A stretch of 64,000 bases of DNA from Leptospirales bacterium (GTDB taxonomy: Bacteria; Spirochaetota; Leptospiria; Turneriellales; JAOUFE01), in contig JBEQLE010000011.1 of assembly GCA_040326155.1 (NCBI GenBank), positions 8,077-72,076 of the forward strand. The letters run 5' to 3'. Below are positions 1 through 64,000 of the stretch, one piece after another (positions within the stretch are counted from its first letter, which is position 1; every line of letters begins with the position of its first letter). A model generated the notes under the pieces. That model was not told the origin of the DNA, did no database searches, and worked only from the letters and a program-made list of their open reading frames with translations. The position numbers and the translations under genes are program-made.

Positions 1-1
1 T

Positions 2-601
2 TACCACCGAATTCTTTCTTTTTGTACAATTTCTCTTTCGAATACCTATTTCGACATTGTCAGAGATCGTTTATACTGTGACGGTACACCCGAAAACCGC
101 GATAAAGATCACTCGAATAAACAAAAAAGAGAGTCTTCGCTTGCGACGTTGCAGGTTATACTCGACCGCCTGGTTGTCTGGATAGCCCCTGTGTTAAGTT
201 TTACTTCAGAAGAAATTTACCAGCTGCTTCACCCCGGTAATTCTGTGTTTGAAGTTGTCTGGCCCTCAGCCTCGCCATGGAAAAACCCCGAGCTTGGCGC
301 TCGTTTTGAACCGGTGTGGAAAGTCAAAGACGAGGTAAACGGTGTTCTGGAGCAATCCCGCACATCCGGTGAAATTCGCTCCTCGCTCGAAGCCAGAGTG
401 TCTATACCGAAAACAACTGCCGAAGCCTTGAAAATGACCAATGACGAACTTGCTTTTTACCTGGTGGTTTCAGAAGTCGAAACGGGAGCAGATACTATTT
501 CAGCTGTAAAGTCAAACCTTGAGAAATGCCCCAGATGCTGGGTATTCAAAAAACTTGAAAAAGATGGTCTATGCCCCCGGTGCTCCGAAGTTGTAAGTTG
601 A
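2..601 (+). CDS. ileS: Isoleucine--tRNA ligase, 3' part (runs off window start)
   Basis: Frame open from base 2 (YHRILSFC...YFDIVRDRLYCDG); anticodon-domain APVLSFTSEE; C-terminal zinc finger CPRC...CPRC. Confidence 0.93.
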   Translation, partial: YHRILSFCTISLSNTYFDIVRDRLYCDGTPENRDKDHSNKQKRESSLATLQVILDRLVVWIAPVLSFTSEEIYQLLHPGNSVFEVVWPSASPWKNPELGARFEPVWKVKDEVNGVLEQSRTSGEIRSSLEARVSIPKTTAEALKMTNDELAFYLVVSEVETGADTISAVKSNLEKCPRCWVFKKLEKDGLCPRCSEVVS

Positions 602-1240
602 TTACTTAGAAACCCACTTACTATCGTCCAGTTGTATATACTCCCCTTTAAGAGCGGCGTCGTGGTATATTTCTTTATAATGTTCTTTCAGCTGCTTTCG
701 GTCGGGCTGGTAGGACGGTTTTACCCTTTTTTGGTTTAAAATATAGCCTTCTATAATATAACTACGCGCAATATTAATTTGCTTTATCGTATTTTCTAGC
801 ATTCGGTGGGCTCTTTCTTGCACTCGATCTTCGGAATTTTTTTTATATTTTTCCCGAATTTCGTCGCTAAGTTCCACCTGCGAGACATTCAGAAGGTTTG
901 TCAATAAACCATCGTTATTTTCGCCAACGACCCGATCTCGCTTGAGTTCACTTAGCTCATCGCTGAAAGCATCCATAATGGAAAAGGCTCGGTACATATA
1001 CCGGTTTTCCTGTTCCACTTGCCGAAGTTCATCGGCGCTCTCACCTTCTTCAATATCCACTTCACTGGTGGTTTTCGCTGAAGAGATCATCCAGACATCT
1101 TCTTCGAGTTCACTCTCTTCGCCAATAATCTGCTTTTCAGTAGCAGTTTTTGAACCTGTAAATGTAATGGGCGGGATTACCACACTGCAATGGGTCGCAA
1201 AAAAAACTGTAAATATAAAAATAACCATGGTAATCTTCAT
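602..1240 (-). CDS. Putative lipoprotein, YdbL/DUF1318-like
   Basis: Hydrophobic signal ending ATHC; VGENNDGLL motif; C-terminal GEYIQ...W. Confidence 0.6.
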   Translation of the reverse strand: MKITMVIFIFTVFFATHCSVVIPPITFTGSKTATEKQIIGEESELEEDVWMISSAKTTSEVDIEEGESADELRQVEQENRYMYRAFSIMDAFSDELSELKRDRVVGENNDGLLTNLLNVSQVELSDEIREKYKKNSEDRVQERAHRMLENTIKQINIARSYIIEGYILNQKRVKPSYQPDRKQLKEHYKEIYHDAALKGEYIQLDDSKWVSK

Positions 1241-1398
1241 AAACTCTCCTCTTTCAAATCTGAAACAAACTCAAACGGCAAAAAAACAATTTGCCATTTG
1301 ATGTTAAAATGCTAATTAATGAACAAATTGACAATTATTATTCTTGCTTTCCGTATTGAATTTCGTTATATTGACCGATATTATTAAAAGAGGTAATT

Positions 1399-1869
1399 AT
1401 GGCAAAGAAAATTCAAACTTTCGAAGAATATGAAAAACAGACGATCAGTGCAGCCGAATTTTTTAACAAAAAAGAGTATAATAAAGCTCTTGAACAATTT
1501 TTGCTCCTGTCCGAATATAATTATGACAATTTCAAAGTTCATGAAACAATTTCCGTCATCTATTTAAAACTCGATCGGGTAGAAGAAGCCCAGAAAGAGT
1601 ATGATATCGTTATTGAACTGATGAAAAAGCAAAATATTAACCTTTCTGAAACCCGCTCTTTTGCTGAAATAATCAATGAATTTGAAGATATTGAAACACT
1701 TCAAGGTAAATATGAAGACCTGACAGCAAACGAAGAAAGCAAAGAGACAGAAAAGAAGAGTACCAGACTTCCCATTCAAATTGGTATGCAATTTATGGCT
1801 CAAGGTGAATATGAAAAAGCAATTGAATTTTTAAACGCCCATAAGGAAAAATATTTTGTTACTCCGTAA
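1399..1869 (+). CDS. TPR-repeat protein
   Basis: TPR-like helical repeats; RBS AGAGG upstream. Confidence 0.75.
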   Translation: MAKKIQTFEEYEKQTISAAEFFNKKEYNKALEQFLLLSEYNYDNFKVHETISVIYLKLDRVEEAQKEYDIVIELMKKQNINLSETRSFAEIINEFEDIETLQGKYEDLTANEESKETEKKSTRLPIQIGMQFMAQGEYEKAIEFLNAHKEKYFVTP

Positions 1870-1911
1870 TTATTTCATTAGATTGAAGTATATAAACTAC
1901 GGAATAACATT

Positions 1912-2229
1912 ATGCAGGGCAGATATTATAACATACAACGAGCTACGCAAGCCCAGATACAACACTTAAAATATGTAAAAGAACTATTATTACAAGGGTA
2001 TAAAGTTTTCGAAGTCGAGCAGGCAAAAGGCGATCTCATCCCTTATCACAGCCACTCCCATAAAGAAATTATTATAGTTACCTCCGGAAAATTACGAATG
2101 ATTGTTGAAGAAAACATAATAGACCTCGACGAGGGGGAAATTATAACTATTGAACCTTGGGCAATACACTTATCGTGTTATCCATTTGATGGCGGTTCAA
2201 GCTTTTACCTCTGCTTTCCACCTAAATAA
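1912..2229 (+). CDS. Cupin domain protein
   Basis: HSHSHKE...G and IEPWAIH cupin metal motifs. Confidence 0.85.
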   Translation: MQGRYYNIQRATQAQIQHLKYVKELLLQGYKVFEVEQAKGDLIPYHSHSHKEIIIVTSGKLRMIVEENIIDLDEGEIITIEPWAIHLSCYPFDGGSSFYLCFPPK

Positions 2230-2341
2230 AATACTTTCCCCATACTTGTAGGCGAGGTGGCAAAAACCACGTTTTTTGACACCGTAAAACTTTAAAATAA
2301 AATCGAACGGGAGAACATAAAAAAACCTCAAGGGAGTTCTT

Positions 2342-3904
2342 TTAAAATGAAAGTCCGGCAGCCAGGTCTATAGAAAATGCATTGTAATCACCGGTTTGCG
2401 ATGAAATTTCATAGCCTAAGCCTTCTTTTAAAATAATCTTACTGGCCAACATCTGTTTTAAATACACTTTAAATATCAGAGAGTTCGTATGATAAGATGG
2501 GAAAGGTGAACCCGAAGTGGCTTTAAGCCAATCGAAACCGAAAAATCCAAACCCGTTTCCATATGTTCGTGGCACTTTCTCATTCAACTCGAAAAAGTAA
2601 AAACGTTCTGTAATTGAGAAACCGAAAACGGTCGGTACTTTTTTAAACATCGGCTGAATTTTCCCAAATGTAATATCAATTGTTAAATCATAAATGCCGA
2701 AATAATGTCCATTCATCTTGTTTTTAGGTGGCATCAGATACTCAATAGCAAAAGCCTCTTGTACATCGAAAATTAGCGCCATTTCAAAGTGTCCCGGAAG
2801 AAACTTCCTATCCTCATTCGCCGGTACCGTTTTTCGAAATTCAATATTAAATTTGCTTAAATCATACTCAATGCTCACCGGTCCTGTTTTAGCATCGGTG
2901 AACAGGTATCTGGGGAATATACTTATACCAAAATAGTTATACTCGGTGCTGGTGCCAAACATTACTCCGAGCTTCACGTCATTCCGTTTCGGATAATCGA
3001 CATTTGTTATAAACTGCCCACGGCTTGGTACATTGTCCTCCGCGAAATTCGCCTGTGAAAAAAGGATACCAGCTCCGAAAAATCCCTTTTTCCCAAAGTA
3101 GATGAATTCCATTTTTTCTTCCACAGAAACAAAACTAGGAAACTCCATTACAGAGGGCGGAGACTGTATATTAAATCGAAGCTGAACCTCAGGGGAGAGC
3201 CAGAAGTTCCCATACAACCCCAGAGGAAAAAGTTCTGTGGAAGGCGGCCCATATTGACTAACCTTCATAGTTTTATACTTTTGCGCAAAAAGAGCTGTAG
3301 GTACTTTATTATAACGAAATTGTCCCGAAATACTAAATCCAACCTCTGACTTTGGACGTGTCGCTGGTGGGGCCTGTTGGCCTGGCTCTGTCGCCGAGTC
3401 CGTTTCGGTGCCTTTATTTTGCAGCTCTTCCATTCGACGCTGGGCGGCCATCCGATATGCATCCGGTAGCCACTCGCGAACCTCCGCATTATACGGATCT
3501 CGTTGCAATAACATCTCTCCATATATTATCGCTTCATCGAACTTCTCAGTTTCGTATAAAAGCCTTCCTATATTACCCATGGCGGGCAATAAATTAGGAT
3601 TCCTCTCCAAAGCCTTCTTATAATGAATTATTGCCTTTTTACGCTCACCGGAAAGCATATAAGTGTAGGCTATATTATTATAACTTGCAGCGGCTTTTGC
3701 ATCTTGAATAGAAATCGCTTTTTTAAACTGACGAATAGCGTCTTTGTACTCTCCGCGTTGCGCCGATTGAACACCTTCTTCGTTTAATACATCCGTATTC
3801 TCGTCCGCTGTTTCCGAATCGGTCTTTTCCTTACCACTTTGTCCATAAACAGATGATACCAATGGTATGATCATGAACGATATAAAAATAATAATTTTGC
3901 GCAT
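2342..3904 (-). CDS. Secreted TPR protein with C-terminal beta-rich (possibly outer-membrane) domain
   Basis: Signal peptide; N-terminal TPRs; alternating beta-strand pattern ending in Phe. Confidence 0.7.
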   Translation of the reverse strand: MRKIIIFISFMIIPLVSSVYGQSGKEKTDSETADENTDVLNEEGVQSAQRGEYKDAIRQFKKAISIQDAKAAASYNNIAYTYMLSGERKKAIIHYKKALERNPNLLPAMGNIGRLLYETEKFDEAIIYGEMLLQRDPYNAEVREWLPDAYRMAAQRRMEELQNKGTETDSATEPGQQAPPATRPKSEVGFSISGQFRYNKVPTALFAQKYKTMKVSQYGPPSTELFPLGLYGNFWLSPEVQLRFNIQSPPSVMEFPSFVSVEEKMEFIYFGKKGFFGAGILFSQANFAEDNVPSRGQFITNVDYPKRNDVKLGVMFGTSTEYNYFGISIFPRYLFTDAKTGPVSIEYDLSKFNIEFRKTVPANEDRKFLPGHFEMALIFDVQEAFAIEYLMPPKNKMNGHYFGIYDLTIDITFGKIQPMFKKVPTVFGFSITERFYFFELNEKVPRTYGNGFGFFGFDWLKATSGSPFPSYHTNSLIFKVYLKQMLASKIILKEGLGYEISSQTGDYNAFSIDLAAGLSF

Positions 3905-4350
3905 AACTAATAAATCACCCTTTTTAATTCACCTTAATGGTATTGTCGTCTACAGTAAATGAAAATTTAAAGGTTTTTTTACCTTCATAAGCCTATTTAA
4001 CAGTTTTATATGACGTTCTTGAAACGCTTTTTCTCATAAATATTTACTGTTTTTTATAAAAGAAAACATGGCAGAAGCCCACCAGTGTAATCATTTACGA
4101 TGGAGCGAACTCTAAATGAATTTGGTTATGTATTCTTCTCTGGAAATACTTCTTTTCATTTGAATACATCAAAGGTTAATGGTCAGTAATGAGTTCAATA
4201 CATTTTTTTCTTGTCTTAACTTCTGTAGTAGTTTTATTTCAGCAACAGGGTTCCAAACTCGGACTTAAATTCCAGTCTGTTGTAATATTGAATTGTTGTG
4301 AAGCTGTTTGAAAGAAATAAAAGATTAAAAGAAATATAAGGAATTTATAA

Positions 4351-5265
4351 ATGAAAGCAGTTGTATATACAAAATATGGACCACCAGAAGTTCTTACACT
4401 TACAAAAATAGATAAACCAATTCCAAAAGACAATGAAATATTGGTAAAAGTATTTGCCACAACAGTACATCGAGGCGACTCGCGAATGCGAAGTTTCGAC
4501 GTACCTAAAGCGATGTGGCTCGTAGCACGAATAGCTCTCGGAATTCGTAAACCCAAAAAACCGATCTTGGGGATGGAGCTGGCCGGGGAAATTGAAGCCA
4601 TCGGTAAAGATGTAACGAAGTTCAAAATAGGTGATCAGATATTTGCCTCCACTTTCGCAGTAGGGTTTGGAGCGTATGCAGAATATAAATGCCTACCCGA
4701 GAAAGGAATCATTTCATTAAAACCTTCTAATATCAATTATGAAGAAGCAGCAGCCGGGTTGGCAACGGGATGCACTATCGCTTTGAAATTTCTAAGAAAA
4801 GGAAAAGTTAGTAAAGGCCAAAAAGTTCTTATCTATGGCGCTTCCGGAAGTGTGGGAACATACGCAGTACAGTTTGCTAAACACTTTGAAGCTGAAGTGA
4901 CAGGCGTATGTAGCGATGCAAATCTCGAGATGGTGAAAGATTTGGGAGCTGATACGGTTATCGATTATTCTCACGAAGACTTCACAGAAAATGGGAAACT
5001 TTATGATATCATTTTTGACGCCGTAGGAAAAATATCTAAATCGAAATGTAAAAAGTCATTAGCACCGGAAGGCAAGTTCATGTCAGTTCATGATACTATT
5101 GGTGGTGAAAAAATTGAAGATTTGGCTTTTATAAAAGACCTTTTCGAGCGTGAAAAAATCAAAGCGGTTATCGATAAAACCTATCCATTAGAGCAGATTG
5201 TCGAGGCTCATAGATATGTTGATAAAGGGCATAAAAAAGGAAACGTGGTCATTACTTTGGTGTGA
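4351..5265 (+). CDS. MDR-family NAD(P)-dependent oxidoreductase (quinone-reductase-like)
   Basis: YGPPEVL start; GASGSVG nucleotide-binding motif; GHKKGNVVI end. Confidence 0.92.
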
Positions 5266-5417
5266 ACCAAGCTATGTTCAGATGAATTTTAAATAGATTT
5301 TCAAATAGAATTTTGAAAGCATGACAAAGCAACAAAAAGCAAACAGAATATTAAGGTTTGACTTCCTGAAGTTTATCGAAACATTGCAAGAAATTAATTA
5401 TTAAAGAGGAGACAATA

Positions 5418-5783
5418 ATGGCATTAGCAGCAGGCATTTTACTGATACTAATTGGTATCGCTCATAATATCTATGGAGAAAAACAACAAATTCCAGCTTT
5501 GAAAAAGTATACTAACGATTCAATAATAGTTGGCTCTCAAAGAATAATGACATACCAAGGCGGCTTCTTGGTGTTGGCTGTCGGAATTGTTCAGGTCTTA
5601 CTATCATTTCAAGTAATAGAATTAACCGGGGTGGCACGGTATTTCCCAATAGGAATTGTCTTATTAAACTTCTTTACAATTCTATTTATTGCACTCGTTG
5701 CTCATAGAGAAATTTTTAAGATTACAGCTCCACAGTTTGTCATTTTTATAGTGATTATAACTCTACAGTCTCTTTCTCTTTGA
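5418..5783 (+). CDS. Small 4-TM membrane protein
   Basis: Four hydrophobic segments; strong RBS GAGGAG. Confidence 0.75.
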   Translation: MALAAGILLILIGIAHNIYGEKQQIPALKKYTNDSIIVGSQRIMTYQGGFLVLAVGIVQVLLSFQVIELTGVARYFPIGIVLLNFFTILFIALVAHREIFKITAPQFVIFIVIITLQSLSL

Positions 5784-5803
5784 TCTTAGTTATTCCTTAT
5801 TAC

Positions 5804-7273
5804 ATGAAAAAAGTTTTAATCATTATACTAGGAATCGTTGGTACGCTATTAATAACGATCATTGTCAACACCTTGCGGTTCAGTTCCAAACAGATAGATG
5901 TAGAATTTGTCGAAGGAATAAAGATAGATAACACCAAAGCTGCCAAAAGACTCTCTTTGGCGGTAAAGCTACAGACGATTTCGTATCAGAAGTCAGAAGA
6001 TTTTGTGGCCAAGCCGTTTGTCCAGATGATCGATCTGATTTCAGACAGCTTTCCTAAAGTTGAAGCGAACTTAGAAAAAAAAGTGATTAATAGATATTCG
6101 CTACTCTACAAATGGAGCGGAAAAAATCCGAAGCTAAAACCGGTCACTTTTCTTGCCCATTTAGATGTAGTTCCTGCAGAACCTGGAACGGAAAAGCAAT
6201 GGACGTACCCTGTTTTTTCGGGGGCTATCGCCGATGGCTTTATCTGGGGAAGAGGTACACTCGATGATAAATCCTCTGCTTTTGCTGTGCTAGAGGCTGT
6301 GGAACAATTACTCAAGCAAGGCTTTGTTCCGAATAGAACGATTTACCTGGCTTTCGGACATGACGAAGAAGTTGGCGGTCATGAGGGAGCTGTAAAGATT
6401 GCCGAATATTTCAAAAAGCAAGGCGTGACCTCTTTATTCACATTGGATGAGGGCATGGTCATTATGAATGAAAAGTTGTCCGCAGCCAAAAAGACAACAG
6501 GCATTATAGGCATTGCCGAAAAGGGCTACACAACGCTAAAGCTAACTGCCAAGGGCGCAGGTGGTCATTCATCCTTACCTTCGAATACAAGCTCAGTGGG
6601 AATTTTAGCCAGAGCAATTACTGCGATTGAGGAAAATCAGATGCCTTCGAGTCTGTCTGGGCCAAGCAAAAAGATGTTCGACTATCTCGGGCCCGAGATG
6701 GGATTTTTTGAAAAGATGCTGTTTGCCAATCAATGGCTTTTTAGAGGAGTTATCATCTCCATTTTAGAAGAGAAAGCTTCGACAGCCGCCATGATTCGCA
6801 CCACCACAGCTGTAACAATGATCAATGCAGGAGTACAAGAGAATGTCTTAGCGTCGCATGCTACGGCGGTGGTCAATTTTAGAATTCTGCCTGGAGACAG
6901 TTCCAAAGACGTGCTAGACCATGTCGAAAAAGTGGTGGCAAACCCGGCGGTGCATGTCGAATTCTTAAAAAAAGGACCGCAATTCGAACCGTCAAAGGTT
7001 TCGTCCACCGATACGCCAGAGTTCGAGGCTATTGGAAAATCAATCAGCCAAATTTTTAAAGGGGCTATCGTCTCACCCGGATTATCGCTCGTGATGACAG
7101 ATTCCAAACATTATGCGGATGTTTCAGAAAACAGCTATCGTTTTGCGCCGCATACTTTTGGACCAGAAGATTTAGGTCGAATTCACGGAGTCGATGAGCG
7201 CATCGGTGTTGACGATTATGCCCTTATGATTAAGTTCTACGCCCAACTCATTTTAAATTTAAACCAAATCTGA
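5804..7273 (+). CDS. M20 family peptidase (carboxypeptidase S/PM20D1-like)
   Basis: AHLDVVP, GRGTLDDK, HDEEVGG, IHGVDE motifs; N-terminal anchor; ATG 5804 preferred over TTG 5780. Confidence 0.92.
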   Translation: MKKVLIIILGIVGTLLITIIVNTLRFSSKQIDVEFVEGIKIDNTKAAKRLSLAVKLQTISYQKSEDFVAKPFVQMIDLISDSFPKVEANLEKKVINRYSLLYKWSGKNPKLKPVTFLAHLDVVPAEPGTEKQWTYPVFSGAIADGFIWGRGTLDDKSSAFAVLEAVEQLLKQGFVPNRTIYLAFGHDEEVGGHEGAVKIAEYFKKQGVTSLFTLDEGMVIMNEKLSAAKKTTGIIGIAEKGYTTLKLTAKGAGGHSSLPSNTSSVGILARAITAIEENQMPSSLSGPSKKMFDYLGPEMGFFEKMLFANQWLFRGVIISILEEKASTAAMIRTTTAVTMINAGVQENVLASHATAVVNFRILPGDSSKDVLDHVEKVVANPAVHVEFLKKGPQFEPSKVSSTDTPEFEAIGKSISQIFKGAIVSPGLSLVMTDSKHYADVSENSYRFAPHTFGPEDLGRIHGVDERIGVDDYALMIKFYAQLILNLNQI

Positions 7274-7284
7274 ATAATTAGCTA

Positions 7285-7457
7285 GTCGGGGCGCGCCCCG
7301 ACCTGGCTGCGGGGTTGAAACCCGGCCACTAATCTGTCACAGGTGCGTCACAATTTGTCTTTAATCAATTGTACACGTCTGCGTAAAAACGTCGGGGTAG
7401 TGGAAACCCGGGCGGGGCTTGCCCCGCTTGGGTTGAAGCGAGGGGCAGACTTGCCCC
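7285..7457. repeat. Cluster of GC-rich palindromes (REP-like/bidirectional terminator) between convergent genes
   Basis: GTCGGGGCGCGCCCCGAC, GCGGGGCTTGCCCCGC, GGGGCAGACTTGCCCC. Confidence 0.65.
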
Positions 7458-7487
7458 TGCCAAATCTAACCTTTCCTGGCTAAAGAC

Positions 7488-8270
7488 CTAAGACTTCATC
7501 ACAGGTAAAACGACAAAGGTCAGAACGCTTACGAAGTTCGCGGCCCAATGTACGATGATCAGCGGTAACAGACGTCGGATGCGAAAATACATTATTGATA
7601 TTGCGAATCCAATCAGAAGAGTTGCTCCAAACCGATAGACAGCCCAATGCCAATCCCACATAAGTGGAAGAGCACTATGTTGTAAAGCCCAGCCAAAAGT
7701 CACAATTATGACGGCAAGCCATGCTTTTCCTGAGAGGATCTCAAGCCGCGGTAAAGCATAGCCTACATACGTCATCTGTTCGGCTATAGCCCAGAAGATG
7801 GGCCAGATTAACAGGCTGTACAGACCCCCCCATAGCGGTAAAGGCACCACGATTGCCGGGGCCGGGGTTGAACCGTAAACCAATAACCCCGTTATGATAC
7901 TCCCGATTACTCCCAGAATCGTAAGTAAAACGAGAAAACCAACACCGAGAAGCAAGTCCCGTCGAAGTTTTTGGCGCTGGAAACTGACCAGATCAAAAAG
8001 ACGAATGCCTTCTTTGCGCGCCAGTCTCACCAGCAAGACTAAACAGCCGATATCCAACAAAGTGCCATACACTGGCCACCAAGGGGCGGCAGCTTCCCAG
8101 GGGGTTGCGTGGCCTTGTAACATGAAAATTCCGGCAACGAGTGCTTGTGCCAGAACGGCGAAAATGAGGCGGGCAAATACTAATATTAGCGGCCATTTCC
8201 ATGTGATGGTCCCTGCCTGTATGCGTTCTTCGAGTTTCACTTTAGAATTAGGTAGCGTTATTATATCCAT
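7488..8270 (-). CDS. CPBP (CAAX/Abi) family intramembrane protease-like protein
   Basis: Multi-TM; AEQMTYVGY (EE motif variant), WALQH, IIVHW. Confidence 0.8.
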   Translation of the reverse strand: MDIITLPNSKVKLEERIQAGTITWKWPLILVFARLIFAVLAQALVAGIFMLQGHATPWEAAAPWWPVYGTLLDIGCLVLLVRLARKEGIRLFDLVSFQRQKLRRDLLLGVGFLVLLTILGVIGSIITGLLVYGSTPAPAIVVPLPLWGGLYSLLIWPIFWAIAEQMTYVGYALPRLEILSGKAWLAVIIVTFGWALQHSALPLMWDWHWAVYRFGATLLIGFAISIMYFRIRRLLPLIIVHWAANFVSVLTFVVLPVMKS

Positions 8271-8296
8271 GTTGTATCCTTTGGTTACATTTTTTT

Positions 8297-9390
8297 TCAA
8301 TTCATATCAATTACAATTCTGCCAGTTGCTTTATGTGCCGCAAGATGTTGAAGGCTATCTTTTAATTCTGTAAACTTTAATGGTATTACTCTGTCAAACG
8401 GAACCTTAATGTCGTGTTGAATTACAAAGTCTAACATTTCATTAATTACTGTTGAAGGAGTCTTCTCTGAAAATTGGTATGCGGGGCCATTTATTTTTGA
8501 TAAAAGCGAACGGTGAATGATGTGCCAAAATATGCCCATTACTTTTCCCCAACTCAGTTTATTTGACCCAATATATTGCACGGGGCCACATACAGTTAAG
8601 AATTTACCTTTTTTATGCAGTACTTTTATTGATTCATGCTCCAACTCCCGCCCGCCAACAGAGTCGAATACAATGTCCATTTTTTTTTCTCTGCGACTAA
8701 TTTATCGCTGAATTTTTCTTTTTGGTAATCAATAATAAAATCAGATCCGTTAGACCTTACAGCATCGATATTTCTCGTGCTACACAATCCTGTTACAACG
8801 GCTCCTTTCGCTTTTAACATTTGAACAACTACACTACCAATACCACCTGAAGCTCCAAGGACTAAACATTGATCGCCTTTTTTGACTTTTGAATATAAGA
8901 TCATTCCATATGCGACACAACCGGCAATAATCATGGCGACAGCTTCTTTATGAGATAATTCTTCTGGCTTTAATCGTATGTGTTTTTTATCTAAACATCT
9001 ATAAGTTGCCCATGAACCATGTTCACCAGTTGTGCTTGGGATACCAATAACTTCATCACCAATTTTGAACTCAGTAACCTGTTCACCTTTATCAATAATA
9101 ACTCCTGAAAAATTGGAACCCATAACATATGGCTTTTCCTTCGAGACCTCTTTGGGCCCATAAAATCTTCCAAGTGCTGTACCCTGGGCTAATGCAATGT
9201 CATCGACATGAAGTGTAGATGATATTATTTTTACCACCACATCATTCTCATTCTTTATAGGAATTGGTATGGTAAGCTCTTGCATTTCATTGGGAACATT
9301 ACCAACGACCGGCTTTTGAGTTAATCCAAATGCTTTCATTGTTTTGGATTGATTATATTCAATGATGAGTTTATCGATTGTCTTTTTCAT
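8297..9390 (-). pseudogene. MDR-family NAD(P)-dependent oxidoreductase split by a frameshift in an A9 tract (ORFs 8626-9390 and 8297-8680)
   Basis: N-part has GASGGIG; C-part begins DIVFDSVGG and ends ATGRIVI; frames switch at T9 8680-8688. Confidence 0.85.
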
Positions 9391-9439
9391 TTTTTGCTAT
9401 TTCCCTCTTTGTTTATATTGTTAGCTGGTATGTTTTCGT

Positions 9440-10177
9440 TTACCGCATATTCTGTTTTGCAAATGTTTTTAATAGAAGCAAGTTTACTAACACTAGATAA
9501 ATAAATCCAATGCTAAAAATTGCGATCGGTTGATTCACCCAATGAACAGATGAAGCGGTGGTTACGTCAGAACCTAACATGGCATTGAATTGATAAATCC
9601 AGTACGTTGGAATAATCGAAAAAAGTTTAGACCAATCACTCTCTATAAAGAAAGAAGCCACGGGTGAAAAGGCTATCAGGTTTAAACCTTTGAACCAGGT
9701 CAAGCCTTCTACTTTGTTGGTGGCAATGCTGGTTATGCTTAAGGCAAACAAAGGAACCATCATAGTGTTTAGAGTGGCGCTTGCTAAAATTTGCAATATA
9801 GTGAAATGTAAATCGGCTAGCCATAGCATGACCGTCGATATAACCAAAGTGTAGATCATGGGTAGGCCAATGCGAAAAATTAGATATTTCTCTGGTTGCA
9901 ATGGTGTCACGAAAAGAGCCTGCATATTTCTGGCATCTTTTTCTTCGAGAATAATAAACGTTGTCACAGCCCCAGCCAAAAGACCAGATTGCATCACCAG
10001 AAAAGTAACCACCTGCGGCCGCCATGGTGTGAGCCAGTCAAATGTTTGTATGCCAAACGGCAATGCCCAGAAAATAGTCACTGCAAAAAGTAAGGGCACG
10101 ATCGTAACAAATGCTGTTAGCATCGGGTCTCTAAAAATATTTTTAGTGTCAATAGTAATGTAATTTGTAATGTTCAT
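9440..10177 (-). CDS. ABC exporter permease (fluoroquinolone-exporter-like)
   Basis: FRDP..., LEEKD...ALFVTPL, NKVEGL motifs; ATG 10177 preferred. Confidence 0.85.
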   Translation of the reverse strand: MNITNYITIDTKNIFRDPMLTAFVTIVPLLFAVTIFWALPFGIQTFDWLTPWRPQVVTFLVMQSGLLAGAVTTFIILEEKDARNMQALFVTPLQPEKYLIFRIGLPMIYTLVISTVMLWLADLHFTILQILASATLNTMMVPLFALSITSIATNKVEGLTWFKGLNLIAFSPVASFFIESDWSKLFSIIPTYWIYQFNAMLGSDVTTASSVHWVNQPIAIFSIGFIYLVLVNLLLLKTFAKQNMR

Positions 10178-10197
10178 AATGTAAATGTAAGAGCTTG

Positions 10198-10233
10198 AGG
10201 GCACCTCTAAAAACTCCGTTTTTACGGCGCCCT
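10198..10233. repeat. Imperfect palindrome inside ABC operon
   Basis: AGGGCACCTCTAAAAAC-TCC-GTTTTTACGGCGCCCT. Confidence 0.6.
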
Positions 10234-10245
10234 TGAGTGAAACTC

Positions 10246-10950
10246 TTATACTTCCCCTTTTTCGTATTTTTTAACAGCGTAAATTTGTATAACTACAATC
10301 AATATAATCTGATAGGCAAAAGCGTATATCAAGTCGAGTGTCGAAGCTGACTCAAACGATGCTTGAAATAAGATCAAAACTGCCTTGGTCGGTATCAGGT
10401 AAAACAAAGGGTTGGTGTATACATCACCAAGTTCCAAGAGGGGAATAAAAAAGGGAATCAAGTAAACCACCGCCCTCATGAGAAACCCGTTAAAACTAGA
10501 AACGCCGATTAGACTAATGATTCCGATGTAGTAAAACAAAATCGAAGATAAAATTACAGCCAAAGAGAAAATCAAAAAATTAAAATCAAACGACTTTCCT
10601 GCAATGGCAATGGCAAAGCTGCAAATTAGAGCAAGCACTGTGAGGGCAAGTGCCCTCGCGCCGAGTTTTATGGCGTGGTTTACAGAAGTCACACTTATTG
10701 CCTGCATGGTGTTTTGATTTTTGTCGTATAGCACCAGAACACCGGTGAACATAAAACCCATCATAACGGGGTCAGAGATCACGAATAAAATAATCAAATC
10801 ATCGTAATGTAAATCGAGTGCAAAAAACAGGGCGGCATAAACCCCGGCAATAAAAAAGCTCATAGCCACCACTTGATAACGAGCTAGAAGCAGAAACTCC
10901 CATTGGGTGGCCCTTATCAAGGATAATATAAAGTTCATCGAGTATTTCAT
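10246..10950 (-). CDS. ABC exporter permease
   Basis: Multi-TM; SDPVMMGFMFTG motif; overlaps ATPase stop. Confidence 0.85.
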   Translation of the reverse strand: MKYSMNFILSLIRATQWEFLLLARYQVVAMSFFIAGVYAALFFALDLHYDDLIILFVISDPVMMGFMFTGVLVLYDKNQNTMQAISVTSVNHAIKLGARALALTVLALICSFAIAIAGKSFDFNFLIFSLAVILSSILFYYIGIISLIGVSSFNGFLMRAVVYLIPFFIPLLELGDVYTNPLFYLIPTKAVLILFQASFESASTLDLIYAFAYQIILIVVIQIYAVKKYEKGEV

Positions 10951-11804
10951 TTTAATTTTTGGCCAGTTGTTTCGATGAATATTTGATCAAGCGAGGCTTC
11001 TTCGGTGTGGATGGTTTGAATTTCATGCTTGTTAAGAAGGCTAATGAAATTTGTATTTTCCCCAAGTTTATTCATCTCAAAAGATTTTTCCTTTTGTTTC
11101 CCGGAATTTAAATATTCAACCTTCACACTTTTTTTACCATATCGAAGTTTAAGCTCTTTGGGTGAATCAATGAGTCTGATTTTCCCTTCGACTAAAAAGG
11201 CAACCTGGTCACAGAGTTCATCAGCATCGGTCATATTGTGCGTGGTTAAAAAAATGGTTTTGCCACGATTTTTCAAGTCGATGATGATATCTTTTATGAT
11301 GCGCGCATTGGATGGGTCGAGCCCGGAAGTGGGTTCATCTAGAAATATCAGGTCGGGATCATGCAGTAAGGCGCGCACAAAGTTCAAACGCATTTTCATC
11401 CCTTTTGAGAATTCACCCACCCTTCGATCTTTTTCTGATTCTAAACCCACCATGCCTAGTAGGTCATTGGTTTTGTGCACAGGTTTCTGGTATAACGATG
11501 CGAAAAGGTCCAGGTTCTCTTTTGCCGTCAACTTAAGGTAGTGATTGGGCAGTTCAAAAGAGACGCCGATTTTTTCAAATATATCTCGTCCCCAATCTTT
11601 GATGTTTTTACCAAGTATGGTTAGGTTGCCTCTATAGGCGTCTCGCGTTTGGCGGGTGAGTATCGCTTGTGTGGTACTTTTTCCGGCCCCGCTTGGTCCA
11701 AGAAATCCAAAAACTTGCCCCGTTCCGACTTTGAATTCGATATTTTTTAAGGTGTCGTTTGTTCCATGCGGGTATTTGTAAGAGAGTTGTTCTACTTCAA
11801 TCAT
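10947..11804 (-). CDS. ABC transporter ATP-binding protein
   Basis: Walker A GPSGAGKS; signature FSKGM; Walker B FLDEP. Confidence 0.95.
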   Translation of the reverse strand: MIEVEQLSYKYPHGTNDTLKNIEFKVGTGQVFGFLGPSGAGKSTTQAILTRQTRDAYRGNLTILGKNIKDWGRDIFEKIGVSFELPNHYLKLTAKENLDLFASLYQKPVHKTNDLLGMVGLESEKDRRVGEFSKGMKMRLNFVRALLHDPDLIFLDEPTSGLDPSNARIIKDIIIDLKNRGKTIFLTTHNMTDADELCDQVAFLVEGKIRLIDSPKELKLRYGKKSVKVEYLNSGKQKEKSFEMNKLGENTNFISLLNKHEIQTIHTEEASLDQIFIETTGQKLK

Positions 11805-12573
11805 TATGTTCTCCTTCTATTTGTTTGTTCCCACTCTTTTTCGAGAGTCCTTTTATCATCAATTTGAGTGTCTTGGGTTCAACCGTATGAAAACTTCCGG
11901 GTTGTAGATCGAGCAATCGTTCCACACTTTTTTCAAAATACAATATATTTTTTTCCAGTTTCTTCGCGATGTCAGGATCTTCGCTAATAAACAGGTGTGC
12001 ATTTTTGGAACCCATATGTATAGCCAGTGCCATAATGGCCTCGGCTAACGAATCAGCCTCCTGGTCAGGATCAAGGCGTTTAAAATCTCCCAACTTGATA
12101 CCCTCTTCGATTATATTTCCGAAGAAGGGTACTGTGTCTTGAATAATCTGCTCATTGATTTTAACACGCAATTTGATATTTTCTTCTTTGTATAAGGCTT
12201 CATAACTAGCTTTCATTGTCTCCAGATTTTCTACTTTTATATTCTGGCTGTTTTGAAAAGACCGGTTCAATTTTTCCAGTGGGGTTATAGGCATTTCTAT
12301 AATTTTCTGAATTTGTTGTATTGCAGCAGTGGCAACCATGTTCACCATTTCAGAAAGAAGTTCATCTTTCGATTTAAAGTAATGGTAAAATGTTCCTTTT
12401 GCGATTCCCGTAGCGTGTAAGATATCAGTGATCGGAGTGTTTTCATAGCCTTGTGAAAAGAATAGTTTCTGGGCGGCTTGAATAATTTCGTTTTTTCGAA
12501 TTTCGGGATCTTTTATAATTCGTTCTTTTTTTGAATTGACTTTACTCGTTTCATTTTTCATTTCTGTGTTCAC
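11797..12573 (-). CDS. TetR/AcrR family regulator (start may be ATG 12561)
   Basis: HTH GIAKGTFYHYFKSKDELL. Confidence 0.93.
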   Translation of the reverse strand: MNTEMKNETSKVNSKKERIIKDPEIRKNEIIQAAQKLFFSQGYENTPITDILHATGIAKGTFYHYFKSKDELLSEMVNMVATAAIQQIQKIIEMPITPLEKLNRSFQNSQNIKVENLETMKASYEALYKEENIKLRVKINEQIIQDTVPFFGNIIEEGIKLGDFKRLDPDQEADSLAEAIMALAIHMGSKNAHLFISEDPDIAKKLEKNILYFEKSVERLLDLQPGSFHTVEPKTLKLMIKGLSKKSGNKQIEGEHND

Positions 12574-12589
12574 CGTTACTCGTGTTAGT

Positions 12590-12640
12590 TGTAGACCGAC
12601 CGTCGGTCTACATAATAGTAAATGATTCGTGTATCGTCAA
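12590..12640 (-). promoter_or_regulatory. sigma70 promoter with overlapping palindromic TetR operator
   Basis: Minus strand TTGACG-17bp-TATTAT (12640-12612); palindrome TGTAGACCGAC-C-GTCGGTCTACA 12590-12612. Confidence 0.8.
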
Positions 12641-12715
12641 GTTATTTTGCATTAAATCAGAACTCCATTATTAATCGTTCGATAGTACAGAAGCAACAAC
12701 GTAAAATTTGATGGT

Positions 12716-13060
12716 CTATGGATGCTTTGCCAGCCGTGCCTGACCAATATGTTGCAACGGACCGAACACCAATACTCTGAAAACTGTCGGTTCTGAAATA
12801 ACAACGTCAAGTTGTAATTTGACCGTATCGTCATCGGTCGCAACCGGATTGGCTCGGCTCACAGAGTCCATTATATTTTTCGGACCAGCACTGTTTGGGT
12901 TAGAAGTATCTGTAACGCCATAGCCGACAATGTCTTCCGTTTCCGGATTCAAAAAGATGATGACGGCGCTTTTCTTGTTCTCATTTGCAGCATCAGGTCC
13001 GAGAAATTTTCCACCACGGGCTGCGGGACGAATAATAATAGATGTATTTTCAGACTTCAT
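12716..13060 (-). CDS. Hypothetical protein, probably C-terminally truncated
   Basis: RBS GAGGA; globular-looking sequence that ends abruptly. Confidence 0.5.
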   Translation of the reverse strand: MKSENTSIIIRPAARGGKFLGPDAANENKKSAVIIFLNPETEDIVGYGVTDTSNPNSAGPKNIMDSVSRANPVATDDDTVKLQLDVVISEPTVFRVLVFGPLQHIGQARLAKHP

Positions 13061-13241
13061 TGGAAATCCTCGTAGTATTCCGATTCATTATATTATTTAA
13101 AGAAATATCAATTCTCAGATTAAAAATGTACATTAGATGCAATAAGTCTTTTGTAGTGGCTCCAAAAACCGTCATTATATTTGTGCTACAGATTAATTAC
13201 CTTGCTTGAGTTACTATAATACAAAGTTTGGTCATGGTTTT

Positions 13242-13673
13242 ATGAATGACAAACAGGCTTACGGTATCATTTTTACTTGCTGGTTAACTGCGACGATTGC
13301 GACATTAGGCAGTCTATTTTTCAGTGAAATAATGGAATTTGTACCTTGCACGCTGTGCTGGTACCAACGGATTTTTATGTATCCTTTGGTAATTTTATTT
13401 TTAATATCTTTATATCGGTTTGAAAAAAGTATTTTACTTTATTCTTTCCCATTTATTATATTGGGCTGGTTTTTCGCATTATACCATAATCTGGTACAGC
13501 TTGAAATTATTCCTGAGTCAGCTTCTCCCTGTGTTCAAGGAATACCCTGTTCAACAAAATATATAAATTGGCTAAATTTCATTACTATCCCTGCACTATC
13601 ATTTTTTGCCTTTTCTATATTGCTAATACTAATAATAATTTTTTATAAAGGATACTACAATGAAAAAAAATAA
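13242..13673 (+). CDS. bdbC: Disulfide bond formation protein, DsbB/BdbC family
   Basis: PCTLCWYQRIFMYP motif; second Cys pair PC...PC; 4 TM. Confidence 0.9.
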   Translation: MNDKQAYGIIFTCWLTATIATLGSLFFSEIMEFVPCTLCWYQRIFMYPLVILFLISLYRFEKSILLYSFPFIILGWFFALYHNLVQLEIIPESASPCVQGIPCSTKYINWLNFITIPALSFFAFSILLILIIIFYKGYYNEKK

Positions 13674-14313
13674 TATAATAATCGGTTTGACTCTGTTGAG
13701 TATGGCTACCCTGTTTGTCGGTGGTTCTTATTTTTATAAGTATAAAAAAGCCGAAAAGCAAAAGCAAACTCTTGAACAATACCGAAAAGATTTGGTTAAA
13801 AACTACAGCCCTGTTTATGGTGACCCAAACGCTCCGGTTGAAATTGTTGAGTTTCTAGATCCTGAATGCGAAACTTGCGCAACGTTTTTTCCTTTTGTAA
13901 AAGAAGTCATGAATCAATTCCCTGGAAAAGTAAAGTTAGTTATTCGCTATGCCCCCTTTCATCAGAACTCGGTTTTCGCAGTAAAAATACTTGAAGCAAC
14001 GAGGCACCAAAATAAATATTGGGAGACTCTTTCAAAGCTTTTTGAAATGCAACCCGTATGGGGCGATCATCATAACCCCAAGCCGATGTTAATCTGGACC
14101 TATTTATCAGAACTAGAAATTGATACGGAACAAATTAAACGTGACATGGAAAGTCCAGAAATTATGGTGAGAATACAAACCGATTTGGAAGATGTAAAAA
14201 CTTTCAACGTAAAGAAAACTCCTACTTTTTTTGTGAACGGTAAACCTCTAGAAAGCTTCGGATACAGGCAGCTCTTTGATGCCGTAAAAAAAGAAGTTGA
14301 AAATACAAAATAA
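13660..14313 (+). CDS. DsbA/BdbD-like thioredoxin-fold protein
   Basis: EFLDPECETC CxxC; TPTFFVNG; N-terminal anchor; overlaps bdbC. Confidence 0.9.
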   Translation: MKKNNIIIGLTLLSMATLFVGGSYFYKYKKAEKQKQTLEQYRKDLVKNYSPVYGDPNAPVEIVEFLDPECETCATFFPFVKEVMNQFPGKVKLVIRYAPFHQNSVFAVKILEATRHQNKYWETLSKLFEMQPVWGDHHNPKPMLIWTYLSELEIDTEQIKRDMESPEIMVRIQTDLEDVKTFNVKKTPTFFVNGKPLESFGYRQLFDAVKKEVENTK

Positions 14314-14494
14314 GGTCGCTACGTAAAACAGATGAAATAATAAAATTCATTGTAAGTATACTTATTTATGGAAATGTGGTGAGTACTATATTGGAAAAAT
14401 GGAAAACCCATAAAGCTCCCAACAATCGATTCGTCCAAAGCTTCGTTTGCAAGTTCAATTGTAGTATTCTATTTCGAAACGGAGGGGTTTTTCT

Positions 14495-15385
14495 ATGACT
14501 GGAAACTTAAAAAAAGTATATATATTTATATCTCTGACTTTTATCTGTAACTTTGGTTTGGTTGGCCTGTTTTTTGCATTGGGAGGAAAGTGGACCATGC
14601 CTGGTTCACTTATTATATCCATTTTATATATGTTTATTCCTATGATCGTATCGATCTTCGTTCAAAAAGTTATTTTTAAAGAATCCATTAAAGCGCCACT
14701 TGGTATCTCTTTCAAATTCAATCGTTGGTTTGTAATTGCCTGGCTTATACCTGCCTTCCTTGCCATTGCTACTTTAGGTTTAAGTTTGCTTTTACCCGGA
14801 GTTGAATTTTCCCCTGATATGGAGGGCATGTTCGAACGGTTTGCAGACTTAATACCCCCGGAACAAATGGAAGAGTTGCGAACCACGGAACTTTTTATGC
14901 ATCCTTTTTGGCTGGGACTGTTTCAAGGTTTAATCGCGGGAGTCACAATAAATGCCATTGCCGGGTTCGGCGAAGAGTTGGGCTGGCGGGGTCTATTACA
15001 AAAGGAGTTGGGCTTCTTAGGATTCTGGAAATCGTCCTTGATTATTGGCGTTATCTGGGGACTATGGCACGCGCCACTTATTCTTCAAGGTCACAATTAT
15101 CCAGAGCATCCGGTTTCTGGAGTTGTAATGATGACTATATTTACTGTTCTTATTTCGCCACTTTTTTGCTATATAAGAATAAAATCTCGATCGGTCATTG
15201 CAGCGGCCATTATTCATGGTTCCTTGAATGGAACCGCCGGCCTTGCCATAATGTTGCTTAAAGGTGGCAGCGATTTAACCGTAGGCGTAACCGGAGTATC
15301 AGGATTCATTGTTCTTGCCATTGTTAATATTGGACTATACTTTATGACCAGACATTCAGACCAAAAAACCTTGACTATATTGTAA
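14495..15385 (+). CDS. CPBP family intramembrane metalloprotease
   Basis: GEELGWRG, WGLWH, AIIHG motifs. Confidence 0.93.
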   Translation: MTGNLKKVYIFISLTFICNFGLVGLFFALGGKWTMPGSLIISILYMFIPMIVSIFVQKVIFKESIKAPLGISFKFNRWFVIAWLIPAFLAIATLGLSLLLPGVEFSPDMEGMFERFADLIPPEQMEELRTTELFMHPFWLGLFQGLIAGVTINAIAGFGEELGWRGLLQKELGFLGFWKSSLIIGVIWGLWHAPLILQGHNYPEHPVSGVVMMTIFTVLISPLFCYIRIKSRSVIAAAIIHGSLNGTAGLAIMLLKGGSDLTVGVTGVSGFIVLAIVNIGLYFMTRHSDQKTLTIL

Positions 15386-15414
15386 CAAGGAACAGGTTAA
15401 ATTCAGATTTTTAT

Positions 15415-15594
15415 ATGAAAAAATATATTCTATTCGCAGTCCTTTTCGTTGTTCTACCGATGTGTTCTAAAACGGCTCAATCCGAAGCTGATCAAGTATT
15501 CAAAAACCTGGAGCCCCGAAAAACTGTAAAAGATTTATCGGAACATATGAGCGTGGAAGAGATGTTAGGCGTAATTCATTGTAGAATTACCTGA
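15415..15594 (+). pseudogene. 5' fragment of a lipoprotein gene interrupted by cassette insertion
   Basis: MKKYILFAVLFVVLPMC signal/lipobox; reads into GTTAGGC at 15564 and stops a few codons later. Confidence 0.55.
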
Positions 15595-17074
15595 GATTTT
15601 ACTTGCACTGGCTTTAAGACATGCCAAACTGCCAATTGGCCTTTCCCTTTAACATCAATAAACCCTTTTGATTTGCAAACAAAATCATTCTTAATTAACT
15701 CATACGTAGACTTTGTTATTTGTATCATATCTTTTTCACCGTTTGATTCCATACGACTTGCTGTATTCACCGCATCACCCCAGAGGTCATAGATAAACTT
15801 TTTCTTCCCTATCACACCCGCGACTACGGGTCCTGAGTTAATTCCAATTCTAAATGAAATTTTTGTTCGATTATATTTGTTACCTCTAAAGTGTTTCTGA
15901 ATATCCAGGGCCAATGATACTAATGCAAAGGCGTGGTCATTGCGAGATTGAGGTATACCTGATGCTACCATATAGCAATCTCCTATTGTTTTTATCTTTT
16001 CTACATCATATTTTTCAACTAATTCATCAAAATAAGAAAATACTTCATTAAGCATTTGCACTAATTCTTTTGGTTTGCATTTTTGAGATAAAGGTGTGAA
16101 ATTGACAATATCAGCAAAAAGTATACTTACATTTTGATATTCATCTGCAATAGTGCGAGATCCACTTTTTAAAATATCTGCTATCTGTTTTGGTAATATA
16201 TTTAAAAGCAATTCCTCTGATTTCTCTCTTTCAATTTCTAATAATTTTGTAATTGTATTTTTCTGTGCCAAAAAGTATGATAATAAAATAAATACGACGG
16301 TTGATACACCAACAATATTCATTACATAAAATAATTTAATTAGCAAGGGCGTCAGTGTACCAGACGGCTTCATAGTTCCTTCAAAAATAAAGCCAATCAC
16401 AACTACAGCGATATAAGCTACAAACCATAAAATGGCTTTTTTTCTGGATAAAAATAAAAATGCCCCTAATGGGCAAGTAAATGACCAAAGTATAACAGCA
16501 CTGGAATAATGGAAGTCGCCAAGAGAAATCATGAGAAATAATGGTAATAAAAGAGGTAGTAATAACTGAAGAAATCGAAAAAGTTTATACTTGTGAAAAG
16601 TAAAGTAAACGGCGATGCTGGTAAGAGATAATATACTATAAGTCCATGGGATATATGCCGACCTTACTTCCCCATAGATGAAGTATATTAAACCCCAGAA
16701 TGCACCAAACGTGGCAATCAAAAGTGATGATAATACTAAAATTTTCTTCTGTAATTTAATCTCTGAGTCGTCATTCTTGTCCTCAGAAGAAATTAATAAT
16801 TTATTGACCAAGTTCATATGCCTACCATCTTTTATTTCAATTTAATCATATGGAGTCATTCCAAACAATTATTATTCACAAATATACGATTACCCATAAT
16901 GAACTACGCCTAACAAATTTTATCTGTTCGGGCCAACTTTGCTGTCCCTCAGGTCTCACAATGATATTTTTCATATTTTGGTTTTACAGTAAAGACATTT
17001 TCTCTTCAAACAGCATCTTACTGATTGCTCAACCACATTTTGGCTTCACCAAAACGTCAGAAAAAATCAATAAG
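15565..17074 (+). mobile_element. Putative integron-type gene cassette carrying an inverted adenylate cyclase gene
   Basis: G|TTAGGCGTAATTCATT (15564-15580) is 16/17 complementary to AATGAACTACGCCTAAC (16898-16914), which is followed by an attC-like site. Confidence 0.65.
15576..16817 (-). CDS. Membrane-bound class III adenylate cyclase
   Basis: 6 TM; FADIVNFT, KIKTIGDCYM, YDLWGDAVNTASRME. Confidence 0.93.
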   Translation of the reverse strand: MNLVNKLLISSEDKNDDSEIKLQKKILVLSSLLIATFGAFWGLIYFIYGEVRSAYIPWTYSILSLTSIAVYFTFHKYKLFRFLQLLLPLLLPLFLMISLGDFHYSSAVILWSFTCPLGAFLFLSRKKAILWFVAYIAVVVIGFIFEGTMKPSGTLTPLLIKLFYVMNIVGVSTVVFILLSYFLAQKNTITKLLEIEREKSEELLLNILPKQIADILKSGSRTIADEYQNVSILFADIVNFTPLSQKCKPKELVQMLNEVFSYFDELVEKYDVEKIKTIGDCYMVASGIPQSRNDHAFALVSLALDIQKHFRGNKYNRTKISFRIGINSGPVVAGVIGKKKFIYDLWGDAVNTASRMESNGEKDMIQITKSTYELIKNDFVCKSKGFIDVKGKGQLAVWHVLKPVQVKSQVILQ

Positions 17075-17080
17075 TTGTTC
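16908..17080 (+). repeat. attC-like recombination site
   Basis: R'' GCCTAAC; L-arm ATTTTATCTG pairing with CAGAAAAAAT (17058-17067); R' GTTGTTC (17074). Confidence 0.6.
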
Positions 17081-17105
17081 ATTTATTATCACGATAATCG
17101 GAACT

Positions 17106-17405
17106 TTACTTCTTCAATCGGTCACGCCAATAGTAAGGTTTGCGGCTCATATGTGCTACAGCAACTATCCAAATAACGTCTTTCATCTCAATATAGTTAA
17201 TGGAGTATGGAAACCGGAGAAGTGAACAACAACTGGTACCATTTGTATTTATAGGCCAACGTTTTGGTGATTTCAAAATATTAACGAATGCTTGACTTAC
17301 TTCCTGCTCAAAATCTAATCCCAATCCTGAAGACTTGGTTTCGTAATAATCAACTGCTTGCCAAAGTTCCAATTCTGCTTCATGGTGAACGATAAGACGT
17401 TTCAT
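17106..17405 (-). CDS. RelE/ParE family toxin
   Basis: EAELEL...YYE...GLGLDF, RFPYSI, AVAHMSRKPYYW. Confidence 0.9.
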   Translation of the reverse strand: MKRLIVHHEAELELWQAVDYYETKSSGLGLDFEQEVSQAFVNILKSPKRWPINTNGTSCCSLLRFPYSINYIEMKDVIWIVAVAHMSRKPYYWRDRLKK

Positions 17406-17635
17406 GAATATTTTGATCTAATTTCAGAAAGTATTTCTTCAGCTGGTCTCCCTTTCGCTGTGCCGTTTTTAATTTCTTTTACACGTTTTTCAATCTCTAC
17501 ATTCCAGGCAATTTCGGTTTGACTATCTTCTGGGATATCATCCAAACTTACAATGAGGTCATGAGCCAACTTAGCTCTTTCATCAGAAGATAGAGTATAA
17601 GCCTTATTGGCTACTTCATGTAATAATGAAGACAT
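17402..17635 (-). CDS. Addiction module antitoxin
   Basis: LSSDERAKLAHDLIVSLD...AWNVEIEKR; ATGA overlap with toxin. Confidence 0.9.
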   Translation of the reverse strand: MSSLLHEVANKAYTLSSDERAKLAHDLIVSLDDIPEDSQTEIAWNVEIEKRVKEIKNGTAKGRPAEEILSEIRSKYS

Positions 17636-17877
17636 TGTTTTCCATCCTTATATATTGAAAGTTACAATTATAATTGAAACTCTGCATTTTATAATCATAT
17701 ATCAAGAAGGTTATATGACCATATAGAAATAATTATTATTTTATCATGATGTCAATAATTTATTTTAATCTTCCTGGCCCGTAAATGGACAAGCTTTTTG
17801 CCTATAACATTCATTGCCAACTAGTACAACCCGTATTAAAAACCGCCTCTTTTTAAGCGTCGGCCTGATCTTTGTTA

Positions 17878-18693
17878 TCAATACTGACTGAGTAGCGCCA
17901 TTTTTCTGGCTTTTTTTTCCATCATGGAAAAAAGAAGATAACCTGCGACACAAAATATAATCGAGTAAAAAGCCTGGTTCAGGTAGATCATAAAAATGTC
18001 CTGTCCGGGATTCTGAAAATAGTGTGACAGGTTTTTCATCCCAAGAGTCAGCGGGAAGATGTCGTATAACACCGCCCAGAAGGAGTCGTCGGCGAGAGCG
18101 GAGCGGTCTTGCCAGAAAAGGCCAAGCAGCCCGAAATTTATAATCTGAAAAAATGTTCCCACTCGTTTAAAAAGCAGAGTTACGCCTGCAAATATGTACG
18201 CTATTCCATACACCCCGATGGCGATTAAAAACAGACCCGGTATGACAACATAAAAAACAGAGAGCGATAGGTCGACATCAGGCATGGATAATATATACGC
18301 GCTCATTAAAAGGAAAAAACTCATTGTCTGTCGTGGAAACTGCGAAAACCCTCTGGCAAGTAAAACTGTGCCAAGCCTATGGCCCGATATTGAAAGTTGC
18401 TCGAGTGTTCCCGTCTGGCTCTCGTTTGAAATCTGGCCCGACCATCCCATTTGTGAGCTCATGACAAACTGCATAAGACAATAACCTAAAATCATTCTGT
18501 TATGATCAATTTCGAGGCCGCCTTTATCTGACAGCTGAGAAACCCCAAGAATTATAGCCATCAATATTACATACATAAAAAATATGAAGGAGATGATTTC
18601 CATTGGGTAGCGTTTTAAAAACAGGTACTCTCTTTTAAGTTCTGCCTTAACCAACAGAAAAAACTCACCCATATATTTCCAGACATTATCCAC
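17878..18693 (-). CDS. ABC-2 type permease (start may be ATG 18672)
   Basis: KRYP, ESQTGTLEQL motifs; multi-TM. Confidence 0.85.
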   Translation of the reverse strand: MDNVWKYMGEFFLLVKAELKREYLFLKRYPMEIISFIFFMYVILMAIILGVSQLSDKGGLEIDHNRMILGYCLMQFVMSSQMGWSGQISNESQTGTLEQLSISGHRLGTVLLARGFSQFPRQTMSFFLLMSAYILSMPDVDLSLSVFYVVIPGLFLIAIGVYGIAYIFAGVTLLFKRVGTFFQIINFGLLGLFWQDRSALADDSFWAVLYDIFPLTLGMKNLSHYFQNPGQDIFMIYLNQAFYSIIFCVAGYLLFSMMEKKARKMALLSQY

Positions 18694-19615
18694 CGTTCAC
18701 GCTCCTTAAAAAGACCTCTTCGAGGTCGTCTTGTGTTTGTCGAACAGAAATAATCTGCTCGCTTTTTTTTGAAACAGTTTCCAACGCTTCTTTAAAACCT
18801 TCTGCGCTTTTACAATCAATTTCCATTTCTGTAAGATCGCCGTTTGAATTTTTTACTTTCACATCATATTTTTTCTTCCAGAGCGCCGGCGGTGTGAATT
18901 TACCTTTTACTACAAACTCGTATAAATATTTTTTTGCAATTTGCTTTAACTCTTGAATTGTCCCTTCTCGAATGAGTTCCCCTTTGTTTATTATGCCCAC
19001 ACGATCTGCCAATTTGTCGACCAGGTCCATTTGGTGCGTCGTTAGTAAAATTGTTTTTCCCTCTTTCTTTGCAAGGTCGCGAATCTTTTGTTTAATTTTT
19101 CTGGCGCTTGCCACATCTACTCCCAGGGTCGGTTCATCTAAAAGTAATATCTGGGGGTCGGTAATGAGCGCCGATGCGATCGCCAGTTTCTGTAACATTC
19201 CTCGTGAAAGGTGTCTGCTCTGATTTTTTTTCTTGGCGTCAATATCAAGGTCGACCAGGTATTGTTCAGCTTTTGCTTTTATGGTTCGAGTTGGAACACC
19301 GCGTAAATTCGCAAAATAATGTAAATTTTCAAGAGGAGTTAGTCTCCAGTAGACATTGCGCGTACCTTCTAAAACTGCGCTTAAAGCTTCGTAATTTTTT
19401 ACTTTTTTATCATCGAACAAAATTTTTCCCGAAGTTGGAATAATCAGACCTGCTATCATTTTTATGAGAGTTGATTTTCCCGCACCGTTTGGCCCTAGTA
19501 ATGCATAAATTTCACCGGGTTTTATTTCAAAACTGACATTTTTTACAGCTTCGACGGTCTTCTTGCTTAATAATTTAGTATATGTTTTCGTTATATTTTC
19601 AACTTGAACTTTCAC
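18686..19615 (-). CDS. ABC transporter ATP-binding protein
   Basis: GPNGAGKS, LSRGM, LLDEP; GTG 19615 preferred start. Confidence 0.93.
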   Translation of the reverse strand: MKVQVENITKTYTKLLSKKTVEAVKNVSFEIKPGEIYALLGPNGAGKSTLIKMIAGLIIPTSGKILFDDKKVKNYEALSAVLEGTRNVYWRLTPLENLHYFANLRGVPTRTIKAKAEQYLVDLDIDAKKKNQSRHLSRGMLQKLAIASALITDPQILLLDEPTLGVDVASARKIKQKIRDLAKKEGKTILLTTHQMDLVDKLADRVGIINKGELIREGTIQELKQIAKKYLYEFVVKGKFTPPALWKKKYDVKVKNSNGDLTEMEIDCKSAEGFKEALETVSKKSEQIISVRQTQDDLEEVFLRSVNGG

Positions 19616-19773
19616 CCTGTCAGGATAATATATTATAGCAGTGTTGGCAAATTGTATTTTATGTTTTCCCACCTCTGGTATTGGAGAAAACTTCGGACGC
19701 CGGGGGGTAGCGTAATAACGTTTTTGTTTTGCCAAAAACAAAAACTTATGCAGCGTGGGGGGCCAGATACCTA

Positions 19774-19805
19774 CCGTAGAGACGCGATTTATCGCGTCCC
19801 TACGG
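19774..19805. repeat. REP-like palindrome (GTAG type), ACGCGAT core family copy 1
   Basis: CCGTAGAGACGCGATTTATCGCGTCCCTACGG inside a longer GGGGGGC...GCCCCCC hairpin. Confidence 0.8.
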
Positions 19806-19844
19806 CGAGGTGTGCATTCAAAGCCCCCCTTTTATGAAGTTAAT

Positions 19845-21761
19845 TTATGGGTTTTGCATCCATGTCGTGTAGCCATCAATGGTCGGGTCGCCTGTGTCTA
19901 TGACGACGAGTTTTCCGGTTGCGGTGGGAGCGTAAATTTTCCCTTTGTATAATAGAGGTTGGGAACGAATTGGTTCTCCGATATCATACTCTTTTACTAC
20001 CAGACCAGTGTCTACCTGAATTGCTATAATTTTACCGTCAATTGTTCCGAAGAATAGTCGGCCGCCAGCGTAGGAAGGGGAAGTTACCGGAGAACCGCCT
20101 TGTGCTATGCCGATAACTGGTATTTCGTATTTCCACAAGAGCATTTTTGTCAAAGGGTCAAAGGCCCGAACGGTAGTTCCCATCGCTGCGATAATTTTAT
20201 TTTTATAGAAGCCCGTGTGGGAGCCTTCATATGCCTGCATCGTAGAAACGCTTTTTCTTCCAATGTGTACAAAGGACGCTTCAGGATGTAGCAGTGCCGG
20301 AGCTCCACTATAGAGGCCACCATTCCTGTCGTATAACACCCCCGCCATGGAATAGGGTGTATCGTCTTGTATGCGGTAATCGATATATCTGGCGTCCAGA
20401 CCAGTACCTACATATCGATTTGTAAAATCTCTCTTAGATATGGCCGGGGCTTCCACCGCAACTTTGCCCGTTTGTTCATCGATACGTTTTGTATAGTAAA
20501 GGTGTGACCCGGCAACAAAAACAGGAGACGTTGCCCGCTCCCGACTGACTGTTAACACAGTGCCATCATTTTTTGAAAATCTGTAAATTGCTCCACTGTG
20601 CGTTGTTGTATAAATATCTTTTCCAGCCAGAACCGGGGCTGTAATGACATCACTGTCGACCCATTGTTGCCAAAGTATTTTTCCATCAGTTAAGGAAAAA
20701 GCCCCCAGAACATGAGTAGGGGCCAGGTTTCCTTCTGCGGAACTATATATATCGGAAGGGTAAACAGCGTAATAAGCATTGTTGTCAGCTGCGGGTGTTG
20801 TCGGAAGAACGCCCGATACAAAAAAGGAAAGTATCATTTCACCTGTTTCTCGGTCGAGCAAAAATATAGTACAAGATTCCGTGCTTAATATAATATATTT
20901 ACCACCGCAAACAGCTGATGAAGGGCCGGCGTCGTTCATGGTGACGCCCCAGATAAGATCGCCCTCAAGAGTAAAGGCATAATATGTACTGCTGTTGAAT
21001 CCACCGCTTACGAATATTTTGTCATCGCAGATAACGGGCGTTGGCACCGGGCTTTGGGATGGAAGTGAAAGTATAAAACCATTTTCAGTTTTTGCTTTAA
21101 AGTTTTCCGTTTGTTGGTGTATGTGGGCACCGCTACTTCGAAACTGAGTCGGAGGTTGTGGTTTTCCATCTGCATTCCAGCTTAAAACCTCAGATAAAAT
21201 ATCCCCTTCTATGAACTCCCTTTTTATAGCTTCTTCGATTCTTTCTTTAATAAAATAGCCTTTTCCGTCAGTTATATCTTTTAATGTTATAACAAAACCG
21301 TGCCACCAGTTCTGGGCCTCGTAATCGAAGGTGCAACCGGTTTGCACGATTTTGCCCCAGACAACTTTCTTGTTGGTGAAAAACTTTTGATTGAAATTAT
21401 AGAACGCTTCGACTCGTTGTTTGTCAACTGCGTTGGACGCATAGTATACGTCATTTGCGCATCTCGCCGTAACATATTCGACTTTTGCAATAATATTTCG
21501 GGAAACTAAAGCGTATTTTTTCAGGTCTTTTTCGGAAAGGTTCAGTTTGTCGTACTCTAACCGAATGGCTATCTGGTTCGATTTTATTTTATCCGGATTA
21601 AACCTTCGGACCGTTGTCTCTTGTGAACCCAACACGCGGGCCACCTGCCCTTCCATGGCGAGAATCTCTTTTTTTCGATTGATCTGGGAATTGGTTCCGG
21701 TTGAAAATAAAAACAATAAAAATGATAAACCAAAAATTACAAAAGTTGTTTTGCGACGCAT
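19845..21761 (-). CDS. Secreted PQQ-binding-like beta-propeller protein with extra N-terminal domain
   Basis: Signal peptide; repeated A.D..DG..LW / SP...G..F.G..DG blades. Confidence 0.85.
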   Translation of the reverse strand: MRRKTTFVIFGLSFLLFLFSTGTNSQINRKKEILAMEGQVARVLGSQETTVRRFNPDKIKSNQIAIRLEYDKLNLSEKDLKKYALVSRNIIAKVEYVTARCANDVYYASNAVDKQRVEAFYNFNQKFFTNKKVVWGKIVQTGCTFDYEAQNWWHGFVITLKDITDGKGYFIKERIEEAIKREFIEGDILSEVLSWNADGKPQPPTQFRSSGAHIHQQTENFKAKTENGFILSLPSQSPVPTPVICDDKIFVSGGFNSSTYYAFTLEGDLIWGVTMNDAGPSSAVCGGKYIILSTESCTIFLLDRETGEMILSFFVSGVLPTTPAADNNAYYAVYPSDIYSSAEGNLAPTHVLGAFSLTDGKILWQQWVDSDVITAPVLAGKDIYTTTHSGAIYRFSKNDGTVLTVSRERATSPVFVAGSHLYYTKRIDEQTGKVAVEAPAISKRDFTNRYVGTGLDARYIDYRIQDDTPYSMAGVLYDRNGGLYSGAPALLHPEASFVHIGRKSVSTMQAYEGSHTGFYKNKIIAAMGTTVRAFDPLTKMLLWKYEIPVIGIAQGGSPVTSPSYAGGRLFFGTIDGKIIAIQVDTGLVVKEYDIGEPIRSQPLLYKGKIYAPTATGKLVVIDTGDPTIDGYTTWMQNP

Positions 21762-22023
21762 AACTCCATTCCTCCTTGAATATTGCTCGGGTCCTGTACT
21801 AAACTTTATTACGCTAGCATAATGAATAGATACGGCAAAAAGTCAATCCGTTTTCTTTTACCAAACATAGCCACAGCCATAAGAAATACGCGGTAATGTA
21901 AGAAGCAACCAACGTTGAGATAAGATTAATCCTACTACTGTAAAAAGAGCGCTATCTTGTGAGATTCTTTTGTGGTTTTGTCAAGCAATGTAGGCGCAAT
22001 TTAATGTTGCGGTGTTGTTTTGG

Positions 22024-22587
22024 CTACCAGTATTCTGATTCATGGAATCTGTCCAGCTGGAGGCGCACGTATTCTGGTGGTGAGGTGGGTAATTCAACAC
22101 CTCCATACAATTTAATACCCAGCCAGTAGAACGCGAGACGGTGAAACTGCGAAGAGTTCTCGCTCAACCCCCTTACAAGCTCATCCAAATACCACTCCAG
22201 GGCCAGACGAACCAAACGAGACATCGTCCAATGCATTAACCCGGCCGTCATGCGAATAAACATCTCGTCAGAACCATAAAGGCACAACTTATGCCGATGC
22301 AAATGCTCTTCACTGCTTTGCAACTTTACTCGCCGATTCAAAGACTGATATTTCTTCCACTTATCATGTTTTCCTGATTTCAACACACAATTCGTAATAA
22401 ACATAAAAGGATCTTTCCTTTTAATTAAACGAAAAACACAATAACGTACCACCCAGGAATAACTCGTTTTCTTCGCCTCAGAAATTCGCACTACTTTTTC
22501 CCAGGCATTCGCGTTCACCCGAATCTCCAGAAAATGATCTACATGTACGCCCAGTCTATAAAGTGGTTCACTGTTTCTATTCACCAT
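22024..22587 (-). CDS. Uncharacterised protein, putative tandem ribbon-helix-helix (paralogue of 56960-57523)
   Basis: LEIR...YSWVVRY, HRHKLCLYGSDEMFIR...MSRLVRLAL, LGIK.Y.GV, terminal S.YW. Confidence 0.75.
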   Translation of the reverse strand: MVNRNSEPLYRLGVHVDHFLEIRVNANAWEKVVRISEAKKTSYSWVVRYCVFRLIKRKDPFMFITNCVLKSGKHDKWKKYQSLNRRVKLQSSEEHLHRHKLCLYGSDEMFIRMTAGLMHWTMSRLVRLALEWYLDELVRGLSENSSQFHRLAFYWLGIKLYGGVELPTSPPEYVRLQLDRFHESEYW

Positions 22588-22623
22588 ACTTGTGTTATAT
22601 AGAAAAAAGCGATTTTTTTACAC

Positions 22624-22782
22624 TAGTGCTGTGACTGGATAGATGTTACATTAGCTTGTTTCAATATAATCTATCTAGTCACTGCTTAAGTCATAGACTC
22701 TGAGTGCAAAAGGCACTTCGAGTGGCGTTTCCACTTGAATTTGTGAAGCGGTAGCGGAAAAAATTAAAAAGACACGGCACTA
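22624..22782. other. Structured intergenic element (MITE-like or ncRNA)
   Basis: Terminal IRs TAGTGCTGTG/CACGGCACTA; three internal hairpins. Confidence 0.45.
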
Positions 22783-22880
22783 ACTCGACTTAAATTATAC
22801 AGAATTTGTTTTTTTTAAAGAAATGTTTCACGGCTTCGGCTCACCGAATAAGTTGTTACAATTTGTTGTCGCTATTTGTA

Positions 22881-23060
22881 TTAATCGCGAATTCGATCCA
22901 GTACGCTTTCAAGTTTTTTACGCTTTTTGCTTCCGAGGTTTTTGGGAGAATCTGAACAAAGATGGTCACAGGTTTTCTGGTTTCCTTTGGCATAAAATAT
23001 TTTGCCACAAACAACGCATGTACGTTTATCCGGTGTTTTTGAACCCATTGAAATTTTCAT
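22881..23060 (-). CDS. Small 59-aa Cys4 zinc-finger-like protein (not in ORF track)
   Basis: Manual translation MKISMGSKTPDKRTCVVCGKIFYAKGNQKTCDHLCSDSPKNLGSKKRKKLESVLDRIRD. Confidence 0.6.
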   Translation of the reverse strand: MKISMGSKTPDKRTCVVCGKIFYAKGNQKTCDHLCSDSPKNLGSKKRKKLESVLDRIRD

Positions 23061-23203
23061 ATATTTGTCTGCACCATTGGTTACATAAAACGTACAGTCA
23101 AGGTTTAACCACTGCCCCCGTTTCGTAAATTGAACCTTCCGTTAAGGAAAACTAATAATTGTTGACGAATGACAGCTGAAAAATATACAAAGGTTCAGAC
23201 ATA

Positions 23204-23467
23204 ATGGAACAAGTAACCCTCGAAGAATACCCAGGCAAAGGTTTTACCCCTGAAGGACCGGCGGGACCAGAAATAAACATGCCACCCGATGGAGAGTATG
23301 AAGATGTAGATTATAATAAAGATAAATTTCTTGGCTCTACGAAATCCCCACCAGGGTATCGGAGCAAAATAATACACTTAGAACCGAATACAGATAAGTA
23401 CGAAAAATGTTTAGAACAGTTCCAAGAGAAGATACAAGAGCATATTATAAATGAAAAACCTGACTAA
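23204..23467 (+). CDS. Small acidic protein with DKFLGSTKS motif
   Basis: 87-aa ORF; motif shared with the next gene. Confidence 0.65.
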   Translation: MEQVTLEEYPGKGFTPEGPAGPEINMPPDGEYEDVDYNKDKFLGSTKSPPGYRSKIIHLEPNTDKYEKCLEQFQEKIQEHIINEKPD

Positions 23468-23507
23468 ATATTTCTTGCCATGACACCGGCTGCATACATG
23501 GTACATT

Positions 23508-23903
23508 ATGTCCAAGCCAATTCAAGATAAAATACTAAAAACCGGTGCCCTTTTATTTTCTGCCGCCATCGGAATTAGCATATTATATGCCGCCTCCAAC
23601 GAAAAATCTAATATTAAAACAGAGCAAGTCGAGCAAATACAAACAGAAGAGGAAACTCCGAAGTTGACCCTGGAACAAGAAGAAGAGTGTGCAACACTCA
23701 AAATGGATTATGAAAACGAGAAAAGAAAATACGATGACAAGTATCTCAGCACCACAAAATCGGCAGCCCCTGCAATAACCCTTTTTGAACTGGAACAAAA
23801 ATGGAAGGAAAAATGTAAACCTGATTCTGCAGGCGCTCCCGAATCAGCTGACACATTAAATTCACCCGACCTTATTATTCCCAACGACCCTGAAAATAAA
23901 TGA
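23508..23903 (+). CDS. Small exported/anchored protein with DKYLSTTKS motif
   Basis: N-terminal hydrophobic helix; two Cys flanking the motif; ATGA overlap with desaturase. Confidence 0.75.
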   Translation: MSKPIQDKILKTGALLFSAAIGISILYAASNEKSNIKTEQVEQIQTEEETPKLTLEQEEECATLKMDYENEKRKYDDKYLSTTKSAAPAITLFELEQKWKEKCKPDSAGAPESADTLNSPDLIIPNDPENK

Positions 23904-24709
23904 TACTACTGCTAAACGAATTTGTTGATATATCAATCTATTTTTTACTCATCGGCATAGGGCTCGCACCGCTCGAAAGAGTCTTTCGTAAAAACAGACA
24001 ACCATTCTTTCGTAAAGAGTGGTGGACCGATGTCACCTTCTACCTGTTGCAAAATATGGTTTGGACAAAAGCCACGCTTTTTTGCCTCATCTTTATCGAC
24101 GGTCTAACAACAAACTTCGACCAATCTGCGTTACGCAATTTTATTATGGGATTGTCTTTCTGGGCGCAAACCATTTTAGTATTTTTTTTATCAGACCTGC
24201 TCATTTACTGGGGCCACAGACTATCTCATAAAAGCGATCTACTCTGGAGATTTCACCGGGTCCACCATACCCCCGTCGCGCTCGACTGGGCTGCGGCTTT
24301 TCGGGAGCATCCGCTCGACAATATTTACACACGAATTTTAGTCAACCTGCCACCACTGGCTATGGGGTTTTCCCTGGAGAGCGTTTCGACATTTGTTGTG
24401 TTCCGAGGTCTTTGGGGGAACTTTATTCATTCCAATACGCCTTTTGGCCTGGGGCCTTTTAAATATATTCTGGGTTCGCCAAGACTGCACCACTGGCACC
24501 ACGACATAAAATACAATAGTCGCTGCAACTTCGCCAACCTCATGCCCTTAATGGACGTCATGTTCGGAACATTCTACGACCCTGGAAAATTTCCCGAAAA
24601 GTATGGAATACCTGAAAACATTTCACATAACTATTTTGCCCAACTCATCACCCCGTTTTTGCCGAAAAAACTTAGACATAAATTTAACGCGAAACTGGTG
24701 AAAAGGTAA
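23900..24709 (+). CDS. Sterol desaturase / fatty acid hydroxylase superfamily membrane di-iron enzyme
   Basis: His boxes HRLSH, HRVHH, HSN, HHWHH. Confidence 0.93.
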   Translation: MILLLNEFVDISIYFLLIGIGLAPLERVFRKNRQPFFRKEWWTDVTFYLLQNMVWTKATLFCLIFIDGLTTNFDQSALRNFIMGLSFWAQTILVFFLSDLLIYWGHRLSHKSDLLWRFHRVHHTPVALDWAAAFREHPLDNIYTRILVNLPPLAMGFSLESVSTFVVFRGLWGNFIHSNTPFGLGPFKYILGSPRLHHWHHDIKYNSRCNFANLMPLMDVMFGTFYDPGKFPEKYGIPENISHNYFAQLITPFLPKKLRHKFNAKLVKR

Positions 24710-24811
24710 AAGAAAATCGGGCCAGATGGGCCCGGGCTCCGGCTGCTGTCTGGCGACCGTTTTCGCGCAAAAAGAACCTGTGACCTAATTTATAAAAATA
24801 AAACAATGATG

Positions 24812-24884
24812 TTTTAACGAACGTCTTCGTCCCTCAGCCTCGCTCAAACTCAGCATCCTCCGCCTCAGGTTTCGCAATGATATT
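24812..24884 (+). repeat. Degenerate partial copy of the attC-like repeat
   Basis: CCTCAGGTTTCGCAATGATATT (24863-24884) is 20/22 identical to 16947-16968. Confidence 0.5.
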
Positions 24885-24919
24885 CTACAACAATCATATA
24901 AATACATATTGCGATTTAA

Positions 24920-25064
24920 TTAGTAAATTTCATCATGTTTTCCAATATCAACTAATATTGCCTTACTTTTTTCTTCACTAAATTGAAAAATTAAACGGTG
25001 ATCATATGTAATACGAAGTGCCCAACATTCTTTTAAAGCCTGGATCCCATACGATTTCAATCAT
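24920..25064 (-). pseudogene. YafQ/RelE-type toxin with internal deletion and frameshift
   Basis: MIEIVWDPGFKR joined out of frame to LKECWALRITYDHRLIF...DIGKHDEIY. Confidence 0.8.
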
Positions 25065-25266
25065 TTAAATCTTTCATTAAATCCTTAACGGACCCGACTT
25101 TAGACTTTCCATTTTTAAAGCTGGATATGGCTTCATTGCTACGCTGACGAATATTGTCACGTCTGGCTTCGATAAGCATTTTATCAAACACTTCTTTAAC
25201 ATATTCCTTGTCTTCCAGAGCAAGTTCATCCAATTCACTGATCACTTTATCAATCGTTACTGACAT
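25057..25266 (-). CDS. Putative type II antitoxin
   Basis: 69 aa ending GSVKDLMKDLND; overlaps toxin start. Confidence 0.75.
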   Translation of the reverse strand: MSVTIDKVISELDELALEDKEYVKEVFDKMLIEARRDNIRQRSNEAISSFKNGKSKVGSVKDLMKDLND

Positions 25267-25443
25267 TATTAAATACCTTTAGATAAATATGATATACTTT
25301 CCCGCCCTTGTCAACATTTTATTTCCCCCACAATTTGTACCGCAATAAATCCTAATTGAGATATTTACATAAATGTTGCACTAATTCCAATGTAATTCGG
25401 GCCTTGAAATAATTCATTTGCTATAGAATTATGTATTCCTACG

Positions 25444-25552
25444 ACGCCTCAACAAATTTCATCTGCTCACGCCCGACTACGCGTGCGCTCGGGTCTCACA
25501 ATGGTATATTCCATCAATTGAATTTACAGTAAAGTGATTTTCTTTTCTGTTG
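25444..25552 (+). repeat. Truncated copy of the attC-like repeat (left part)
   Basis: ACGCCTCAACAAATTTCATCTG...GGTCTCACAATG...TTTACAGTAAAG, colinear with 16906-16994. Confidence 0.65.
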
Positions 25553-25554
25553 TA

Positions 25555-25767
25555 TTATTGCCAGTCGACGAGATTGATATTTTCAATTCGCTTAAATTCT
25601 CGTGTATTGTTTGAAACCAATACATAGTCATTCATCATTGCTGTAGCTGCAATCATTAGATCATATGGTCCGATAGGTTCACCTTTTCGTTCTAGCGTAG
25701 CTCGAATTTTCCCACAGAATTTGGCTGCACCATCATTAAATTCTGCCGTAGCAAAAGAGTCTAAGAA
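25555..25767 (-). pseudogene. vapC: VapC (PIN domain) toxin C-terminal remnant
   Basis: Manual translation FLDSFATAEF...IRATLERKGEPIGPYDLMIAATA...LVSNNTREFKRIENINLVDWQ. Confidence 0.85.
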
Positions 25768-26924
25768 TTACTCTGTTTTCCTAAAATAATGCGATTTCTT
25801 CCACTTGCCTTGGCTTTGTATAAAGCTTTATCCGCAACGCTTATTAATTCTTTTCCTTTTAAACGGTCCTCTGGATTCGCTGTGGCAACGCCAATGGATA
25901 CAGTAACGTGATCAGCAACATTAGATTTTCGATGCATAATCTTCTTTTCTTCTATCCTTTGTCTGAGATTTTCTGCCAATAAAGTTGCCCCAGATTCACT
26001 TGTCGCAGGTAATAATACAACGAACTCTTCACCGCCATATCGGGCAACAAAATCGCCTGGCCTGTTAAATAACTTTTTTAAAACCTTTCCAACAGCTCTT
26101 AAGGCTTTGTCACCGGCCTGATGCCCAAATGTATCATTGTATTTTTTAAAATAGTCTACATCTATCATAAACAAGGATAATGGATTTTTGAATCTTTTAG
26201 AGCGTTTCCACTCCAGGGCTATAGTTTTGTTAAAAATTCGACGGTTATACAAACCGGTTAGTTCATCGATTTCCGATAAATTTTTTAACTTTTGCTCGGT
26301 TTTTTTCAATGCAGAAATATCGGTACCGTAAATATTGATATAATTCCGGTCATGAACATTAGTAAAATGAAAAGAAAGAATTTTCCCTGCCCATATATAT
26401 TCAACATCTTCTGACTCCCCTTTATGAACCACCTTATTCAGGGTCTCCTCCCATTGGATTGGTAATGCTGTAATACTTCCTTCTGAATTTTTGCAACCAA
26501 ATAAATTACAGGCTGACTGGTTTGCATATAATATTTTATTGTCATATGAAATTCTAAAAACGGGATTTGGATTCTCTGAGGGCATGTCGGCGATTTTTCT
26601 CGTTTCCATTTCTGAATTTTTCAACCGTATACCAAGATACCCGGTTATTGAAATCGCTAAGATGGCAAGTAACCGATTAGACAAAACCATCCATAAAAGC
26701 CCACCGATTGGTGAAAGAATATAGCCAAGTATTGTTAAACCTATACAGAATATGCTGATAAAACATGTAATCCGCGTATTTTTTAATTGAAGCGAGATCA
26801 GTACAACAACGATGTAGGGAACACCCCCCGCTACTCCCAATGGAATATTGTAGTCTATCCAGAATATTGTTGCAATGACAAATGCTAATATAATATATAT
26901 TTTTCTATTTACATTAGATAACAT
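25761..26924 (-). CDS. Membrane PAS-GGDEF diguanylate cyclase
   Basis: 4 TM; ENPNPV PAS-like segment; RPGD I-site; ARYGGEEF. Confidence 0.93.
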   Translation of the reverse strand: MLSNVNRKIYIILAFVIATIFWIDYNIPLGVAGGVPYIVVVLISLQLKNTRITCFISIFCIGLTILGYILSPIGGLLWMVLSNRLLAILAISITGYLGIRLKNSEMETRKIADMPSENPNPVFRISYDNKILYANQSACNLFGCKNSEGSITALPIQWEETLNKVVHKGESEDVEYIWAGKILSFHFTNVHDRNYINIYGTDISALKKTEQKLKNLSEIDELTGLYNRRIFNKTIALEWKRSKRFKNPLSLFMIDVDYFKKYNDTFGHQAGDKALRAVGKVLKKLFNRPGDFVARYGGEEFVVLLPATSESGATLLAENLRQRIEEKKIMHRKSNVADHVTVSIGVATANPEDRLKGKELISVADKALYKAKASGRNRIILGKQSNS

Positions 26925-27013
26925 AAACCCTCCTATTCCTATTCCCTGTTTTTAGGTTTCTACCTCTACCACTATTATGATTATAAATAACCTTCCCCTA
27001 TATCCATTGTATG

Positions 27014-27030
27014 CGCAAATAACATGCCAT
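27014..27030 (-). promoter_or_regulatory. sigma54 (-24/-12) promoter of the diguanylate cyclase
   Basis: TGGCATGTTATTTGC = GG-N10-GC, ~90 bp upstream of ATG 26924. Confidence 0.6.
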
Positions 27031-27339
27031 CCTATTACAGCTGAAATCGTTAAAAAACTATACAAATTCACGAATATATTTGCAAATTGATATCCCATTT
27101 TATCTAATAAAAAAGAAAATGTAAAGAACAAATTTCATCTACTCAGGCCACCACCCGACGCATGAATAGTATAACAACGATTAATACTCTTGACGTGGCA
27201 CCAATAGTCTGTACTGTCTCACATCAGTATTTTACAAAGAAAAATCACGAGAATAGACTCCAATTACCCCCCTACCGACATCAAGACACAATTGTGTCTA
27301 AATCATTTTGGACAACTAAAAAAAGGAGCTGAATTATAA

Positions 27340-28425
27340 ATGGCTGAAGAATGGGTTGAACAGATGCAAAATCAGGTGAATACGCTTGAAAAACTCCAGA
27401 AATATATTAATGTCTCAGATTCGGAAGCTGAAGCAATTCAGTCCATGGAAACAAGATGGGGTACTACACCCTACTTTGCTTCTTTAATGGATAAGGATGA
27501 CCCCAACTGTCCTATCCGACGTCAGGTAATTCCATCCATGCAAGAAAATAAAAATGTATGGGGCATGGAAAACTATCTCGTCTGGAAAGAAAATAGAGCA
27601 ACAGAAGAAGTTCGCCCCGATACCATCGCCCGACAATACAAAGATCGTATAGCTTTTACGGTTACGGAAGTTTGTGGTATATATTGCCGTCACTGCTTTC
27701 GCAAAGAGTTAGTTGTAGACCGAAAATTAAAGTTGCGTTTTGATATTGAAGAAGGGCTAAAGTGGATTTCAGAACACAAAGAAATTCGCGATGTACTGGT
27801 TACCGGTGGCGACCCCTTGATTTTATCAGACGATAAACTCGAATACATTGTCACCAAACTTCGTGAAATACCCCATATACAAATGATACGTATAGGTACA
27901 CGCTTTCCCATTATTTTGCCTCAACGAATAACAGAGGGCTTAAAAAAAGCCATCGGGGGTTTTCACAAAGTACCAGTCTGGATAAACACACAGTGCAATC
28001 ACCCGAACGAAATAACGGAGCATACCGCAAAAGCCGTTTACGAACTTTTAAGTTGCGGCATTAACGTAGGCAACCAGGCAGTTTTACTCAAAGGGATTAA
28101 TGACGATGTCGATACCTTCCGAGAATTACATCAAAAATTATTGCGCACCCGAATTCGTCCTTACTATTTATTTTATTGTGAACCTGCGCCGGGCATAGAC
28201 CACTTTCGCACTCCTGTAGAAAAAGGCGCGGAGTTAATACGCGACGCCTTGCGAGGTCATACTACCGGTTTGGCGCAGCCTATGTATGTACTGGCAACGA
28301 AAATTGGTAAAATTCCACTGATGCCCGATTATTATATGGTAAATAAAGATGAGAGTGAATATACACTGCGCAACCATCGTGGCGAAACGACTAAAATTCC
28401 GGTCATCCCGGACGTAGAGCCATAA
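27340..28425 (+). CDS. KamA family radical SAM aminomutase
   Basis: CGIYCRHCFRK; VTGGDPL; NHPNEIT; NQAVLLKGIND; GKIP lysine. Confidence 0.92.
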   Translation: MAEEWVEQMQNQVNTLEKLQKYINVSDSEAEAIQSMETRWGTTPYFASLMDKDDPNCPIRRQVIPSMQENKNVWGMENYLVWKENRATEEVRPDTIARQYKDRIAFTVTEVCGIYCRHCFRKELVVDRKLKLRFDIEEGLKWISEHKEIRDVLVTGGDPLILSDDKLEYIVTKLREIPHIQMIRIGTRFPIILPQRITEGLKKAIGGFHKVPVWINTQCNHPNEITEHTAKAVYELLSCGINVGNQAVLLKGINDDVDTFRELHQKLLRTRIRPYYLFYCEPAPGIDHFRTPVEKGAELIRDALRGHTTGLAQPMYVLATKIGKIPLMPDYYMVNKDESEYTLRNHRGETTKIPVIPDVEP

Positions 28426-28436
28426 ACCTTTAATAG

Positions 28437-29228
28437 TTAATAGTTAGTTTTGTTCACTCTTTTCCATTTGTTGAAAGCGCTCAAAGAGTTATCTGTGGTA
28501 CATTGAAAAACATGCATCGTTCTTGCATAATATGGTTTCGCTAGTTCTTCATAAAGTTCTTCATCTGAAAAATTGACCCCTTGAACAGCCGCGTCAAATC
28601 TGGTGGCAGCAAAAAACATTTTTCTTACATTCGCCCAGCTAATGGAAGAAAAACACATGGGGCATGGTTCGGCGCTGCTATAGATTATGCAATGTGACTT
28701 TTCTCCGGGTTGCGGAAGGTTCGAAGCTCCTTTTTCAATATTACCAAGATTGAATACCCCGAGAGAGTGGCATGCGCTTCGAATCGTCATTACCTCAGCA
28801 TGAGCCGTTGGGTCGTTAATCTTTGTAACCTGATTATGATTTGTCCAATACCGTATAATTTCATTTGTTTCATCATCAATCTGTAAAATTACCGCGCCAA
28901 AAGGACCACCTTCCTTCGCAATAGATTTTTTTGCTTCCTCACAGGCAAGATGCATCCACTGGTCACCCATAATTTGTATCTCTTTATAAATTTCTTCCAC
29001 TTTAATATTCGCAGTCTGCACAGGATAATATTTACAATCATCCTGGTTTGTAAGGGTACAATCCGGAACATATTCATCCCATTTCTGATGATAGTCTGCC
29101 GAATTAGAATTTACCGAAACTATTTTAAATTCGTAAATTTCTCCCTTACCGTCGACCGGTGGGGCTAAATACGGCGGCGCAGCTTCATGTTTTTTATTTT
29201 GGTAGTTAAAGTGCAAAGTTTTATACAT
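28437..29228 (-). CDS. Nucleoside/guanine deaminase (CDA fold) with N-terminal extension
   Basis: GGPFGAV, DPTAHAE, SAEPCPMC; ATG 29228 preferred. Confidence 0.88.
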   Translation of the reverse strand: MYKTLHFNYQNKKHEAAPPYLAPPVDGKGEIYEFKIVSVNSNSADYHQKWDEYVPDCTLTNQDDCKYYPVQTANIKVEEIYKEIQIMGDQWMHLACEEAKKSIAKEGGPFGAVILQIDDETNEIIRYWTNHNQVTKINDPTAHAEVMTIRSACHSLGVFNLGNIEKGASNLPQPGEKSHCIIYSSAEPCPMCFSSISWANVRKMFFAATRFDAAVQGVNFSDEELYEELAKPYYARTMHVFQCTTDNSLSAFNKWKRVNKTNY

Positions 29229-29412
29229 AGTTCTTACCTTTTCCGTTTTTTTGGATGATAACCAGATTATTTTATGATTCAATATACGTACACATTTTTT
29301 TAGTTTTTACATATGTTTAAACATGATTACGCCATGGGTTATGGAACCGCATCTCGATTACGATTGAATATTAAAACCCTTTACCGAATGTCTTACCGGT
29401 CGATCAAACGTT

Positions 29413-29784
29413 ATGGAGTCATTAGCGTGGGTAATGGCCGGCGGGGGTTTTGGAGCCGCTTTACGATTTATTGTTTTTCGCAAAGTCGCTGTAATGGTAA
29501 AACATATTTTCCCCTGGCCTACTCTGGTTGTCAACCTTACAGGTTCATTCGTAATGGGTTTTTTACTCGGAAGTTTCGAGAACCATTTTATAAACGAACA
29601 AACAAAAGCCTTCCTGTTTATCGGATTTCTGGGCTCTTATACAACATTTTCCAGCATCTCAAATGAAGTGGTTTTAGCCATTCGTGAAAAACTCTACAAA
29701 ACGGCAATCGCAGACATATTAATTCATAATATCGGCGGTATCGCTCTGGCTTTACTCGGCTTTTATCTGGGTAACGCTATTTAA
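29413..29784 (+). CDS. crcB: Fluoride channel Fluc/CrcB
   Basis: GGGFGAALR, FPWPTLVVN, GFLGSYTTFS. Confidence 0.92.
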   Translation: MESLAWVMAGGGFGAALRFIVFRKVAVMVKHIFPWPTLVVNLTGSFVMGFLLGSFENHFINEQTKAFLFIGFLGSYTTFSSISNEVVLAIREKLYKTAIADILIHNIGGIALALLGFYLGNAI

Positions 29785-29854
29785 AGGTCTCTCAGGTATA
29801 CAATTTATACAAAAAAAGAATGCAGAATTATTCTAATTTTCCGATGAATACCGT

Positions 29855-30241
29855 ATGACTGGAAAAAAAAAAGTTGAAACGGATATTAAAAAAATTAATC
29901 CTGTGGACTCTGAATGGAGTGATATTTCTAATTTTGTTGCCGCATTTGCGGAAAATAATGAAAGGATAGACAACGGGGTTACTATTTCACATCGAATTGT
30001 GAAAGAAGATGATATCGAACATATACCAGCTTACCAACCGCAGACCGAGTCAACAACTGCCCCTCAAAATCCAATTGGGGTCTCCATTCAAAAAGAGTTT
30101 CATTTCATGGATAAAGAGTTTAAAGAGGTTTCGGGCAATTTTCAGGGAATTAAAAACGAATTAAATGACATGCTCAAAGAACTCGGTGAAATTCGCGAAG
30201 CCAGGTTAAACCTGCAAACACGTCTTGATAAAATCTCCTGA
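29855..30241 (+). CDS. Hypothetical protein with C-terminal coiled coil
   Basis: Heptad pattern in last ~45 aa. Confidence 0.6.
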   Translation: MTGKKKVETDIKKINPVDSEWSDISNFVAAFAENNERIDNGVTISHRIVKEDDIEHIPAYQPQTESTTAPQNPIGVSIQKEFHFMDKEFKEVSGNFQGIKNELNDMLKELGEIREARLNLQTRLDKIS

Positions 30242-30244
30242 TCG

Positions 30245-31471
30245 TCAATACAGACGATAGGGTTCCATTAACCTGCGAAACCTGGCGACATTGCGCGCCT
30301 CTCTTGATTTCCATTTATAAAAAGACAGACCTTCCAGTAATGCCTTGCGCATAGAGTCCGTGCCGGTCAATAAATCAAGTTTATACGAATTCGGATATTT
30401 TAATAATAGATCAATTTCCGGGTACTGCTTTAAAAAGTATAGCAATAGCTGATAGGCAACATAGTCGGGACGATAGACTGCAAGATGAATGGAAACTATT
30501 TTAAACCCCCGAATAAGTTTTCCTTTGTATTTTCCAGTCATGGGTTTATACTGAAAACGTTCCAGGTGAATGCCCCGAATTCGCGGCGGAAGCTTATCGT
30601 GTTTTATACCCGGATGCCCGAAAATACAAAAAGGGTCATTGCTGTTTCGTCCATAATCGAAGGTAGTCGACTCCAGAAAAATTCCCAGCCAGTAACAACG
30701 CAAAGCCCTGTCGTCGGGTATATTCGGTGAGGGAGGTAGAAAAATCGAACGATCAGGAATTTTATTCTTGTTGTAATTTGCCAGCCTCACAAAGGTAATA
30801 TTCAAATTCAGATTCTGCGATTTTACAAAATACCGGGCCAGTTCCGCGTAAGTATAGCCGGGAAAAAAGGCAATTTCCTGCTCCCCTAAATACGAAAAAT
30901 ACTCCGTTCGGGCCACAGGTCCGGTTACACCTAAATACGCCGCCGGGTTCGGATGATCGACAAGCACAAAAACGGGAGGCTTTGTCATGTGACTTACCGC
31001 CACCATGGACCTCGTTAAAATGGTCCTGTAAGTATAAGGCCGCACACCCACATCGGGCAGATCAAACAAAAGGTCGCTGCATCCTTTAAAGAGCTTTCTC
31101 ATCTCTTTTTCGGTTTTCATAAAAACAGAGTAAAAACGGACCCGGTTTTTGCTGAAACTTTTATCCTGAACTTGCTCCATAGAAGTCAGTCCATGCTCAG
31201 GAGTAAAAACTTTATATATTTGTATATTTTTTTCGCTTAGAAAATCTTCCAGTAAAGAGGTTCCAGGCGAAACCCCCGGAAGAAGCAGGTATTTACCCGT
31301 TGCGGACTGGTTCGTAATAATACAAAGATTTTTCCCATGGAATTTGCTCGTAAGCTTTTTATAGAATATTTCAGGGTTTTTACGCGAGAGTGTAATAGAA
31401 CTCTGCTGACCAAAAAGAGGGACTAAAGTGCAGAAGACAAAAAGTATGGGCAATGTCAGCCGTGAGACCAT
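30245..31471 (-). CDS. NamZ/DUF1343-like exo-beta-N-acetylmuramidase
   Basis: ITNQSA, TPEHGL, DLPDVGVRPYTY, PSPNIP. Confidence 0.8.
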   Translation of the reverse strand: MVSRLTLPILFVFCTLVPLFGQQSSITLSRKNPEIFYKKLTSKFHGKNLCIITNQSATGKYLLLPGVSPGTSLLEDFLSEKNIQIYKVFTPEHGLTSMEQVQDKSFSKNRVRFYSVFMKTEKEMRKLFKGCSDLLFDLPDVGVRPYTYRTILTRSMVAVSHMTKPPVFVLVDHPNPAAYLGVTGPVARTEYFSYLGEQEIAFFPGYTYAELARYFVKSQNLNLNITFVRLANYNKNKIPDRSIFLPPSPNIPDDRALRCYWLGIFLESTTFDYGRNSNDPFCIFGHPGIKHDKLPPRIRGIHLERFQYKPMTGKYKGKLIRGFKIVSIHLAVYRPDYVAYQLLLYFLKQYPEIDLLLKYPNSYKLDLLTGTDSMRKALLEGLSFYKWKSREARNVARFRRLMEPYRLY

Positions 31472-32835
31472 TATTTTATGTATACAGTTTTAACGTTTGC
31501 AAACTCAAGCATTCCATATTCTGAAAGTTCCCTTCCAAAACCGGACGACTTAATACCCCCAAAAGGCAACCTCGGGTCAGACTTTACAAAATCGTTCATA
31601 AAAACACTTCCAGCCTGAATTTTATATCGGGCAAGCTTTTCCATACGGTCAATATCCTTACTGAATAGAGCCGCTCCAAGACCATAATTCGTTAAAGCCG
31701 CCAGACGAACGGCCTCAAGCTCGGTAGAAAATGAAGTGACGGCCGCAACCGGACCAAACGTCTCTTCCTCCCACGCTGTCATACCGGGTTTTACACCCGA
31801 TAAAATTGTAGCCGGATAATAAAACCCTTTCTTATTCGGAATTTTACCTCCGAGTTCAAGTTTCGCTCCTTCTTGAACCGTTCTCTCAACCTGAATATGA
31901 ATATGATCTCGAAGATCTTTGCGCGCCATCGGCCCCAGGTCTACTTCACCATCTGGAGCACCCATCTGTTTGGATTTCATTTTTTCTATAAACATTTCCA
32001 TAAAGGCAGGGTAAATTTTTTCATCGACAATAAAACGTTTCGCAGAAATACAGCTCTGCCCACAGTTTAACAACCTGGAATTTACACAACTCTCCACGGT
32101 TTGTTCCAGATCGGCGTCTTGAAACACAATATAAGGGTCAGACCCTCCCAATTCCAAAACCGAGGGTTTCAGGTTTCGACCGGCCAATTCAGCGACAGCC
32201 TTCCCGGCTTTCTCACTTCCTGTCAGCGAAACTCCCTGCACAAAATCATTTTCTAAAATAAAAGGCACTTGATCAACCGATATGGGAAGATTTTGAAAAA
32301 CTCCCTCTGGGTAACCCGCATCTATAAAAACCTTTTCAATCGCCATTGCGCATTTCATAACGTTTGGAGCGTGTTTTAGCAGTACTGAATTACCAACCAT
32401 AATGACTGGCAAGGCAAAACGAAAAACCTGCCACAGTGGAAAATTCCAAGGCATAATTCCAAGAATAGTTCCCAGGGGTTGTATGGTCACATAACTTTTT
32501 GACGCTTCTGTTTTTATCTCTTTATCTTCTAAAAAAATTGGCCCGTTTGTGGCATAATAATCGGCTAAAACTGCACACTTTTCGACCTCAGCAAGCGACT
32601 GCGCAATCGGTTTACCCACTTCAAGCGTAATGAGTTTCGCAAGGTCCTCTTTTTGCTCTCGCAATATTATCGCAGTTTTTTTTAAATATTTTGCACGAGT
32701 GTACAAATAAAGCAACCTCCACTCCATATAAGCGTGGTGCCCTTTTTCAATTTTATTGATAATTTCTTTTCGATTTACAGGTTCAAACGTTTCAATACGT
32801 TCTTCTGTAGCCGGATTAATACTTTCCAGTTTCAT
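31471..32835 (-). CDS. NAD(P)-dependent succinate-semialdehyde dehydrogenase-like aldehyde dehydrogenase
   Basis: IMPWNFP, LELGGSDP, GQSCIS, EETFGP, PFGGIKSSGFGRE. Confidence 0.92.
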   Translation of the reverse strand: MKLESINPATEERIETFEPVNRKEIINKIEKGHHAYMEWRLLYLYTRAKYLKKTAIILREQKEDLAKLITLEVGKPIAQSLAEVEKCAVLADYYATNGPIFLEDKEIKTEASKSYVTIQPLGTILGIMPWNFPLWQVFRFALPVIMVGNSVLLKHAPNVMKCAMAIEKVFIDAGYPEGVFQNLPISVDQVPFILENDFVQGVSLTGSEKAGKAVAELAGRNLKPSVLELGGSDPYIVFQDADLEQTVESCVNSRLLNCGQSCISAKRFIVDEKIYPAFMEMFIEKMKSKQMGAPDGEVDLGPMARKDLRDHIHIQVERTVQEGAKLELGGKIPNKKGFYYPATILSGVKPGMTAWEEETFGPVAAVTSFSTELEAVRLAALTNYGLGAALFSKDIDRMEKLARYKIQAGSVFMNDFVKSDPRLPFGGIKSSGFGRELSEYGMLEFANVKTVYIK

Positions 32836-32871
32836 GATAAATACCACCCAAACGAATTAATTTCGTTATTT

Positions 32872-33741
32872 CTAAAGTTCTATTACTAGGTTAGGTATCT
32901 TTTTTAGAGAACCGTCTTGCATCAAGGGAAAAAGGTGAGCCATATCACCCGGTGTTACCACCAACTCTCCCCAGATTGATCCGCATTTTTGAAGAACCTG
33001 GAATGCTTCTTTCTTTTTATTGACCCCGACAAGAGCCTTTGCATGAAGATAAAGTGCTTCTGGGTCAGAATCACCCCATTCATCTAAATGAAGTTTAATA
33101 TGCGCCAGCGCTTCTTCATAATTTTGTTTTTTTAAATAGATATCGGCTATAAGGTCGTGATACAAAAACTCATTAGAAAGTTTCGAACAATGTTCGAATA
33201 AAATTAGCGATCTCCAGAGGTATCCGCTGTAATAGTATATTAAAGATATCTCAAGATAGACAAAGTATAATTCTGCATTTCTTTCTTTTGCTGCAATCTT
33301 ATTTACTCTCAGGCATCGTTTCAAAATACTGATGGCCTCTTTTGAGCGGTTTTTCTCACGCAAAAACTGTGAATAGATGAGAGAGTATCGGGTATTTGTG
33401 GGAAATAGACAGACCGCTCTGAGATATAAACGGTTTGCCCGTTCCATATCGTCCAGTTTATGAAACATGGTTGCGCCAATAAATGCAATCTGACCACTCA
33501 CTGGATGCCTCGAAAGCAAACCATCGACATATTCCACAGCCGATTTAACATTACCTACCTGCATTAAACAGCTGACCTTAATATTTGCTATTTTCGAGAT
33601 CAAATGTATATGGTCAGTTTTTTTCTCAACAATCGTTAACAGGTTAAATGCTTGAGTATATTTTTCTTGTTCAAAAAGCGATAGCGCTTTTCGAACATCT
33701 ACAAAGATTTCTTTTCGATTATTACCCATTTCTATACCCAC
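32872..33741 (-). CDS. TPR-repeat protein
   Basis: Helical TPR-like repeats. Confidence 0.7.
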   Translation of the reverse strand: MGIEMGNNRKEIFVDVRKALSLFEQEKYTQAFNLLTIVEKKTDHIHLISKIANIKVSCLMQVGNVKSAVEYVDGLLSRHPVSGQIAFIGATMFHKLDDMERANRLYLRAVCLFPTNTRYSLIYSQFLREKNRSKEAISILKRCLRVNKIAAKERNAELYFVYLEISLIYYYSGYLWRSLILFEHCSKLSNEFLYHDLIADIYLKKQNYEEALAHIKLHLDEWGDSDPEALYLHAKALVGVNKKKEAFQVLQKCGSIWGELVVTPGDMAHLFPLMQDGSLKKIPNLVIEL

Positions 33742-33872
33742 TTATACACATAAAAACACTATTGCTATTCTGTCAATAAAAATCAGGATATATAATTTAA
33801 TAATTTTCCCCCTGCTCAATGTTGTACAGTGTACCTTTCCTTTAGTATCGACAAAGAAAATGAGCAACCACT

Positions 33873-34595
33873 ATGAAAGACGAAATCTATAAAAACAGGC
33901 GCAATAGAATCGAGAAATTTACTTTTAGCAAAGAAGTATCTCAAGTTTTTGATGATATGATTCGTCGCTCTGTTCCCGGTTATCTCGAAAATATTTTTAT
34001 GTGTACTGACCTGATAAATGAAATTTATAACGGAGAAGGCATTTTATACGATCTTGGATGTTCAACCGCAGCTCTGCCCATATCTTTAAGTGAAAAATTC
34101 AATGAAAAACCGTTTACATATACAGGTATCGATAATTCAGAAGCAATGGTAGATAAAGCCCGAAACAACACAAAAAACCTGCCTGAACACCATAATATTC
34201 AATTTGTTGCAGGGGATATTCGTGAATTCGATTTCTCAAATGCTGCCATTTTCATCGCCTCTTATACTCTACAGTTTATTCCACCCGGTGAAAGAGAAGA
34301 GCTGGTGAAAAAAATATTCGACCGGCTACCACCCGGCGGAACTTTTATTATGAGCGAAAAAGTACTTGAAGAACATATACAAGCGACTGAAATTTTCAAA
34401 ACTATGCATTACTTGCTAAAAAAAGACCAGGGCTACTCTGATATCGAAATCTCCCAGAAAAGAGAGGCTATTGAAGAAATACTTGTCCCCTTCACCGTCG
34501 AAAATAATTTGAAAATGCTGAAAGAAGCCGGGTTTGCGTCCGCTTCCATTTTTTTAAAAAAATATAATTTTACATCGTTTATAGCTATAAAATGA
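33873..34595 (+). CDS. cmoA: Carboxy-S-adenosyl-L-methionine synthase
   Basis: FDDMIRRSVPGY, YDLGCS, YTLQF, EISQKRE; coupled to cmoB. Confidence 0.93.
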   Translation: MKDEIYKNRRNRIEKFTFSKEVSQVFDDMIRRSVPGYLENIFMCTDLINEIYNGEGILYDLGCSTAALPISLSEKFNEKPFTYTGIDNSEAMVDKARNNTKNLPEHHNIQFVAGDIREFDFSNAAIFIASYTLQFIPPGEREELVKKIFDRLPPGGTFIMSEKVLEEHIQATEIFKTMHYLLKKDQGYSDIEISQKREAIEEILVPFTVENNLKMLKEAGFASASIFLKKYNFTSFIAIK

Positions 34596-35587
34596 TACCA
34601 GTCAATCTAAAATACCTCGAACCCTATGGTGTAAATATCCGTCCTTTAGAACGAGATCTCTACTTGCGTCATCGTTATTTAACGGACCCATTAAATATGA
34701 AATTATGCCGGGCGCTGGCACACGTTCCCGACGTTAAAGCTGAAATAAAAAATTACTCCGGCTCGGTTGTTCAAATCGGCGATCGCTCTGAAATTGACGA
34801 GCCAACATGGCAAGCCATCGATCAGGGTTTACATTCTTTTATTCCCTGGAAAAAAGGGCCGTTCAATATTTTCGGAACAGAAATTGAGGCCGAATGGCGT
34901 AGCGATCTGAAATGGGACCGAATCGCCCCTTACATGGGTTCTTTGGATGGAAAAGTAATAGCAGATATCGGCTGTAGCAATGGTTACTTTATGTTTCGAA
35001 TGCTGGATGAAAACCCCCAGTTGGTTTTCGGTATTGACCCGACCAGAAGGGTGAAATTGACGTTTGAGTACCTGCAAAATTTTGCCAGAGAAGATAAACT
35101 TAAAACTGAACTTCTCGGGTTTGAGCACCTGCCCGCGTTTACCGAAGTTTTTGATATAATATTTTGCATGGGTATTTTATATCATCATAGCGACCCCGTT
35201 AGTATTTTAAAAAATAGTCTACGGGCTTTAAACCCAGGAGGGCGAATTATTCTCGAAACAATGGGAATATCGGGAACGGACCCGGTTTGTATTTTTCCCG
35301 AAAAAAGATACGCAAGCATGAAAAATGTCTGGTTTATTCCAACACAGACAGTCATTGAGAGCTGGCTCATTCGAGCGGGGTTTGAAGATATTGAGTTAAT
35401 TTTCAATGAGAAATTATCGAGCAATGAACAAAGGGTCACCGAATGGTCCCCCGGTCTCAGCTTGAAAGATTTTCTCGATAGCGACAACCCCGAAAAAACC
35501 ATCGAAGGGTATGAACGTCCAAGCAGAATATATTTTGCAGCGAGAAAAAAAAATCTGCCGAAATTCCCGCTCCGAAATTCCCGTTAA
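34592..35587 (+). CDS. cmoB: tRNA U34 carboxymethyltransferase
   Basis: PWKKGPF, EWRSDLKW, MGILYH, YASMKNVWFIP, TIEGY. Confidence 0.93.
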   Translation: MIPVNLKYLEPYGVNIRPLERDLYLRHRYLTDPLNMKLCRALAHVPDVKAEIKNYSGSVVQIGDRSEIDEPTWQAIDQGLHSFIPWKKGPFNIFGTEIEAEWRSDLKWDRIAPYMGSLDGKVIADIGCSNGYFMFRMLDENPQLVFGIDPTRRVKLTFEYLQNFAREDKLKTELLGFEHLPAFTEVFDIIFCMGILYHHSDPVSILKNSLRALNPGGRIILETMGISGTDPVCIFPEKRYASMKNVWFIPTQTVIESWLIRAGFEDIELIFNEKLSSNEQRVTEWSPGLSLKDFLDSDNPEKTIEGYERPSRIYFAARKKNLPKFPLRNSR

Positions 35588-35644
35588 GGGTTTAAAGCAA
35601 AGGTTTTTTGTTGACGATACGGTACTGCTCATGAGTCCTAACTC

Positions 35645-36622
35645 ATGAGCCAGATAAGAAGACCACGTAGAAACCGCCGTAGCGAAGCCATTCGTTCTCT
35701 GGTCCGAGAAACATATGTTCCGGTAGAAAAATTAATTCACCCGATCTTTATAGTAGACGGAGAAAATAAAAAAATACCCGTCGAATCTATGCCGGGTATA
35801 TTCCGATTCTCCCTCGATCTTGCCTTAGAAGACGTGCGCGAATGCCTCTCGCTGGGAATTCAAAGTGTTATTTTATTTCCTGCCATTGAAGAAAAGCTAA
35901 AAGATGCAACGGCCTCTTATAGTACAAACCCGGAAAATATTAATTTAAGGGCCATTCGAGAAATAAAGAAACACTTTCCAGAAATTACTGTAATAACCGA
36001 TGTTGCCATGGACCCCTACAGTTCGGACGGTCACGATGGACTGGTTAAAGACGGACAAATCTTAAATGATGAAACATTGCCTATTCTGGCGAAAATGGCT
36101 TTGGCCCAGGCTGAAGCGGGGGCCGATATTCTTGGACCTTCCGATATGATGGACGGTCGAGTTGGATTCTTGCGCGAAGCGCTCGACGACGCCGGATATA
36201 CAAATGTTGGTATCATGTCTTATACTGCTAAATATGCGAGCGCTTTTTATGGACCTTTTCGAGACGCTCTGGACTCAGCGCCAAAAGCTGGCGATAAAAA
36301 AACCTACCAGATGGACTATGCCAATACAACCGAAGCTTTAATTGAGGCCGAACTGGACACCCTCGAAGGGGCCGATTATTTAATAGTGAAACCAGCTCTG
36401 GCTTACCTCGATATTATCAAGACGTTAAAACAAAACTGCGATCTTCCCATTGTTGCCTACAATGTCAGTGGGGAATACTCTATGGTCAAAGCCGCTGCCA
36501 TACAAGGATGGCTTGAAGAAGATAAAATAATGGTCGAAATGCTGACCAGCATTCGAAGGGCCGGAGCCGATATTATTATCACTTATTTTGCCAAACAATA
36601 CGCGAAATTCATGAAAAGTTAA
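35645..36622 (+). CDS. hemB: Porphobilinogen synthase
   Basis: PSDMMDGRV, KYASAFYGPFRDA, IVKP, AYNVSGEY; Asp-rich (non-Zn) metal site. Confidence 0.97.
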   Translation: MSQIRRPRRNRRSEAIRSLVRETYVPVEKLIHPIFIVDGENKKIPVESMPGIFRFSLDLALEDVRECLSLGIQSVILFPAIEEKLKDATASYSTNPENINLRAIREIKKHFPEITVITDVAMDPYSSDGHDGLVKDGQILNDETLPILAKMALAQAEAGADILGPSDMMDGRVGFLREALDDAGYTNVGIMSYTAKYASAFYGPFRDALDSAPKAGDKKTYQMDYANTTEALIEAELDTLEGADYLIVKPALAYLDIIKTLKQNCDLPIVAYNVSGEYSMVKAAAIQGWLEEDKIMVEMLTSIRRAGADIIITYFAKQYAKFMKS

Positions 36623-36643
36623 AACGCGTTTCTTGCGCAAAAA

Positions 36644-38029
36644 CTAAGCTTTCGCTGTTATATAAGTGTTCAGATCACTTCCCGGAACCGGTTTTATTCC
36701 AACGGATTTCATCAGTGAAACAGCTTCGCCGGTAAAATTTCCGCTTGATATAAATACGCCTGCATGAGCCCGAATACCATCCATGAATTTAATTAAAATA
36801 TCAACCTGATCGACGTCAAATAACGAAACATTCCTGCGAATAAAAACAGCTACGCGGTCAAGATCGGCAAGTTTGTTTTCTGCAATAATATTCACTGCAT
36901 TATCGCTTCCCATTTCAACACGCACCACTTTCAGGTTCATCTTATCCATTATCGAGTCGATTGTTTTTTGAAAGTCAACATGTGACAATTTATCAAAACC
37001 TGCGTTTTGGTTAGAGTCCATAGCCGGTTTAAAAAAACGTATTTTGTCTTGAATTTCTCGAAACTCAGGATCAATCTGAAATACTGTTTTATAAAGTTCT
37101 ACCGCCTCGGGGTAATCTCCGTTGGCTTCATATAGTTCGGCCATGAAGTATTTAGAATTTAAATCAACGATAGGATCTTCATATTTACTGAGAACGGCTT
37201 CCAGAGATTGACGACTGTATGTAAAAGCCGAATCCATAGTCCCTTTTTCATAATTGTAAACCGCCAATCTGTACAAAGTCGTTTTAATAAACTCTTTTGC
37301 CCGAGCAGCTCTTGAAAAATACCCCATAGCTTCTTCTTTTACACCAAGCTTATACAAAGATTCGCCAATAATAAAATTAGCTTTTAAGTTGTCGGGGTCA
37401 GCCGCCGCCAGAGGACGCGATTCCTGCAAAGCATCGTCATATTTTTCATTTTTATAGTACAAAACAGCAAGTAGATATTTTACGTCATAACGCTCCGGGT
37501 AGGTGTTTAACACTTCGAGTAATAAATCTCTAGCTTCATTATCAAATAGACCGGCATCAAACTTCAGTTGAATAATATAAAGAAGATGATTCACATTCTG
37601 AGGCTCTGCTTCCATCAATTTGTAACAAACCTCCATTTGTTCATTGATCAGTTTTAACCGTTCAAAACGTTCCAGTAGCTCATGCAAAACATCAAGTTTG
37701 TTGAACCTTTCTATATCGGGAAGATTCTTTTCGGGAATTATATAGTTGTCGATTTTAATAATTTCATTTAACGGTTCAATTGCTTCAACGTCTTTTCCCT
37801 TTTTTGTTAAAGAAAGCGCCAGGTACCAATGAAACACTGAGTTGTAAGGATGATCGTAAATACAATTTCGAAACGCCGCTTCGGCCTGGTCATATTGGTT
37901 TAAACTATACAGGTTTAAAGCGTCGTAAAAGGGCTGCATTTTATTGCCTGTATTTTTTTTTATATAAATGTAAATACCGCCAATTAAAATTGTTATTACT
38001 GCGAATAAAATAAAAGCAAATACCATCAA
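36644..38029 (-). CDS. Membrane-anchored TPR protein with C-terminal Mrr-like (restriction endonuclease fold) domain
   Basis: N-terminal TM; many TPRs; C-terminal GVFISSGNFTGEA Mrr-type signature. Confidence 0.75.
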   Translation of the reverse strand: MMVFAFILFAVITILIGGIYIYIKKNTGNKMQPFYDALNLYSLNQYDQAEAAFRNCIYDHPYNSVFHWYLALSLTKKGKDVEAIEPLNEIIKIDNYIIPEKNLPDIERFNKLDVLHELLERFERLKLINEQMEVCYKLMEAEPQNVNHLLYIIQLKFDAGLFDNEARDLLLEVLNTYPERYDVKYLLAVLYYKNEKYDDALQESRPLAAADPDNLKANFIIGESLYKLGVKEEAMGYFSRAARAKEFIKTTLYRLAVYNYEKGTMDSAFTYSRQSLEAVLSKYEDPIVDLNSKYFMAELYEANGDYPEAVELYKTVFQIDPEFREIQDKIRFFKPAMDSNQNAGFDKLSHVDFQKTIDSIMDKMNLKVVRVEMGSDNAVNIIAENKLADLDRVAVFIRRNVSLFDVDQVDILIKFMDGIRAHAGVFISSGNFTGEAVSLMKSVGIKPVPGSDLNTYITAKA

Positions 38030-38067
38030 CGCCTCTTTTTTGTTTTTTTACTTAAAGAACACGTTTT

Positions 38068-38949
38068 TTAATAAACTTCTATGTGCCACCTTTTTTCTTG
38101 TTTAAATTCTTCGCGCATTTCTTCCCAGTTTTTACCTTTCGAGTCGGCGACTTTTTCAAACAGGTCATTTATACCTTCCTCTACTCCTTTTAAACCGCAT
38201 AAATAAAAAGAAAAGTTCTTCTTCTCTATGGTTTCCCATATCGCTTCCTGGTTTTCTTCTATGGAGTGTTGTACATATTTTTTTTCACCGCTGCGACTTA
38301 AAGCCTGAAATGCTTTAAAAGTTTCTTCTTCGTAATACTGACCAATGTCATTATTTTCATCATTCATATAAATGGCTTCCATACCTGTTTTTGCCCCGAA
38401 GAATAAAAACAAGTTGCCATTCCATGATTTTCTTTCTTTATAAATATGATGAAGGAAAGCTCGAAAAGGGGCTATTCCGGTGCCGACAGCGACCATTATT
38501 AAATCGGTTGTATCGTCTTCGGGTAAAATAAATGTTCGGCCTACCGGTCCGGTTATAAGCAGTTTTTCGCCTGGAGTCAAGTCGCACAAATAATTCGATG
38601 CAAGCCCTTTCACGATCTTTCCGGTCTCTTCGTCTGTAAAAATGACCCGCTTCACGGTCAGGGCAAGTATGCCCTCTTGGCCGCCTTCTCCTCCCCTGGC
38701 CGACGCAATGGAGTAAAGTCTGGGTCGATTTCTTTTGCCGCGCTCGTCTTCGCCAGGTACAATAACACCGATCGATTGTCCTTCTTTATAATGAATACCG
38801 CTGCCTTTGAACTCAATGAGCAGGTGTCGAATGTCATCGGGACTATCGGCTCCTGTAATTCTGGTACTTTCCACCAGAGTAGCCTCAAATGGTTTGCTGG
38901 GTTTATATACAATGCCTTCTAATTCCAGTTTTTTTTGTGTTATATTCAT
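38068..38949 (-). CDS. Ferredoxin--NADP+ reductase, plant type
   Basis: RLYSIAS, GLASNYL, GTGIAPFR, YLCGLKG, C-terminal EVY. Confidence 0.93.
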   Translation of the reverse strand: MNITQKKLELEGIVYKPSKPFEATLVESTRITGADSPDDIRHLLIEFKGSGIHYKEGQSIGVIVPGEDERGKRNRPRLYSIASARGGEGGQEGILALTVKRVIFTDEETGKIVKGLASNYLCDLTPGEKLLITGPVGRTFILPEDDTTDLIMVAVGTGIAPFRAFLHHIYKERKSWNGNLFLFFGAKTGMEAIYMNDENNDIGQYYEEETFKAFQALSRSGEKKYVQHSIEENQEAIWETIEKKNFSFYLCGLKGVEEGINDLFEKVADSKGKNWEEMREEFKQEKRWHIEVY

Positions 38950-39145
38950 TATAGACTCCGGTTAGAAAATTCGATAATGTAATTTAAGCACAATTCGATA
39001 AATTTTCAAAAAATACCATTTTATATTATAAAAAAACCTGCTATTTTTTATGGTTCGACCCAACATCCATATAACTTCTCCCCGCTTTAAAAATGAAAAG
39101 AGAGAACGCCGGTAACGGTGACTGGCGAACCGGCCTGAAAAAACT

Positions 39146-40237
39146 TTAATAAAAATACTTTTTATATCTATATGCGAAAGTCTGACGCGGCAAACCCAAC
39201 AGAGCAGCGGCGCTTGTCTGGTTCCCATCGGCTTCGGTAATCGCCCACGAAAGAGCTTTTTTCTCTTCGTCGGCGAGTATGTCGTTTAAAGATTTTCCTG
39301 AATAACCGGTTCGGTGTTCGGGCTGGGCAGAGAGTAACACCTGGCTAGAAACCGGTTTTTCTGTCTCTTCTGGTGATGATGAATTTGCCAATAACTTAGA
39401 GGTTGCCTGGTCACGATCTATCCAGAATAGATACCCGATGACGGTTGGACGACTTCCGCGTTCATCCAGAAGAGATCTCATTTTAAGGATTGCCCTCGGA
39501 ACAAAATCGGAAAATTCAAGCGTCGACTGGATGGTTAAATCACCCTCAAAAGCCATGCGGGCCATTTTATCTTTGGCTTTATCCATAAGATCTAAGGTTT
39601 CTAAATGAGGATATTTTACCCTGAAAGAGTCCCAATCGTTATTAAAAAACAGGGTCTTTCCTTTTAAGTCTACGGCAAGCATGGGAAGCGGCAAAGCCTC
39701 TAATGCCAAAAGGCTTAAATTCGGATTTGCATCCAGACTGGTTTGAAAACCTTGAAAGACTTTTTCAACCTGTGGCGAAGGTTCTGACCCCGCTTGAGAT
39801 ATAATGATTTTTGGTTTTGGCGTTTTTGTAATAATCTTTTTGATATCGACTGGTTCTGAAAAAGAGGGTTTTTTACGAGACGGTTCAAACTCGATCAATT
39901 GTTCAGCTTCTTCAAGTTCACCCCACGCATCGATAATTTCCCGACGTCCCAACAGACCCTGGACCTCAAAAAAGAAATCGACAGCAGGTAAAACCCGTAT
40001 ATTATCTTGTAAAACCCCATACTGTTGAAAAAGCTCTAACAAAGATTCCAGGTCAGACAATTCACGCAACGGCGGCGCCTCCGCTAATTGCACACTCTCC
40101 AGATCGCTCATTAAACTTTCGATATCACTCTTAAAAAAAGCCCCTTCAATAGACTTTTTTTCGTTGAATAACAAAATCAGTGAAACTTCATACCTGAAAA
40201 AGGTTCGTAAAAGTTGCTGTAAGGGTTCTTTTTCCAT
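39146..40237 (-). CDS. Regulator with PAS-like region and C-terminal Fis-type HTH, no AAA+ domain
   Basis: GNQTSAAALLGLPRQTF; LEALPLPMLAVD..G..LFFN; ATG 40237 preferred. Confidence 0.75.
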   Translation of the reverse strand: MEKEPLQQLLRTFFRYEVSLILLFNEKKSIEGAFFKSDIESLMSDLESVQLAEAPPLRELSDLESLLELFQQYGVLQDNIRVLPAVDFFFEVQGLLGRREIIDAWGELEEAEQLIEFEPSRKKPSFSEPVDIKKIITKTPKPKIIISQAGSEPSPQVEKVFQGFQTSLDANPNLSLLALEALPLPMLAVDLKGKTLFFNNDWDSFRVKYPHLETLDLMDKAKDKMARMAFEGDLTIQSTLEFSDFVPRAILKMRSLLDERGSRPTVIGYLFWIDRDQATSKLLANSSSPEETEKPVSSQVLLSAQPEHRTGYSGKSLNDILADEEKKALSWAITEADGNQTSAAALLGLPRQTFAYRYKKYFY

Positions 40238-40287
40238 ATCCAGGGTTAGATCTAAACAAAATTGATATGGTGTAAAGACGATTACAA

Positions 40288-40325
40288 TTAGTCGTGGCAC
40301 GCGATTCATCGCGTGCCACGACTAA
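40288..40325. repeat. Perfect palindrome, ACGCGAT core family copy 2
   Basis: TTAGTCGTGGCACGCGAT-TC-ATCGCGTGCCACGACTAA. Confidence 0.85.
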
Positions 40326-40389
40326 AAATTTTATTATATCTATCATTTTTTTTTGTTGACTTTTTCATTTTTTTACCGTTATAAAACTT

Positions 40390-40794
40390 ATGGCATTAGA
40401 ATGGACAACTAAAATCGCCGTTGGGGTAGACCTCATCGACGATCAACACAAAGAACTTTTCGATAGAACGAACAGACTTTTGGAAACCTGTAGAAGCGGG
40501 GGAAGTGAAGATGAGGTGATAAAATCACTCTCTTTTTTAGAAGAGTATGTTGCGCAACATTTAAAAGACGAAGAAGATCTTCAAAGAGACCATAATTACC
40601 CGGATTACAAAGCTCATAAGGAGCAGCACCAAATTTTCTTGCAAAAAGTGGCCGAGATTAAAGCGGACATTGATTCAAGAGGCGCAACCCTGGTAAATGT
40701 GATAAAGACAACAAATCTTTTTGTTTCCTGGTTAAGTAAACACATAAGTCAGGAAGATAAAAAGTTGGGTGAATTTCTGACTGGTAAAGTCTGA
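40390..40794 (+). CDS. Bacteriohemerythrin
   Basis: IDDQHKELF, H..DEE, HKEQH, WLSKHI...D. Confidence 0.95.
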   Translation: MALEWTTKIAVGVDLIDDQHKELFDRTNRLLETCRSGGSEDEVIKSLSFLEEYVAQHLKDEEDLQRDHNYPDYKAHKEQHQIFLQKVAEIKADIDSRGATLVNVIKTTNLFVSWLSKHISQEDKKLGEFLTGKV

Positions 40795-40804
40795 TTTTCT
40801 AATT

Positions 40805-40855
40805 ATAAAAAGTCGGTGTTTCTACTGTTTAAAACAGAGAAAACCGACTTTTTAT
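40805..40855. terminator. Bidirectional intrinsic terminator
   Basis: ATAAAAAGTCGGT...ACCGACTTTTTAT long hairpin with A/T tails. Confidence 0.8.
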
Positions 40856-40918
40856 TTAATACAATAGTATACCAGGTAAAATATTGCCATAGTAGAAATT
40901 TATTGCTATGTTGACTTA

Positions 40919-41443
40919 ATGTCACAAAAAAAATCATTTTCAACAAAAATTGAATCTTTTTTCTTCTCTACCTTCGGCTCCAGTCGGGAACAAAAGATAA
41001 AAGAAGGTGACACTGCTTTAAACTACTCTCTAACCGGCAAAGATGGAGATTTTGAATTCAAACCAGGTGACGGACGATGGAAAATTATCTACTTTTACCC
41101 GAAAGACAACACTCCCGGATGCACAACCCAGGCAAAAACGTTTACCGCCTTGAAAGATCAATTTGAAAAGTTGCATACCGATATACTGGGTATCAGCAAC
41201 GATACGGCGCAAAGCCACACCAGCTTTCAAAAAAAACATTCTTTAAAGATTAACCTGTATAGCGATCCTTCGAGCAAGATCGCCGACGATTTTGGCATAA
41301 AAACATTAAAAGGGATGTGTGCCCGAGACACTGTTGTAATTAACCCCTCTGGTACGATAGAAAAAATTTATAGAGGTGTCGACCCTCGGGCGGGCGGTTT
41401 AGCTCTTTTAGAATATATCGAAAATCAAAATAAGACATTTTAG
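40919..41443 (+). CDS. bcp: Peroxiredoxin BCP/PrxQ
   Basis: YFYPKDNTPGCT. Confidence 0.9.
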   Translation: MSQKKSFSTKIESFFFSTFGSSREQKIKEGDTALNYSLTGKDGDFEFKPGDGRWKIIYFYPKDNTPGCTTQAKTFTALKDQFEKLHTDILGISNDTAQSHTSFQKKHSLKINLYSDPSSKIADDFGIKTLKGMCARDTVVINPSGTIEKIYRGVDPRAGGLALLEYIENQNKTF

Positions 41444-41500
41444 CCAAATATAATAGTCGACAATACAAGTCATATTAAGCGATAAACAGCGGAAAACCGC

Positions 41501-42193
41501 TTGATGGCTAAAAAAATGAAATCAAATATAAAGAAGGACAAGTTGAACAAGGGTTTACCTTCGAGAAAACAGTCTATAGCCGAAGAGATGGCAAATGTTT
41601 TAACCCATTTTTTGGGCGGACTAATGGCCATTGCCGGTTTTGTTTTATTGCTTGTTTTTTCAAACAGACCTGATAATTTCTATCAATATCTATCCATATC
41701 GATTTACGGCGGGAGCCTGATTATGGTATACACATCATCAACACTTTACCATGCAATAGTCTCCGGCCCTTTAAAAACTCTTTTTCGGGCAATAGACCAA
41801 AGTGCAGTACTTTTATTAATTGCCGGAACCTATACCCCGGTTATCGCCGTCTATTTTCATGGCGCATGGTCTGTCTCCATGTTAACCTTTATCTGGAGTG
41901 TCACAGCCATAGGAATAGCATTGCGCTTCTTAACACCACAGCTTTTTTCACGGGTGGCAGTCGTTTTATACCTGATTATGGGGTGGTCGATTGTATTTGC
42001 GTATAATCATGCCGTTGAAAATTTACCGGAAGGTTTGTTTCTTTGGATAGGCGCCGGAGGAGTTGCTTATACCGCCGGTCTAATTTTCTATGTATGGAAA
42101 TCACTTCCTTTTCAACACACATTTTGGCATCTTTTCGTTATTGTCGGCTCAGCAATACATTATATTGGACTTTTTATAAACCTTACGGGTTAA
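41501..42193 (+). CDS. Hemolysin III / PAQR family membrane protein (start uncertain)
   Basis: EEMANVLTH, SSTLYH, LIAGTYTP, HTFWHLFV. Confidence 0.92.
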   Translation: MMAKKMKSNIKKDKLNKGLPSRKQSIAEEMANVLTHFLGGLMAIAGFVLLLVFSNRPDNFYQYLSISIYGGSLIMVYTSSTLYHAIVSGPLKTLFRAIDQSAVLLLIAGTYTPVIAVYFHGAWSVSMLTFIWSVTAIGIALRFLTPQLFSRVAVVLYLIMGWSIVFAYNHAVENLPEGLFLWIGAGGVAYTAGLIFYVWKSLPFQHTFWHLFVIVGSAIHYIGLFINLTG

Positions 42194-42642
42194 ATGGAAC
42201 ACTCTGTTCGAAACTCAGTCAGTTTATTGGACACTAGAAGCCTTTGTTTCGGGTTCAGACTGGCTATAAATTCTTCCATTTTTTTGAGCGCTTTCAATGT
42301 TCTTTCCTGAAGAAACTTATCGTCTTCAACGGTCTTGCTGTATAGTAATTGTGTATCCAGCTTACCAGAAATTATATCTTTTGCCGAGATATCCATCATT
42401 TCATGCCGAGATTGGTTTATGTGTACAGCCCCCTCGTCTAAAATTTCATCAAGTTCATTTAACAGTCGAACCTGTACGGAGCCAAAACTCATTCTCTCTT
42501 CGACCAGTGGAATCAACTGCTTGGGACTGAAACGAAATATTGTATAAGCACACTCTTCCTGGGATTTTCCTTGCTTTAAAAGCAAAAACCCAAAAATCAG
42601 AGCCCCGCCTACCAATACCACGCCAAAAATATTTTTATACAT
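42190..42642 (-). CDS. Membrane-anchored helical protein (Spy/CpxP-like end)
   Basis: N-terminal TM; ASLNPKQR motif. Confidence 0.55.
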   Translation of the reverse strand: MYKNIFGVVLVGGALIFGFLLLKQGKSQEECAYTIFRFSPKQLIPLVEERMSFGSVQVRLLNELDEILDEGAVHINQSRHEMMDISAKDIISGKLDTQLLYSKTVEDDKFLQERTLKALKKMEEFIASLNPKQRLLVSNKLTEFRTECSI

Positions 42643-42821
42643 AATGCCCCCATTCAAGTAACAATTTTTCAAGGTGTCTGGGATGACAACAATTTTTAAA
42701 TCTATTCATAAATCATATGGATATTATTGGAATATTTCTTGCAAAATAAAAATAAATTACCATTGAATCAAAAAAATACTGTTCATGCCTTACCACTTTA
42801 CTATATTTGAATTGACTGAAT

Positions 42822-43646
42822 ATGAAACAAATCTCTTCACATAGACTGGCTCAAATATCTAAACTGTTACCACTGCTGGGTTTAATCTTTGGAATTATCT
42901 TCTGGATAGTGGATGCGGTATTACACCATTATGTATTCCATATAGAGGACAGTGTAATTGGAGCGATGCTCTCCAAAAACCTTGAAGAGATCTGGATGCG
43001 GTCCTTTATCGTTGTATTGTTTATCGGCCTTGGTTTCATGGGTTCACTTTTATATTCCAGGGTTGCCAAAGCCAAAAACACTATTGAAAAAACAAATATA
43101 TTAATGCAAAAAGAGATTCAAGCCAGACAAAAACTCGAAGACGATTTACGTAAACAGGCTACGACAGACTTCTTGACAGGTCTGTTTTCACGGCGTTATT
43201 TTTTTGAACAGTTGGATAAAGAGATGGAACGCAGTTTACGTTCAAAAAGTTCTTTTTCCATACTGTTATGTGATATTGATGATTTTAAAAGTATCAATGA
43301 CTCCTTTGGTCACGCCGTTGGAGATCGTGTATTAAAAACTTTTGCTTCCAGTGTTTCTGGCGTTATTCGAAAAGTGGATGTTTTTGCCCGGTATGGAGGT
43401 GAAGAGTTTATTGTTCTTGCGCCCGACACAGCTTTGAAATCTGCCGCTAAATTAGCAGAAAAGATAAGAAAAGAGACAGAAACTTTACTTAAATTCAATA
43501 AATTCCAGGTAACAGTCAGTATAGGGGTCAGCCAATTCCACCGAAACGATATACCCGATGAATTGATTCAACGGGCCGACCTGGGGCTATATGACGCCAA
43601 AAAGAAAGGTAAAAACCAGGTTGCTGTGAAAAAGATACAAAAATAG
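42822..43646 (+). CDS. Membrane diguanylate cyclase
   Basis: 2 TM; TDFLTGL, RKVD, ARYGGEEF. Confidence 0.93.
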   Translation: MKQISSHRLAQISKLLPLLGLIFGIIFWIVDAVLHHYVFHIEDSVIGAMLSKNLEEIWMRSFIVVLFIGLGFMGSLLYSRVAKAKNTIEKTNILMQKEIQARQKLEDDLRKQATTDFLTGLFSRRYFFEQLDKEMERSLRSKSSFSILLCDIDDFKSINDSFGHAVGDRVLKTFASSVSGVIRKVDVFARYGGEEFIVLAPDTALKSAAKLAEKIRKETETLLKFNKFQVTVSIGVSQFHRNDIPDELIQRADLGLYDAKKKGKNQVAVKKIQK

Positions 43647-43664
43647 ATAACGTAACAATTCGCC

Positions 43665-44927
43665 TTATTGTTTTAAATACCTCTTGTCTTTTCCAATTAA
43701 ACTCATTTTGGTTGGCAATATCAGATCCATAACCGGAGCAAGCCGATCTTTTAATAATAGGTTCCAGTAATACCATCGAAAAAAAAGTTTTCCCCAATGA
43801 TTGGCCCGCGTCTCTTTCAGCAAAGCAAAAGGTCCAATTCCTGGAATTGGTAAATGCCCAGGCGTTGGTTCTTGCTTATAATTAAAATCGATCAAGTGGG
43901 CTTTTTTATAGCCCGACTCTACATAACAAAGAGAGTGTCCGTCAAATGTTTCAATCGGTTCCTTACCTTGAATTTCACGCATTAAATTAGCCTCCACAAT
44001 GGAAGCTTCAAAATGAGCGACGCTACCGGCTTTAGAAGTTGCAACACTTGTAATATCACCCAAAGCATAAATATTGGGGTATTTCGCATGTTTTAATGTA
44101 CCCTGGTCGGTAACTACATACCCGGCGCCATTACCCAGACCCGAATCGTCAATAAAGCTTTGCCCAAGGTTTGGCGGTATTGCCACCAGTAAATCGTAAT
44201 CCATCTCTTCTTTTGTCCAGGAGGTAATTTTCTTTTTTTGGTGATCAACAGAGGCGATCTGGAAATCGGGTTTCATTTTTATCCCTTTGCGTTCAAACAT
44301 TTCAGTGAAAATTTTACCCGCAATTGGCTTTGTAAATACCCCTGACATGTTTGTTACAACTTCAATCTCCACTTGATCTCGAATTCCTTTTAATCGAAAA
44401 TAGTAATCGGCAAGTGAAGCAAATTCGATGGGAGCCACGGGACACTTAATGGGGTTTTCCGCAATATCGATAACAAGCTTTCCTTTCTCGAAACCGGCTA
44501 TCGCTTTTTGCAAGTCCAGGGCCGATTTCATGGTATAAAAATAATAAACGTTTTTATTGTATCCTTCAGACATCCCCTCTATTTCATCTGGGTAAATATC
44601 ACACCCCAGCGATATAACTAGATAGTCATAATCAAAACTCCCCGCTTTGGTTTTTACTTTTCGCTTTTCCGGGTCAATAGCCTGAACTTCACTCTTGACG
44701 AAATTTACACCGGTCGGAATAAACTCTTCAATAGGTCTTGCATTTCCTTTCTCGCCATTATATCCAAACAACTGAAATGGTATAAAAATTAAACCCGGCT
44801 GATAATAGTGAACTGACTTCTTATCTATAATCGTAATGTCCCACTCTTTAGCAGGTAGCCTGCGGCGCATCTTTGTTGCCATAACAGTGCCGGCTGTACC
44901 GGCGCCAAGAATTACTAATTTTTTCAT
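43665..44927 (-). CDS. sqr: Sulfide:quinone oxidoreductase family flavoprotein
   Basis: GAGTAG, HYYQPG, IKCPVAP, SKAGSVAH, second Cys in SLCYVE. Confidence 0.85.
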   Translation of the reverse strand: MKKLVILGAGTAGTVMATKMRRRLPAKEWDITIIDKKSVHYYQPGLIFIPFQLFGYNGEKGNARPIEEFIPTGVNFVKSEVQAIDPEKRKVKTKAGSFDYDYLVISLGCDIYPDEIEGMSEGYNKNVYYFYTMKSALDLQKAIAGFEKGKLVIDIAENPIKCPVAPIEFASLADYYFRLKGIRDQVEIEVVTNMSGVFTKPIAGKIFTEMFERKGIKMKPDFQIASVDHQKKKITSWTKEEMDYDLLVAIPPNLGQSFIDDSGLGNGAGYVVTDQGTLKHAKYPNIYALGDITSVATSKAGSVAHFEASIVEANLMREIQGKEPIETFDGHSLCYVESGYKKAHLIDFNYKQEPTPGHLPIPGIGPFALLKETRANHWGKLFFRWYYWNLLLKDRLAPVMDLILPTKMSLIGKDKRYLKQ

Positions 44928-45020
44928 GGTCCCCTTCCTTTCTTTCTTTAATATACATTACTTTATAGGAATATACTAATAAACTAGTAATTATGAAAGA
45001 AAATCGTATGAGTCGGAGGT

Positions 45021-47039
45021 TTAGTACGGATGGGTTTTTCCACCAAAGCTTTTATCTTCGGTCAGGGATGTATTGTATTTATGCAAAACTGTCGGTTGGT
45101 AATCGCGCATTGCTTCAATGGCCATTCTTTGTTCAGGATAACTCTCACATGCCAGAGGTTTAAATTCGCCAGGATCATTCTTTAAGTTAAAAACTTCGCA
45201 GGTATTTTTCTGGTAATTGACTATCATTTTAATTTGTCGAGCGTCAATGGAGGCAATGGAATCTTCTATTCCCATAGCAAATACATACTTTCGTCTCATC
45301 CTGTTTTGAAACATCGATTCCCCTTGAATTAATTCATCGTTGTAATCAATTCGCGCGGCGTCTAAAACTGTGGGTAAAACATCAACATGTGAAGTCGGGT
45401 AATTAATTTTTCTTGGTCGAAAAAGATCGGGTTGGTAAAAAATAACCGGAACATGTAAATTTTCATTATAAACCGCCAGCGAATGAATCCAGTTACCTTC
45501 GTGTTGCCCGAAAGCCTCAGAGTGGTCGCCCACCAAAACCAAAATAGTGTTTTTCAATTTTCCAGACTCTTCGAGTTGTTTGTAAATTCTTTCTACAATT
45601 GTATCGAGCATACGCAGGTTATTATAATATCTGTGAATTCTTTTTTTACTGTCAGCCAAAATTTCATACTTCTTTCCATAATCTCGATAGGGATAATGGG
45701 GAACATAGCTGTAATAAGTGGCGAAAAAAGGTTCTCTGGTTTTTTCAAGCTTTTCAAGAAAAAAATCGATAGCATCATTTTCATTTCTTCCATCAGAAAA
45801 GGGAGCCACACCCGGTTTTTCCGGTATATTTTCAAACCCGTAAAGATCTTTTAACCCGGAGTTTCTTAAAAAATGTCGGGGAAAATAATACTTTATGTAA
45901 AAAGGGGTCACAAGATACTTATCATATTGTTCATTTAAAAATGTAGCAAGCGATGGTATCTGATTATTTTTTTTCAGTGAAAAAAAGTCAAGGGCAAGGT
46001 CAGGGTACATTCCACTAAAAATTGAAAATATAGACCTGGGGCTTGAATTAGAAACCGCTGTATGTTTTTGCAAAAACAAAGATTGCTCAGAAAGTTTTTT
46101 TACAAAAGGCATGGGCGGTTCATTACCCATAGATGTATCAAATATATATTCAAAACCGGTGCTTTCGAGAATAATAAATACAAAATTCCATTTCTTTTTG
46201 CCGCCCGGAACAAGTTTACCCGGAGTCACACCCTCATGTACAAAATGAGAATCTATCAATTTAATAGATTCATACTGTGCAGGCATGACCTTTTTGTGCA
46301 ATGCTTTAGATGCCATTAACCCGGAATCTTGAATTTGAACCCTGAGCTTCTGATAGAGCGTGAAGCCGGAATCGACCATAAAGAAAATCCATGGATTTCT
46401 ACGGACATCTTCCGGTAAAGTTTTTTGAGGTGTATAACCAAGACCGACCACCGAGTTTAAAAAAGCGAAAGCAATGACACCCAGAATAATTTTTTTCTTC
46501 CATTGCGATGTAGATTTCGTAAACTTTCGTAAACCAAGATACAATAGTAACGGAACAAAAACTAAAGACCAGTCACCAATACTGATGCCGGCAAAAAAAT
46601 GGTCGAAAGGGTATAGAATCAACACTTCTAAAACAAACTCAAGCCGCAAACCAGCTTGAAAAATATTAAGCATAGCAAAATGCGATCCATATGCAAAAGG
46701 TATCAATACCAGTAAAATAAACGCATTCACTTGAAATATACGAGTCGTTAAACTATTTTCTTTTCGCGCTGCCCTTAGCTCGGCAAATCTGAAAATAATA
46801 AAGAACCCGACCAGAAAAATAATATCAGAAAAAAGATCTATCCCTGACCAGGTACCAAGCGCAATGTTGTCTTCGGCAACGCCATAGCCGGTGACATTAT
46901 GAAACAGGTAAAATATAAGCCTCACACGATAAACGAAAGTCACGACAAGTAATACAAAAAGAAGATCGACGGTAACCGGACACTGGTCCAACTTTAAGCG
47001 CGACCAAACCTTCTTTATCAATTTCTTGTACTTTTCCAT
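45021..47039 (-). CDS. LTA-synthase/sulfatase family membrane protein
   Basis: 5 TM; IILES, PHYPY, VGDHSE, SHVDVLPT. Confidence 0.88.
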   Translation of the reverse strand: MEKYKKLIKKVWSRLKLDQCPVTVDLLFVLLVVTFVYRVRLIFYLFHNVTGYGVAEDNIALGTWSGIDLFSDIIFLVGFFIIFRFAELRAARKENSLTTRIFQVNAFILLVLIPFAYGSHFAMLNIFQAGLRLEFVLEVLILYPFDHFFAGISIGDWSLVFVPLLLYLGLRKFTKSTSQWKKKIILGVIAFAFLNSVVGLGYTPQKTLPEDVRRNPWIFFMVDSGFTLYQKLRVQIQDSGLMASKALHKKVMPAQYESIKLIDSHFVHEGVTPGKLVPGGKKKWNFVFIILESTGFEYIFDTSMGNEPPMPFVKKLSEQSLFLQKHTAVSNSSPRSIFSIFSGMYPDLALDFFSLKKNNQIPSLATFLNEQYDKYLVTPFYIKYYFPRHFLRNSGLKDLYGFENIPEKPGVAPFSDGRNENDAIDFFLEKLEKTREPFFATYYSYVPHYPYRDYGKKYEILADSKKRIHRYYNNLRMLDTIVERIYKQLEESGKLKNTILVLVGDHSEAFGQHEGNWIHSLAVYNENLHVPVIFYQPDLFRPRKINYPTSHVDVLPTVLDAARIDYNDELIQGESMFQNRMRRKYVFAMGIEDSIASIDARQIKMIVNYQKNTCEVFNLKNDPGEFKPLACESYPEQRMAIEAMRDYQPTVLHKYNTSLTEDKSFGGKTHPY

Positions 47040-47176
47040 ACCGAATTTTGTAAAATCATGTGACGAGACCTCTTGTCAATCGTGAAAAGGTCGTATTAAA
47101 TTGCAAACAGAGCAGAAAGCGCAAAAACTTTCTATTTTTTCTAGAATACTTTTTATTTTCAAAAATGAAAAATAAA

Positions 47177-47238
47177 TTGACATTGTACATATTAATAGTA
47201 AAAATGCATTCTAATGTCACTTTGTATTGAGTGACATT
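47177..47238 (+). promoter_or_regulatory. Probable promoter (-35 TTGACA) and palindromic operator
   Basis: TTGACA 47177; AATGTCACT-N8-AGTGACATT 47213-47238 just before RBS GGAGG. Confidence 0.6.
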
Positions 47239-47249
47239 CGGAGGAATTT

Positions 47250-48137
47250 ATGGTAAATGCATTTCGTGTGAGCAAAGTCTTCTGGCATCTGGTAAGACAT
47301 TGGAATAAAGAACTCAAAGTTCTACAGCTTGATGTTACTTCAGATTGTAATTTACGTTGCAAAACATGTTATTTCTTTAAAGACGACGGAAAACATCATC
47401 AAGCGGACGACATGAGCAATGATGAAATTAAAAAACTGTTTGTTCAGTACAGAAAGAAAAAAGTTGATTCTGTGTGGTTATACGGAGGAGAACCAACATT
47501 AAGAATGGATATTATCGAAATGGCCCATCGTTATTTTCCATTGGTCACAATTATATCGAATGGAATTATAAAAGTTCCCGAAACATTCAATAATAGCAGC
47601 ATCCATATATCACTAGATGGCCTGAATGAGGACAATGATATTATTCGAGGACCGGGTTCTTTTCAAAAAATTATTGATAATTACACTGGAGACAGCAGGG
47701 TTATTTTCAATGTCACTGTCACGAAAAAGAACTATTTCAAGCTGGATGAAATAATCAAGTATGCGAAATCTTTAAAAATAAGGGGCATCGAATTTCAACT
47801 CTATTCAAAGTCCCGAATTTATTCCAAACTCGATCACGAATTAATTCTGGATAAAAGTGACCTGCAAAAACTTACTGAGATGTTATCAAAATATCATTTA
47901 GATACGTTTGTCTATGCAACGAAAGAGTTGTTAAACTCCTGGCAAAATACTACTTTTACCAAAGATTGCGGTTTAAATAAGTTAATGAACGCTTATGCAT
48001 CTGATGGTAATAGAAAATACTGCTGCACACCTGGCATAGCCTGCGAGGACTGTAAAATTTTTCCACCTCATCTGGTGGAAATTTTCAATAACAACTTCAG
48101 TTTTATAACGGCATATAAATTTCTGCGTTGGCTATAA
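47250..48137 (+). CDS. Radical SAM protein with Cys-rich C-terminal auxiliary domain
   Basis: CNLRCKTC, GGEP, SLDG; C-terminal C...CC.....C..C. Confidence 0.88.
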   Translation: MVNAFRVSKVFWHLVRHWNKELKVLQLDVTSDCNLRCKTCYFFKDDGKHHQADDMSNDEIKKLFVQYRKKKVDSVWLYGGEPTLRMDIIEMAHRYFPLVTIISNGIIKVPETFNNSSIHISLDGLNEDNDIIRGPGSFQKIIDNYTGDSRVIFNVTVTKKNYFKLDEIIKYAKSLKIRGIEFQLYSKSRIYSKLDHELILDKSDLQKLTEMLSKYHLDTFVYATKELLNSWQNTTFTKDCGLNKLMNAYASDGNRKYCCTPGIACEDCKIFPPHLVEIFNNNFSFITAYKFLRWL

Positions 48138-48390
48138 TAAACCGACACTTGAAGTCTCGATTTTTCCCGTACAGAAGTTGTATTAGAAAGACAACCAAAA
48201 GCTTAACTTTCTACTTTAGCGAAAGAGATGTCCGAACGGCAAAACAATTTTTTTACTATTTATAGATTTCTCATCACGAATAATAAAAAATATTTGACTT
48301 CAAGGCGTCATTTTTTTTAATATAACAGATACACTGATCCAAAGGCGTTTACGGCATCAGTTTGTCTACCCGCTCAATTTGCATATAGAT

Positions 48391-49497
48391 ATGAATTACA
48401 ATGGTATATTATATTTTATAAGTTTTTTACTTATATTGAACAGTACGTTTTATGTCTGGCGTTTTAAAGACCCCAAACGCCTGTTGCTGGGTTGTGCACT
48501 TTTTTTGTATGGAGTTCAATCTGCATATGACGGTTTATTCTTATCTCATGATTTTTTAACTATCCCGTGGGCATTTGGAACTTTCGTAGTATGGGGCGCT
48601 TTCTTAAATGTTCTTTTATTTCTGTATGTAAAATTTTTATTAGATAAATCATTTTACTGGAAAAAAATATATTGGCTATTATTTATATACCCAGTGACCC
48701 AGATTATATTGTTTATTCCACATGCTCTTTTGCCCGATACTGAGCAAGTAAAAATCGTGCAACATGCCATAGATATGAACAGTCTGGCCTATTTTCCAGG
48801 TAAATTAAGCGACTATCTTCACTCTGCTTCACTAGCCGGGCTTTATCTTTTCGCTTTCTACTTCATACTGACACGGTTTAAATTCAGCAGGGTAGAGAAA
48901 AAAAACCGCCGCAGAGTTATTGGAGCCGTTTCGGTTGTTATTGCGTGGGTGTTTTTTTCACTCATCCTCGATGCAGAATATATGTACACCCACTTTTTTA
49001 ATATGGAACAAGGCCCGTGGTCATCGATTATGATACATACACTTGACCTTCTTTTTTTAACTTTTTTACAATTCTGGCCCTACTATTACAAAGCAGGGGT
49101 TATTTATTTTGACTTAAAAACCTTTGGAATCGATCAATACATACGAAGTTATTTAGACGGAACTGATATTGTTACCCTCGAAAAAAAATTCAACAAATTG
49201 GTTAATATAGAAAAAGTGTATAAAGATGAAAACATCAGCCTGCCAAATTTTGCTGAGCAGTTAAATGTATCTATCCATCAAGTTTCAGAGTACTTAAACC
49301 GACATCTAAATGTAAAATTTCACGATTTAATTCAAAACAAGCGCATAGAAGAGTCCAAAAACCTTCTGGATAACAACCCTGATATGAGCATCATTGAAAT
49401 TTGCTTCGAAGTGGGTTTTAACTCTTTGCCGGTATTTTACAAAGCGTTTAAAAAAATAACTCAAATGACGCCGAAAGCATGGCGAGAACGCAACTGA
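48391..49497 (+). CDS. Membrane-anchored AraC family regulator
   Basis: ~7 TM; C-terminal EVGFNSLPVFYKAFKK HTH; ATG 48391 preferred. Confidence 0.88.
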   Translation: MNYNGILYFISFLLILNSTFYVWRFKDPKRLLLGCALFLYGVQSAYDGLFLSHDFLTIPWAFGTFVVWGAFLNVLLFLYVKFLLDKSFYWKKIYWLLFIYPVTQIILFIPHALLPDTEQVKIVQHAIDMNSLAYFPGKLSDYLHSASLAGLYLFAFYFILTRFKFSRVEKKNRRRVIGAVSVVIAWVFFSLILDAEYMYTHFFNMEQGPWSSIMIHTLDLLFLTFLQFWPYYYKAGVIYFDLKTFGIDQYIRSYLDGTDIVTLEKKFNKLVNIEKVYKDENISLPNFAEQLNVSIHQVSEYLNRHLNVKFHDLIQNKRIEESKNLLDNNPDMSIIEICFEVGFNSLPVFYKAFKKITQMTPKAWRERN

Positions 49498-49500
49498 CAA

Positions 49501-50469
49501 TTATTCAAAATGATTAAAAAAACTCAGGTCGGTTATGTCGACTGGCTCTCCCGAAAAACCTTTATATATAATTTCAGGTTTACCCGGTTTACCAACCTGA
49601 CCAATCTTAACAAGAGAGTATCTTTCAAGTTGACCTTCGACGCCTGCCGGTAAAATAGCAACCTGAGCGAGATCTTCAGCGCCAGTCAATAATGAGGAAA
49701 TTTTATCGGCATCGGATAAAACCTGCAAAGGGGGTGCAAGCGGTATTCGGTCCAAATTTATTTCAAGCGCTGCATGGTTTTGCTCCGCCAGAATAACAAA
49801 AGTTTCATGAAGTGTATCGGACTGATCAATACTTGCTTTTGCAGAAAGTTCGTGCAACCATCTGTTTTCCCATCGCGCTTCGGGACGACGATACAAAGAT
49901 AAAACAGATTCATCTGCCGGTTTTTCTTCTTCAAATAGAGATTGTGCGTAAGACGAACCGCCAACCTGTCCAGAAATAACAAGAATATCACCGATCTTTA
50001 GTTCTTCCGCTTTTCGAGGCGTAAAATATTGCGAAGAAGCAAAAAGGGTAAGTGTAAAAGTATTTGTAGCTGACGCGGTAATGTCTCCCCCGATTAAAGC
50101 CACCTTATGAATACGAAATTTATCGGCTAATTCGGAAGTAAAAAGATCTATACCTTTTTTGTCTGCGGCGAATTCAGGGGTAATATTCATAACAAGAAGA
50201 GCCCAGGCCGGAACGGCGCCTTTTACCAACAAGTCCGATGCGTTAATTTCAAAAAGTTTCGCAGCAACATCGCCCGCAGAACACCAGTCCAATCGAAAAT
50301 GAACACCTTCCACAAGGGAATCTGAAGCGATAACAAGTTTGTTATGCTCCATCGATGAAATCGTTAAATAAGCGGCGTCATCACCTATACCAAGACCGGG
50401 TATCTCACCGGTATGAAGGGTCTTTTGGCGAATAGACTCAATTATATCTTTTTCTAAATGTAAAGCCAA
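49501..50469 (-). CDS. thiL: Thiamine-monophosphate kinase
   Basis: GIGDDAA, SDSLVEGVHF, NASD, IGGD. Confidence 0.88.
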   Translation of the reverse strand: MALHLEKDIIESIRQKTLHTGEIPGLGIGDDAAYLTISSMEHNKLVIASDSLVEGVHFRLDWCSAGDVAAKLFEINASDLLVKGAVPAWALLVMNITPEFAADKKGIDLFTSELADKFRIHKVALIGGDITASATNTFTLTLFASSQYFTPRKAEELKIGDILVISGQVGGSSYAQSLFEEEKPADESVLSLYRRPEARWENRWLHELSAKASIDQSDTLHETFVILAEQNHAALEINLDRIPLAPPLQVLSDADKISSLLTGAEDLAQVAILPAGVEGQLERYSLVKIGQVGKPGKPEIIYKGFSGEPVDITDLSFFNHFE

Positions 50470-50474
50470 GAGTT

Positions 50475-51257
50475 TCAGCCTCCAAGCTGGCGTGAACGTC
50501 TGGCCGCACGGCGTATGGCGCGCAAAATTCCCCGTTCCACAGAGTAATCTTTCAAGGTTTGAAGTCCCGCAATGGTTGTACCGCCTGGCGATGTAACATC
50601 GTGTATCAATTCCTGAGGGGCTTTTTTAGATTTTTTCACCAGCTCGCCGGTACCAATTACAGTCTGAATTACCAGTTTTCGGGCAACATCTCGCGGAAGG
50701 CCGAGCGAAACCCCTCCGTCTTCCATCGTCTGCATAAAAAGTTCTACAAAAGCAGGTCCACTTCCTGAAATGGCAGTAATGGCATGCATCCAGTCTTCAT
50801 TTTCAATATAAAAGGCCTCACCGACGGCTGAAAAAATTTCAAGGCAAAACTCTTTTTCCACCTTCGATGTAATTTCGTTGGCATACAAAGCGGTAATCCC
50901 CTGTTTAACAAGAGCAGGTGTATTCGGCATAACACGAATAGTTGAACCAGGTACTTTTCGATGTCCGTCTATAGTATGAACCGGTACACCGGCGGCGACC
51001 GAGACAATCAGACGCCCGTCGGGAATTTTCGCTGTCATTTCAGCAATATAATGAGGTTTAACGGCAAGTATAACGGGCACCCGTTCTATAAAAGCCTCTT
51101 CGAGAGTTGCAGCAATAATAATTTTCTTGGTAATTTTTACTTCGCGAACATCGTAACCAGTGACTAAGTAATTCGACGCAGCGAGGGCTTTGGCAATTGC
51201 GCCACCCATATTCCCCAGCCCGATTACAACGACTTTCTTTTGTTCCGTTTTTTCCAT
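50475..51257 (-). CDS. proC: Pyrroline-5-carboxylate reductase
   Basis: GLGNMG, RVMPNTP, SGSGPA, VTSPGGTT. Confidence 0.96.
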   Translation of the reverse strand: MEKTEQKKVVVIGLGNMGGAIAKALAASNYLVTGYDVREVKITKKIIIAATLEEAFIERVPVILAVKPHYIAEMTAKIPDGRLIVSVAAGVPVHTIDGHRKVPGSTIRVMPNTPALVKQGITALYANEITSKVEKEFCLEIFSAVGEAFYIENEDWMHAITAISGSGPAFVELFMQTMEDGGVSLGLPRDVARKLVIQTVIGTGELVKKSKKAPQELIHDVTSPGGTTIAGLQTLKDYSVERGILRAIRRAARRSRQLGG

Positions 51258-51306
51258 ACTGTCCCCTTTCTGTTTATTTTAATAATTTTACCTTAATAAC
51301 TTTACC

Positions 51307-52152
51307 TTAATAATTTAATATGCCAATCTTCTCACCATAACGAACCGGACTAAACTCTTCTACGTCGGCAATTTCAGAAAACCCTTTTTCAAGCAGTAAT
51401 ATAACGGTCGAACCAAGCTCAAAACGAGCAACCTGCTCTCCTTTCTTTATCGGAATTTTTTTCATAAAAACCTGAGATTGGGCGTCTGGTTTTTTTGTGT
51501 TTGTTCGAAGGCTATCGTAATAAGAGAGCTTTATACTACCCACATTGGTAGCTCCCACTTTAATCAACCCGCAGAGTTTTCCGGCAGATTCAATATAGGT
51601 TACAACACGTTCGTTAATAGAAAACAAACGGTCGATATTGTTCACGGCAAATGTATTCACAGGAAAAAGTTTACCCGGCAGGTAACTCATAGCAACAATA
51701 TCACCGGCAAGAGGAGAGTGAATGCGGTGGTAATCTTTCGGAGAAAGGTAGATAATAATATACGTTCCACCCTGAAAACGTTTACGATATCCGGGCATGT
51801 CAATCAGCTCATCAAGCGTCGAACCCATCCCTTTGGCTTGAATAATTTTACCCTCTTCCAGCCCACCAAAAGTTAATACCCGACCGTCAACCGGCGATAC
51901 AAGGGATTTTTTAGCAGCGTCAATTTTCCGAGCCCCTGGTTTTAAATATCGAATAAAAAAATCGTTTACCGTTTTATACTCAGTAATCTCTTTTTCCATT
52001 TCATCCGTATTGATCGAATATTTCTTAATAAACCATTTCAATACACGCTGTAAAATAGCTGTAGGCAACGAAGCATTGGTAATTTTTCCGGCTGTTCGCG
52101 ATATTAATTTCAACGGGAGTATTTTAAAAAGTAGTAATTTAATTAAATTCAT
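51307..52152 (-). CDS. psd: Phosphatidylserine decarboxylase
   Basis: SPVDG, YLSPKDYHRIHSP, NER, LGST cleavage motif; ATG 52152 preferred. Confidence 0.95.
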   Translation of the reverse strand: MNLIKLLLFKILPLKLISRTAGKITNASLPTAILQRVLKWFIKKYSINTDEMEKEITEYKTVNDFFIRYLKPGARKIDAAKKSLVSPVDGRVLTFGGLEEGKIIQAKGMGSTLDELIDMPGYRKRFQGGTYIIIYLSPKDYHRIHSPLAGDIVAMSYLPGKLFPVNTFAVNNIDRLFSINERVVTYIESAGKLCGLIKVGATNVGSIKLSYYDSLRTNTKKPDAQSQVFMKKIPIKKGEQVARFELGSTVILLLEKGFSEIADVEEFSPVRYGEKIGILNY

Positions 52153-52361
52153 GTGAGTTTCCAAAGTATTAATTATATAAGAATCGTAGAGGGTCAAGAT
52201 ATTTCGATAGTTCTGCGCGAAAGCGCATGGCTTCGGCACGGCCGCGAGTGCAAAAACCACATTTTTCAAAAAATGCACTTACTCCGCAATGCTTTGGCGC
52301 AACATATTGCGCCGACTGTTTTCAGCCAGTCCTGCGCCGGGGGTGAGAGGTGTATGGTAGT

Positions 52362-54464
52362 TTAAAAGTTTCTACCCTTCTTTAGATCTCTCACAATAAA
52401 CCTGGCGGGGTGTACGGCAAAATAAAGCGATTTTTCAACCGGAAGAGGCTCACTAGAAGCGAGCGAAGCGACAATCTCGGCGCCCAGGTGAGAATAAATA
52501 ATTCCTCTGGACCCGAGGCCGCTGAGTATAAAAAAACCGGGATGCCAGATATTCTGTTTATGTGGATTATCATAATAGTTTCGTAGAACATGATTTTCCC
52601 CATGGTTCAAACCGGTAAAAACCTCTTTGAACATTTGCAGATTTGGAACGGGTCCCATAACAGGGGTATGGTCAGTGGAGGCCGCACGGTAGGCTACCCT
52701 GGACGAGGCTCCGGGCAAAAATTCTTGTTCTGGTGGAAATCCACCAAGGGTTTCGCAGAGTTCGGCGTAAAGTTCGCTGTTTTGTGACTCAATAGGTTCA
52801 TCGTTTTCGAAGCTGTCGTTAGTCGCCCCTACAATGTGTCTTCTCGTGTGGCTTGTGAGCTGGCTTTTGGTCGGTTTTTCCACCGAAGGTATTATATAAG
52901 CTCCGGCACTCACAGGGGTCCTGAGTTTTTGCGTAATTTCGGTAGCACCTACGCTAAAAAGCTGCCCGCGAGATTTCTCGATAGAAATTGCGCCGGTTTG
53001 TTCAAATTTTATGGCATCAAAAGAATTGGCCGCAACAACCGCGTCAAATGGACCAAACTCTTTTTCGGCGCTTTTTAACATCCATTCGGGATCCTCATAA
53101 GTTCCCGTTTGTATAACATGTTCAATATCAATATTGTATAGCGAAGTTACATCGGTCAAATTTTTGGCCATATGCAGGTTTGCCGCGCAAACGTCGCGGG
53201 GCGAAAGCGATCCGGCGTTGGGGTAATACACACAATCATAGTTTACTTGTACGCCCGCGAGTTCACTAGCCTGCTGCGCATCGACAATAAAACCGGTTTT
53301 ATCTAACAACCGCTCGGCGCCCTTTACAACCCTTTCCATAGCGTCTTTTTCATTTTTTCGATGTTCTTTTGGGGGTCGAAGGGCCTGTAAAATACCTTGT
53401 TTTTTAAAACCGGTTATATAGCCAGATTTTTCGAGGTGGTCGATATGACGCAAAACATACTGAAAACCTGCCAGACTCAAGCGACTAATCGGAGTAAAAT
53501 CTCGATGAAGAATAGGCAAAAAAATACCACGAGGGTTCCCCGATGCCCCCAATGCCAACTCACCCTCTTTTTCGATTACCGTAACTTTCCACCCGCGACG
53601 AGCAAAAGATTCGGCAAGAGCTGTTCCGGCAAGTCCCGCGCCAATAATCCCCACACGAGATTCTTTCCGGTTTTGCGTTTTATATTTCAGGTTTAAAAAC
53701 CAGGGGGAACTATTTTCATCGCGCTCTTCGGAGTCGCCCTGAAAAACCGCCGTGACCATTTCCCGTTTCTGTCCAAACCCTTTCTCTTTCGTGACTATAA
53801 AACCAGCTTCCTGAAGACCGCGACGAACATGGCCGGCTGCGGTAAATGTTGCAAGCCTGGCTGCTTTTGCGCTGAGCTGAGCCATCTGAAAATAAGTTTT
53901 TGTATTCCAGATTTCAGGATTATTCGCAGGATTAAAGCCGTCAAAATACCATGTGTCAATTTTATTTCCGGCAAGAACAATTTCGCTCAACCCTTCATGT
54001 ACATCGCAAAACATCAGGTTCAATGAAACTCCCTTTCCCAAATTTATTCTATGAAAGCCGGGCACCCGGTCTGGGTATTGTTCTATTAATTTATTTGAAA
54101 ATTCTGCTAAATGGCCAGACGCACCTGTATACAACAAATGGATTTTTTTCATATCGTCTTTTGAGAGGGGGTATTTTTCTACCGAGTAATAATTCAAGCA
54201 CATTCCCGGTGCAGAGTTTTGAATAAAAAATTCCCAGGTGAGTAAAAAGTTCAGTCCCGTACCAAAACCGATTTCACAGATATTGATATCGCCCCCGAAT
54301 TTTCCTTTCGAAAGTTCAATGACTCGCTCAGTCAAACGGGTTTTTTCAAGAAAGACATACCTGCTTTCCCCCGGCCCGTCAAGTTTAGAAAAATATACAT
54401 CGCCAAATTTTTTTGAATAAGGCGTACCATCTTTCCATTCGACATCAGGAGGCTCAATATGCAC
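52362..54464 (-). CDS. mnmC: Bifunctional tRNA mnm5s2U biosynthesis protein
   Basis: EIGFGTGLNF, YFDGFNPANNP, GASGNP, LGSRG. Confidence 0.93.
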   Translation of the reverse strand: MHIEPPDVEWKDGTPYSKKFGDVYFSKLDGPGESRYVFLEKTRLTERVIELSKGKFGGDINICEIGFGTGLNFLLTWEFFIQNSAPGMCLNYYSVEKYPLSKDDMKKIHLLYTGASGHLAEFSNKLIEQYPDRVPGFHRINLGKGVSLNLMFCDVHEGLSEIVLAGNKIDTWYFDGFNPANNPEIWNTKTYFQMAQLSAKAARLATFTAAGHVRRGLQEAGFIVTKEKGFGQKREMVTAVFQGDSEERDENSSPWFLNLKYKTQNRKESRVGIIGAGLAGTALAESFARRGWKVTVIEKEGELALGASGNPRGIFLPILHRDFTPISRLSLAGFQYVLRHIDHLEKSGYITGFKKQGILQALRPPKEHRKNEKDAMERVVKGAERLLDKTGFIVDAQQASELAGVQVNYDCVYYPNAGSLSPRDVCAANLHMAKNLTDVTSLYNIDIEHVIQTGTYEDPEWMLKSAEKEFGPFDAVVAANSFDAIKFEQTGAISIEKSRGQLFSVGATEITQKLRTPVSAGAYIIPSVEKPTKSQLTSHTRRHIVGATNDSFENDEPIESQNSELYAELCETLGGFPPEQEFLPGASSRVAYRAASTDHTPVMGPVPNLQMFKEVFTGLNHGENHVLRNYYDNPHKQNIWHPGFFILSGLGSRGIIYSHLGAEIVASLASSEPLPVEKSLYFAVHPARFIVRDLKKGRNF

Positions 54465-54549
54465 ACCCCCAGTCTGGCGCTTTTAATCAAGCCGACCAGT
54501 GAATAATTGGCTTTGATGATTTCAATAAATATAAAGAATAAAACGCGAG

Positions 54550-54585
54550 TTCCGTATAAACGCGATTCATCGCGTTTATACGGAA
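54550..54585. repeat. Perfect palindrome, ACGCGAT core family copy 3
   Basis: TTCCGTATAAACGCGAT-TC-ATCGCGTTTATACGGAA. Confidence 0.85.
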
Positions 54586-54592
54586 AACTAAA

Positions 54593-55015
54593 CTATTTTT
54601 CGACTTGTTTGCCTTCGGCTATCCATGCATTGGTGCCGCCGGCTACCGAAACAGCTTCGTTGAATCCTTGTTGTTTTAGAAAACTGACCGCTGCCATAGA
54701 TCTGTTACCCGAAGCACAAATTACAAATATTTCCGAGTCTTTATCAAAGGGGACTTGCGCCCCTGCGGTTAATTCATTCAGCGGCAGTAACACTGTTCCT
54801 GGAACTCTGCCGGCGTCGTATTCACCCTGGGTTCTTACATCGAGAATCTGTATATTGCCATCATCACCGTATTCGTCGATAAAGTCTTGTATCGAAATTT
54901 CAAGAGGTGAGGTTGCAACAACCGGGCTTCCTCCGGATTTCTGTTCTTTTGTACAATGGCTGAAAACCAAAACCATAGCAATTACAACGGGACTTAACTT
55001 CTTTATGTATTTCAT
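54593..55015 (-). CDS. Rhodanese-like lipoprotein
   Basis: Lipobox-like VFSHC; LDVRT; active-site CASGNRS; GGTNAW. Confidence 0.9.
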   Translation of the reverse strand: MKYIKKLSPVVIAMVLVFSHCTKEQKSGGSPVVATSPLEISIQDFIDEYGDDGNIQILDVRTQGEYDAGRVPGTVLLPLNELTAGAQVPFDKDSEIFVICASGNRSMAAVSFLKQQGFNEAVSVAGGTNAWIAEGKQVEK

Positions 55016-55133
55016 TCTTACTCCTTAAAATAAATTCATCTATATTACATTTTCATAATACGTTAAATAATATACTATTAAAAATAACAATTGGCAATGA
55101 AAAAAGTTATTTTAGAATTTTGATAATTAGTGA

Positions 55134-55514
55134 TCACTTTGCGATACTTGACGCTACTTCAGGACTTTCAGGGTTTACAACAACCTTACAAGTTCGCGGT
55201 ACTACAATCAGATCCATATCTTCCATGGGTATAGCGCCCAACAAAACCGTATTTCCCATAACCAGAGCGCCCGTAAAGCCGACACGATTTTCAAAGCAGG
55301 TCATAATTGGTCCTGCGTAAGGCACATGGATAATGGAATCATCCGCCAGTATAACCGGTCGCTTGTCTATAATTTCAAGCTCAAGAATTTTCATAACCGA
55401 CTCTGGAATGCAAAGGTGAACCGACCCCGTATCGGCAAGAGCGCGAACACTCACCGGTTTCAGATCACCACGTTTTGGATTTGTTAAAACAAGATTCGCC
55501 ATTGTGATTCCCAT
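55134..55514 (-). CDS. Clan AA aspartic protease-like protein
   Basis: ALADTGS; LLGAIPMEDMDL. Confidence 0.85.
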   Translation of the reverse strand: MGITMANLVLTNPKRGDLKPVSVRALADTGSVHLCIPESVMKILELEIIDKRPVILADDSIIHVPYAGPIMTCFENRVGFTGALVMGNTVLLGAIPMEDMDLIVVPRTCKVVVNPESPEVASSIAK

Positions 55515-55544
55515 AATTCCCCTTTTTAACTTACCTGCAAGTTA

Positions 55545-56750
55545 TTACTGGGAATCGGGGTTCCTCTTTAGCGTGTCGCCTGCCGGTCGCGACTCTTCTG
55601 TAGGCGTTTCGATGTCTGTATAATCGATATTATAATTCTCTTCGGAGAGACCAATATGCCCTTGAAATGCCTTTTTGTTTTTTAATATATTTGCGTCGAC
55701 CTTGTGAACTTCAATTGTACCTACATCATGGCAATAATTTTTCGGGCCTTCCGGCGAACGGGCATGGCCGGTTTTTTTTGTCAGTTGAATAACATTTGTA
55801 ATACCAACATACCCTTTTGTCACAACGAGCACTTTAATCTGCTTCGCGCGCAGAGCCATCATCTTAAACTCTCCGTTGAATGCGTAGCCAGATAACGCTC
55901 CTTTGTAGTTTACCCCTAAAGTAAAAACGAGGTAAAAGGGCTTCTTCTCGTCGACAACCGGAGCTCCTTTTACTTTCCCTTTAACGCAAGCGCCCCTCGG
56001 GTCAGGTTTGTCGAAGTTCCACCAGGTCATCCCGTCAATGGCGTAAACTCTTACACCGACGTTGGTACTATAATAGTCCGTTTCACTGGTAGTTGTACCG
56101 ACCGAATCAGCATTCGGGTCCTGTGCTAAAAGCTGGGACGGTTTTTGGGGGCCCACTTCCTGGTTATGTCCGTGTTTTTCCCATTTTCCTTCTTTATTCA
56201 TTTTATATACAAAAAAATCGTCGCCGGGTACAATGTTCGGAAACTGCACTATAATTTTTTTACCGGGAGCGAGCTTTAATTTTCTTCCTCGTTGCTCAGC
56301 GCTTACATTGAACATTCCCGCCGATTCAAAGTAAACCGTTTGACCGTTTTCGTCGGTTGCCGTTAAGTCGACCCCGGAGGTAATAAAATCAAAATCGTCA
56401 ATAACTTCTATGACTTTAAACTCAACATTCCCTTTTACTTTTTCACCGTTTTCAAATACAAACGCATCTTTCGGAATATCGAATTTAGTCCCCCGCCCGG
56501 CTGTAACGGTGCTTTCAGCTTCGGCGATTACCGTATAACTATTTTGTGTTGGGCTCAGTATTTTCAAGTTCACCGTGCCCCCACTTGAATAGTCGAGAAC
56601 TCCCTCATCCAGAATTTTTCGATCTTTATGAAAAGAACCCTCTTCATGTGCCAAAACCGAAAACGTCACGACCAGACTAAGGCCTGTAATAATAGCGATC
56701 ATCGAAAAAATTCCTGTTTTGTTTTTTATAATTTCCAAAATGTTTTTCAT
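55545..56750 (-). CDS. Secreted beta-rich hypothetical protein
   Basis: Signal peptide; GTKFDIPKDAF, FESAGMF, WWNFDKP. Confidence 0.75.
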   Translation of the reverse strand: MKNILEIIKNKTGIFSMIAIITGLSLVVTFSVLAHEEGSFHKDRKILDEGVLDYSSGGTVNLKILSPTQNSYTVIAEAESTVTAGRGTKFDIPKDAFVFENGEKVKGNVEFKVIEVIDDFDFITSGVDLTATDENGQTVYFESAGMFNVSAEQRGRKLKLAPGKKIIVQFPNIVPGDDFFVYKMNKEGKWEKHGHNQEVGPQKPSQLLAQDPNADSVGTTTSETDYYSTNVGVRVYAIDGMTWWNFDKPDPRGACVKGKVKGAPVVDEKKPFYLVFTLGVNYKGALSGYAFNGEFKMMALRAKQIKVLVVTKGYVGITNVIQLTKKTGHARSPEGPKNYCHDVGTIEVHKVDANILKNKKAFQGHIGLSEENYNIDYTDIETPTEESRPAGDTLKRNPDSQ

Positions 56751-56959
56751 ATAACGTTTCTATTATACAGGAGTGTTATTGCAAGGTTTTTTCACGACAA
56801 TAGTATCAAGAGAAAACGGGTGCGTATAGGAAACTATGGTGAAACTGCCGACTTTAGATCTACAAAGAACACTAAAAACCGAAGGATTTTTTTATGGACT
56901 AAAAAATAAAAAAAAAGCAAAATCTGAAAAAATTTCCAACTTTTCCCTATTACACTTAT

Positions 56960-57523
56960 ATGAAGAATATAACTACGTATCGAAAATTGAAAATTCCCAT
57001 TGATAATGTTTTAGAAATTCGGTTGTCTCCTTTGTCTTGGAATAAAATAAAGTGGGTGGCCGTTAATAAGAATCGGACTTACTCATGGGTGGTTCGTTAT
57101 GCCATTTTCAGGATGATTAAACGAAGCGGGCAATTTCATCCGGATGGCGAAAATGTGGGGTTGCGCTCTGCTAAAATTGCAAAGCTAAATGACCTGATGC
57201 GAAGCGAAAGAGGCAATAGTCAGAAGAAACACAGGCACAGGTTGTGCTTATACGGAAAAGACGAGTTATTCATTAGAATTGCTGCTGCAAAGATGGGTTG
57301 CACGATGAGTCATCTGATTCGTTTGTCATTGACGATGTATCTGGATGATCTGGTCAGCAAGTTTCCCTACATTGGGCGCTCCCGGGACCGCAATGGCAGA
57401 TTCAGTGGTCCGGCGTGGAAATGTCTGGGTATCAAGATCTACCGTGGTGTGAGATTCCACACCATAGGCGCAAGACAACAGCACTTCGAATTCACATACT
57501 ACCAAAAGAGCGATTACTGGTAA
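56960..57523 (+). CDS. Uncharacterised protein, putative tandem ribbon-helix-helix (paralogue of 22024-22587)
   Basis: Same 187-aa length and conserved motif blocks. Confidence 0.75.
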   Translation: MKNITTYRKLKIPIDNVLEIRLSPLSWNKIKWVAVNKNRTYSWVVRYAIFRMIKRSGQFHPDGENVGLRSAKIAKLNDLMRSERGNSQKKHRHRLCLYGKDELFIRIAAAKMGCTMSHLIRLSLTMYLDDLVSKFPYIGRSRDRNGRFSGPAWKCLGIKIYRGVRFHTIGARQQHFEFTYYQKSDYW

Positions 57524-57672
57524 TACATACCAGAATTCGGGACACATTAGATAATTGCCAATAACTCGGTTTAATATTAAGATAAAACCATCCACGAGAA
57601 CTTACCATACATAGATACGGGTACCTGGAAAAAACGACGCTGCCTTGCCACCACAATTGTATCGATAAATAT

Positions 57673-57723
57673 GTCGGGGGTGGGTCGAGACCGTGGCTCG
57701 ACTCAGGGGGCAGACTTGCCCCC
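57673..57723. repeat. GC-rich palindrome pair related to 7391-7457
   Basis: GTCGGGG...GGTCGAG/CTCGACT and GGGGGCAGACTTGCCCCC. Confidence 0.65.
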
Positions 57724-57729
57724 AAAAAA

Positions 57730-60186
57730 CTAAATTTTACTCATGCGCAGACTCAGGCTGTTGGTGACGACAGAAACGGAGCTCATGGCCATGGCGGCGC
57801 CGGCAATTATGGGGCTTAAAAAACCGAGCGCGGCAAAGGGGATTCCCAGCGTGTTGTAGAAAAATGCCCAGAAAAGGTTTTGTCGTATTTTGCTCATGGT
57901 CTTTTTCGAAAGCCGAATGGCGCGAACGATCGCAGGAAGGTTTCCGTGTATTAACGTTACGTCGGCTGATTCAATGGCGATGTCAGTTCCGGTGCCAATA
58001 GCCATTCCAACATCAGCGCTTACCAATGCGGGAGCGTCGTTAATTCCATCCCCAACCATGGCGACTAACTTCCCTTGTTGTTGAAGTTTCTTTACTTCAG
58101 CGGCTTTGTTGGCGGGCAAGACCCCTGCAATTATATTCTTAATGCCAGCCTCTTTCGCAATCGCTTTGGCGCTACCGAGGTTGTCACCGGTAACCATGTA
58201 AACATCAATGCCGAGTTTTTGCAAATCTGAAATTGCTTCTTTAGAATCTTCTTTAATCTGGTCGGCCACAGCAACGATGCCTTCGATTTTTCCATTGACG
58301 GCTACAACCATGGCGCTTTTGCCTTGTTGTTCGAGCGTCTCGACTTTTTCCGTAATCGAAGCGGGTTTCAGGTCATTTGTAATCCAGGAAAGTTTGCCGA
58401 CGTGAACCTCAAGAGTTTTACCACTCTCTTGTATTCTGGCAACCACACCGTTACCTGGTATAACTTCAAAACTTTCAGGTTCGGTTAATTTCAGGTTTCG
58501 TTTTTTCTCTGAAGCAGCTTTTACAATCGATTGTGCCAGCGGATGCTCCGAGCGTCTTTCTGCGGTTGCGGCCAACCGTAAAATATCATCTTGTGTATAA
58601 TCTCCGAAGGTGTGCAGATCGGACAACTCGGGTCTGCCTTTCGTTATTGTACCGGTTTTATCCAGAATAATGGCATTAATTTTACCAGAGAGTTCCAGGG
58701 CTTCTGCGTTCTTTATTAAAATTCCACTGGAAGCTGCCCGCCCAGTGCCAACCATTAATGCTGTTGGTGTAGCAAGCCCAAGGGCGCAGGGGCAGGCAAT
58801 GACCAGCACGGCCACAGCATTAATTAAACCCATACTGAAATTCCCAAAAACAAAATTCCAGACCAGAAATGTCAACACGGCGATGGAAACAACAACCGGA
58901 ACAAAAATTCCCGAAACCCGATCGGCGAGACTTTGAATCGGGGCTTTGGAACCCTGGGCGTCTTCAACAATCTGAATAATCTGCGAAAGCATCGTCTCTT
59001 TGCCCACAGCGGTAGCTTTCATTTTAAAAGAACCATACTGATTCAGCGTCGCCCCGGCCACGCTATCGCCGGGTTTCTTCTCCACAGGTAGACTCTCACC
59101 GGTCAGCATACTTTCATCCACCGACGAGTTTCCTTCGGTAATTTTTCCGTCTACCGGAATTTTCTCACCAGGGTAGACAATAACAAGGTCACCGTGACCG
59201 ACCTCTTCAATCGGTACTTCGACTTCCTCACCATTTTTAATAATACGAGCGGTCTTAGCCTGTAGACCAAGCAACTGCTTTATGGCATCGGAGGTTTTAC
59301 TTTTTGCAACGGCTTCCAGATACTTTCCGTACAACACAAGAGTTATAACCACTGCGGATGCCTCAAAATAGAGTTCAGGCATTATAGATGTAGCAATAAA
59401 ACCGGTGTAGACGCTGTAAAAATAAGCGGCAGAAGTTCCCAGCGCGACGAGAAGATCCATTCCAGCGCTTTTGGCTTTTAGTGCGTGCCATGCATTTTTA
59501 TAAAATCTACGGCCAATAATAAACTGGACGGGTGTCGCAAGCGCCAGTTGCACAACAGGATTATGCAAAAAATGAACAATTTGTTTTATCCACTCCGGTG
59601 ACATTCCACCGGGCAACATGGCCAAAACCATTCCAATGACCAGGGGCGCGCTTAAAACTGCTGAAATAAGAGAGAGTCGTCCGAGGCGGCGAGTATAAAG
59701 ATGTTTGGCGTCTTCGCCTTTTTTATCGGCCTGGGTTTCAACCACGGAAGCCGCATACCCCGCCTTTTCAATTGCTGATATCATTTCAACGGGCTTAACT
59801 TTCGTCGAATTATATACCACATGACCTTTTTCAGAGGCGAAATTTACACTTGCTTCTTTAATACCATCTAACGCCTGCAAAGTTTTTTCAATCGTCGATA
59901 CACAGTTAGCGCAACTCATACCTGTTAAGCTTAAATCGAGAGAGGAAAATTCACCCGTGTTTTGTTCACCGGGTACGACTTCATATCCAAGCTCTATAAT
60001 CTTATTTTCGAATTGAACCAGGTCAACCTTGTCATTATGGTATTCCACAATAGCTTTTTCTGTGGCAAAATTTACTGTCGCTGTCTCAACCCCATCCATC
60101 GCGTTCAACCCTTTTTCGATGGTGAGGGCGCAGTTGGCGCAACTCATTCCAACAACATCAATACTTGCCTTCGTTTGCTTTTCCAT
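57730..60186 (-). CDS. copA: Copper-translocating P1B-type ATPase
   Basis: Two GMSCANC HMA domains; [27 protein letters not shown] and MAMSS motifs. Confidence 0.97.
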
Positions 60187-60254
60187 TTTTTCATCCTTTT
60201 TAAAGACTTTTTATCGGCCCTCGCCCCTTTTCCAGTAACGTGATTACATCGCTA

Positions 60255-60470
60255 TTATATCGAAGCGTTATAATTTGTTTCGTTTACAGACGCAATCAAT
60301 TGCTCGGTGTTGGTTTGTTCGGCGTCATAAACGACTTGCGCACTATTGTTTTCCAGGCTAACCGTAACGTTCTCGACTCCGGTTATTCCAGTAAGAGTTT
60401 TTTCGACTGTCCCCACACAGTGGTTACATGTCATTCCGGTAATGTTCAATTTTTGTTCTTGCTTGTTCAT
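60255..60470 (-). CDS. copZ: Copper chaperone
   Basis: GMTCNHC HMA domain. Confidence 0.9.
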   Translation of the reverse strand: MNKQEQKLNITGMTCNHCVGTVEKTLTGITGVENVTVSLENNSAQVVYDAEQTNTEQLIASVNETNYNASI

Positions 60471-60533
60471 CTTTAATTCCTTTTTTGCTTCATTCATTTA
60501 CTAATATTTTCATTCATTTTATATAATGACAAT

Positions 60534-60863
60534 TCATTTCATCATTTTGCCCATGGTAACCATAAGTTCATTGACAACTTCATCATCGCCATTGCGAATC
60601 TGGTCAATTACACACCCCTTAATATGCGCTTCCAAAAGAGTTTTCTTCACCCCGGCCATGGCCGACTCAACAGATAAAATCTGGTGCAAAACGCTGTCGC
60701 AATATACATTCTCATCGATCATTCGGGACAACCCCCGAACCTGTCCTTCAATCCTGCTTAAACGGTTTTTCATATCTATTTTCAACTTTTCAGGATGCTT
60801 TGCAGAATGGTTGTGGCCGGACACTTCGGCGTCATGATTGCTTGCTTTATTGTTTCCTGGCAT
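60534..60863 (-). CDS. csoR: Copper-sensing repressor with His-rich N-tail
   Basis: RLSRIEGQVRG, YC...H...C ligands; ATG 60863 with RBS GAGG. Confidence 0.92.
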   Translation of the reverse strand: MPGNNKASNHDAEVSGHNHSAKHPEKLKIDMKNRLSRIEGQVRGLSRMIDENVYCDSVLHQILSVESAMAGVKKTLLEAHIKGCVIDQIRNGDDEVVNELMVTMGKMMK

Positions 60864-60896
60864 TTTCGCTACCTCTTGTCGTTTGCATCTTATAGG

Positions 60897-60913
60897 ATAC
60901 CCCCCTGGGGTAT
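60897..60913. promoter_or_regulatory. CsoR operator
   Basis: ATACCCCCCTGGGGTAT C/G-tract pseudo-palindrome upstream of csoR. Confidence 0.85.
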
Positions 60914-61326
60914 ATTTATAATAGTAAATGTAGTAAGAAACGGCAACAAAAACAGCAAGAAAAACAGGCAGGCGAAGATCTGTGTATTTACGTAATGTTA
61001 AGGTAAGCACAATATTGGTTCGCAGTTCGGAATGCTACCGGACTACTTCTCTGGAATTTTTTTTGAAGTATGGTTGTAGATTGATCGGGGGGAAGAAGGT
61101 TGGGTGGTGGTCCAATGCTCAGAATACGGTACTTTATTAAAGTATTATAAGGCATTTTATCAGTAAAAATCTGGGAAGGCATTGAACATATTTAAAAAAA
61201 TTAGTTGCCATTACTGTTATTTATTTACTATGCTGCCTATAATGAAAGTAACGCTAGATATTCCGAACGAAAAGTTTGATATGCTTGAAGTCACGGCCAA
61301 GTGCAAAAGTATTAAAGAAAAAAGCA

Positions 61327-62319
61327 ATGAAAAGTACTAAAAGCTTCCGATGGTTATTAACCATTCTAATTTTATCCTTCACTTCGGAATATATTCATCC
61401 AGGAACAGAGCCTGGTGACATAGAAAATAAAAATGCAACCACAAAAATGCAAATCGACGAATATCCGAAAACGGTAGCTCCAAAAAATATAGTACCATTC
61501 GAATGGAACTTTTCACAAAATTCCCAATTTGAATATCAATTATATATGAATGTTATTATGAAAGAATATATAAATAGTAATCCGTATATTTACGACATCC
61601 GGATGTGTTCTGATATTATAGTACAAAGCATCGGCAATAACGTCGGTAAATATATTATGAATAACTTTAGAGGTAAAGCAAATTTAACTCTCATAGAACC
61701 TACAGAAGAAGAAGATGAACAACCAAATCATACAGTTGTAGAAATATTCCAAGAGAGTGAAGAAAAAATCCTCGATAATATATCAGAAAAAGGTGAAGTC
61801 CTGAAAAATGCAGATTCAGAAATAACAGATCGGCACGATTTTACATTTATATTTTTATTACCTCAGCAAAAGCTCGAACAAGGCAAGAAGTTAAATTCGG
61901 TTATTCAAATTTCTGATGATAAAAAATTTGATTTATCTATTGATGTTACCTGGACATTACATCAGTACGTACTCATTCACAATAAAATTCATGCTCAAAT
62001 ACTTTTGAATATTAACGGCGGAACATGTACAACAAACGTCCCACCTGAGAAATTAGATTGTGAACTATCGGGCCAAACCATTTTATACTTTGATGTAAAA
62101 TATCAAAAAATTTATTCACAAGAAACCGTATACAATATCCATATGAAAATGGAGCAAGTTATACCAGAAGGCGAAGAGTTAGTATACGATTCGGATGCAA
62201 AGGATCCATATCGTACCCAAGCAGAGAAAGAAGATGTTAATATGTCAATTTATTTCATGATTAAACCAGGTTCTAATTTTATTACACCGAGCGTTTGTAA
62301 AAAGGAAATAGAAAACTAA
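61327..62319 (+). CDS. Secreted hypothetical protein (AT-rich gene)
   Basis: Signal-like N-terminus; long ORF. Confidence 0.7.
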   Translation: MKSTKSFRWLLTILILSFTSEYIHPGTEPGDIENKNATTKMQIDEYPKTVAPKNIVPFEWNFSQNSQFEYQLYMNVIMKEYINSNPYIYDIRMCSDIIVQSIGNNVGKYIMNNFRGKANLTLIEPTEEEDEQPNHTVVEIFQESEEKILDNISEKGEVLKNADSEITDRHDFTFIFLLPQQKLEQGKKLNSVIQISDDKKFDLSIDVTWTLHQYVLIHNKIHAQILLNINGGTCTTNVPPEKLDCELSGQTILYFDVKYQKIYSQETVYNIHMKMEQVIPEGEELVYDSDAKDPYRTQAEKEDVNMSIYFMIKPGSNFITPSVCKKEIEN

Positions 62320-62340
62320 ATTTCATATTTGTTCATCTTC

Positions 62341-62512
62341 TCATAGGTTCCTTGGCTCCATTCCTGTTTTCCTTATCGAGTTTGTTTCTTTGTTTGGGGA
62401 GTGTAAGGAAGGCAGGAGGGTATAAGGAAGGTAGGAAGGGAGTTTGGGGGTGTGGAAGTTTTTTCCCATCTTTTCATGGGTTCCTTATCCCCATTCCTGT
62501 TTTCCTTATCGA
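62341..62512. repeat. Degenerate 39-bp direct repeat plus AGGAAGGYAGGA/TTCCTGTTTTCCT units
   Basis: CCATTCCTGTTTTCCTTATCGA at 62358 and 62491; related purine tract at 63478-63523. Confidence 0.65.
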
Positions 62513-63379
62513 AGTTATAATGCTGATAATTTTGTTTGCGTCTTTGCCGGGAAATATTCCGTCGAGGCCGTTTGTGTTTTGGTCTGTGAAGGGGGCTTCG
62601 TAGAGGGTGTCGGGGTCGACGATACCGTTTCGTACCAGGTGGTCGATTATAAGGTTGATGAATGATATTTGGTTGGGGGAGTATTGTTCTGTGGCAAGGT
62701 ATGCTGAAAATGCTTCTTTGGCTGCGTTTATTTCGAGGCCGACAATGGAGCGAATGAACTCGCCCAGTTTTTCTTCGCCGAGAACTGCATTCAACTCTTT
62801 TTCAGACGTAAATTCGCAATCTTCGATTAAGATTTTTTCAAGCTCCTGGAGGTCTGTTTTTGTGATGGGTTGGTTGAGCCTGAGCTTGTGGATGGTGATG
62901 TGGTCCTGGTGCTCTTTTACATATCTGGCGACTTTTCTACGATAGGTCTCCAGGTTCGCGTCGGCTTTTATAAAGTCTTCCACCTCGTAGCCTTCTTGAA
63001 ACTCATCTTCATAGTTGGTAAAAATAGGATCTTTTGTAGTCGAGTCGAGAAAATTTATAAGGTCTCTGAATTTTAGACGAATTTCTTCTAAAGCTGGCAG
63101 TGTTATGTTTACCCAGAAGTTGTCATACATGTGTTGGGGGTCGGTCCCTTTGAATTTGTTCCACCTGCAGTTTTGGTTGGTCTCGTCAAATATAGGGTCT
63201 TTAATCGGTTTTTTGAGGCGGTTGGCTTTGCTCTCTTTGGCCGTGTGCAATTCGTCGAGCCTTTTGATGAACAGTAAATAGGTAATCTGCTCAATGACGG
63301 TCAATGGGTTCGATACCCCTCCCGACCAGAAGGCCTCCCATATTTTATTTACTTTAGATTTTAGTTCGCCGTTTATCAT
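62474..63379 (-). pseudogene. In-frame fusion of type I R-M HsdM N-terminus and HsdR C-terminus (collapsed locus)
   Basis: aa ~1-86: IWEAFWSGGVSNPLTVIEQITYLLFIKRLD (HsdM-N); remainder: KLRLNQPIT..DL.ELE, FIRSIVGL, LYEAPFT (EcoEI-type HsdR-C). Confidence 0.82.
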
Positions 63380-63560
63380 GAGTTTTTCCCGGTAGGTATA
63401 TTCGATAGATTGATTTCAACTTCAAAGATCGTCGTTGATTTCCTACCGTCAATTCAATTCCGGGCGAGGAAGGGAGAGAGGAATGCAGGAAAAGAGTTGG
63501 GGTGGAAGTTTTCTTCATATTTTAAAAGGGGGTTAGCGACCCCCTCACTCCAACCCAAGC

Positions 63561-64000
63561 GGTACCGTACACTTAATTGTGTCTTATAGACCGTCCTTAA
63601 GTAAGTCGTCTAACTTATCTTGTACTGATAGAAATGAAGTTACCGGATACCTGTAAACATCTTTTTCAAATTCCATCAACATTGCACAAATTAAATTTAA
63701 TGCACTATCCGGGTTTGGAAATGAATTGCGTACTTTTTCAGTTTTTCGAATCACCTTATTTAGCCTTTCAACCCAGTTCGTGGTATAGATCATTCTGTGG
63801 ATTTTTGCAGGATAATCTAAATATGCAAAATAATAATCATAATGTTCTTTTATCAATTTGTCTCTTATAGAAGGATATATTTTAGACCACTTATCAACAA
63901 ACGTTTCTAAATTTTCTTCTGCTTTTTTCCTTGTATAGTTTTGATCTTCAAGAACGAAAACATTTTGAAAAAAATCTTTTGAAATTTCTGACTTATCTTT
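63561..64000 (-). mobile_element. IS256-family element: right end and transposase C-terminus (CDS stop at 63584; runs off window)
   Basis: IYTTNWVERLNKVIRK...FPNPDSAL motif; terminal IR-like GACACAATTAAGTGTACGGTACC (63583-63561). Confidence 0.88.

Follow-up and report, generated by a model that had tools for sequence, protein, structure and literature searches.

The window, that is, the whole stretch of 64,000 nucleotides analysed here, carries on its plus strand a group of three open reading frames, the positions of which are as a sequence-only reading of this DNA had given them. ORF1 (P0001; 23204..23467, 87 aa) encodes YNKDKFLGSTKSPP, a protein without a membrane helix that appears to be a lineage-specific chimera and an accessory of the locus. 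ORF2 (P0002; 23508..23903, 131 aa) encodes the motif-bearing partner, YDDKYLSTTKSAAP, which comprises an N-terminal membrane helix, an acidic linker and a Cys-bracketed motif. The third gene (P0003; 23900..24709, 269 aa) encodes a membrane di-iron enzyme of the FA_hydroxylase family (PF04116) from a motif-linked clade, and its start is joined to ORF2 by the ATGA overlap described before, forming a two-gene cassette. The hydrophobic helix of ORF2 (residues ~12–29, 23541..23594, +), basic on its N-side and either a signal anchor or a signal peptide, and the cysteines that flank its motif (C61, 23688–23690; C103, 23814–23816; +) bear out the export or anchor helix and the bracketing cysteines that had been claimed. 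Likewise, the island of similarity said to be common to ORF1 and ORF2 is present as FLGSTKS in ORF1 (K47; 23327..23347, +; matrix score 14.2 bits) and as YLSTTKS in ORF2 (K84; 23742..23762, +; 14.5 bits), the weight matrix having been derived from the motif copies of other loci. In a six-frame search of the 4.26-Mb genome (44,450 ORFs), the strict shared pattern occurs in these two alone. KPD, proposed as a second common motif, is found in both proteins as stated, but was dropped as a signal since the two ORF2 orthologues do not have it. No family is named for ORF1 or ORF2 by Pfam and NCBIfam; in the ESM Atlas, ORF2 gave no usable feature match, and a Bacteroidota-type partner led to unnamed clusters below 0.9 only. 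Promoter and terminator predictions stayed at the level of shuffled sequence (8 versus 5.8 and 4 versus 2.6).

P0003 matches the Pfam FA_hydroxylase model with 103.1 bits, against a cut-off of 31, and no other Pfam family, and to our knowledge all known members of this superfamily act on lipids. Its histidine boxes (24215..24502, +), namely H106xxxH110, H119xxH122H123, H177 and H197xxH200H201, with H137 in addition, are intact, as had been read at the outset, and the pattern HxxxH, HxxHH, H and HxxHH is kept in 100% of 108 clade sequences. What sets the clade apart is a group of ten residues (G50, Q51, E136, Y143, T144, R169, G170, W172, G192 and N213) present in 94–100% of these 108 members and in 0–20% of the near outgroup, the comparison covering 30 near as well as 44 far outgroup sequences. 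The sharpest of them, E136, R169, W172, N213 and Q51, occur in 98–100% of the clade versus 0% of the 30 nearest outgroup sequences, and the clade signature reads R-E136-H-P (24302–24313, +) and F-R169-G-x-W172 (24401–24415, +). By sequence position, Q51, E136, T144, R169, W172 and N213 lie in the membrane half beside the His boxes and not in the outer loops, and the helix following H137 is unusually polar (D140, Y143, T144, N149). Five membrane helices can be read in the enzyme. Its AlphaFold2 model has a mean pLDDT of 91; with this model Foldseek returned no match at E≤0.001, and the top match in VIA-align, a weak one, was Scs7p (Z 4.4, rmsd 6.6, 182 aligned, model residues 27–262). Clade enzymes are annotated at source as ‘sterol desaturase family protein’ or similar. 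The OlsE model NF052566 is the sole NCBIfam match of all 20 clade members scanned, while P0003 scores 96.4 bits against this equivalog, far below its cut-off of 475. The predicted complex of P0003, ORF2 and two irons scored 0.02, against a mark of 0.32. The enzyme is single-copy in the assembly, and its nearest relatives come from Spirochaetia and Leptospirales.

The core pairing of this enzyme with a motif gene is real and reaches far wider than the host genome. In the final tally of 212 loci, from which 32 with less than 600 nt upstream were left out, the enzyme was classed by the signature REHP plus [FY]R[GNA]xW, and the upstream gene had to encode a hydrophobic helix and then the core. A helix followed by one to five motif copies was encoded upstream at 98 of 107 signature-positive loci and at none of 73 signature-negative ones, a count that was not blind, the signature coming from the same loci and the core pattern having been widened after the Myxococcota variants were seen. 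Controls at the signature-positive loci gave 1/107 on the reverse strand and 2/94 downstream, and after collapse at 70% identity the linkage stood at 24/28 versus 0/47 groups. With the matrix fixed beforehand, a blind test found two to five copies at all eight new signature-positive loci of the phylum samples and no motif at either of the two new signature-negative loci. When the BLAST score to P0003 was instead the sole basis for binning the loci, and the motif pattern was sought in the 900 nt of same-strand sequence upstream, it was present at 78 of 88 loci with at least 200 bits (a bin that includes the locus itself and some duplicates), at one of four between 170 and 200, and at four of 72 below 170; the corresponding controls in the top bin were 1/88 on the reverse strand and 3/86 downstream. 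This count drew on 80 genome loci, 30 loci from relatives and 80 metagenome loci retrieved by means of a clade alignment, and 26 loci with less than 450 nt upstream were set aside. The enrichment of motif proteins next to enzyme homologues, which the sequence-only reading had put forward as a test, was thus found, and the similar pairs that it mentioned for other phyla agree with the counts and with the natural fusions described below.

In a FastTree phylogeny of 81 enzymes, the motif-linked sequences form one group with a support of 0.80, which rises to 1.0 when L013, whose upstream gene encodes a helix and the variant FMHSTKT, is included. L015, which is unmarked in this tree, has a further gene between the enzyme and its motif gene upstream; L055, at first marked positive, has a matrix score below zero, lies outside the clade and was rejected as a member. 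Nine of the 107 signature-positive loci fail the test, among which L016, L129, L138, L159 and L216 do carry motifs that the filter misses, and L120 and L184 have no clear motif copy. Within one family of the host's order, the motif gene was found in 10 of 11 enzyme-positive genomes, the eleventh being cut at a contig start, and in none of eight enzyme-negative ones, a comparison that is given without a P value as such kin are not independent. Among 1,389 flanking ORFs of 112 clade loci, no third gene is common to the cassette beyond those of close kin or with generic signalling domains, and no peptidase, transporter or lipid-pathway gene recurs. A KamA-type radical SAM gene located 2.6 kb downstream in the window was considered and rejected, as it is missing from the recurring neighbour clusters (flanks of 1.5–4 kb).

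Motif part and enzyme have also been joined in three separate gene fusions, P0124/P0127, P0288 and P0171, found in a search for long forms that returned nine proteins. P0124 (635 aa) and P0127 (654 aa), 51% identical to each other, consist of a helix, four or five motif copies and the enzyme, and P0288 (418 aa), from another lineage, of a helix, two motif copies and the enzyme. P0171 has the reversed order of enzyme, helix, YLPATKS and an AgmX/PglI domain. P0171 and P0127 are single sequences, which could reflect assembly or frame errors, whereas two records each exist for P0124/P0137, the former recurring at full length as the latter, and for P0140/P0288. In the AlphaFold2 model of P0124, made with a 137-row alignment of which two rows cover the motif part, the enzyme is well predicted and the five motif segments have pLDDT values below 50.

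The partners are helix-anchored proteins of low complexity, about 60–310 residues long, and carry the consensus hydrophobic-hydrophobic-[PSG]-[SGT]-[ST]-K-[SA]. Over 168 copies the motif reads [VFLIYM]-[MLF]-[PS and others]-[SGT]-[S90/T10]-K-[S81/A10], where the 100% occurrence of K and of the preceding S or T was demanded by the search pattern, and hydrophobic residues are found again at +3 to +5. Among 79 5'-complete partners, 20 have one copy, 42 have two, 11 three, five four and one five, and in 70 of them a hydrophobic helix stands ahead of the first motif. The copies lie 8–102 residues apart in linkers rich in Pro, Ser, Lys and Ala, and Cys makes up 0.2% of the outer region. The scaffolds differ by lineage. 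The Cys-bracketed segment characterizes ORF2, L001 and L002, in all three of which C61, T82, K84, S85 and C103 are invariant; seven Myxococcota loci encode a single motif, FFGGTK-V/I, straight after the membrane helix; and in L020 the motif sits on a TonB_C-domain protein. Pfam and NCBIfam gave scattered weak matches for 14 aligned partners, with no model covering the partner. The idea that the Myxococcota partners resemble Flp pilins was dropped, as none of three scanned has a Flp match in Pfam.

Part of what had been proposed, a system of two motif proteins, has not stood: the unit that is conserved consists of the enzyme and a single motif gene, here ORF2, whereas ORF1 has no homologue of the same length and its N-terminal half is a fragment of FliF. 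Residues 7–39 of ORF1 (23222..23320, +) match residues 331–361 of the FliF encoded by an intact fliF on contig C88 of the same genome (G000:C88, L081:3675-5393; tblastn E 2e-10), which is the top match of ORF1 among 41 genomes, and the block also matches FliF-sized frames in the genome itself and in 37 of 40 relatives. Across this block, 13 codons are identical, 10 differ synonymously and 8 change the amino acid, an excess of synonymous changes that indicates selection on the protein sequence, in ORF1 or in the donor. Starting just ahead of the ORF1 motif, which stands in place of FliF sequence, only 2 of the next 20 codons are shared, and the ‘DY-K’ run preceding the motif comes from FliF. 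ORF1 has no Pfam match, and hence no YscJ_FliF or YscJ_FliF_C domain, and does not qualify as a FliF protein (~570 aa, two membrane helices); the full protein has a signal and ring-building domains, whereas ORF1 keeps one loop and then a copy of the motif. In Borrelia burgdorferi, passages of bioRxiv 10.64898/2026.10.14.759264 describe FliF residues 325–354 as the rod-binding beta-collar loop, and the similar position of the ORF1 block suggests the same loop. The views of ORF1 as a conserved family, for which no homologue of similar length was found, and as a plain paralogue of ORF2 were both abandoned; no significant DNA match links the two genes, and alignments of the ORF1 tail with three ORF2-type tails are unconvincing (shuffle P 0.03, 0.39 and 0.66). 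The motif itself is unlikely to have arisen by chance, since a matrix score of this level is expected with a probability of 3.6e-4 in an 87-aa protein of this genome, although it was noticed post hoc. The most plausible view of ORF1 is that of a local chimera, which would have gained or copied the tag and may be a tagged FliF loop or a remnant.

The location of the motif relative to the iron site poses a paradox. In the enzyme, the K+R counts are 4.0 for loop 27–42, 0.2 for the N-terminus and 1.2 for loop 68–88, which by the positive-inside rule would give the enzyme an outward N-terminus and inward-facing His boxes, in line with the cytosol-facing N- and C-termini of Scs7p given in passages of PMC10002949. 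The motifs of the N-terminal fusions lie between an N-in anchor and the outward N-terminus of the enzyme, and those of P0171 follow an extra helix after its inward C-terminus. In addition, 14 Bacteroidota-type partners, chosen by sequence feature and GC content and not by taxonomy, contain 39 D-[ST]-[ALVIMT] sequons versus 6.2 expected, compared with 15 versus 13.9 in 62 others, and passages of PMC10897501 describe this sequon as a mark of extracytoplasmic glycoproteins in Bacteroidota. The charge flanking the partner helix is near balance (+1.26 before and +1.16 after; 33 versus 26 of 70), so that it does not by itself settle the orientation, while the fusion geometries, the conserved Cys pair, the TonB_C and AgmX domains and the sequon excess all point to a motif outside the cytoplasm. 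Motif and iron site are therefore apparently separated by the membrane, which keeps alive the alternative of a partner or docking peptide that had been offered beside the substrate reading.

The linkage, the fusions, the fixed positions of [ST] and then K, and the clade-specific polar residues are observed properties of the system. Beyond these, we consider it an even bet that the enzyme is a dedicated oxidase that modifies the motif, probably at its lysine, before or during export. One clade of the FA_hydroxylase-family di-iron enzymes would then be specialised on a short [ST]-K peptide motif, giving a two-gene cassette for protein modification in which one to five motif copies are displayed by a disordered protein, tethered to the membrane and finally located outside the cytoplasm. 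With O2 and electrons from housekeeping donors, the enzyme would oxidise the motif, most likely its lysine side chain, either by hydroxylation (+16 Da), as OlsE does on the ornithine head group, or by oxidation at C-epsilon to an aldehyde, and the acidic residues by the His boxes (D99, E136, D140) may hold the lysine amine. Given an iron site that faces the cytoplasm, the motif would be modified ahead of export or in its course, like HvfA and the bufferins, or else the motif loop would reach in from outside; in the N-terminal fusions, whose motifs are translated ahead of the enzyme domain, a modification preceding export would have to occur in trans. Speculatively, the product might be a periplasmic, multivalent display of modified lysines that serves envelope cross-linking or ligand binding. 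Counting against this reading are the apparent separation of motif and iron site, the lipid substrates of the known superfamily members and the loci without a clear motif copy. The free copy number, the unrelated scaffolds, the fixed [ST]-K pair and the remodelled polar pocket fit a modified tag, and the grafting of the motif onto TonB_C- and AgmX-domain proteins (L020, P0171) and onto a FliF loop (ORF1) is how a substrate would behave. For an enzyme of this class, the simplest chemistry is the oxidation of lysine; OlsE hydroxylates C4 of ornithine in ornithine lipid, as stated in passages of PMC12971839. A more specific version, in which the enzyme covalently modifies the portable [ST]-K tag across the membrane, either oxidising it directly via a transmembrane pocket or passing a reactive lipid product on to it, is advanced tentatively and seems somewhat unlikely.

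The same observations have to be weighed for an enzyme that, like its relatives, oxidises a lipid and is served by the motif protein as a non-covalent periplasmic activator, sensor or tether, the motif binding to the outer face of the enzyme or to a phosphate-bearing ligand of the envelope. The apparent location of motif and iron site on opposite sides fits such an arrangement, fusions are typical of subunits, the single FFGGTK-V/I directly after the helix at the seven Myxococcota loci suits such a partner, and so do the hydrophobic residues on both sides of the [ST]K core. However, as many as five interchangeable copies on scaffolds unrelated to each other are easier to understand for a substrate tag than for a stoichiometric subunit, most clade-invariant residues are near the His boxes rather than in the outer loops, and no lipid-pathway gene recurs nearby; on balance, we find this non-covalent partnership rather doubtful. 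The paradox would be reconciled with the invariant [ST]-K pair if a reactive lipid product made on the inner side, such as an aldehyde or an oxidised acyl chain, were captured covalently by Lys or Ser of the motif outside, as a transmembrane lipidation or Schiff-base relay. Alkylglycerol monooxygenase is an aldehyde-forming member of the family, the helix after H137 is unusually polar in the clade, and the position of the ORF2 motif between two conserved cysteines suggests a closed hairpin, all of which can be counted for such a capture, but the pair has no accompanying transferase or reductase gene, and neither a precedent in the literature searched nor direct support was found; we regard it as quite improbable.

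It is more improbable still, and in our view very unlikely, that the two genes are merely co-inherited and act independently, or that another, unlinked enzyme modifies the motif. Small cassettes do travel together, close kin are not independent samples, and a few loci (L120, L184) have no clear motif. Nevertheless, the linkage holds over four phyla and wholly different scaffolds, fusions exist in both orientations, and the pairing persists where a third gene has been inserted between motif gene and enzyme (L015, L084, L090, L173).

The reading as a dedicated oxidase of the motif would follow the logic of exported proteins modified by iron enzymes, with new parts. According to passages of PMC11252979 and PMC11626156, HvfA, which has repeated motifs, and the bufferins carry Sec signals, undergo modification by multi-iron enzymes and are exported; membrane-anchored MNIO substrates with periplasmic tails are proposed in passages of PMC12452194. 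The cassette resembles these MNIO (DUF692) systems, including HvfA/oxazolin and the bufferins, in that the gene of a multi-iron enzyme lies next to that of a small protein with an N-terminal export signal, short motifs are repeated, as in HvfA, and a dedicated exporter is not needed; as those sources present them, some predicted substrates are likewise membrane-anchored with periplasmic tails of low complexity or fused to domains. In contrast, the enzyme there is a soluble MNIO and here a polytopic FA_hydroxylase-family protein; the target there is Cys and here the fixed residues are [ST]-K, in a partner with 0.2% Cys in its outer region; and the DUF2063-type partner gene has no recurring equivalent at the 112 loci. 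Enzyme–motif fusions, moreover, exist here. The features of RiPP and MNIO systems found here are a precursor gene tightly linked to a candidate modifying enzyme (98/107 versus 0/73, and fusions) and a short, often repeated core carried by variable scaffolds that have an export signal (1–5 copies; helix in 70/79), and those absent are a DUF692 enzyme, its partner protein and a Cys target. The modification of the motif is putative. The sequence-only reading had spoken of a RiPP-like pair of precursor and modifier, and it holds as regards the linked gene, the repeated core and the variable scaffold, but not as regards the precursor, since the partners are not short leader–core peptides and neither a peptidase nor a transporter gene accompanies them.

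OlsE (NF052566) belongs to the same di-iron superfamily and oxidises the side chain of a diamino acid; it differs in that its substrate is a lipid head group and that the passages of PMC12971839 mention no partner protein, and P0003 is far below its cut-off. The Scs7p/FA2H and ERG3-like sterol desaturases (PF04116) share the intact His boxes, and Scs7p is the weak top match in structure, whereas P0003 has an extra N-terminal helix, no cytochrome b5 domain, the polar residues of its own clade and a tightly linked motif protein. The His-Xaa-Ser repeat system, a multi-gene system with radical SAM maturases such as HxsC (TIGR03977), is comparable in having a short fixed motif in variable proteins tied by neighbourhood to dedicated enzymes, and differs in its motif, its enzyme class and its several genes in place of one membrane enzyme. 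In the full-text literature covered, which is largely open-access, no paper on the present system was found.

Taken together, the sequence evidence suggests an undescribed bacterial system in which an FA_hydroxylase-family enzyme modifies a protein or works through one. The superfamily of sterol desaturases and fatty acid hydroxylases is annotated as lipid-acting, and here a large branch of it has a protein with a seven-residue motif as its only constant companion. Should the motif prove to be the substrate, protein chemistry would be added to the repertoire of the superfamily, RiPP-style mining would extend to a membrane enzyme class not found described in the literature searched, and a portable tag with one enzyme could become a tool for protein labelling; if the motif protein is a partner, such an enzyme would have a dedicated periplasmic one. 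Modification of the tag across the membrane, if true, would establish a novel class of protein modification in bacteria and assign the superfamily a new role; if trans-membrane action or lipid capture holds, the system would be categorically new.

The cassette has been found in Spirochaetota, Planctomycetota, Bacteroidota and Myxococcota, with a patchy distribution and one copy per genome. Carriage by plasmids or phages was considered and set aside, the top matches being merely 35% and 30% identical. In sampled genomes, enzyme matches at E≤1e-75 occurred in 2 of 200 from Bacteroidota, in 8 of 150 from Planctomycetota, six with the signature, and in 13 of 150 from Myxococcota, 12 with the signature, these phyla being taken from the loci L013, L004 and L020, respectively; samples of 151 genomes each from the phyla of L076 (Verrucomicrobiia) and L063 (Acidobacteria) did not yield the clade. 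Among 8,000 protein clusters scored against the clade profile, 3,654 reached E≤1e-60, a number that includes near outgroups, and 118 of the top 120 protein clusters carry the clade signature.

The FliF loop segment that makes up part of ORF1, the 87-aa chimera carrying one copy of the motif, also occurs in a free-standing protein of 175 aa, probably a lipoprotein, encoded on contig C3 of genome G021 (L204:2084-2611, minus strand). Unlike ORF1, this protein lacks the motif, and a Pfam scan of it gave no significant match. The genome that encodes it also possesses a full FliF, which indicates that free-standing FliF-loop proteins arose on more than one occasion.

Upstream of ORF1 lies a divergent 187-aa ORF (22024-22587, minus strand) with neither a Pfam nor an NCBIfam match, separated from it by ~615 nt in which the plus strand holds no long ORF except a 101-aa frame. 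On the other side, just 3' of the cassette formed by the helix-anchored motif protein and its FA_hydroxylase-family enzyme, two toxin-antitoxin remnants are found on the minus strand, namely the C-terminal part of a RelE/ParE-like protein, preceded by a 69-aa antitoxin-like ORF (24920-25266), and a PIN-domain fragment whose start is missing (25555-25767). The cassette may occupy an insertion-prone spot. Further downstream, a KamA-family radical SAM protein (27340-28425, plus strand; TIGR00238 above cut-off), whose best score was for arginine 2,3-aminomutase (381 vs 600), is convergent with a deaminase-family gene (28437-29282).

At other loci, a conserved gene of ~119 aa, with no Pfam match, separates the motif gene from the enzyme gene; this is the case in four related loci, L015 (where it spans 443-802), L084, L090, and L173. 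C-terminal START/polyketide-cyclase, VWA, RCC1 or HEAT domains are fused to clade or near-clade enzymes (P0103, P0128, P0129, and P0130), but each fusion is a single record and may be a read-through error. Among the motif partners, that at L123:2378-2995 shows a weak TonB-dependent receptor plug match (E 0.034) between two motif copies, and in the long-read bin L016 (3627-3996) the motif gene is apparently split across two reading frames. The sequences of L016 resemble Turneriella-titled loci, yet its record is titled Mesorhizobium.
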